Part shown: piece after piece, positions 1-32,379 of the stretch
How the letters are laid out: each line of letters starts with the position of its first letter
Numbering within the stretch: position 1 is the first letter of the stretch
DNA from: a virus
UHGV virus genome: UHGV-0235014
Strand: one strand, 5' to 3'
Length of the DNA stretch: 32,379 bases
Notes under the pieces: model-generated
What the model saw: only the letters and a program-made list of their open reading frames with translations
The model's database searches: none
Told to the model about the DNA's origin: nothing
Position numbers and translations under genes: made by a program

Positions 1-196
1 ACTCGTTAGCTACTAACTCTTTATTAACTGTGGTGGCAGCAATTTCGGCACCACCTTTATTATTAAAAATGTCGTTCGAATACTGACATTTTCCATCTGC
101 ATGCACATATAAAATATCATATGTCTCTGTATCGTAATCACCACTTATGTCTCTGATAACAATTCCTGGCTTCAATGATTTAATTTTCTTGTCCAT
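1..196 (-). CDS. hypothetical protein, 5' portion only (3' end beyond window); AT-rich accessory gene downstream of N
   Basis: Minus-strand ORF starting ATG at 196..194 with GAGGTGA SD 5 nt upstream; N-terminus MDKKIKSLKPGIVIRDISGDYDTETYDILYVHADGK...; open to window edge; AT-rich composition unlike neighbouring N gene. Confidence 0.45.
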   Translation of the reverse strand, partial: MDKKIKSLKPGIVIRDISGDYDTETYDILYVHADGKCQYSNDIFNNKGGAEIAATTVNKELVANE

Positions 197-250
197 ATAT
201 CACCTCAAATAAGTGGTTTGCTGCGAAAATAAATATGCTTAAGTTACCTG

Positions 251-388
251 TTATTTATCCCACCAAGTTCCATATCTATCTATCCAGTTACACCAATCAT
301 CGACACTCCATTTTGCTGTGTCGCATTTTGGCAAATGGCATGAATATCTACCTTCTTTGTAAAGTCGGCGTTTGACTTTCTTGAGCAT
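251..388 (-). CDS. small Cys/Trp-rich hypothetical protein (45 aa)
   Basis: ATG 388..386 nine nt after N stop, SD-like GAGGTGA upstream; translation MLKKVKRRLYKEGRYSCHLPKCDTAKWSVDDWCNWIDRYGTWWDK; below ORF-track size cutoff; not recognised. Confidence 0.35.
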   Translation of the reverse strand: MLKKVKRRLYKEGRYSCHLPKCDTAKWSVDDWCNWIDRYGTWWDK

Positions 389-396
389 GGCTCACC

Positions 397-729
397 TCAA
401 TCGTAATAAGCCGGAATTGATTTTCCGCGTTGCTTCTGGCGGCCTGAGCAAGTCACACCCATTTCACTCCGTGGCTTGCTGTACCATGTGCGCTGATTCT
501 TGCGCTCAATACGTTGCAGGTTGCTTTCAATCTGTTCGTGGTATTCAGCCAGCACTGTAAGGTCTATTGGATTCAGTGCGCTTTCTACTCGTGATTTCGG
601 TTTGCGATTCAGCGAGAGAATAGGGCGGTTAACTGGTTTTGCGCTTACCCCAACCAACAGGGGATTTGCTGCTTTCCATTGAGCCTGTTTCTCTGCGCGA
701 CGTTCGCGGCGGCGTGTTTGTGCATCCAT
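397..729 (-). CDS. N: transcription antitermination protein N (lambda-type)
   Basis: Translation from internal Met MDAQTRRRERRAEKQAQWKAANPLLVGVSAKPVNRPILSLNRKPKSRVESALNPIDLTVLAEYH... matches lambda N as I recall it, including the Arg-rich N-terminal motif; nutL lies upstream on the same strand. Confidence 0.9.
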   Translation of the reverse strand: MDAQTRRRERRAEKQAQWKAANPLLVGVSAKPVNRPILSLNRKPKSRVESALNPIDLTVLAEYHEQIESNLQRIERKNQRTWYSKPRSEMGVTCSGRQKQRGKSIPAYYD

Positions 730-887
730 CTGGATTCTCCTGTCAGTTAGCTTTGGTGGTGTGTGGGAGTCGTAGTCCTGAACGAAAACACCCCGCGATT
801 GGCACATTGGCAGCTAATCCGGATTCGCACTTCCGACCAATGCTTCGTTTCGTATCACACACCCCAAAGCCTTCTGCTTTGAATGCT

Positions 888-918
888 GCCCTTCTTCAGG
901 GCTTAATTTTTAAGAGCA
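888..918 (-). promoter_or_regulatory. nutL site (boxA + boxB hairpin) read on minus strand
   Basis: Reverse complement gives TGCTCTTAAAAATTAA followed by GCCCTGAAGAAGGGC (boxB inverted repeat GCCC/GGGC), the lambda nutL arrangement, between PL and N. Confidence 0.7.
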
Positions 919-963
919 TCACCTTCAATGGTGGTCAGTGCGTCCTGCTGATGGCTTAAAATT

Positions 964-1031
964 ACAAGAAAGATTGTATGTTGTAAACAAGAAATATTGT
1001 AAAAAGAGACGTGAAAAACAAACTCCATTGT
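964..1031 (-). promoter_or_regulatory. OL operator cluster / PL promoter region (phage 434-type 14-bp operators)
   Basis: ACAAGAAAGATTGT (964..977), ACAAGAAATATTGT (987..1000), ACAAACTCCATTGT (1018..1031) all fit ACAA-N6-TTGT 434-type operator pattern; located between N/nutL and the cI operon. Confidence 0.7.
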
Positions 1032-1081
1032 TTTTAAACGGAAAATAGTTTGTTTTTTGGTTATCGAGATTGAGGTGTGGA

Positions 1082-2434
<1,353 letters not shown>

Positions 2435-2442
2435 GACATTCC

Positions 2443-2474
2443 CGCTCTTACACATCCCCGCCCTGAAAAAGGGC
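2443..2474 (+). promoter_or_regulatory. nutR site (boxA CGCTCTTA + boxB GCCCTGAAAAAGGGC)
   Basis: CGCTCTTACACAT at 2443.. followed by boxB hairpin GCCCTGAAAAAGGGC at 2460..2474, immediately after cro. Confidence 0.8.
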
Positions 2475-2550
2475 ATTACCAGAAACAAATCTCTATGGTT
2501 TTGCGTTTCTTTGCGAAGCCAACTCTATCTAATTATTAAGGAAATTATGT

Positions 2551-2832
2551 ATGGGTACTATTGCAACTAAAAGCAAGAAAGCGGCTCGCATCGAGTCAGC
2601 CTTGCTGAACAAACTGGCTCTGATGGGGCAGAAGACATTCGCTCGAGCAATGGGGGTTCCTGAATATCAGGTAAGCCGATGGAAGAATGGTTTCTTCTCG
2701 CAGGTAAGCATGATGCTGGCTGTTCTGGAATACGGAATCGAAGACGATGAAATGGCTGAATTGACTAAGCGGCTTGCCGATTACCTGACAAAAGAAAAAG
2801 CCCCGAAGAACGGCGAATTCTTCGAGGCCTGA
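2551..2832 (+). CDS. cII: CII-like transcriptional activator
   Basis: 93 aa; ..RIESALLNKLA..G....A.A.GV...QVSRWK......S.MLAVLE.G..DD.MA parallels lambda CII HTH region; position between nutR and O. Confidence 0.8.
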   Translation: MGTIATKSKKAARIESALLNKLALMGQKTFARAMGVPEYQVSRWKNGFFSQVSMMLAVLEYGIEDDEMAELTKRLADYLTKEKAPKNGEFFEA

Positions 2833-2866
2833 TGTAGAAAGACTGGATCAATCCACAGGAGTAATT

Positions 2867-3028
2867 ATGACAAAACGTCGTAAGAAATACCAGGAAAAAG
2901 AAGAGATTCGACACCCTGATTCACCTGAGGGATTAGTGGTTGCCGCAGCAAATAACAGGGCGTTCGCAGAGCGCCTTGTTGGTGTTTACAGACTAGCCAA
3001 AGCAGGAGTGAAACATGGGCGTCGTTAA
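2867..3028 (+). CDS. small basic hypothetical protein (53 aa) overlapping O start
   Basis: ATG 2867 with CAGGAGT SD; [53 protein letters not shown]; ends 14 nt into O gene; not in ORF track (short). Confidence 0.35.
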   Translation: MTKRRKKYQEKEEIRHPDSPEGLVVAAANNRAFAERLVGVYRLAKAGVKHGRR

Positions 3029-3836
3029 GTTAGCTGATTACAGGCCTCAACTGGAGGTCGTGGAGCATCGCGTGGCAGACACCGAAGATGGTTTCATGCG
3101 CGTTGCTAACGAGATTACCGACAGTCTGCTGATGGCTGATTTAACCGTCCGGCAGTTGAAGGTGATGCTCGCTATCATGCGCAAGACATACGGATTCAAT
3201 AAGCCGATGGATCGACTCACAAACACGCAGATAGCAGCCATGACAGGTATTCATCACACTCATGTTTGCGCTGCCAAGCGCCAGCTTATTGAGCGTAAAT
3301 TCCTCATTGCTGATGGCGTGAAAATCGGAGTGAACAAGGTGGTTTCGCAGTGGATTAGCCAGGACAGCTTAACATTAGCTAAAACAGCTAATAAAACATT
3401 AGCCAAGTCGGCTAATGGGTATAAGCCAAGTCAGCTAAACACAAAAGACAATATACAAAAGACAATAAATACAAATACCCCCTTACCCCCTAACGGGGGC
3501 GGCGATGGGCAGGTTAAACCTGAACGTCGCAAGGCAGAACGCATCGACTACGAATCCTTCCTGAACGCCTACAACACCGAAGTTGGTGACAGACTGCCAC
3601 ACGCTGTTGCGGTCAACGAGAAACGCAAACGCCGCCTGAAGAAAATCATCCCGCAACTGAAAACGCCAAACGTGGACGGTTTCAGAGCGTATGTCAGGGC
3701 GTTTGTGCATCAGGCCAAGCCGTTTTACTTCGGAGACAACGACACGGGCTGGACGGCCGATTTTGATTACCTGCTGAGGGAAGACTCGTTAACGGGAGTA
3801 CGGGAAGGGAAGTTTGCAGACAGGGGGATTGCATGA
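3015..3836 (+). CDS. O: replication initiator O-like protein (origin-binding; P22 gene 18 / lambda O family)
   Basis: 273 aa; N-domain ..DLT.RQ.KV.LAI.RKTYG.NKPMDR.T..Q.. parallels lambda O iteron-binding domain; internal iteron/AT-rich origin; followed by helicase with ATGA overlap. Confidence 0.85.
3372..3478. repeat. putative replication origin: iteron-like repeats plus AT-rich tract inside O
   Basis: Three related ~18-19 bp units ATTAGCTAAAACAGCTAAT / ATTAGCCAAGTCGGCTAAT / ATAAGCCAAGTCAGCTAAA (3374..3439) followed by A-rich stretch ACAAAAGACAATATACAAAAGACAATAAATACAAATAC. Confidence 0.55.
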
Positions 3837-5209
3837 AACAGGATATCGAAGCGAGCGTTATCGGTGGCCTGCTGATTGGTGGATTAACACCAACCGCCAG
3901 CGACGTTCTGGCAACGCTGGAGCCGGAAGCGTTTTCAATTCCGCTCTACCGGAAAGCCTTCGAGGTTATCCGCAAGCAGGCGCGAAACAGAAACCTAATC
4001 GACGCGCTGATGGTTGCCGAGGCGTGCGGAGAGGAGCATTTCACGTCAATCCTGATGACCAGCAAAAACTGCCCGAGTGCCGCAAACCTGAAGGGATATG
4101 CCGGAATGGTCGCGGATAACTATCACCGCCGTCTGGTGCTGGAAATCATGGATGAAATGCGTGAACCAATTCAGAGCGGAACCATCGATACATCGAGTCA
4201 GGCGATGGACGAGCTTGTAAAGCGTCTTTCAGCCATCAGAAAGCCCCGTGACGAGGTTAAACCTGTACGGTTAGGGGAAATCATTACTGACTACACTGAC
4301 ACGCTTGACAGGCGTCTGAGGAACGGAGAAGAGTCAGATACCCTGAAGACCGGAATCGAAGAACTTGACGCCATCACCGGAGGGATGAACGCGGAAGACC
4401 TGGTGATAATCGCTGCTCGTCCTGGTATGGGGAAAACCGAACTGGCGCTGAAGATTGCCGAAGGCGTTGCAAGCCGCGTTATTCCTGGTTCTGACGTCAG
4501 GCGTGGAGTATTGATTTTCTCGATGGAAATGAGCGCATTGCAGATTGCAGAGCGAAGCATCGCCAACGCCGGGAGGATGTCGGTTAGCGTGCTGCGAAAT
4601 CCTGCATCGATGGATGACGAAGGCTGGGCGCGCGTTGCTAACGGCATGAGTCAGCTTGCAGATTTGGATGTATGGGTGGTCGATGCCTCGCGGTTATCGG
4701 TCGAAGAAATACGCTCAATCGCAGAACGGCACAAACAGGAAAATCCAAACCTGTCACTCATCATGGTGGATTATCTTGGCCTGATTGAGAAGCCGAAAGC
4801 AGATCGCAACGACCTCGCAATTGCTCACATCTCCGGAAGCCTGAAGGCGATGGCGAAAGACCTGAAAACGCCTGTTATCTCCCTAAGTCAGCTTTCACGC
4901 GATGTTGAGAAGCGACCAAACAAACGCCCGACAAACGCAGATTTGCGTGATTCAGGAAGCATTGAACAGGACGCAGACTCAATCATCATGCTCTATCGGG
5001 AAGCGGTATATGACGAGAACAGTAGCGCCGCGCCATTTGCTGAAATCATCGTGACGAAAAACCGTTTTGGCTCGCTTGGTACGGTTTACCAGCGGTTCTG
5101 CAACGGACACTTTGTTGCATGTGACCAGGATGAAGCCAGACAGATTTGCACAGCATCAAATGCACCCGCTGCACGTGGCAGACGATATGCACAAGGGGCT
5201 GACGTATGA
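3833..5209 (+). CDS. DnaB-like replicative helicase (phage-encoded; P22 gene 12-like rather than lambda P)
   Basis: 458 aa; Walker [16 protein letters not shown], DnaB-type N-domain, RecA-like C-domain motifs; ATGA overlap with O. Confidence 0.85.
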
Positions 5210-5282
5210 CCATCTACATCACTGAGCTAATAACAGGCCTGCTGGTAATCGCAGGCCTTTTTATTTGGGGGAGAGGGAAGTC

Positions 5283-5723
5283 ATGAAAAAACTAACCTTT
5301 GAAATTCGATCTCCAGCACATCAGCAAAACGCTATTCACGCGGTACAGCAAATCCTTCCAGACCCAACCAAACCAATCGTAGTAACCATTCAGGAGCGCA
5401 ACCGCAGCTTAGACCAGAATCGGAAGCTTTGGGCTTGTCTTGGTGACGTTTCGCGTCAGGTTGAATGGCATGGTCGCTGGCTGGATGCAGAAAGCTGGAA
5501 GTGTGTGTTTACCGCAGCATTAAAGCAGCAGGACGTTGTTCCTAACCTTGCCGGGAATGGCTTTGTGGTAATAGGCCAGTCAACCAGCAGGATGCGTGTA
5601 AATGAATTTGCGGAGCTATTAGAGCTTATACAGGCATTCGGTACAGAGCGTGGCGTTAAGTGGTCAGACGAAGCGCGACTGGCTCTCGAATGGAAAGCGC
5701 GATGGGGAGACAGGGCAGCATGA
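5283..5723 (+). CDS. ninB: NinB recombination protein
   Basis: [73 protein letters not shown]... matches lambda NinB as I recall it. Confidence 0.9.
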
Positions 5724-5902
5724 GACGACAGCGACGAAGTATCACCGACATCATCTGCGAAAACTGCAAATACCTTCCAACGAAACGCTCCAGAAATAAC
5801 CGCAAGCCAATCCCAAAAGAATCTGACGTAAAAACCTTCAACTACACGGCTCACCTGTGGGATATCCGGTGGCTAAGACATCGTGCGAGGAAAACAAGGT
5901 GA
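5720..5902 (+). CDS. ninD: NinD
   Basis: [60 protein letters not shown]; ATGA overlap with ninB stop. Confidence 0.8.
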
Positions 5903-6069
5903 TTGACCAAAATCGAAGTTACGAACAAGAAAGCGTCGAGCGGGCTTTAACGTGCGCTAATTGCGGTCAGAAGCTGCATGTGCTGGAAGTTCACGTGTGT
6001 GAGCACTGCTGTGCAGAACTGATGAGCGATCCGAATAGCTCAATGTACGAGGAAGAAGACGATGAATGA
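5899..6069 (+). CDS. ninF: NinF (GTG start inferred)
   Basis: [55 protein letters not shown] resembles lambda NinF; GTGA overlap with ninD stop; alternative ATG start at 5857. Confidence 0.7.
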
Positions 6070-6784
6070 GTTAATAAATGGCAATGCCATCAAAATGACA
6101 AGCATTGAAATCGCTGAGTTGGTGGGTAAGCGTCATGACAATGTGAAACGTACCATCGAAACGCTGGCTAAAAATGGTGTTATCCGGCTTCCTCAAATTG
6201 AGGTTTCCGAAAGAATCAATAACTTAGGGTTCAATGTTCAGTACGAGCATTACGTCTTCGAAGGCGAACAAGGTAAGCGAGATAGTATTGTTGTTGTTGC
6301 CCAGTTGTCGCCGGAATTCACCGCTCGCCTTGTTGACCGCTGGCGAGAGCTTGAAGAAGCTGCGGTTAATATCCCCAAAACGCTACCGGAAGCGTTGCGC
6401 CTTGCTGCTGATCTTGCTGAGCAGAAAATGCAACTGGAAAACCAGCTCGCAATTGCCGCACCTAAAGTTGAGTTTGCCGATCGCGTTGGCGAGGCCAGCG
6501 GAATTTTGATTGGAAACTTTGCAAAGGTTGTTGGAATTGGTCCAAACAAACTGTTTGCGTGGATGCGCGATCACAAAATCCTTATTGCTTCAGGTTCCCG
6601 GCGAAATGTGCCAATGCAGGAATATATGGATCGCGGCTATTTCACAGTGAAAGAAACAGCGGTCAACACAAATCACGGAATACAGATATCGTTCACCACA
6701 AAAATCACCGGGCGTGGTCAACAGTGGCTGACCAGAAAGCTGCTCGATAACGGAATGCTGAAAGTAACAGGGGAGGCTGCTTAA
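6062..6784 (+). CDS. Roi-like DNA-binding protein / phage antirepressor KilAC-domain protein
   Basis: 240 aa; N-terminal Rha-like region (TSIEIAELVGKRHDNVKRTIETL) and C-terminal KilAC-like region; occupies nin region slot where HK022 has roi; family assignment from memory. Confidence 0.7.
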   Translation: MNELINGNAIKMTSIEIAELVGKRHDNVKRTIETLAKNGVIRLPQIEVSERINNLGFNVQYEHYVFEGEQGKRDSIVVVAQLSPEFTARLVDRWRELEEAAVNIPKTLPEALRLAADLAEQKMQLENQLAIAAPKVEFADRVGEASGILIGNFAKVVGIGPNKLFAWMRDHKILIASGSRRNVPMQEYMDRGYFTVKETAVNTNHGIQISFTTKITGRGQQWLTRKLLDNGMLKVTGEAA

Positions 6785-7074
6785 TGGCTAACCTACGCAA
6801 AGAAGCGCGCGGCAGAGAATGCCAGGTACGTATTTACGGCGTATGCAATGGTAATCCTGAAACTACAGTTCTGGCACATTACCGGATGGCTGGAATTTGC
6901 GGAACGGGAATGAAACCTGACGACCTGATCGGCGCATGGGCTTGTAGCGCGTGTCACGATGAAATCGACCGACGCACCCATAATCTCGACAACAAAGACG
7001 CCAGACTTTACCACCTCGAAGGCGTAATCAGGACGCAGGCGATACTGCTGAAGGAGGGGAAGATTAAGTCATGA
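6784..7074 (+). CDS. nin-region Cys-rich hypothetical protein (DUF1364/NinX-like, tentative)
   Basis: 96 aa with C-x-V-R-I-Y-G-V-C and C-S-A-C-H pairs; start overlaps previous stop (TAATG). Confidence 0.6.
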   Translation: MANLRKEARGRECQVRIYGVCNGNPETTVLAHYRMAGICGTGMKPDDLIGAWACSACHDEIDRRTHNLDNKDARLYHLEGVIRTQAILLKEGKIKS

Positions 7075-7433
7075 ACGAATATCAGTTTGTGCTTCCATAC
7101 CCGCCGTCGGTGAATACCTACTGGCGAAGACGGGGAAGCCAATACTACATCAGCCATAAAGGCCAGAAATACCGAAAAGACGTTCAGCAAATCATCCACC
7201 AACTCAAGTTAGATATTTTCACCAAATCACGACTCCGCATCAAAGTCATCGCAGACGTTCCAGACTACCGCCGCCGCGACCTCGATAACATCCTGAAAGG
7301 TTTACTCGATTCCCTTATCCACGCCGGATTTGCGGAAGACGACGAGCAATTCGATGACATTAGCGTAATTCGTGGTGTGAAAGTACCAGGCGGACGGCTT
7401 GGAATAAAAATCACCGAACTGGAGAACGCATGA
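7071..7433 (+). CDS. rusA: RusA-family Holliday junction resolvase
   Basis: 120 aa; LPYPPSVNTYW...DVPDYRRRDLDNILKGLLDSL..AGF..DD.Q..D....K motif pattern of RusA; ATGA overlap. Confidence 0.85.
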   Translation: MNEYQFVLPYPPSVNTYWRRRGSQYYISHKGQKYRKDVQQIIHQLKLDIFTKSRLRIKVIADVPDYRRRDLDNILKGLLDSLIHAGFAEDDEQFDDISVIRGVKVPGGRLGIKITELENA

Positions 7434-7618
7434 ACGCCACAATTCAAACGATACCAGAGCTTCTTATCCAGACACGAGGCAATCAGACCGAGGTGGCGAG
7501 GATGCTTTCCTGTGCAAGAGGAACAGTGCTCAAGTACAACCGAGACAGCAAAGGTGAGCGTCACGTAATAGTTAACGGCGTCCTGATGGTCAAACAGGGC
7601 AAGAGGGGTAGACCATGA
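7430..7618 (+). CDS. ninH: NinH-like protein
   Basis: 62 aa; TIPELLIQTRGNQTEVARMLSCARGTVLKY parallels lambda NinH HTH; ATGA overlaps both neighbours. Confidence 0.75.
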   Translation: MNATIQTIPELLIQTRGNQTEVARMLSCARGTVLKYNRDSKGERHVIVNGVLMVKQGKRGRP

Positions 7619-8238
7619 GACTCGAAAGTGTAGCTAAATTTCATTCGCCAAAAAGCCCGATGATGAGCGACTCACCACGGGCTACGGCTTCTGACTCTCT
7701 TTCCGGTACTGATGTGATGGCTGCTATGGGGATGGCGCAATCACAAGCCGGATTCGGAATGGCTGCATTCTGTGGTAAACATGAACTCAGCCAGAACGAC
7801 AAACAAAAGGCTATCAACTATCTGATGCAATTTGCACACAAGGTATCGGGGAAATACCGTGGTGTGGCAAAGCTTGAAGGAAATACTAAGACAAAGGTAC
7901 TGCAAGTGCTCGCAACATTCGCTTATGCGGATTATTGCCGTAGTGCCGCGACGCCGGGCGCAAGATGCAGAGATTGCCACGGTACAGGCCGTGCGGTTGA
8001 TATAGCCAAAACGGAGCAGTGGGGGAGAGTTGTTGAGAAAGAGTGCGGAAGATGCAAAGGCGTCGGTTATTCAAGGATGCCAGCAAGCGCCGCATATCGC
8101 GCTGTAACGATGCTAATCCCAAACCTTACTCAACCCACCTGGTCACGCACTGTTAAGCCGCTGTATGACGCTCTGGTGGTGCAATGCCACAAAGAAGAGT
8201 CAATCGCAGACAACATTTTGAATGCTGTCACACGTTAG
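7615..8238 (+). CDS. Q: late gene antiterminator Q (lambda-type)
   Basis: 207 aa MRLESVAKFHSPKSPMMSDSPRATASDSL... matches lambda Q as I recall it, including Zn-finger CRDCHGTG...CGRCKG; followed by PR'. Confidence 0.9.
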   Translation: MRLESVAKFHSPKSPMMSDSPRATASDSLSGTDVMAAMGMAQSQAGFGMAAFCGKHELSQNDKQKAINYLMQFAHKVSGKYRGVAKLEGNTKTKVLQVLATFAYADYCRSAATPGARCRDCHGTGRAVDIAKTEQWGRVVEKECGRCKGVGYSRMPASAAYRAVTMLIPNLTQPTWSRTVKPLYDALVVQCHKEESIADNILNAVTR

Positions 8239-8280
8239 CAGCATGATTGCCACGGATGGCAACATATTAACGGCATAATA

Positions 8281-8316
8281 TTGACTTATTGAATAAAGTT
8301 GGGTAAATTTGACTCA
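8281..8316 (+). promoter_or_regulatory. late promoter PR' with overlapping qut site
   Basis: TTGACT (8281..8286) - 17 nt - TAAATT (8304..8309) matches lambda PR' as I recall it; directly downstream of Q. Confidence 0.75.
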
Positions 8317-8342
8317 ACGATGGATAAATGCACTCGTTAAAT

Positions 8343-8380
8343 AAAGCCCTGAGTTAATAGCTCGGGGCTTTTTGCGTTTT
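8343..8380 (+). terminator. intrinsic terminator shortly downstream of PR'
   Basis: 11-bp stem AAAGCCCTGAG / CTCGGGGCTTT with 7-nt loop followed by TTTTGCGTTTT. Confidence 0.6.
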
Positions 8381-8515
8381 AAGCACGGCCTTTCTGAAAG
8401 CACATCAAACCAAATACCAGACAGACAAAAATAATCACCTTATCCGCTGTGGCTACGGTGCGGTGTGCTTTGCATAAAAGAAAACCAGCGCAATGGCTGG
8501 CTTCGTGAAAGCGGG

Positions 8516-8550
8516 TGGCATGAGGTTGCGCTAACAACCTCCTGCCGTTT
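8516..8550 (+). terminator. second hairpin + U-tract (candidate tR'-like terminator)
   Basis: GGCATGAGGTTG..CAACCTCCTGCC 12-bp stem (one mismatch) followed by GTTTTG; about 200 nt from PR' start. Confidence 0.5.
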
Positions 8551-8673
8551 TGCCCGTGCATATCGGTCACGAACAAATCTGATTACTAAACACAGTAGCC
8601 TGGATTTGTTCTATCAGTAATCGACCTTATTCCTAATTAAATAGAGCAAATCCCCTCAATGAAGGGGTAGAGC

Positions 8674-8877
8674 ATGTACCGTATGGACAAAATCAGAGAA
8701 TGGTTCAGTTACAGCTTCGGAGGACTGACTGCGATGGGTGGCATTCTCTCCCTGAATGACTGGGCTGTCATCATTGGTATTCTTTGTACTGTCGGCACAT
8801 TTGGCATCAACTGGTACTACAAGCGCAAAGAGCGCGAGGACAGATTGAATGGCAATGTCACCGGCACTACGAAATAG
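8674..8877 (+). CDS. holin (small two-TMD, dual-start; pinholin-like)
   Basis: 67 aa MYRMDKI... with Met1-x-Arg-Met4 dual start, two hydrophobic segments, charged C-tail; immediately upstream of SAR endolysin; SD embedded in hairpin CCCCTCAATGAAGGGG. Confidence 0.75.
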
Positions 8878-9352
8878 CGTAATAGCGGCGATAAGTGGCG
8901 GGGCTATTGCTATAGCATCTGTGTTAATCACTGGACCAAGTGGTAACGATGGTCTGGAAGGTGTCAGCTACATACCATACAAAGATATTGTTGGTGTATG
9001 GACTGTATGTCACGGACACACCGGAAAAGACATCATGCTCGGTAAAACGTATACCGAAGCAGAATGCAAAGCTCTCCTGAACAAAGACCTTGCCACGGTC
9101 GCCAGACAAATTAACCCGTACATCAAAGTCGATATACCGGAAACAACGCGCGGCGCTCTTTACTCGTTCGTCTACAACGTGGGGGCTGGCAATTTCAGAA
9201 CATCGACGCTTCTTCGCAAAATCAACCAGGGCGATATCAAGGGCGCATGTGACCAGCTGCGTCGCTGGACATACGCTGGCGGTAAGCAATGGAAAGGGCT
9301 GATGACCCGTCGCGATATTGAGCGTGAAGTCTGTTTGTGGGGGCAGCAATGA
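8849..9352 (+). CDS. SAR endolysin (lysozyme with N-terminal signal-anchor-release domain, phage 21 R-like)
   Basis: 167 aa; N-terminal Gly/Ala-rich weakly hydrophobic SAR segment [16 protein letters not shown]; T4-lysozyme-like core; resembles P21 R as I recall it. Confidence 0.85.
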
Positions 9353-9786
9353 GCAGGTTAACCGCGATTATCTCCGCTCTGGTTATCTGCATCATCGTCT
9401 GTCTGTCATGGGCTGTTAATCATTACCGTGATAACGCCATTACCTACAAAGAGCAGCGCGATAAGGCCACATCCACAATCGCTGATATGCAGAAGCGTCA
9501 ACGTGATGTAGCAGAACTCGATGCCAGATATACAAAGGAGCTTGCTGATGCTAACGCGACTATCGAAAGTCTCCGTGCTGATATTTCTGCTGGTCGTAAG
9601 CGCCTGCAAGTCGCTGCCACCTGTGCAAAGTCAACGACCGGAGCCAGCAGCATGGGCGATGGAGAAAGCCCAAGACTTACAGCAGATGCTGAACTCAATT
9701 ATTACCGTCTACGAAGTGGAATCGACAGAATAACCGCGCAGGTTAACTACCTGCAGGAGTACATCAGGGCGCAATGCCTTCGATGA
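9349..9786 (+). CDS. Rz: Rz i-spanin
   Basis: [34 protein letters not shown]... matches lambda Rz N-terminus; N-terminal TMD then coiled coil; ATGA overlap with endolysin. Confidence 0.85.
9548..9733 (+). CDS. Rz1: Rz1 o-spanin lipoprotein embedded in +1 frame of Rz
   Basis: [25 protein letters not shown]... lipobox VVSAC, Pro-rich mature region, entirely within Rz. Confidence 0.75.
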
Positions 9787-10008
9787 TAACGATAATTTTA
9801 CTCATCATCCTTCACATCTGGCTCTGTAGACAGGGTGGTGATCACTTCTGGAGTGAATCCAGATTAAACATCTCATTGCTGATGCTTGATATTGAGCATC
9901 TGGCGCGCGGTAAGGGGCTGCGTTGAGATAAGAGCCAGTCATCACAAACACCAGGATTTAGCCTCGCATTCGCGGGGTTTTTTTATTCCCAACTCCATAG
10001 GTAATTTT

Positions 10009-10488
10009 ATGACCCAGCATATTGGCGTAAAACTGATTAACGCCTTTCCGATGACGAGACAGGCATATAACGATTTTCGTGGCTGGCAGCTTCCTGCCGG
10101 AGAAAACGGCGAGGACGAAGGCTATCTGGTTGAATATCTGGATGGCGGAAAACCTAACACCGATCGCTTTGATGGCTACGTTAGCTGGAGTCCAAAAGAA
10201 GTATTCGAAAAGGCTTATCGTCCGGTATCAGGGCTAAGTTTCGGCCTTGCCATGGAAGCGTTAAAACAGGGCAAAAGTTTGCAGCGGGCAGGATGGAATG
10301 GGAAAGATCAGTTTGTTTATCTCGTGAAAGGAGAAAAATTAGCGTCTGCGTTGGGTTATGGCTTTGGCGAATATGTTGGCGAGCCAACTTTCAATGACAC
10401 GCTTGTATTGAAAAACTCACAGAACCGCCTTGCTACATGGGCTCCATCCATTGGCGACCTGATGGCTGAAGACTGGCAAATCATTTAA
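10009..10488 (+). CDS. hypothetical protein with C-terminal DUF2829-like (Tad2-like) region
   Basis: 159 aa from ATG 10009 (ORF-track upstream extension lacks RBS and crosses a terminator-like hairpin ending in a T-run at ~9955..9985); C-terminal FGLAMEALKQGKSLQRAGWNGKDQFVYL ... DLMAEDWQII resembles DUF2829 hallmark as I recall it; unverified. Confidence 0.6.
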   Translation: MTQHIGVKLINAFPMTRQAYNDFRGWQLPAGENGEDEGYLVEYLDGGKPNTDRFDGYVSWSPKEVFEKAYRPVSGLSFGLAMEALKQGKSLQRAGWNGKDQFVYLVKGEKLASALGYGFGEYVGEPTFNDTLVLKNSQNRLATWAPSIGDLMAEDWQII

Positions 10489-10763
10489 CCATGTAGGCAT
10501 TACAAAGCCTATACCTTAATGATCACGATATTGAAGTAATGGACCGCCAAACGAAGAGAGATATCCTATCACATAACAAATCGTTGCAGGAGAACTGCAA
10601 ATTATAAATTAGCGAAGATCATGCAATGGAAAAAAATGAATGTTCGAACTGATAAAGAATTAATGTCTTCAGTTAAGAAAGAGGACGTTTCTCATTTAAA
10701 GAAAATTAAGCGATGCAATGAGTACCATTTCAAAAAGCCGGGTGTTAAACCCGACCTGAATAA

Positions 10764-11297
10764 TCATTCCAGCGGTTCTACTGGATCTGTCTTTGCTCGT
10801 GATGCGAATTGAATGAGCGCCAAAAGAGCCGAACGCATTTTTACATACTCTCTGCTTTTTACAACCTCTGACATATGCTCAGTGACATTAATATTGGCTG
10901 AGCAATACCCTTCCTTTGTTGGAACCGATATTTCCACTTTCATACCTTGATCTATCAGGCCACCCAAAATTCGCAGAGGCTCTGGTTCGATCAAAGCAGA
11001 TACGCGGTTTTTGTCTACGGGTTGAAAGCAGAGTGATGATCCATCATAACGGATTAGAACTCCACTCCGATCAGGACGCATCTCTGGTCCTATATCCAGA
11101 ATTCGCCATCCGCAATACCAAGTGCGGCAAACAGAAGGGCGTTCATCATAAATTGCACATCCTCCCTGATGTTTAAGGTGCTGGCATGGGATGTCAGCCA
11201 ACTTTTTTAACGTTGGCTGTTCAATTCGTAGCGAAGTGCAGCACACAGAGCATGAACCGCACTTTCTGTTTTTGATTAGTAATTTTTCTAAACTCAT
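10764..11297 (-). CDS. YkgJ/UPF0153-family Cys-rich putative metal-binding protein (CxxCxxCC)
   Basis: Minus strand, start ATG 11297 with GGGAGA SD 6 nt upstream; CGSCSVCC ... GGCAIYDERPSVCRTWYCGW motifs; antisense to flanking late genes. Confidence 0.65.
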   Translation of the reverse strand: MSLEKLLIKNRKCGSCSVCCTSLRIEQPTLKKLADIPCQHLKHQGGCAIYDERPSVCRTWYCGWRILDIGPEMRPDRSGVLIRYDGSSLCFQPVDKNRVSALIEPEPLRILGGLIDQGMKVEISVPTKEGYCSANINVTEHMSEVVKSREYVKMRSALLALIQFASRAKTDPVEPLE

Positions 11298-11321
11298 TGG
11301 GCATCTCCCAAAGGTAATTAA

Positions 11322-11849
11322 ATGGCACTCACCGACAAGCAAGAAATGTTCTGTCGCGAGTACCTCATCGATTTAAACGCCACGCAAGCGGCTATTCGGG
11401 CGGGGTACAGCGCAAAAACAGCCAACCGTACTGCGTCCGAAAACATGTCAAAACCTGACATACAACTCAGAATCGCCGAACTGAAAGCACAACGCAATGA
11501 TCTTGTTGGTATTAATGCAGAATATGTACTTAATCGCCTTATTGAAATCGACCAGATGGATGTGCTTGACATTCTCCTGCAAAACGGTGAGCTAAAACCC
11601 ATTAAAGACTGGCCTAAGGTATGGCGCACAACGTTATCAGGAATGGATGTCGTGGAGATGGCATCCGCAGATAGCGCCGCACTCCTGAAGAAAATCAAAT
11701 GGCCTGATAAGGTTAAAAACCTCGAACTTCTTGGTAAGCATGTTTCTGTTCAGGCGTTTAAAGAACAAGCTTCTCACGAACTAACAGGCAAAGACGGCGG
11801 CGCAATCCAGATTGAAACATCACCGATGAGCACTCTATTCGGAAAATGA
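11322..11849 (+). CDS. terminase small subunit
   Basis: 175 aa; MALTDKQEMFCREYLIDLNATQAAIRAGYSAKTA typical TerS N-terminal HTH motif; precedes TerL with ATGA overlap. Confidence 0.8.
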   Translation: MALTDKQEMFCREYLIDLNATQAAIRAGYSAKTANRTASENMSKPDIQLRIAELKAQRNDLVGINAEYVLNRLIEIDQMDVLDILLQNGELKPIKDWPKVWRTTLSGMDVVEMASADSAALLKKIKWPDKVKNLELLGKHVSVQAFKEQASHELTGKDGGAIQIETSPMSTLFGK

Positions 11850-13261
11850 CCTCGATTAATCCTATCTTTGAACCGTTCATTGAGGCGCATCGCTACAAAG
11901 TCGCCAAAGGCGGTCGAGGTAGCGGTAAATCATGGGCAATTGCGAGACTGCTTGTTGAAGCGGCGCGTCGGCAGCCTGTGCGTATTCTCTGCGCTCGTGA
12001 ACTGCAAAACAGTATCAGCGATTCGGTAATCCGGCTGCTTGAAGACACCATCGAGCGTGAAGGATATTCGGCTGAGTTTGAAATTCAGCGTTCAATGATT
12101 CGTCATCTCGGAACGAATGCTGAATTCATGTTCTACGGCATAAAAAACAACCCGACGAAGATTAAATCGCTCGAAGGCATTGATATCTGCTGGGTGGAAG
12201 AAGCGGAAGCGGTAACGAAGGAATCATGGGATATCCTGATCCCAACCATCCGTAAGCCGTTCTCTGAAATATGGGTGAGCTTTAACCCGAAGAACATCCT
12301 CGACGATACCTATCAGCGATTCGTCGTAAATCCTCCCGATGATATTTGCCTGCTGACGGTGAACTACACCGACAACCCGCACTTTCCTGAAGTTCTCCGT
12401 CTGGAGATGGAAGAGTGCAAACGCAGAAATCCGACACTGTATCGTCACATCTGGCTTGGTGAGCCAGTAAGCGCAAGTGATATGGCAATCATCAAACGTG
12501 AATGGCTTGAAGCCGCAACCGATGCGCACAAGAAACTCGGATGGAAAGCGAAAGGCGCTGTTGTCTCTGCGCATGACCCGTCAGATACAGGACCGGATGC
12601 TAAAGGTTATGCATCGCGCCACGGTTCGGTAGTTAAGCGCATTGCCGAAGGTCTGCTGATGGACATCAATGAAGGTGCTGACTGGGCAACTTCGCTGGCG
12701 ATTGAAGACGGCGCTGACCACTACTTGTGGGATGGCGATGGCGTTGGTGCAGGGCTACGCAGACAGACAACGGAAGCATTCTCCGGTAAGAAAATCACCG
12801 CTACGATGTTCAAGGGCAGCGAATCGCCATTTGATGAAGATGCACCATATCAGGCCGGAGCATGGGCTGATGAAGTCGTGCAGGGCGACAACGTTCGCAC
12901 TATTGGCGATGTATTCCGCAATAAGCGAGCGCAATTCTATTACGCGCTGGCTGACAGGCTGTATCTGACATATCGGGCGGTTGTCCACGGTGAGTATGCA
13001 GACCCCGACGACATGCTGAGTTTCGACAAAGAAGCGATAGGCGAGAAGATGCTGGAGAAGCTGTTTGCAGAACTGACGCAGATTCAGCGCAAATTCAATA
13101 ATAACGGGAAGCTGGAGCTTATGACTAAGGTCGAAATGAAGCAGAAGCTCGGTATTCCATCTCCTAACCTGGCTGATGCGCTGATGATGTGTATGCATTG
13201 CCCGGAGTCGGCTGCGCAACCCGACTATTCCAGTTACTCAATTCCTTGTGGTGTAGGTTGA
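11846..13261 (+). CDS. terminase large subunit
   Basis: 471 aa; Walker A KGGRGSGKS near N-terminus, nuclease C-domain; canonical position. Confidence 0.9.
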   Translation: MTSINPIFEPFIEAHRYKVAKGGRGSGKSWAIARLLVEAARRQPVRILCARELQNSISDSVIRLLEDTIEREGYSAEFEIQRSMIRHLGTNAEFMFYGIKNNPTKIKSLEGIDICWVEEAEAVTKESWDILIPTIRKPFSEIWVSFNPKNILDDTYQRFVVNPPDDICLLTVNYTDNPHFPEVLRLEMEECKRRNPTLYRHIWLGEPVSASDMAIIKREWLEAATDAHKKLGWKAKGAVVSAHDPSDTGPDAKGYASRHGSVVKRIAEGLLMDINEGADWATSLAIEDGADHYLWDGDGVGAGLRRQTTEAFSGKKITATMFKGSESPFDEDAPYQAGAWADEVVQGDNVRTIGDVFRNKRAQFYYALADRLYLTYRAVVHGEYADPDDMLSFDKEAIGEKMLEKLFAELTQIQRKFNNNGKLELMTKVEMKQKLGIPSPNLADALMMCMHCPESAAQPDYSSYSIPCGVG

Positions 13262-13262
13262 T

Positions 13263-15461
13263 ATGGCAGAAAAAAAGATGACTGACTGGCATCGCAAGGT
13301 GCTGTGCAACTTTGATAATGCCTGGTCAGCAACGCAGGATATGCGTGAGCAGATTATTGAGGCTCAACGTTTCGTCCGGGTGTCCGGCGCACAGTGGGAA
13401 GGCAGCACAAACGCTGGTTACTCATTTGATGAAGGCAGGTTTGAGCATTATCCGCGTTTTGAACTGAATAAGATTTCCCGTGAATGTGATCGCATCATTG
13501 GCGAGTATCGGCAGAATCGCATCAGCGTTAAATTCAGGCCGAAGGATGACAAGGCATCGGAAGCGTTAGCCGAAAAGATGAACGGCAAATTCCGCGCTGA
13601 TTATCAGGAAACATCCGGTGGCGAAGCGTGTGATAACGCATTTGATGATGCTGTAACGGGCGGATTCGGTTGTTTCCGCATGTGTGCTGATTACGAAGAT
13701 GAAATGGATCCGAGTAACGAGCAGCGACGCATCAGCCTTCTTCCTGTTTACGACCCAGCGACATGCGTCTTCTTCGATCAGGACAGCAAGCAATATGACC
13801 GCTCTGATGCTATGTGGGCTATGGAAATGTTCTCCATGACGCCTAAAGCGTTCGAGGCTGAATACCCTGATTCCATCGCGGCAAGCCTTTCTCGTGATGA
13901 CACTGGCACTCAATATGACTGGTCAACGCCCGATGCCATCTATGTTGGACGCTACTACGAAGTTCGCATAGAGAAGGTGAAGCTCACGGCGTGGCGCAAC
14001 CCTGTTAGCGGAGAAACGGCAATCTATGATGAAGAGCAAATCAAAGATGTTGTCGACGAGCTAACCGATGGCGCATTCGAACTGATTGGTGAGCGAACGG
14101 TGAAGAAACGCCGCGTTTATTGCGGCCTTCTGTCTGGCGCTGAATGGCTGGAAGAACCAAAGCGTATTCCGGGAGAACATATTCCACTCATCCCGGTATA
14201 TGGGCGTCGCTCATTTGTTGATAATCAGGAGCGAATCGAAGGCCACGCAGCAAAAGCGATGGATGCACAGCGTCTTGAGAACCTGATGGTTTCCATGATT
14301 GCAGATAACGCTACTCAGGCTGGCGGTGATGGCATTCCTGTAGTTGATGTTGACATGATTCCTGGTCCTCTCGCCAATCATTGGGCGGAGCGCAACAAAA
14401 AGCGCCCGGCGTTCCTGCCGATGGTAAGTCTGAAAAACAAAAACGGAGATATTACTGCGCAGGCTCAGGTCAGCAGTTATACACCTCCGACACAAATGCC
14501 TCCTGCTCTTGCCGGGCTATTGCAGTACACCGGAACGGCTATTCAGCAAATTACAGGTGCGTCGCAGCTTGAGAATATGCCGAGCAACGTCGCTACCGAT
14601 ACCGTTGATAGCATCTTTAACCGGATGGACACGCAGTCCTATATCTACATGGACAACATGGCTAAATCCATGCGCCGCGCTGGCGTCGTGTGGCTTTCTA
14701 TGGCTCGTGAAGTCTATGGCAGCGATACGCCAATGCGCATTGTTAATGAGGACGGCAGCGATGACGTGGCGCTGATGACTGGTGAAGTGGTTGACCGTCA
14801 GACAGGGCAGGTTATCGCGCTTAACGACCTTTCGCAGGGTAACTATGAAGTGACTGTCGATGTCGGTCAGTCGTTCGCTACTCGCCGTGATGCAACGGTT
14901 AAGTCGTTACTTTCCATGCTGGCACTTATCCCACCAGGAACGCCGAAGCACGACCTTGTATCGTCGATGATTCTCGACAATATGGACGGCGAAGGGATGG
15001 ATGACCTTAAAGAATACAACCGCAATCAGTTGCTTCTGTCTGGAGTTATCAAGCCGAGAACGCCAGAAGAGCAGCAGATGGTTGAGCAGGCGAAACAACA
15101 ACAGGCCAGTCAGCCAGATCCGGCTATGGTTGCAGCGCAAGGTCAGCTTCTTGCTGGTCAGGCTGAATTGCAGAAAGCGCAGAACGAACAGGCAGCCATT
15201 CAGGTTAAAGCATTCCAGGCACAGACTGATGCTCAGGTTGCTGCGGCAAATGTTGTGAAAATCCTCGCATCTGCCGATAGTCAGCAGAAATCTGATATCC
15301 GCGAGGCTCTGAAACTGCTCGGACAGTTCCAGCAACAGCAAGGAGACAATGCCCGTGCTGATGCAGAGCTTGTCCTGAAAAGTCAGGCACAGGGTCATGC
15401 GCAGCGCATGGACATCAGCAGCATCCTACAAAAATCAACTCAGCAACAACCACAGCAGTAA
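13263..15461 (+). CDS. portal protein (P22 gp1-like with Gln-rich C-terminal barrel)
   Basis: 732 aa; ..KRRRVY...GEHIPLIPVYG.. and Q-rich C-terminus parallel P22 portal. Confidence 0.9.
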   Translation: MAEKKMTDWHRKVLCNFDNAWSATQDMREQIIEAQRFVRVSGAQWEGSTNAGYSFDEGRFEHYPRFELNKISRECDRIIGEYRQNRISVKFRPKDDKASEALAEKMNGKFRADYQETSGGEACDNAFDDAVTGGFGCFRMCADYEDEMDPSNEQRRISLLPVYDPATCVFFDQDSKQYDRSDAMWAMEMFSMTPKAFEAEYPDSIAASLSRDDTGTQYDWSTPDAIYVGRYYEVRIEKVKLTAWRNPVSGETAIYDEEQIKDVVDELTDGAFELIGERTVKKRRVYCGLLSGAEWLEEPKRIPGEHIPLIPVYGRRSFVDNQERIEGHAAKAMDAQRLENLMVSMIADNATQAGGDGIPVVDVDMIPGPLANHWAERNKKRPAFLPMVSLKNKNGDITAQAQVSSYTPPTQMPPALAGLLQYTGTAIQQITGASQLENMPSNVATDTVDSIFNRMDTQSYIYMDNMAKSMRRAGVVWLSMAREVYGSDTPMRIVNEDGSDDVALMTGEVVDRQTGQVIALNDLSQGNYEVTVDVGQSFATRRDATVKSLLSMLALIPPGTPKHDLVSSMILDNMDGEGMDDLKEYNRNQLLLSGVIKPRTPEEQQMVEQAKQQQASQPDPAMVAAQGQLLAGQAELQKAQNEQAAIQVKAFQAQTDAQVAAANVVKILASADSQQKSDIREALKLLGQFQQQQGDNARADAELVLKSQAQGHAQRMDISSILQKSTQQQPQQ

Positions 15462-15551
15462 TTAACCCATAACGTGCAATGGCTGTCTTTATGAGGCCTG
15501 GCACCCTATTGCCTTCCGATGGGCTGAACATCGAGTAAACAGGGGTAACAA

Positions 15552-16445
15552 ATGGACCAGATGGCAGAAAACACACCAGAAGTTGAAATCGAAACCGACG
15601 CGTCAGAGCAGATTCCTGATGATGTCGAACTGGCTGAAGAAGTCGAAACAGCAGATGGCAGTGAGTCCTCAGGAAATGATGCAGAGGAAGCTACTGACAC
15701 TGATGACGACGAATCAGAACAGGAATTCTACTTTGGTGACGAAAAGCTGGATTCGCCAACCAGCGAAGATAGCGCAGAGCATGGACTGGTAAAACACCTG
15801 CGCAAGACGATTAAAGAGAAAGACCGCGAGCTGAAAGAGCTGATGCGTCAGTCTCAGAAACCCGTCGAGCAGCAGCCGGTAATCACTCAACCACCGCGAA
15901 TGCCAAAACTGGATGATGAGGACATCGGTTTCGATGAAGAAATCTATCAGCAACGCATGGCTAAGTGGGCAGAGGATAACGGCAAGTACCAGCAACAGGA
16001 GATAGCTCGCAAGCAGAAGGAGCAGGAGCTTCAGGCTGCCTATCAAGAGCGATTATCCAAATATCAGCAACGTGTTAAGGCTCTCAAGGTTCCTGGCTAT
16101 CAGGAAGCAGAACAGGCCGTACTCGAGGAAATCCCCATCGAGACACAAAACGCGATCCTGTTTGAGTCAGAGAAGCCGGAAATCGTTGTTCTGGCACTCG
16201 GTCGCAACGCTGAACTGCGCAAGCAACTGGCAGAAGCTACCAACCCCGTAGCAATTGGTCGTCTGCTGGAACGTATCGAATCGAAGGCCAGAATCATGCC
16301 AAAAGCAAAAACCACGGCAGCCACAACCCCGACAGTTAAGGGGAGCAACGGCGCAGTTATCAACAACCTCGACAAATTGAAAGCCAAGGCGCTGGAAACT
16401 GGTGACTGGACGCCGTATTTCGCCGCTAAAAAGGCAAAAAAATAA
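15552..16445 (+). CDS. scaffolding protein
   Basis: 297 aa, highly acidic N-terminus, helical/charged, between portal and coat. Confidence 0.8.
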   Translation: MDQMAENTPEVEIETDASEQIPDDVELAEEVETADGSESSGNDAEEATDTDDDESEQEFYFGDEKLDSPTSEDSAEHGLVKHLRKTIKEKDRELKELMRQSQKPVEQQPVITQPPRMPKLDDEDIGFDEEIYQQRMAKWAEDNGKYQQQEIARKQKEQELQAAYQERLSKYQQRVKALKVPGYQEAEQAVLEEIPIETQNAILFESEKPEIVVLALGRNAELRKQLAEATNPVAIGRLLERIESKARIMPKAKTTAATTPTVKGSNGAVINNLDKLKAKALETGDWTPYFAAKKAKK

Positions 16446-16463
16446 CCTATCGGAGCATTAAGC

Positions 16464-17717
16464 ATGGCTAACCAATTAGCAAAAGACCTTGAAATCATGT
16501 TCGAAAACTACGTTGAAGGCTTTGAGGCCGCCTGCGTAGTTTCCCGTAACGCTAAAAAATTCCGTCCCGGTGATACAGCAATGCAGCGAGCAGGTGATGT
16601 TCTGTATCGTCCGCAGCATTACCACATGAACATTGAGGAAGGCCTCGACCTCAGCAGCAAAACGCCAACAGCACTGGTTCAGCGCCTTGTTCCTTCTGTG
16701 TTCAAGGAGCCTAAAAACATTCTGTACACTCTGGATGCGCGTGAAATGCGTGACCCGGAACATAAAACTGAAGCTGGTCGCGCCGCAGGTATGCGCCTTG
16801 CTGCACAGATTGACTCTGACCTGATTTCCATGGTCACGCAGCGTGCTACTAACGTGATCACAATGGCTGACTCAACCACTGGTTCACAGGGCCGTGATTT
16901 GTGGAACTGTGCGGCAGGTATTGATGCCACCATGACGGCGATTGGTGTACCGCAGGGTATCAACCGTCGCTCTTTCTGGAACCCCTTCAACTACAAAGAC
17001 CTTGCTGGCGAGCTTGGTCACCGTGCCTACGCTCAGGGCGCAACCCTGACAGCATACGAAAAAGCGCAGATCCCTCCGATTGCTTCCTTTGATAGCTACA
17101 AGACCGATATTTCTGGTCGTGTTCCGAAAGGGACTGCGACTTCCATTACGCTGGCGGCCGAACCTGCGCACAAGGTTGAAGCGAAAGACGCCAACGATAT
17201 GCCAGTGGATAACCGACAGGGGACCATTACGGTATCTGCATCTGGTTTGCAGGTTGGCGATGCATTTACCATTGCAGGGGTGAATTCTGTACACCAGATC
17301 ACCAAAGACACCACCGGGCAGCCGCAGGTATTCCGCGTTCTGGCAGTTAGCGGAACGACAGTAACTATCTCCCCGAAAATTTTGCCGCCTGACAACGCGG
17401 ATGTCGCCAGCCGTCCATATGCAAACGTTGATGCTAACGCGGCAAATGGTGCAGCAATTACCATTCTCAACAAAAATGCCGCACCGGCTAACCTGTTCTG
17501 GGCTGATGGTTCTGTTGAACTGATGTACGGCAAACTGGCATTCCCGACTGGTCAGGGGCCACAGGTAATGACAGCAACCACCGAGCAGGGCGCTACGCTG
17601 ATCATGTCTTACGCCTTCGACCACATCAAAGGCGTAACCACTGCACGTTTCACCACTCTGTACGGTTGCTCTGTACTGGTTCCTGAATATACGGGCATCG
17701 TTATTGCCGGGCAGTAA
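16464..17717 (+). CDS. major capsid (coat) protein, P22 gp5-like
   Basis: 417 aa; position after scaffold; strong terminator immediately downstream. Confidence 0.85.
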   Translation: MANQLAKDLEIMFENYVEGFEAACVVSRNAKKFRPGDTAMQRAGDVLYRPQHYHMNIEEGLDLSSKTPTALVQRLVPSVFKEPKNILYTLDAREMRDPEHKTEAGRAAGMRLAAQIDSDLISMVTQRATNVITMADSTTGSQGRDLWNCAAGIDATMTAIGVPQGINRRSFWNPFNYKDLAGELGHRAYAQGATLTAYEKAQIPPIASFDSYKTDISGRVPKGTATSITLAAEPAHKVEAKDANDMPVDNRQGTITVSASGLQVGDAFTIAGVNSVHQITKDTTGQPQVFRVLAVSGTTVTISPKILPPDNADVASRPYANVDANAANGAAITILNKNAAPANLFWADGSVELMYGKLAFPTGQGPQVMTATTEQGATLIMSYAFDHIKGVTTARFTTLYGCSVLVPEYTGIVIAGQ

Positions 17718-17724
17718 TTTTGGT

Positions 17725-17747
17725 GGGGCTTCGGCCCCATTTTTATT
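17725..17747 (+). terminator. intrinsic terminator after coat gene (UUCG tetraloop hairpin)
   Basis: GGGGC-TTCG-GCCCC followed by ATTTTTATT. Confidence 0.75.
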
Positions 17748-17758
17748 GGGAGAAGACA

Positions 17759-17947
17759 ATGGCACGAACAATGCTCTATAAGCCTGGCAACATGATCACC
17801 TGTGGTCAGTTTGCTGTCGATTACATCATTGTTGATGACGAAGAAGTTAAATCTCACCTGAAAAAAGGCTGGGTAAAAACTCCTGAAGAAACCGCAACGA
17901 AGCAAAAAGTGGCTAAGGCGGAAGAAGATGGCGAAAACGAAGGGTGA
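17759..17947 (+). CDS. small hypothetical protein between coat and gp4 genes
   Basis: 62 aa from ATG 17759 with GGGAGA SD; MARTMLYKPGNMITCGQFAVDYIIVDDEEVKSHLKKGW...; acidic C-terminus. Confidence 0.5.
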   Translation: MARTMLYKPGNMITCGQFAVDYIIVDDEEVKSHLKKGWVKTPEETATKQKVAKAEEDGENEG

Positions 17948-18389
17948 TCTCGTTCTTAAGGCTTTACGAAAAGCCGGGCTGTATTCCAATGCCACGTTGA
18001 CAGATGCTGACCCTCAGGCAATTGAAGATGCCATTAATGACCTCGAAGACATGATGGCAGCATGGCAGGCTAAAGGTATCGAGCTTGGGTATCAGTTTGC
18101 TGATACAGAAAACGGCATCATGCCGTTACCTGACGATGATTCAGGTATCCCTGCATGGGCAAATGATGGCGTCGCTTTGAAACTCGCTGTGCAAGTGTGC
18201 ATGGATAACGTCATTCAGCCGTCAGACGCTCTCCTTACCGCTGCTGACAGTGCATATCAGACAATCTGTATCGCTTTAACCAAAATACCACCACTTGAGC
18301 GACGAAATGACATGCCTCGCGGTAGTGGTAACAAAAGCGCGTTTACGTGGAATCGGTTTTACATCGAGAAAGATGATCCGAGTACGTGA
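17928..18389 (+). CDS. head completion / tail accessory factor (P22 gp4-like)
   Basis: 153 aa, synteny between coat and gp10-like gene. Confidence 0.75.
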   Translation: MAKTKGDLVLKALRKAGLYSNATLTDADPQAIEDAINDLEDMMAAWQAKGIELGYQFADTENGIMPLPDDDSGIPAWANDGVALKLAVQVCMDNVIQPSDALLTAADSAYQTICIALTKIPPLERRNDMPRGSGNKSAFTWNRFYIEKDDPST

Positions 18390-18398
18390 GGTGAATAA

Positions 18399-19817
18399 AT
18401 GCCGATTCAGCAACTTCCGCTTATGAAAGGTGTCGGCAAAGACTTTCGAAACGCCGACTATATCGACTATCTGCCAGTAAATATGTTGGCTACACCCAAA
18501 GAAATCCTTAACAGCAGCGGATATCTTCGCTCATTCCCGGGCATTGCAAAACGTTCTGATGTGAACGGTGTATCTCGAGGCGTCGAGTACAACATGGCGC
18601 AGAATGCTGTTTATCGCGTGTGTGGTGGCAAGCTGTACAAAGGAGAAAGTGAAGTCGGTGATGTTGCCGGAAGTGGTCGCGTATCAATGGCGCATGGTCG
18701 GACATCACAGGCGGTAGGCGTTAATGGTCAACTTTTCGAGTATCGCTATGATGGCACGGTTAAAACCGTCTCAAACTGGCCTGCAGACAGCGGATTTACG
18801 CAGTATGAATTAGGTTCGGTTCGTGACATTACTCGCTTACGTGGGCGTTATGCGTGGTCAAAAGACGGTACTGATTCATGGTTTATCACTGATCTTGAAG
18901 ACGAATCGCATCCTGACCGCTACAGCGCACAATATCGGGCAGAATCACAGCCTGACGGCATCATCGGCATCGGAACATGGCGAGACTTCATCGTCTGCTT
19001 TGGCTCATCGACGATTGAATATTTCTCCCTGACTGGTGCAACCACAGTTGGTGCTGCTTTGTATGTCGCACAGCCATCGCTGATGGTGCAGAAAGGCATT
19101 GCCGGGACTTACTGCAAAACGCCGTTTGCTGATTCGTATGCGTTCATCAGCAATCCGGCAACAGGTGCGCCGTCTGTGTACATCATCGGTTCCGGTCAGG
19201 TGTCACCAATCGCCAGCGCGAGCATTGAGAAAATCCTCCGCTCCTACACTGCTGATGAACTGGCTGATGGTGTGATGGAATCGCTGCGATTTGATGCTCA
19301 TGAGTTGCTGATTATCCACCTTCCGCGCCATGTTCTCGTGTACGACGCATCTTCAAGCGCCAATGGTCCGCAATGGTGTGTGCTGAAAACAGGCCTGTAT
19401 GACGATGTGTACCGCGCTATCGACTTCATTTACGAAGGCAATCAGATAACGTGCGGCGATAAGCTGGAATCGGTGACCGGGAAATTGCAGTTCGATATCA
19501 GCAGCCAGTACGACAAGCAGCAGGAACATATTTTATATTCTCCTTTAATAAAGGCAGATAACGCTTTAATAAATGACCTTGAATTAGAAACATCGGGCGG
19601 CGTGTGTGATAGAATAGATAAAATATTTATATCAGCCACTACAGATGGAATTAGTTACGGTCGTGAGCAAATGGTCGTATTACAAAAACCATTTGTATAT
19701 GACAATCGCGTTTTATGGCGAAAAGTTGGTCGAGTTAGACGCCTCATTGGATTTAAATTCAGAGTTATTGCAAAAGGTCCTGTTACATTATCAGGCCTTT
19801 CTATTCGTGTAACATAA
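18399..19817 (+). CDS. tail hub protein (P22 gp10-like)
   Basis: 472 aa, same length class as P22 gp10, synteny; last ~100 codons are AT-rich. Confidence 0.8.
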   Translation: MPIQQLPLMKGVGKDFRNADYIDYLPVNMLATPKEILNSSGYLRSFPGIAKRSDVNGVSRGVEYNMAQNAVYRVCGGKLYKGESEVGDVAGSGRVSMAHGRTSQAVGVNGQLFEYRYDGTVKTVSNWPADSGFTQYELGSVRDITRLRGRYAWSKDGTDSWFITDLEDESHPDRYSAQYRAESQPDGIIGIGTWRDFIVCFGSSTIEYFSLTGATTVGAALYVAQPSLMVQKGIAGTYCKTPFADSYAFISNPATGAPSVYIIGSGQVSPIASASIEKILRSYTADELADGVMESLRFDAHELLIIHLPRHVLVYDASSSANGPQWCVLKTGLYDDVYRAIDFIYEGNQITCGDKLESVTGKLQFDISSQYDKQQEHILYSPLIKADNALINDLELETSGGVCDRIDKIFISATTDGISYGREQMVVLQKPFVYDNRVLWRKVGRVRRLIGFKFRVIAKGPVTLSGLSIRVT

Positions 19818-19838
19818 ATCGAAACTAAAGGAGTAGAT

Positions 19839-20384
19839 ATGTTGAGTGAAAACGCAAAAGATATTCCTGGATATGAAGGTTTATATGCCGTAACAGAGGA
19901 TGGGCGAGTATATTCTCACTCACGTGTTGTTAAAGCTGCGCATGGCAGCACGCAACTCAGAAAGGGGCGGTGGCTAAAACAACACGAGAATAATAAAGGT
20001 TATCTATATTTGCCACTTAGTGTTGATGGAGTTAAAGTAAAATGGCTTGTGCATAGGCTTGTCGCTCTTGCTTTCGTCCCCAATCCAGAAGGCAAGCCGT
20101 TCATAAATCACATAGATAACAACCGAAAAAATAATAATGCTTCTAATTTAGAGTGGTGTACTCAAAAGGAGAATATGAAGCATTGCTCATCTCAAGGCAG
20201 GGTGAAGTTTCCGGCTTTAAAAGGAGAAAATAATCCAATTTCAAAGCTATCATATGAGCAAGTAATAGAAATAAAGAAATCAAAGGGAGTTAATCAAAGA
20301 GAGCTTGCTAAAAAATACTGTGTCAGTCAGACGGTGATTCACAATATCCAGTCTGGTAAATCGTGGAGGCATGTTAATGGCTGA
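19839..20384 (+). CDS. HNH homing endonuclease (NUMOD4 + HNH_3 + C-terminal HTH)
   Basis: 181 aa; [18 protein letters not shown] (NUMOD4), [22 protein letters not shown] (HNH), C-terminal HTH; AT-rich; inserted between gp10 and gp26. Confidence 0.85.
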
Positions 20385-21078
20385 TTCGAATCTCAATGTG
20401 CCGGTAATCATCCAGGCTACACGACTCGATACATCAATCCTTCCACGCAATATATTCAGCCAGTCTTACCTGCTGTATGTCATTAATCAGGGGGCTGATG
20501 TCGGCGCAATTGCCGGGAAGGCAAATCAGGCTGGTCAGGGCGCTTACGATGCCCAGGTAAAAAACGATGAACAGGATGTCGAACTGGCTGATCACGACGC
20601 AAGAATCACCGCAAACACAAAAGCGATAAATCTACTTGAGGTCAGGTTAACAACTGCCGAAGGGAAGATAGTCGTACTGCGTAGCGATGTTGATTACTTG
20701 CTGGATGAGGTTATCGATATTCAGGCGCATCTGGTCACTGTTGACCAAAGACTGGATGAGGTAGAAAACGATGTCTCTGGCATTAAGAGTGATTACGTAT
20801 CGAAAACCGTAACCGAATTGCAGTCTCTTGAGTCACCGCTGGATGTAAAAACATCATATTCAGTTGATGGAATTCAGGTTGTTGGAGCAAGAAATACCGG
20901 ATGGACTGCAGCCACAGGTACACCTCTTCTTGGCTCATTCAACGCTAACCAGTCATACACAGTCGGCACTACGTACACACAATCCGAAGTCGCAGCCCTC
21001 GCTACAGGTTTGCAGCAGGCGCGGCAGCGTATTCTGGCGCTTGAAACGGCACTTAGATTACATGGGCTGATTGACTGA
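20377..21078 (+). CDS. tail needle protein (P22 gp26-like)
   Basis: [68 protein letters not shown]... matches gp26 N-terminal domain and trimeric coiled coil. Confidence 0.8.
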
Positions 21079-21533
21079 TGATTACATTCAAACCAACGCG
21101 AAACATCGACCTGATAGAAGCCGTAGGAAATCACCCTGACATTATCGCCGGGAGCAACAACGGTGATGGATACGACTACAAACCTGAATGCCGTTACTTT
21201 GAGGTGAACGTGCACGGGCAGTTCGGCGGAATTGTTTACTATCAGGAGATTCAGCCGCTGACCTTTGATTGCCACGCCATGTACCTGCCAGAGATTCGCG
21301 GCTTCAGCAAGGAAATCGGGCTGGCGTTCTGGCGATACATTCTGACTAACACCACCGTTCAGTGCGTCACATCGTTCGCTGCACGCAAATTCCGCCACGG
21401 GCAGATGTACTGCGCAATGATTGGCCTTAAGCGTGTAGGAACCATCAAGAAATACTTCAAAGGCGTGGATGACGTGACGTTTTACAGCGCCACACGCGAA
21501 GAACTAATCGACTTCCTGAAGCACGGGAGATAG
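21078..21533 (+). CDS. head assembly/ejection-associated protein (P22 gp14-like)
   Basis: 151 aa, synteny after needle gene. Confidence 0.7.
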   Translation: MITFKPTRNIDLIEAVGNHPDIIAGSNNGDGYDYKPECRYFEVNVHGQFGGIVYYQEIQPLTFDCHAMYLPEIRGFSKEIGLAFWRYILTNTTVQCVTSFAARKFRHGQMYCAMIGLKRVGTIKKYFKGVDDVTFYSATREELIDFLKHGR

Positions 21534-21535
21534 CC

Positions 21536-22231
21536 ATGTTATATGCATTTAAGCTGGGCAGAAAACTGCGCGGCGAGGAACCTTATTGCCCTGAAAAAGG
21601 CGGGAAAGGTGGCAGTTCTGATAAAAGCGCAAAGTATGCAGCAGAAGCTCAGAAGTATGCCGCAGACCTGCAAAATCAGCAGTTCAACACCATCATGAAC
21701 AACCTGAAACCGTTTACTCCTCTGGCTGAGAAGTATGTCGGCAGCCTCGAGAACTTATCGTCTCTGGAGGGGCAAGGTCAGGCACTTAACCAGTATTACA
21801 ACTCTCAGCAGTACAAAGATCTTGCTGGTCAGGCTCGCTATCAGAGTCTGGCGGCAGCGGAAGCAACAGGTGGATTGGGTTCCACCGCAACCAGTAATCA
21901 GTTAGCAACAATCGCACCAACGCTTGGTCAGCAATGGCTATCTGGACAAATGAACAATTACAACAACCTGGCAAATATCGGTCTTGGCGCTCTTCAGGGG
22001 CAGGCAAATGCTGGGCAAACATATGCCAACAACATGAGCCAGATTTCACAGCAAAGCGCGGCACTGGCGGCGGCAAACGCTAATAGACCTTCCGGCCTTC
22101 AATCTGCAATAGGCGGGGCTGCCTCTGGAGCAATTGCTGGAGCAAAACTTGGCAGCATTGTTCCTGGTATTGGTACTGGTATTGGTGCCGCTGTTGGTGG
22201 CGGTCTTGGTCTGCTTGGCTCGTTGTTTTAA
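21536..22231 (+). CDS. ejection (E) protein, P22 gp7-like
   Basis: 231 aa, Gly/Ala/Gln-rich, C-terminal glycine-zipper-like hydrophobic tail; synteny. Confidence 0.75.
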   Translation: MLYAFKLGRKLRGEEPYCPEKGGKGGSSDKSAKYAAEAQKYAADLQNQQFNTIMNNLKPFTPLAEKYVGSLENLSSLEGQGQALNQYYNSQQYKDLAGQARYQSLAAAEATGGLGSTATSNQLATIAPTLGQQWLSGQMNNYNNLANIGLGALQGQANAGQTYANNMSQISQQSAALAAANANRPSGLQSAIGGAASGAIAGAKLGSIVPGIGTGIGAAVGGGLGLLGSLF

Positions 22232-22240
22232 GGGGTAATC

Positions 22241-23590
22241 ATGGCTACGTGGCAACAGGGTATTAATTCTGGTGGTTTTCTGGCTGGCATCGGTACGCAA
22301 AATGAGAATGCGCCAAAGGCAAGCGACATTAACGCAACGCTTGGTCTGATCCGCGAAAACAATGAATTGGCTCGATCAGGTGCAAATAACGTTGGTCTGA
22401 CCGCGTTACGTGGTCTGGCTGGAGTTGCTGATATTTACAATCAGGAACAGCAACAGAAAGCGATTAGTGCGTTCAATAAGGTTCACGCTGATGCATGGGC
22501 TTCTGGTGATCCATCGGGACTATTTAAGTTTGCCAAGGAAAATCCAGCGTTTGTTGCGCAGGCACAACAGGCGTTTTCCGGTCTTAATGAGCAGCAACGC
22601 AACGATATGGGCGATTTAGCCATGAGGGCTAACGTCGCTCTTTCTCAGGGACCGGAAGCCTACAGTAAATTCATTACTGACAACAAGGACAGGTTAAATC
22701 GCGTGGGGGCGAATGCTGACTGGATGATTCAGACAGGTATCCAGAATCCAGAGCAGCTATCACACATGTTGACTACTATGTCTCTCGGTGCGCTTGGACC
22801 AGAAAAGGCGTTTGCTGTTCAGGACAAGATGGTTGGTCGCCAGCAGGAGCAGCAAAGAATTAACGAAACCATTCGCAATAATGACATGACGAATGCGAGG
22901 GCTATTAGGGGGCAGGATCTTTCCTATAAGGCTCAAATGGCAAGACTGAATCACGACAAGTATGTGTTTAAGCAGTCACAGGCGGCCCTTGAAAGAGCAG
23001 GACAACTTCAGGATATGGATGTTTTGTCTCTTAACTCACAGATAGCAGCGACGGGAATTGATCCGCTAACCGGTAAAGCTGCAACGTCAGCCAGAATGTC
23101 TCAGGCTAAGAGATGGCTTGATGGCAACAATAATTACAACAATGCGTTGATTACTGGTGAGCGAGGGATAGAGAAAATAGATTCTTTGCTTGGTAAGAAG
23201 GAGCTTGAAGGTATCGGTCGCTTCGAAGGAAGAAATATAGATGGCTTCACAAGTGCTGAAGGGCTTGCAAACCGTAATGCGATAGAAGAATTAAAGTCGG
23301 GTGCGTTTGTCCAGAACGTGCAGACTATGCGAGGTATGGGTAGCCTCTCCAATGCTGAAGGACAAAAACTGGAAAACCTTATCGCGAAACTCGATATAAC
23401 ACAGCCTGAAGAGGTCGTCAGAAAACAGTTATCTGAAATCCGATCGCAATATTCTGTATTTCAAAAGGTTGCAGCAAGGGAGGCTGAATCAATGGGATAT
23501 AGTTCATCAGGTTATGACACATATGTTAGTGAGCGAAAATCAGGAAGCGACAGCAATAAGTCCGGTTTCTCGTCTTTATGGGGTGATTAA
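22241..23590 (+). CDS. ejection (E) protein, P22 gp20-like
   Basis: 449 aa; synteny. Confidence 0.75.
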
Positions 23591-25464
23591 TGGCTAAAGC
23601 ATGGAAAGATGTTATCGCTTCTCCACAGTATCAGGCGTTAACTGAAGAACAGAAAGCACAGGCTCAAGCGCAATATTTTGATGAGGTTGTTGCCCCTAAG
23701 GCTGGTGACAAATGGGCTGAAGCAAGAGATCAGTTTTATGCAGCATACCCTCCACCTCAGCAGCAGAAAGAAGAACCATCATTGATGCAACAAGCTGGTG
23801 ATTGGCTCACAGGTGGTCAAAGTGCAGGGCAAATTGCAGAACAGGCTGGTCGTGGTCTGGTAAACATACCATTTGACGTATTGCAGGGTGGCGCAAGTCT
23901 GATTAATGCAATCAGTCAGGGGCTTGGTGGACCCAAGGTTTTGGATGATGTTTATCGTCCAGTAGACAGACCGACAGACCCATACGCACAAGCCGGTGAA
24001 ACAATTGGTGGGTATTTAGTTCCAGGAGTTGGAACGGCAGGAAGCATGGCTATTGGATCACTGGCAGAGGCCGCAAATCAGAAAGGCGATTTCGCACAAA
24101 ATGCAGCTAAAAATGCCGGAGTTAACCTTGCCGCTCAGGGTGTTCTTTCCGCAGCAGCAAAGGGAATAGGGCGTGGAATAACGGCTATAAAAGGTGATAT
24201 TGCGCCAGAAGTGGCGAAGAAAATTGCCACATCAGAATCGATGGGCGTGACACCAATGACATCTGATGTTATCCCGCCGAAAAATGCTTTCACTCGCGGC
24301 CTTACTCAGGATGCCGAGGGGGCTTTGCTCGGGACAGGCTCAAAGCGAGCGGAGCAATATGCAACGCGTAGTAAGCTGGTAAGCAATTATTTTGACCGTT
24401 TTGGTGAGTACAACCCTGATGATGTGGTGAAATCTCTGACCACCACGTTAAGGGGGCGGAAGGATGCTGCTGGCGCTGTTATCAATGACGTCACCAATAA
24501 AATGGGTAATGCCGCAGTTGATACCACAAATACCATGAATGCTCTGAATACAGCGATCGCAAGACAGGAACGGCTTGGGACTTCAGCCAATCAAAGCCTG
24601 CTTACATCCTTGCGTAACCTACGTGAAGAATTAGCAAACCCTGCAACTGATTTGGATGTTACGTTTGATCTCTTGCGTCAGCACAGAACAGCATTTAGAT
24701 CTAATGTTCAGGGAGATGCTATGGTCTTCCCCAACCAGGCAAAAGCAGCTACCAATATGGTAGAGAATGCAATGTCAAAAGACCTTCGTAACGCAGTTGC
24801 TAAAAACCTCGGTGCATCAGACGCAGCAAAATACCTTAAAGCAAATTCCGATTATGCAAACGTTTATAATAAGGTGCTTAATAAAAACATTGCCAACAAG
24901 CTCAACAAGGCAAGCAGTGAAGCCAGTCCTGAACTTATAAATACCGTTGTATTAAGCAGAAAACCATCTGACGTGAAACGAATCTGGAGCGCACTGGATG
25001 ATAAAGGGAAAGATGCTATGCGTGCAGCTTACGTCAGCAAAATAGCGGAAAAGGCCGGTGACTCTCCAGCCAAGTTCATCACTGAAGTTAATAAGCTGAA
25101 ATCTCAGTCAGGAGGTGAAATTTACAACACTATTTTTTCTGGAAAGCACATGAAAGAACTTGATGCTCTTAATGAAGTTCTACAGCAAACAGCAAGGTCA
25201 GACACCGCAAATGTAGTAACTCAGACGGGGCAATCGCAAGCCAACAGGATAAGGACGATTGGCGCAACTGCGACTCTTGGCGTATCAATGGGGCTTGAGG
25301 CTGGTTTCGGTGCAATGATGCGCTTGTATGAGTCCAAAGCAGCAAGGAATGCGCTCTTACGTCTGGCAAACACTAAAGCTGGAACGCCAGCCTATGAAAG
25401 AGCGCTGAATAACGCCGCAAATGCCATCAGACCAATACTTGCCAATGATGCAACTGATCGCTAA
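23590..25464 (+). CDS. ejection (E) protein, P22 gp16-like
   Basis: 624 aa; synteny; last gene of structural operon before strand switch. Confidence 0.75.
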
Positions 25465-25485
25465 GGGTTGATGTCATGGATGTTG

Positions 25486-26124
25486 TTAATTGCGAATGGA
25501 ATCGCGGAACTCTTTGCTTGATAGAAAAGGATCTGTTCTCCTTAACTCATCATAGTTTTTATTAAACTTTCTTGCTTCACCTGGGTATCTGTTGAACAAA
25601 ACATTGCAGAAAAAAGAGAGCAATAACTCACATATGAATGCTAATACCCTGAAAAATAAAGGTATAAAAAGAAGGGAAGGTTCATTGAAGTCTCTATTCC
25701 AAACAAAATAGACAATCATCCCGACATACCAAATTGATATCCCTATACTGATGATTGTTCCAACAGAGGTAACTACGATCCCGATTAAGTCGGACAGTCT
25801 GTTTGCCAGTAACTCATTTGAGTATCTTGCAATCATATACCGCCAACATTTTGCAATATCATCCTGATCTGTAGAGTCTTCTGGAATAGCTAGGCTTCTA
25901 CATATTGAAGTAGCTCTTTTTTTCTCAACTCTTTTTGAGATCCATCCATTAAAGAGATACATCAACACCTGCGTTGCTATTCCTGCACCAAGTGATATCA
26001 AAGACATCCCCAAAAATCTCCATCCTGGAGATAGTGACTGGTACTGCCAAACAAAAAAAATTAAAAAACCCAATGAGCCTATGACATAGGCTGATGTATC
26101 GCTATATATATCTATTTTTTTCAT
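25486..26124 (-). CDS. polytopic inner-membrane protein; candidate superinfection exclusion (SieA-position) protein
   Basis: Minus strand, ATG 26124 with AAGGAG SD; ~5 predicted TM segments; very AT-rich; downstream of and co-oriented with a repressor gene, between gp16 and the ant module where P22 carries sieA. Confidence 0.7.
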   Translation of the reverse strand: MKKIDIYSDTSAYVIGSLGFLIFFVWQYQSLSPGWRFLGMSLISLGAGIATQVLMYLFNGWISKRVEKKRATSICRSLAIPEDSTDQDDIAKCWRYMIARYSNELLANRLSDLIGIVVTSVGTIISIGISIWYVGMIVYFVWNRDFNEPSLLFIPLFFRVLAFICELLLSFFCNVLFNRYPGEARKFNKNYDELRRTDPFLSSKEFRDSIRN

Positions 26125-26188
26125 TGAGTAGCCACTCCTTAGTTTTGAGCAGAACACCGGATGATAATGTGTCGCTTCCTAAAGGATA

Positions 26189-26830
26189 TCAAAGCAACGG
26201 GATTTCAAGGTAAACTGCGGTTGCCAAAATACTAACATCTTCATTTCTAACAAGAATATTAGGATACATTGGGTTTAGGGATACTAAGTTTGTCTCTATT
26301 TCACCAATGTAAACCTGCTTGAAGCTCAATATTTGCTCTTTATCCAATGATGCTATTACATAATCTTTGCTTTTAGCTTTTACTAGAGGGCTGAACGTGA
26401 CAACTGATCCTCTGGGAAAGCTAATACCTGAACTTGTAGTCATAGCTTCACCTTCAATAGTCAATGCAAATGCAGAGTCACCAACATTGTATATTGCCGG
26501 ATGAAATCTAGACGATGAATGTTCACCTGTGTTTAGGTAATGCATAACTTCATCTAGTTTGAGGATTGGTATTTGCTTTACCAGAACGTCAGGCATGACG
26601 TTTTTTGTTCCAGGCCCCTGACCTTCACCCAGAGCTAACCACTCAGCCGTAGTGCCTAATGCGTTGGCTAATGCCTGCAATACACGAAGCCGTGGTTTAG
26701 CCTCACCACCCTCGTATGCAGCTATTTGACGTTGAACAACACCAGCTAATTTTGACAACTGCGCCTGCGTCATACCCCTGGACTGTCTTGCCAGAGATAC
26801 TCTTGATGGGAATTGATCGTCAAAATTCAT
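26189..26830 (-). CDS. CI/LexA-like repressor (HTH_XRE + S24-like domain with nucleophile Ser replaced by Ala)
   Basis: 213 aa; HTH MTQAQLSKLAGVVQRQIAAYEGG; C-domain aligns to 434/lambda cI but has GEAM in place of GDSM; Lys of FKQV retained. Confidence 0.8.
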   Translation of the reverse strand: MNFDDQFPSRVSLARQSRGMTQAQLSKLAGVVQRQIAAYEGGEAKPRLRVLQALANALGTTAEWLALGEGQGPGTKNVMPDVLVKQIPILKLDEVMHYLNTGEHSSSRFHPAIYNVGDSAFALTIEGEAMTTSSGISFPRGSVVTFSPLVKAKSKDYVIASLDKEQILSFKQVYIGEIETNLVSLNPMYPNILVRNEDVSILATAVYLEIPLL

Positions 26831-26861
26831 TAGTTCACCATAAAAAATTCATTGACTCATA

Positions 26862-26890
26862 CTGAGTGTGAGTGAATAATCAAACTACAA
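26862..26890 (+). promoter_or_regulatory. candidate promoter for arc-like/ant operon in divergent intergenic region
   Basis: TTGACT (26862..26867) - 17 nt - AATAAT; between divergent repressor and RHH genes; operator not resolved. Confidence 0.4.
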
Positions 26891-26929
26891 AAAGTGAGAT
26901 TATGAGTTTTTCAAAAACAGGAGTGCATA

Positions 26930-27103
26930 ATGACTGAAAAGATATCTTCCATCAAGCCGCGTCAGGTTCGTTTTACAGAAAAGGTTGATTCACATATCCG
27001 CGAATCAGCAAAAAGATGCCATAGGTCAATTCAGGCAGAGATAGCTTATCGAATGGAGTTATTGATGAAACTTGAGGCAAAGGGCGATGTTGTCATCCAA
27101 TAA
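26930..27103 (+). CDS. Arc-like ribbon-helix-helix protein (57 aa)
   Basis: ATG 26930 with CAGGAG SD; basic beta-strand PRQVRFTEKV then two helices typical of RHH; directly precedes antirepressor; short, not in ORF track. Confidence 0.6.
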   Translation: MTEKISSIKPRQVRFTEKVDSHIRESAKRCHRSIQAEIAYRMELLMKLEAKGDVVIQ

Positions 27104-27176
27104 AAATAGTGAAGCCCGGCAGTGCGCGAACACAAACCGGGCCTCTATGTCAGTAACCGTATGCAAGGAAACTAAC

Positions 27177-27803
27177 ATGAATATTGTAGCAAAATCAGAT
27201 TACAACTTCCACGGAGTTGAGTTGGTGCCCACCCGTGATATGCATGGTGTTTGGTTTACATCATCTAATATTGCATCTGCACTTAAATATGCAAATAGCC
27301 GTGCAGTAACAATGATTTATAACAAGTATAGCGATGAGTTTAGCGCCGGAATGACTCAGGTACTCGAAGTGAGTACCTCAGGAAATTATCGCAAAAAAGT
27401 GCGAGTTTTCTCACTACGCGGTGCCCACCTAATCGCGATGTTTGCTCGCACTCCGGTAGCCAAAGAGTTCCGCCGCTGGGTGCTGGATATTTTGGATCGG
27501 CAGGCAGAATGCTCACCGATTGCAAAACAGTTTACTGACGAAGAACTGGTTAATCTCTGCTACTTACAATTGTGGATGGAGAAGAGTCAACAAATGTGCA
27601 AACACATCTACCCAGGAATGAAGCAAATTGGTTCTGAGCTTTCAGGAAGAATTTACGATATTGCATATGAGACTCGCTATATGTCAGAAGAAACCAAGAA
27701 ATCACTTCTTCGTGAAATGAAGAATCTTGATACCAACAATTTTGTCGTAAAGAACGCTCAGCCAATGCTGACAAAACTGCGCGGCGAGGAATGGATTCAT
27801 TGA
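27177..27803 (+). CDS. antirepressor-like protein with N-terminal Bro-N domain
   Basis: 208 aa from ATG 27177 (AAGGA SD); YNFHGVELVPTRDMHGVWFTSSNIASALKY fits Bro-N pattern. Confidence 0.75.
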   Translation: MNIVAKSDYNFHGVELVPTRDMHGVWFTSSNIASALKYANSRAVTMIYNKYSDEFSAGMTQVLEVSTSGNYRKKVRVFSLRGAHLIAMFARTPVAKEFRRWVLDILDRQAECSPIAKQFTDEELVNLCYLQLWMEKSQQMCKHIYPGMKQIGSELSGRIYDIAYETRYMSEETKKSLLREMKNLDTNNFVVKNAQPMLTKLRGEEWIH

Positions 27804-27891
27804 TTGGTGCGCCGGACGGCGCAAAAAGAAAACCGCCAGTGTGCTGCTGGCGGCCTATGTCACACCCTTACTACCACATAAGGAATGCCTA

Positions 27892-28617
27892 ATGACTTTG
27901 AAGAATGTAGCAAACATCGGATCCGTTGTCACGGATAAAACCATTGACAGCCAAAGTCTTCTGATGATGGTTAATGAAGCTCGCAAGTTATGTGGAGAGC
28001 CATCAGTACGTAACAACAAATTCATCGAGAAAATTGAGGATGAATTGGAGGGCGAGACCTACACAAAAAGTGTAGGTCGGAAAAACGGGGCTGACATTGA
28101 TGTTATCTCCATGACTATCAAGCAGGCGCTTCGTGTTGCTGCTCGCGAATCTAAAGCAGTTCGCCGAACACTTGTAGACAAACTTGAAAGTATGCAAGAA
28201 GCGCACATTAAAAGCGGTAAATCGTCGAGTGGACTTGTTGAGTATCGCCAGGCACGAACATTGAAAATGACGGTTGAAGCTGTTACCAATCTGTTAGATT
28301 TGATGCCAAATCTTGCGCCGGAAGCAAAGCAGACTGCGGCAGCAAGCATAATCAACCCGATAGTTGGTTTTAATGCAATACCTCTTCCAGCAATAGAAGA
28401 GCATTACTACTCAGCAGGGGAGGTTGCAGAGCAGCTTGGAGTAACGGCAAACAAGATTGGTCGCATTGCTAACGCAAACAACCTCAAAACTGAGCAGTAC
28501 GGGAAGTTCTTCTTGGATAAATCTGCGCATTCAAGCAAACAGGTGGAAGCATTCCGCTACAATGCGGAGGGTGTTAAAGCACTACAACACCTGATTCATG
28601 GGAGCAATGTTGCATAA
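27892..28617 (+). CDS. hypothetical protein in ant operon (possible antirepressor/regulatory protein)
   Basis: 241 aa from ATG 27892 (AAGGA SD); not confidently recognised. Confidence 0.6.
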   Translation: MTLKNVANIGSVVTDKTIDSQSLLMMVNEARKLCGEPSVRNNKFIEKIEDELEGETYTKSVGRKNGADIDVISMTIKQALRVAARESKAVRRTLVDKLESMQEAHIKSGKSSSGLVEYRQARTLKMTVEAVTNLLDLMPNLAPEAKQTAAASIINPIVGFNAIPLPAIEEHYYSAGEVAEQLGVTANKIGRIANANNLKTEQYGKFFLDKSAHSSKQVEAFRYNAEGVKALQHLIHGSNVA

Positions 28618-28838
28618 TGGCAAAGAAAAGATATGGCATTATGCCGCCAAGAATCAAAGGAAGAGCCAGGGTAAAAGGAGATGCTGGAAGGTATCACATT
28701 CTTGGAGTTCTGTGGCATGAGAGAGCTTTAATTTTAAGTAGACCTCATGGGTACATTGAAAAGGTATCTATAGATAGAGTAGAGATTCTTCCCCTTACAC
28801 CTGAAGAAGAAGAAACGTACGGACTTTTTGATAACTAA
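28617..28838 (+). CDS. small hypothetical protein (73 aa)
   Basis: TAATG overlap with preceding gene; followed by strong terminator. Confidence 0.5.
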   Translation: MAKKRYGIMPPRIKGRARVKGDAGRYHILGVLWHERALILSRPHGYIEKVSIDRVEILPLTPEEEETYGLFDN

Positions 28839-28845
28839 CCAACTA

Positions 28846-28875
28846 AACCCGCTTAATTGCGGGTTTTTTCTTTTC
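28846..28875 (+). terminator. intrinsic terminator ending the ant operon
   Basis: AACCCGC-TTAATT-GCGGGTT followed by TTTTTTCTTTT; stop codon of the convergent mnt-like gene lies in the loop. Confidence 0.75.
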
Positions 28876-29110
28876 TAAGGATATCAGCCACAACTTCTTT
28901 TACTCGTTCCGAGATTAATGAGGCCAGCCTCTCTTCTTCATCACGATACCCGCTTACAGGTGATGGTTTGGAGAGTGATTCTTCCATCGTAGCCACAATT
29001 TCGGAATTGATAGACCTGTTATTCATTTTTGCACGTTGCTTAATCTTAGCGTGCAACTCGTGCGTAAGCCTCAAGTGGAACTGCGCCTCATCGTATTTGC
29101 TGTACATCAT
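28853..29110 (-). CDS. mnt: Mnt-like ribbon-helix-helix repressor
   Basis: 85 aa from ATG 29110 (GGTGAGG SD); ...NRSINSEIVATMEESLSKPSPVSGYRDEEERLA... closely parallels P22 Mnt (..NGRSMNSELLQIVQDALSKPSPVTGYRNDAERLA..). Confidence 0.7.
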   Translation of the reverse strand: MMYSKYDEAQFHLRLTHELHAKIKQRAKMNNRSINSEIVATMEESLSKPSPVSGYRDEEERLASLISERVKEVVADILRKEKTRN

Positions 29111-29242
29111 CAATGCCTCACCAAATGGGTGGAATGGCATCGTAAAACCTACTGTACAAATCAACAATCGTACCATTTCGGTATGCAACAAACACCAACC
29201 GTAGCCACGCTGCGGCGATTCCTTGTATCTGGAGCAAATTAA

Positions 29243-32188
29243 ATGACAGACATTACAGCCAATGTTGTGGTAAGCATGCCTTCGCAACTCTTCACTATGG
29301 CTCGTTCTTTTAAAGCGGTAGCCAATGGCAAAATTTATATCGGTAAAATTGACACTGACCCAGTAAATCCTGAAAACCAGATTCAGGTTTATGTGGAGAA
29401 TGAAGACGGTTCTCACGTTCCTGTTTCGCAACCAATAATCATTAACGCTGCTGGATATCCGGTATATAACGGACAGATTGCCAAATTCGTTACCGTGCAA
29501 GGCCATTCTATGGCTGTTTATGATGCGTATGGTGCACAGCAGTTCTATTTTCCCAATGTGCTGAAGTATGACCCTGATCAACTACGGCAGCAATTAGAAG
29601 ACCCAGATGGAGCGAATAAATACCCAAAACTTCAGATAGCAAGATGGAGAGACAGTTATGATGTAAGAGGTTGGGGGGCTATTGGTGATGGTGTTCATGA
29701 TGATACATCAGCTCTATCAGAATTACTTTCTGTTGCAACAGGTGGTGAAAAGATAGATGGGCGAGGGCTTACTTTTAAAGTATCAACTCTTCCAGATGTC
29801 AGTCGATTTAAAAATGCTCGTTTTTTATTTGAGAGAATACCGGGTCAGCCTCTTTTTTATGCTTCTGAAGATTTTATCCAGGGAGAGTTATTTAAAATTA
29901 CAGATACACCGTGGTACAACGCCTGGACGCAGGATAAAACGTTTGTATATGACAATGTCATCTATGCGCCTTTTATGGCTGGAGACCGCCATGGTGTAAA
30001 TAACCTCCATGTTGCATGGGTTCGCTCAGGAGATGACGGGAAGACCTGGACAACGCCGGAATGGCTTACAGATTTACATGAAAACTATCCCACAGTTAAC
30101 TATCACTGCATGAGTATGGGGGTTGTCAGAAATCGCCTTTTTGCTGTAATTGAGACGCGGACCGTGAGCGGAAATAAACTGCAGGTTGCAGAGTTGTGGG
30201 ATCGCCCAATGAGTCGCAGCCTTCGCGTTTATGGTGGTATAACGAAAGCAGCAAATCAGCAAGTCGCTTATATTCGCATTACTGATCACGGATTATTTGC
30301 TGGTGATTTTGTCAACTTCTCAAATTCTGGTGTTACAGGTGTTACCGGGAATATGACGGTGACTACTGTTATTGATAAAAATACTTTTACAGTTACGACG
30401 CAAAATACCCAGGATGTGGATCAGAATAACGAGGGTAGATACTGGAGTTTTGGTACATCATTTCACTCGTCACCATGGAGAAAAACCAGTCTTGGAACTA
30501 TTCCTTCTTTTGTTGACGGAAGCACTCCTGTTACTGAGATTCACAGTTTTGCGACGATTAGCGATAACAGTTTTGCTGTTGGCTACCATAATGGTGATAT
30601 TGATCCACGCGAGCTTGGGATACTCTATTTCTCTGATGCTTTCGGTTCTCCTGGTAGCTTTGTTCGCAGACGCATACCTGTAGAATATGAGGCGAATGCA
30701 TCTGAGCCATGTGTAAAATATTATGATGGCATTCTGTATCTGACGACCAGGGGGACATTAAGTACTCAACCCGGTAGTTCATTGCACAGAAGCTCTGATT
30801 TAGGTACATCATGGAATTCTCTTCGCTTCCCAAATAATGTTCATCACTCAAACCTTCCTTTTGCCAAAGTTGGCGATGAGCTGATTATTTTTGGCAGTGA
30901 GCGCGCATTTGGTGAGTGGGAAGGAGGAGAACCTGATAACCGTTATGCAGGAAATTATCCAAGAACATTTATGACCAGAGTTAACGTCAATGAGTGGAGT
31001 CTGGATAATGTAGAGTGGGTTAATGTTACTGATCAGATTTATCAGGGCGGAATAGTTAACTCTGCGGTTGGTGTTGGTTCAGTTTGTATCAAAGACAACT
31101 GGCTGTACTACATTTTCGGTGGGGAAGACTTTCTAAACCCATGGAGCATAGGGGATAACAACAGAAAATATCCTTATGTTCACGATGGTCACCCGGCTGA
31201 TTTGTATTGTTTCAGGGTGAAAATTAAACAGGAAGAATTTGTTTCAAGGGATTTTGTCTACGGAGCCACTCCTAACAGAACGCTTCCTACTTTTATGTCG
31301 ACGTCAGGCGTGAGGACGGTTCCTGTACCCGTTGATTTCACAGATGATGTTGCCGTCCAGTCACTGACTGTCCATGCAGGTACATCAGGACAAGTTCGCG
31401 CGGAAGTCAAACTTGAGGGTAATTACGCCATTATTGCGAAGAAAGTACCGTCTGATGATGTTACCGCTCAGAGATTAATCGTTAGCGGCGGTGAAACAAC
31501 GTCTTCAGCAGATGGTGCAATGATAACGTTGCATGGTTCCGGAAGCAGTACTCCACGTCGCGCGGTATATAACGCACTCGAACATCTTTTTGAGAACGGA
31601 GATGTTAAACCTTATCTTGATAATGTAAATGCTCTTGGTGGTCCGGGAAACAGGTTCTCGACAGTTTATCTTGGCTCCAATCCTGTGGTTACCAGTGACG
31701 GAACATTAAAGACAGAGCCGGTCTCTCCTGACGAAGCATTGCTGGATGCCTGGGGTGACGTCAGGTATATCGCTTATAAATGGCTGAACGCTGTCGCTAT
31801 AAAGGGGGAAGAAGGGGCGAGGATACATCATGGTGTAATCGCGCAGCAACTTCGTGATGTTCTTATTTCTCACGGACTCATGGAAGAAGAAAGCACAACA
31901 TGCCGCTATGCGTTTCTTTGCTATGACGATTATCCCGCAGTATATGATGACGTCATTACTGGCCAAAGGGAAATGCCGCTGACTGATAATGACGGGAGCA
32001 TCATTGTTGATGAGGATGATAATCCAGTGATGGTAATGGAAGACATCATTGAGCGCGTTGAAATAACGCCAGCAGGATCTAGATGGGGGGTCAGACCTGA
32101 TCTCTTATTCTATATCGAGGCGGCATGGCAGCGCAGAGAAATAGAAAGAATAAAAGCTAGGTTAGACTTAATAGAAGGGAAGCACTAA
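29243..32188 (+). CDS. tailspike protein: P22 gp9-like head-binding domain + endosialidase (endo-N-acylneuraminidase) + C-terminal intramolecular chaperone (S74-like) domain
   Basis: 981 aa; N-terminal ~115 aa conserved tailspike head-binding domain; Asp-boxes SGDDGKTW (30026..30049) and SSDLGTSW (30791..30814); C-terminal region with Ser-x4-Lys (VVTSDGTLK, Ser at 31694..31696) typical of auto-cleaving chaperone domains. Confidence 0.85.
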
Positions 32189-32340
32189 ATGTTTCGTTGG
32201 CGTCAAAAATATGAACTGCTCACATAAAGAAGTAAGTACATTGGCAAAAAACATTGACGTCAACGAAATTAAATATAAAAATTTAAATGCTTTTTAATGA
32301 CAAGAAAAGTAACTAGTGGTAAAATAACGTAGGATACTAA

Positions 32341-32379
32341 TATGTCAAGACTCAAGACTCAAGACTCAAGACTCAAGAC
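32341..32379 (+). CDS. neuO: polysialic acid O-acetyltransferase NeuO, 5' end only (continues beyond window)
   Basis: ATG followed directly by tandem AAGACTC heptanucleotides encoding RLKTQDS repeats, the published neuO contingency-locus signature; downstream of endosialidase tailspike. Confidence 0.75.
32346..32379 (+). repeat. AAGACTC heptanucleotide tandem repeat (phase-variation tract), truncated by window end
   Basis: At least four perfect tandem copies of AAGACTC plus a partial copy, beginning 5 nt after the ATG. Confidence 0.9.

Follow-up and report, generated by a model that had tools for sequence, protein, structure and literature searches.

The DNA analysed here, called the window, is a stretch of 32,379 nucleotides from a CUS-3-type, P22-like prophage of E. 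coli K1. Positions 31600–32379 are 99.3% identical to phage CUS-3 (CP000711), in which the corresponding reading frame is annotated as siaK1 and the next gene is neuO with its tract of AAGACTC repeats. The endosialidase tailspike is the last gene in the late operon of the CUS-3-type prophage. Its product contains the Pfam domains Head_binding, End_beta_propel, End_tail_spike and Peptidase_S74, and is composed of a P22 head-binding domain, an endosialidase N-terminal domain, a β-propeller, a β-barrel, a tailspike domain and an S74 chaperone. Past its heptad repeats, neuO encodes a hexapeptide-repeat acyltransferase, the O-acetyltransferase responsible for modifying the K1 capsule, with an effect on phage resistance. 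The stretch between the two genes is AT-rich (29% G+C over 32150–32341), and the inverted repeat described below is located in the 3′ trailer of the tailspike gene. The features of the region are as follows.

29243..32188, + strand: endosialidase tailspike gene (CUS-3 siaK1 type), an open reading frame of 981 codons with TAA at 32186–32188
32186..32190, + strand: TAAAT, left copy of a 5-bp direct repeat that flanks a 79-bp segment; it includes the tailspike stop codon
32189..32227, + strand: 12-codon mini-ORF (MFRWRQKYELLT), read from the sequence, which crosses the left arm
32192..32206, + strand: left arm of the inverted repeat, TTTCGTTGGCGTCAA, invariant across 61 related sequences
32207..32253, + strand: spacer of 47 nt, the loop of the RNA stem, with polymorphic sites 32216, 32219 and 32252
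32254..32268, + strand: right arm, TTGACGTCAACGAAA, with a perfect 10-bp palindrome at 32254–32263 and a −35-like TTGACG at 32254–32259
32270..32280, + strand: TAAATATAAAA, upstream copy of an 11-bp direct repeat and true left junction of the neuO cassette, one base past the right arm
32281..32341, + strand: neuO leader inside the cassette, with ATGACA at 32297–32302, 17 nt, TGnTAAAAT at 32317–32325, and AGGA at 32331–32334
32342..32379, + strand: start of neuO (ATG at 32342), followed by AAGACTC heptanucleotide repeats within which the window ends

The initial annotation described a 15-bp inverted repeat with one mismatch between the tailspike gene and neuO, and proposed for it a long-range stem, a regulator binding site or the scar of the neuO cassette insertion. 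The repeat itself is exactly as described, with a 47-nt spacer and arms that are complementary at 14 of 15 positions (93%) both on reading of the sequence and with a repeat finder. Its location is likewise confirmed, behind the tailspike stop (32188) and upstream of the neuO ATG in the 29% G+C region. The lone mismatch, G32200 against T32260, forms a G:U wobble in + strand RNA, and G32191:U32269 adds a 16th pair. The perfect palindrome of the right arm is TTGACGTCAA (10 bp), while its counterpart in the left arm, TTGGCGTCAA at 32197–32206, is palindromic at 9 of 10 positions; because these two palindromes are near-identical, an alternative reading of the arms is as a 10-bp direct repeat with copies 57 bp apart. 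The whole window contains a single inverted repeat with arms of 15, at most one mismatch and a spacer of 3–100. Dinucleotide-preserving shuffles of the window contain 0.10 such repeats on average, with at least one in 10 of 100 shuffles. The repeat is real and modestly beyond chance, and it is no statistical outlier.

In computed structures the arms form a long-range RNA stem. The + strand RNA of 32180–32285 folds with −22.6 kcal/mol (z = −3.5 relative to shuffled sequences) and the − strand RNA of the same stretch with −19.7 kcal/mol (z = −2.2), the + strand folding better because the arm mismatch is a G:U pair on that strand. After a linear correction for G+C content the folding energy is about 2 SD out, ranking 157th of 6456 among all 106-nt segments of the prophage. 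The helix begins 3 nt past the tailspike stop codon and is composed of 16 bp, of which 14 are Watson-Crick pairs, one is an internal G:U and one a closing G:U, around a loop of 45–47 nt. Whether neuO is included or not, and for every context folded between 106 nt and 1.2 kb in length, the arms are predicted to pair on + strand RNA with probabilities of 0.76–1.00, which bears out the proposed stem in physical terms. Both deviations from perfect pairing, the G:T present in all copies and the A32257G variant described below, are wobble pairs in + strand RNA but mismatches in − strand RNA; this bias is only a hint, with a chance probability of about 1 in 4 for transitions. An RNase III substrate would comprise about two helical turns of double-stranded RNA; the helix here has 16 bp. 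A search of 31800–32379 against Rfam 15 at a permissive threshold returned noise only and no family match, the best overlapping match being to a plant microRNA model, which reached 18 bits where the gathering score is 60 (E = 2). Additionally, the mini-ORF MFRWRQKYELLT opens with the ATG that adjoins the tailspike stop, and GGGAAG lies 5 nt ahead of this ATG; ribosomes reinitiating here could melt the stem, or the frame could be there by chance.

The CUS-3-type trailer was compared with the corresponding region of other P22-like phages. Eighty such phage loci were found via the conserved head-binding domain, among them 34 distinct non-CUS-3 tailspike C-termini with enough downstream sequence, and a trailer was scored as terminator-like if a compact hairpin of −7 kcal/mol or lower, followed by a T-rich tail, was present within 150 nt of the stop. 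Hairpins of this kind are positioned behind 22 of the 34 other tailspike types, compared with 42 of 170 shuffled trailers (25%). The same scan found no compact terminator-like hairpin in the CUS-3-type trailer (score zero), and a consensus terminator scan of 31000–32379 found no + strand terminator. At this position the long-range stem is the sole strong structure of the CUS-3 trailer, and the bases that follow it, TTAAATATAAAAAT, contain four T in the first eight and no U-tract (UUAAAUAU). The stem therefore resembles the intrinsic terminators of P22-like tailspikes in being a stable RNA helix on the + strand behind the stop of the last late gene, but differs from them in its loop of 45 nt rather than 3–8, its moderate stem G+C and its lack of a U-tract. 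Because of the 45-nt loop and the missing U-tract it is not a canonical intrinsic terminator, and this candidate, for which a loop of about 3–8 nt rather than 45–47 nt would be expected, was rejected.

The repeat shows a narrow distribution. Of 5,426 complete E. coli genomes, 176 carry the intergenic stretch 32186–32342; identity is 97–100%, and in each case the stretch lies directly behind this tailspike. In the phage collection the repeat region occurs solely in CUS-3, phiv205-1 and vB_EcoP-720R6. A search of viral contigs with a two-arm pattern gave 21 true copies, all nearly identical. The last 27 nt of the tailspike gene, used as a pattern on metagenomes, identified 21 contigs, and 21 of 21 continue into the repeat. 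Among 185,579 species genomes the two-arm pattern matched unrelated sequences only, these being unrelated palindromes (in Archangium and others) and a tandem duplication in Symbiopectobacterium. Since it was found only there across these searches, the repeat is a fixed, single-copy part of the 3′ trailer of this tailspike. Diverged copies suitable for covariation analysis were sought in E. coli genomes, phage records, viral contigs, species genomes and metagenomes, and none was found. In the 61 related sequences, variable sites number 1 of 30 in the arms, 3 of 47 in the spacer and about 13 in the last 300 coding positions, a census that leaves aside rows shifted by indels and in which variation is too low for power. 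The only natural arm variant is A32257G in strain 10035776-3, which retains a U:G pair on the + strand and renders both 10-mers identical; compensatory double changes number zero in this low-variation set. Conservation carries no weight here because all copies are nearly identical. For the same reason the presence of the repeat in other neuO prophages is uninformative, although its absence there was to have counted against the initial annotation, the copies being at least 97% identical.

The boundaries of the neuO cassette are defined by the 11-bp direct repeat TAAATATAAAA. In CUS-3 (L009) its two copies lie at 3585–3595 and 4438–4448; the first three bases of the downstream copy are the neuO stop codon, and CATCATGCAGACATATTACCAATATT follows. 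The cassette is 853 bp long including one TAAATATAAAA copy, with the perfect 11-bp direct repeat on both bounds. In neuO-positive prophages (158 genomes) the order is inverted repeat, a single T, TAAATATAAAA, and the neuO leader and gene; there are 0 cases of neuO without the tailspike and the repeat, both searches returning 158 genomes. In AF14, VR50, H22, 10035776-3 and 7 of the 21 metagenome contigs, a single TAAATATAAAA is directly followed by CATCATGCAGAC; these may have lost the unit by precise deletion or may preserve the site as it was before insertion. When CUS-3 is deleted in silico between its TAAATATAAAA copies, which leaves the inverted repeat untouched, the product matches three of the four neuO-less relatives at 315–318 of 320 positions, while VR50 scores 227 of 320 in this ungapped comparison because of a one-base indel shift. 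A different arrangement is seen in M21816 (L003, at about 4300–4330) and phage 720R6 (L004): the cassette is kept for its first 22 nt, after which the sequence jumps to CAATATTAAT (junction ATGACA|CAATAT). Because these 22 nt are kept, both descend from neuO-positive prophages, and on sequence grounds we regard this arrangement as a second, independent loss of neuO. The neuO-less prophages are located at torT, in the lambda attB/bio region and beside another integrase, and both arms of the inverted repeat are intact in every one of them.

This map, with phage backbone up to 32280 and cassette beyond, is the more useful result, as the repeat as such is of little importance; it allows backbone and cassette bases to be told apart when the neuO promoter or a DsdC site is mapped. 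The neuO unit has the properties of a phage moron, in that it carries its own promoter-like leader, is 853 bp long, is positioned between the tailspike trailer and the int-side terminator, and distinguishes otherwise identical prophages, which either have it or lack it precisely. The inverted repeat, in contrast, lies outside the unit and is part of the recipient backbone.

Taken with the map, the sequence comparisons indicate that the repeat belongs to the 3′ untranslated trailer of the tailspike gene, outside the neuO cassette, where it looks like an ordinary, hitherto unannotated stem-forming element. We tentatively favor, with a probability of about 0.4, a 3′-UTR stem of the tailspike message that may form a barrier at the mRNA end, mark a processing site or provide weak insulation; formation of the stem is computed, and its effect on the RNA is what we infer. 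Late transcription past the tailspike stop would allow the arms to pair into the 16-bp RNA helix, which could then block 3′-to-5′ exonucleases or serve as a processing site. The stem would also separate the tailspike message from the downstream neuO region, and would be at most a weak pause or termination signal. REP/BIME intercistronic hairpins and the lambda sib/RNase III retroregulation site are examples of stems that stabilize or process mRNA 3′ ends. The CUS-3 stem resembles them in being a long, perfect helix that lies in untranslated sequence behind a gene, and by analogy antiterminated phage transcription would cross it, so that an exonuclease block or a cut by a double-strand-specific RNase may be possible. 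It is unlike them in being single-copy, unrelated in sequence and only 16 bp in helix length.

Three other explanations have to be weighed against a 3′-UTR stem. That the repeat is a recombination scar, or the terminal repeats, of the neuO cassette insertion is exceedingly improbable: the right arm does stop one base short of the left-junction repeat at 32270–32280, but neither arm is inside the cassette, the two being together on its tailspike side, nothing related is present at its other end, and the actual junction is the 11-bp TAAATATAAAA. Since both arms are whole in the neuO-less prophages, the repeat neither flanks the cassette nor is its scar, and the comparison with neuO-less P22-like prophages that the initial annotation had called for identifies the 11-bp direct repeat, not the inverted repeat, as the insertion boundary. 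Of the interpretations offered there, the long-range stem thus stands on the computed folding, while the neuO scar falls. It is possible, though on the unlikely side, that the repeat has no selected function and arose as a by-product of an AT-rich recombination hotspot behind the tailspike stop, for example by a small palindromic insertion or an inverted duplication, persisting only because the module is young and clonal. Consistent with this, the 79-bp segment 32191–32269 is flanked on both sides by TAAAT, the right copy being at 32270–32274, in a layout like a target-site duplication; the chance of such a 5/5 match at the local composition is about 0.003 per register, a value to be read in light of the match having been noticed after the fact in AT-rich DNA. 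Without the segment, the sequence ...GCAC TAAATATAAAA CATCATGC would match the context of the neuO 3′ end, ...GCAA TAAATATAAAA CATCATGC. The 11-bp repeat that bounds neuO and the second independent deletion junction are found at the same spot, and together the shared stop contexts and the TAAAT flanks suggest repeated illegitimate events at one AT-rich position. The near identity of the copies, with arms no more conserved than their surroundings, and the modest statistics (10 of 100 shuffles; about 2 SD in folding) also fit an origin without selection. Against it, a pattern for the empty site, in which the tailspike end is joined directly to the post-repeat sequence, had no match in viral or metagenome contigs, and 0 other copies of the element were found in the 5,426 E. 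coli genomes, the phage collection and the 185,579 species genomes. Moreover, a 16-bp helix on a transcript is physically consequential whether selected or not. With terminal inverted repeats of 15–16 bp, a total length of 79 bp and the flanking 5-bp direct repeat TAAAT, the segment has a MITE-like layout, but unlike a MITE it has neither a second copy nor an empty site in these searches. Because no other copy exists in the genomes searched it is not a family of mobile miniature elements; copies at several unrelated sites would be expected of a MITE- or IS-derived element, and E. coli genomes and phages show a single type of locus. An integron attC-like reading was also rejected, the arms, judged by eye, misfitting the RYYYAAC / GTTRRRY core sites.

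The third explanation places the repeat in the control of neuO: a dimeric regulator would recognize the palindromes TTGGCGTCAA and TTGACGTCAA, which are spaced 57 bp apart, and/or TTGACG in the right arm would serve as −35 element of a promoter for neuO, with its −10 lying across the cassette junction. We consider this unlikely. In its favor, the right site is fully palindromic over 10 bp and the left at 9 of 10 positions, the two 10-mers being identical in strain 10035776-3, and a promoter-like arrangement of TTGACG, 17 nt and AAAAAT is present at 32254–32282. The contiguous 10-bp palindrome differs, however, from the usual T-N11-A box of LysR-type regulators. A better promoter-like site, with an extended −10, is found 43 nt further downstream within the cassette; this leader site is the best in the region, with a 10/12 match and the TG. 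Furthermore, prophages without a neuO to control keep the repeat unchanged. The shared motif TTGRCGTCAA has four matches in the window against 1.1 expected, a number reached by 5 of 100 shuffles. The other matches (at most one mismatch), at 4040 and 30981, are both inside coding sequence, and the motif does not recur at the other control regions of the window, which ends about 8 kb short of the end of the prophage. Sites for MetJ, IHF, CRP/FNR and LacI-family regulators, compared by eye with consensus sequences, do not fit either. Our literature search for a mapped neuO promoter or terminator, which had partial coverage, yielded no start site. Connolly et al. (2022) report that purified DsdC gel-shifts a ‘neuO promoter’ fragment and that the neuO transcript is more than sevenfold lower without dsdC (PMC9659370). 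Placed on the window, the gel-shift primers of that study (PMC9659370) extend from about 32128 to past the heptad repeats; the fragment thus includes the inverted repeat, in favor of a role in neuO control, and mixes backbone with cassette because the primers span both the repeat and the neuO leader. The ChIP peak at the neuO promoter is very modest (PMC9659370), and TTGRCGTCAA has 0 occurrences in the DsdC-footprinted dsdC-dsdX intergenic region, which shares no motif with the repeat that would correspond to the DsdC operator. A broader proposal, in which the stem or its palindromic 10-mers would work as a switch through which the phase-variable, capsule-modifying neuO is tied to the state of the prophage, is quite improbable; the element would act either as an RNase III-type retroregulation or insulator site parting antiterminated late transcripts from neuO, or as a promoter-proximal docking site for DsdC or another host factor activating a hybrid neuO promoter with the right arm as −35.

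Several further observations concern the surroundings of the repeat. The dsdC-dsdX region of IHE3034 (L113) contains its own perfect 10-bp inverted repeat, GTGAGCTAAA ... TTTAGCTCAC (5190–5199 and 5257–5266), with a 57-nt spacer; its layout resembles that of the repeat studied here, and its sequence is unrelated. On the minus strand of the window, a strong promoter-like site is present at 32348–32321 (TTGACA, 16 nt, TATTTT; 10 of 12 matches), in which TTGACA is made of the neuO ATG and the first heptad repeat. Judged by its sequence, this site would give antisense transcription through the inverted repeat into the tailspike gene.

The 3′ end of the tailspike gene is mosaic. Epsilon15-like (Uetakevirus) endosialidase tailspikes (ZX5) and related prophages (MS 57-2; L007, L008) are about 97–99% identical to the window up to 32156. 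Past 32156/32157 the ZX5/MS 57-2 type has a different set of last ten codons, an unrelated trailer and its own compact hairpin, preceded by an A-run; alignment of the CUS-3 and ZX5/MS 57-2 trailers showed no significant similarity (score 22 against a shuffle mean of 19.4). Because identity to the epsilon15-like sequences ends at 32156, the last 32 nt of the tailspike gene and the repeat-bearing trailer represent a separate mosaic piece. Slightly upstream, at 32143–32149, a patch polymorphism (ATAGAAAGA versus ATGGATAAG) is shared by the epsilon15-like tailspikes with VR50 and the CE10 primer sequence, a pattern suggestive of gene conversion between the two tailspike lineages.

On the other side of the trailer, neuO-less relatives (L001 4530–4760 and L003 4530–4850) retain an 84-nt remnant of the 3′ end of a CUS-3-type integrase, and the sequence behind this remnant appears to resemble the lambda attP P arm. 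In M21816, the lambda core GCTTTTTTATACTAA is positioned next to ybhB/bioA. From these arrangements the integration module appears to have been swapped behind the same tailspike trailer. Additionally, the hairpin GCCCGTTGGAAGCGACGGGC at 4500–4530 of the CUS-3 locus (L009; also at about 4370–4390 of L001) has A6 before it on the + strand and is, because of this A6, a canonical minus-strand terminator, which probably ends int transcription ahead of neuO and the tailspike gene.

Follow-up and report, generated by a model that had tools for sequence, protein, structure and literature searches.

The last 38 bases of the DNA studied here are, with a probability of about 96%, the start codon of neuO and the first copies of its AAGACTC repeat, a phase-variable moron which codes for a polysialic-acid O-acetyltransferase and which sits, in CUS-3-type P22-like prophages of E. 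coli K1, between the genes of the endosialidase tailspike and of the integrase. By the window we mean the whole stretch that was analysed, which has 32,379 nucleotides. The locus is already known and fully described, and the window adds nothing new on its mechanism; neuO was described by Deszo et al. in PNAS in 2005 and by King et al. in J Bacteriol in 2007 (both as cited in PMC3046976). Comparison with relatives strongly indicates that the element continues, past the end of the window, with the acetyltransferase body, intS and argW.

The start of neuO and its repeat

The window ends with TAGGATACTAAT, followed by ATG, TC, four complete AAGACTC units and AAGAC, the five initial nucleotides of a fifth unit. 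The start codon is read on the + strand at positions 32342-32344, with the two spacer bases TC at 32345-32346. The first part of the variable-number tandem repeat, the poly-psi motif, occupies positions 32347-32379 of the same strand; it was defined by TRF, a regex count, its translation and the annotation of CP000711. The AAGACTC register starts 2 nt past the start codon, which is 5 nt past the A of the ATG. The original prediction had described a tract 5 nt after an ATG and cut by the window end: this is exact if counted from the A, while the start coordinate given for the locus, 32341, was one base early. Since the window stops within the tract, the visible copy count is a lower bound.

TRF reports TCAAGAC with 5.0 perfect copies at 32345-32379 and a score of 70, the highest of all arrays in the window. 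Its extra partial copy comes from the TC which follows the ATG. A perfect run of 35 nt with period 7 has a chance expectation of about 5e-13, given the size and composition of the window. The 14-mer AAGACTCAAGACTC, a double unit, has no second site in the window when as many as two mismatches are allowed.

The second codon of neuO in the window is TCA, which gives a Met-Ser start, and the tract encodes in frame RLKTQDS heptads (translation MSRLKTQDSRLK). An AGGA Shine-Dalgarno sequence is found at 32331-32334, 7 nt 5' of the ATG, and there is an in-frame TAG four codons before it, at 32330-32332. In the other two frames ATG, GTG and TTG are absent from the last stop up to the tract. On the reverse strand, (GAGTCTT)n, each of the three frames contains a TGA. 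Therefore the array can be read through from one start codon and on one strand only.

Upstream of neuO, the tailspike gene is followed by an AT-rich intergenic region with 28% GC (32189-32341, + strand, from the sequence and its frames). The promoter scan gave five sites where 1.6 are expected; they are consensus matches, that is, predicted promoters. Two sigma-70-like candidates are located at 32254-32282 and at 32297-32325, the second one being ATGACA-17-TAAAAT with an extended -10 TG. No terminator was found by the terminator scan of this interval.

The identity of the locus is given by its relatives. Many E. coli chromosomes carry, at 100% identity, the 480 nt that run up to the window end and include the tract. 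Used as a query, this stretch has matches in 194 of 5426 complete genomes, always on the chromosome, and in 162 of them the match covers 80% or more of its length. Over the last 980 nt of the window the identity with phage CUS-3 (CP000711) is 99.3%. The annotation of CUS-3 at this place is 'neuO, poly(psi) domain' with 19 copies of the heptanucleotide repeat AAGACTC, after which come int and the attL core. The assignment to neuO was thus borne out, both by the identity of the flank and by the CUS-3 annotation. Two lineages of neuO starts can be distinguished: ATGTC (Ser2), with a 100% identical upstream flank, and ATGTT (Leu2, as in CUS-3), with 99.3%. The allelic site is position 32346 of the window and position 3947 in the CUS-3 locus (L001), and it co-segregates with the identity of the flank.

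PA45B and APEC IMT5155 share one arrangement, in which the tailspike gene is followed by the tract, the acyltransferase gene, intS, tRNA-Arg and yfdC. Both flanks of the tract are present at the expected distance in 157 complete genomes, and the acetyltransferase body in the relatives includes GTTTTCCGTTGATG. The allele of IMT5155, with n = 18 (ON), has an annotated acyltransferase of 258 aa with a Pfam Hexapep domain. Residues 17-258 of this NeuO match PDB 3JQY, 'polysialic acid O-acetyltransferase', with one conservative change (E = 1.3e-160), and the match takes in the RLKTQDS heptads. The objection that no in-frame acetyltransferase might follow the tract fails in all the relatives examined, in which a hexapeptide acetyltransferase matching 3JQY is found downstream. 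The GC content of neuO is 37%, to be compared with 47% in the window. ARAGORN finds no tRNA in the whole window, therefore argW is outside it; Rfam, at its gathering thresholds, finds no RNA family in the whole window either.

The prophage and its tailspike gene

The window is a P22-like (Lederbergvirus) genome. Its genes are ordered as N gene, immC repressor (1483-2115), replication, lysis, packaging, head, ejection, immI, tailspike gene and neuO. In positions 3354-3475 there are four 18-nt iterons similar to ATTAGCCAAGTCGGCTAA, with a spacing of 20-24 nt; after them comes an AT-rich 14-nt duplication. They are located within an ORF of 273 aa (3015-3836), immediately 5' of the helicase gene. 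This region looks like a lambdoid replication origin embedded in an initiator gene.

When the first 25 kb are compared with CUS-3, 65% of them align at 96.7% identity, in eight pieces (window 3462-24015). The immI region, at about 25.3-29.2 kb, is not that of CUS-3 and is 95.6% identical to phage JEP4. It contains a SieA-like gene (25486-26157, - strand), a second repressor of CI/LexA type with HTH_3 and Peptidase_S24 domains (26189-26830, - strand), two antirepressor genes (27072-27803 and 27841-28617) and an Arc-like ORF on the - strand, just 5' of the tailspike gene (within 25486-29242). Identity with CUS-3 returns, at 99%, from about position 29198, just 5' of the tailspike gene. By its sequence the prophage can be described as a mosaic relative of CUS-3, best called CUS-3-like. 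The original prediction of a CUS-3-like K1 prophage holds for the endosialidase tailspike and for the collinear P22-like genes, but the genome is a mosaic with a different immI and is not CUS-3 itself.

The tailspike gene is of the siaK1 type, codes for 981 aa and extends over 29243-32188 on the + strand; it was assigned from Pfam, PDB and its 99% identity with siaK1 of CUS-3. The Pfam matches are PF09008, PF12218, PF12217, PF12195, PF12219 and PF13884. The domains found are the P22 head-binding domain, the endosialidase N-terminal extension, beta-propeller, beta-barrel and stalk, and a C-terminal S74 chaperone. In PDB the matches are the endosialidases 3GVL/1V0E, at E = 0, together with head-binding domains of P22-type tailspikes. 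These Pfam and PDB matches to endosialidases support the neighbour that had been claimed for the repeat.

E. coli AR_0017 (NZ_CP024886; L142, 197-3549) has the same tailspike gene, in a prophage adjoining torT, and has no neuO. Therefore the endosialidase tailspike gene alone does not imply the presence of neuO. The similarity of this genome with the window, compared over 32047-32280, is lost after about 32280, so that the neuO module probably has its left edge near 32281, within the intergenic region.

The end of the prophage past neuO is seen in CUS-3 and in the relatives PA45B and IMT5155, with intS adjoining neuO and integration at argW (tRNA-Arg). An attR had been expected beyond neuO; this has to be corrected, as the CUS-3 record has attL past neuO and int. 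Among the complete E. coli genomes none has the whole arrangement of the window; the best ones are SCU-124 and A42, which at 99.4% identity cover 81% of the last 25 kb. The end formed by tailspike gene, neuO and int is conserved at 99-100% on a backbone which is 65% CUS-3-like. This is compatible with a module that may move between P22-like phages.

The window stops inside the tract and the body of the gene lies beyond it, so that one could think of a relic: the stump of a neuO which has been deleted, disrupted by an insertion sequence or rearranged, with no functional acetyltransferase after it. There are genomes with damage in this region. FDAARGOS_1296 (L141, 954-1651) has an IS1 between the 3' end of the tailspike gene and neuO; in AREA_R504 the best place matches the right flank only; in APEC IMT5155 (L003, 1-366) an IS66 transposase gene adjoins a tailspike gene which has lost its N-terminus. 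Such cases are a handful, against 157 complete genomes with both flanks at the expected distance. Furthermore, nine of 15 IMG/VR contigs are intact at the junction while the other six simply end in the tract, and the region upstream of the tract in the window is not degraded, being 100% identical to intact alleles. A stump is very unlikely, and we keep the reading of an ordinary neuO start. The persistence of neuO and intS while insertion sequences decay the tailspike end suggests that neuO is kept on defective prophages.

Copy number and reading frame

The number of copies was surveyed with a query made of 300 nt of the left flank and 300 nt of the right flank, with the repeat omitted, so that the span minus 600 gives the length of the tract. 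Of 88 distinct complete genomes, 87 have a tract length that can be divided exactly by 7; the exception is the interrupted tract described below. The number of units n goes from 5 to 57, with a median of 23; in the IMG/VR contigs with this gene start it is 8-32. In MS7163 our survey gives n = 21, the same value as published (PMC13001214); the published ladder of this strain has 93% at 21 copies, about 2% at 20 and about 5% at 22.

Polymorphism in steps of 7 bp is seen in the relatives, both between and within lineages. The 729_* isolates have 19 copies, 14 copies and one interrupted tract of 225 nt. Among isolates related by their strain names, AREA_486 has n = 5 and AREA_504 has n = 29, SCU-123 has n = 35 and SCU-108 has n = 25. 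Differences of this kind among isolates with related names are the expected signature of slippage. The interrupted tract belongs to 729_270514_x_12 (L139, 896-1139): it has 12 units, 22 irregular bases AAGATCTCGAGACTCAAGTTGC and 17 units. It reads in frame to a NeuO of 291 aa, which PGAP labels as a partial pseudogene. The interruption could be either a real stabilising change or an error of long-read assembly.

The frame rule follows from the relatives by direct translation, which places the enzyme body in frame +1 after the last unit. The sum 5 + 7n + 1 has to be divisible by 3, therefore only alleles with n divisible by 3 are ON. Translation from the ATG meets an early stop with n = 19 (CUS-3) and with n = 20 (PA45B). 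Thirty genomes are ON (n%3 = 0), and in all 30 the matched stretch overlaps an annotated acyltransferase gene. The other 57 genomes, 65.5%, are out of frame (OFF), in agreement with the published 65.6% OFF among 64 genomes (PMC13001214). The original prediction that a change in copy number switches the frame was confirmed by translation of single alleles and by annotation in these 87 genomes, in agreement with published work (PMC3046976, PMC13001214). An alternative start which would rescue the OFF alleles was considered and rejected, since the other two frames lack ATG, GTG and TTG before the tract.

Slippage kinetics, enzyme activity and phenotypes are taken from the literature. Slipped-strand mispairing in replication would produce the gain or loss of 7-bp units. 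As ATG and TC make 5 nt and the body is in frame +1, a full-length enzyme is obtained only from copy numbers divisible by 3 (ON), whereas any other number brings a stop about 3 to 18 codons past the tract (OFF). In ON alleles every three units add one more N-terminal RLKTQDS heptad. The outcome would be a heritable and reversible switch of the O-acetylation of the K1 capsule, which is itself the receptor cut by the tailspike of the same phage. The same unit, placement and frame rule have been reported, with three units for each RLKTQDS heptad and a catalytic efficiency which rises linearly with the number of heptads (PMC3046976). Experiments tie the copy number to O-acetylation (PMC3046976, PMC13001214): the reaction is an acetyl-CoA-dependent O-acetylation of alpha-2,8 polysialic acid and the OAc phenotype follows the number of copies (PMC3046976, PMC13001214, PMC8653822). 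O-acetylation by neuO alters the antigenicity of the K1 capsule and the resistance to K1 phages and to neutrophils (PMC13001214, PMC9659370). Where a neuO locus is recognised, the host can be identified as a K1-lineage ExPEC lysogen.

Transcription of neuO also depends on DsdC, which was reported to bind in a non-canonical way within the coding sequence of neuO; the authors speculate on an influence on slippage (PMC9659370). Besides switching the frame, the repeat tract might itself be a candidate regulatory target. If this were true, the copy number could alter transcription, or the binding of the transcription factor could alter the switching rate. These speculative readings, the tract as a regulatory target and the tailspike-neuO-int end as a mobile module, we consider unlikely.

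The array is a recurrent break point of assemblies, as it is at the window end, position 32379. Of 15 IMG/VR contigs with this start, nine show an intact junction and six (L005, L008, L013-L016) end inside the tract, with 9-13 copies visible. Because these contigs terminate in the array, their copy numbers are lower bounds only. A break in a perfect repeat would be expected of short-read assembly.

The fewer than five copies seen in the window might also be the whole array, collapsed or truncated by assembly, in which case the allele would be short and comparatively stable. Short alleles do exist: n = 5 is found in two of the surveyed genomes, n = 3 is found ahead of an imperfect unit in one locus (L006), and published ranges start at 2-3 copies (PMC3046976, PMC13001214). 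Against this, the six contigs which end likewise in the tract already show 9-13 copies, and the complete genomes have a median of 23. The window ends in the middle of a unit (AAGAC) and lacks the GTTTTCC junction, therefore at least one further unit must follow. We find a short allele improbable and retain the reading of a longer array cut by the end of the window.

OFF alleles are annotated in different ways. In PA45B (L002, 4898-5233) there is an 'acyltransferase' of 111 aa with an internal start. The only annotation in EC28, with n = 53 (L140, 1309-1917), has 202 aa and also an internal start; in CUS-3 (L001) no CDS is annotated. This inconsistency means that protein databases hold N-terminally truncated NeuO entries which are artefacts of the phase state. 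In practice, short-read contigs tend to break in the tract, OFF alleles appear as a truncated 'acyltransferase' or are left without annotation, and the ON/OFF state can be called only from reads which span the entire array.

AAGACTC repeats elsewhere and related systems

A scan for (AAGACTC)x4 in one genome per species was aimed at neuO-like loci outside E. coli. Among the matches listed in this species-representative scan there is no neuO. Perfect arrays of 4-18 units are found at more than 120 loci among the matches listed (L019-L138), in unrelated phyla: their hosts include Planctomycetota, Acidobacteriota, Bacteroidota, a Methylococcales sponge symbiont and others. With so many unrelated loci among the matches listed, the AAGACTC unit alone is not diagnostic of neuO. 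A contig labelled as an Enterobacteriaceae MAG (L060) was considered as neuO and rejected: it is GC-rich and has no neuO junction.

Two hosts stand out among the matches listed, with approximately 15 loci or more in each: Acidobacteria bacterium SZAS-13 (for example L038, L058, L071 and L084) and the Methylococcales symbiont of Iophon (for example L043, L046, L069 and L134). In SZAS-13 at least six tracts, among the matches listed, end 1-18 nt 5' of the ATG of an ORF with 99 aa or more. In two other loci, L117 and L104, the array is found 2 and 24 nt past the start of ORFs of 1959 and 1492 aa, a position similar to that in neuO. The arrays are often placed amid related heptamers (AAAGACT, AGGACTC, AAATCCG), and with AAGACTC removed the commonest period of the tandem repeats at the listed loci is 7. 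The arrays outside neuO may be unrecognised contingency loci or 5'-UTR elements.

One may then ask if the tract in the window is a generic heptanucleotide microsatellite without function, close to an ATG by coincidence. The arrays of (AAGACTC)x4 or more at over 120 loci among the matches listed, in other phyla and mostly outside convincing ORFs, are in its favour. We give this explanation practically no chance: the identity and frame data refute it. The flank of the tract is 100% identical to neuO loci, the tract lengths measured from one conserved flank to the other are multiples of 7, and the annotation follows n modulo 3. Moreover, the array has the chance expectation of about 5e-13 given above, no start codon other than the ATG, with AGGA 7 nt before it, leads into the array and only the sense strand is open, and in published experiments copy number is tied to O-acetylation (PMC3046976, PMC13001214). 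The functional start of neuO thus remains our reading of the window end.

The closest known system is neuO of CUS-3, from E. coli K1 RS218. The window shares with it the gene start, the AAGACTC unit placed 2 nt past the ATG, the upstream intergenic region (99.3%) and the neighbouring endosialidase tailspike gene (99%); the frame rule is shared by the relatives. They differ in the second codon, which is TTA (Leu, ATGTT) in CUS-3 RS218 and TCA (Ser) in the window. The CUS-3 record has 19 copies (OFF), whereas the window shows four full units and part of a fifth before it ends.

After 3JQY, the PDB entry which matches the NeuO body best is OatWY of Neisseria meningitidis (2WLC, E = 5e-31). OatWY lacks the heptanucleotide tract and the poly-psi domain, and its gene is chromosomal, in the capsule locus, and is not carried by a prophage (PMC3046976). 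Like NeuO, the enzyme of serogroups W-135 and Y is a left-handed beta-helix hexapeptide acyltransferase which acts on a sialic-acid capsule.

The oac gene of Shigella phage Sf6 is a serotype-converting O-acetyltransferase moron, placed near the integrase/tailspike end of a P22-like prophage. Like NeuO, Oac O-acetylates the polysaccharide which is recognised by the tailspike of its own phage. It differs from NeuO in being an integral-membrane acyltransferase with another fold, which acts on the O-antigen, and Sf6 oac is not known to have repeat-mediated phase variation.

Haemophilus influenzae lic1, with (CAAT)n, and Neisseria opa, with (CTCTT)n, are simple-sequence contingency loci of mucosal pathogens. 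As in neuO, their repeat lies in the 5' coding region and has a unit which is not a multiple of 3, so that slippage turns a surface-modifying function ON and OFF in a reversible way. In neuO the unit has 7 nt and the locus is carried by a prophage. A further difference is that the RLKTQDS repeat also tunes the efficiency of the enzyme, which makes it both a switch and a dial (PMC3046976). neuO is a classical simple-sequence contingency locus to which this 'dial' function has been added.
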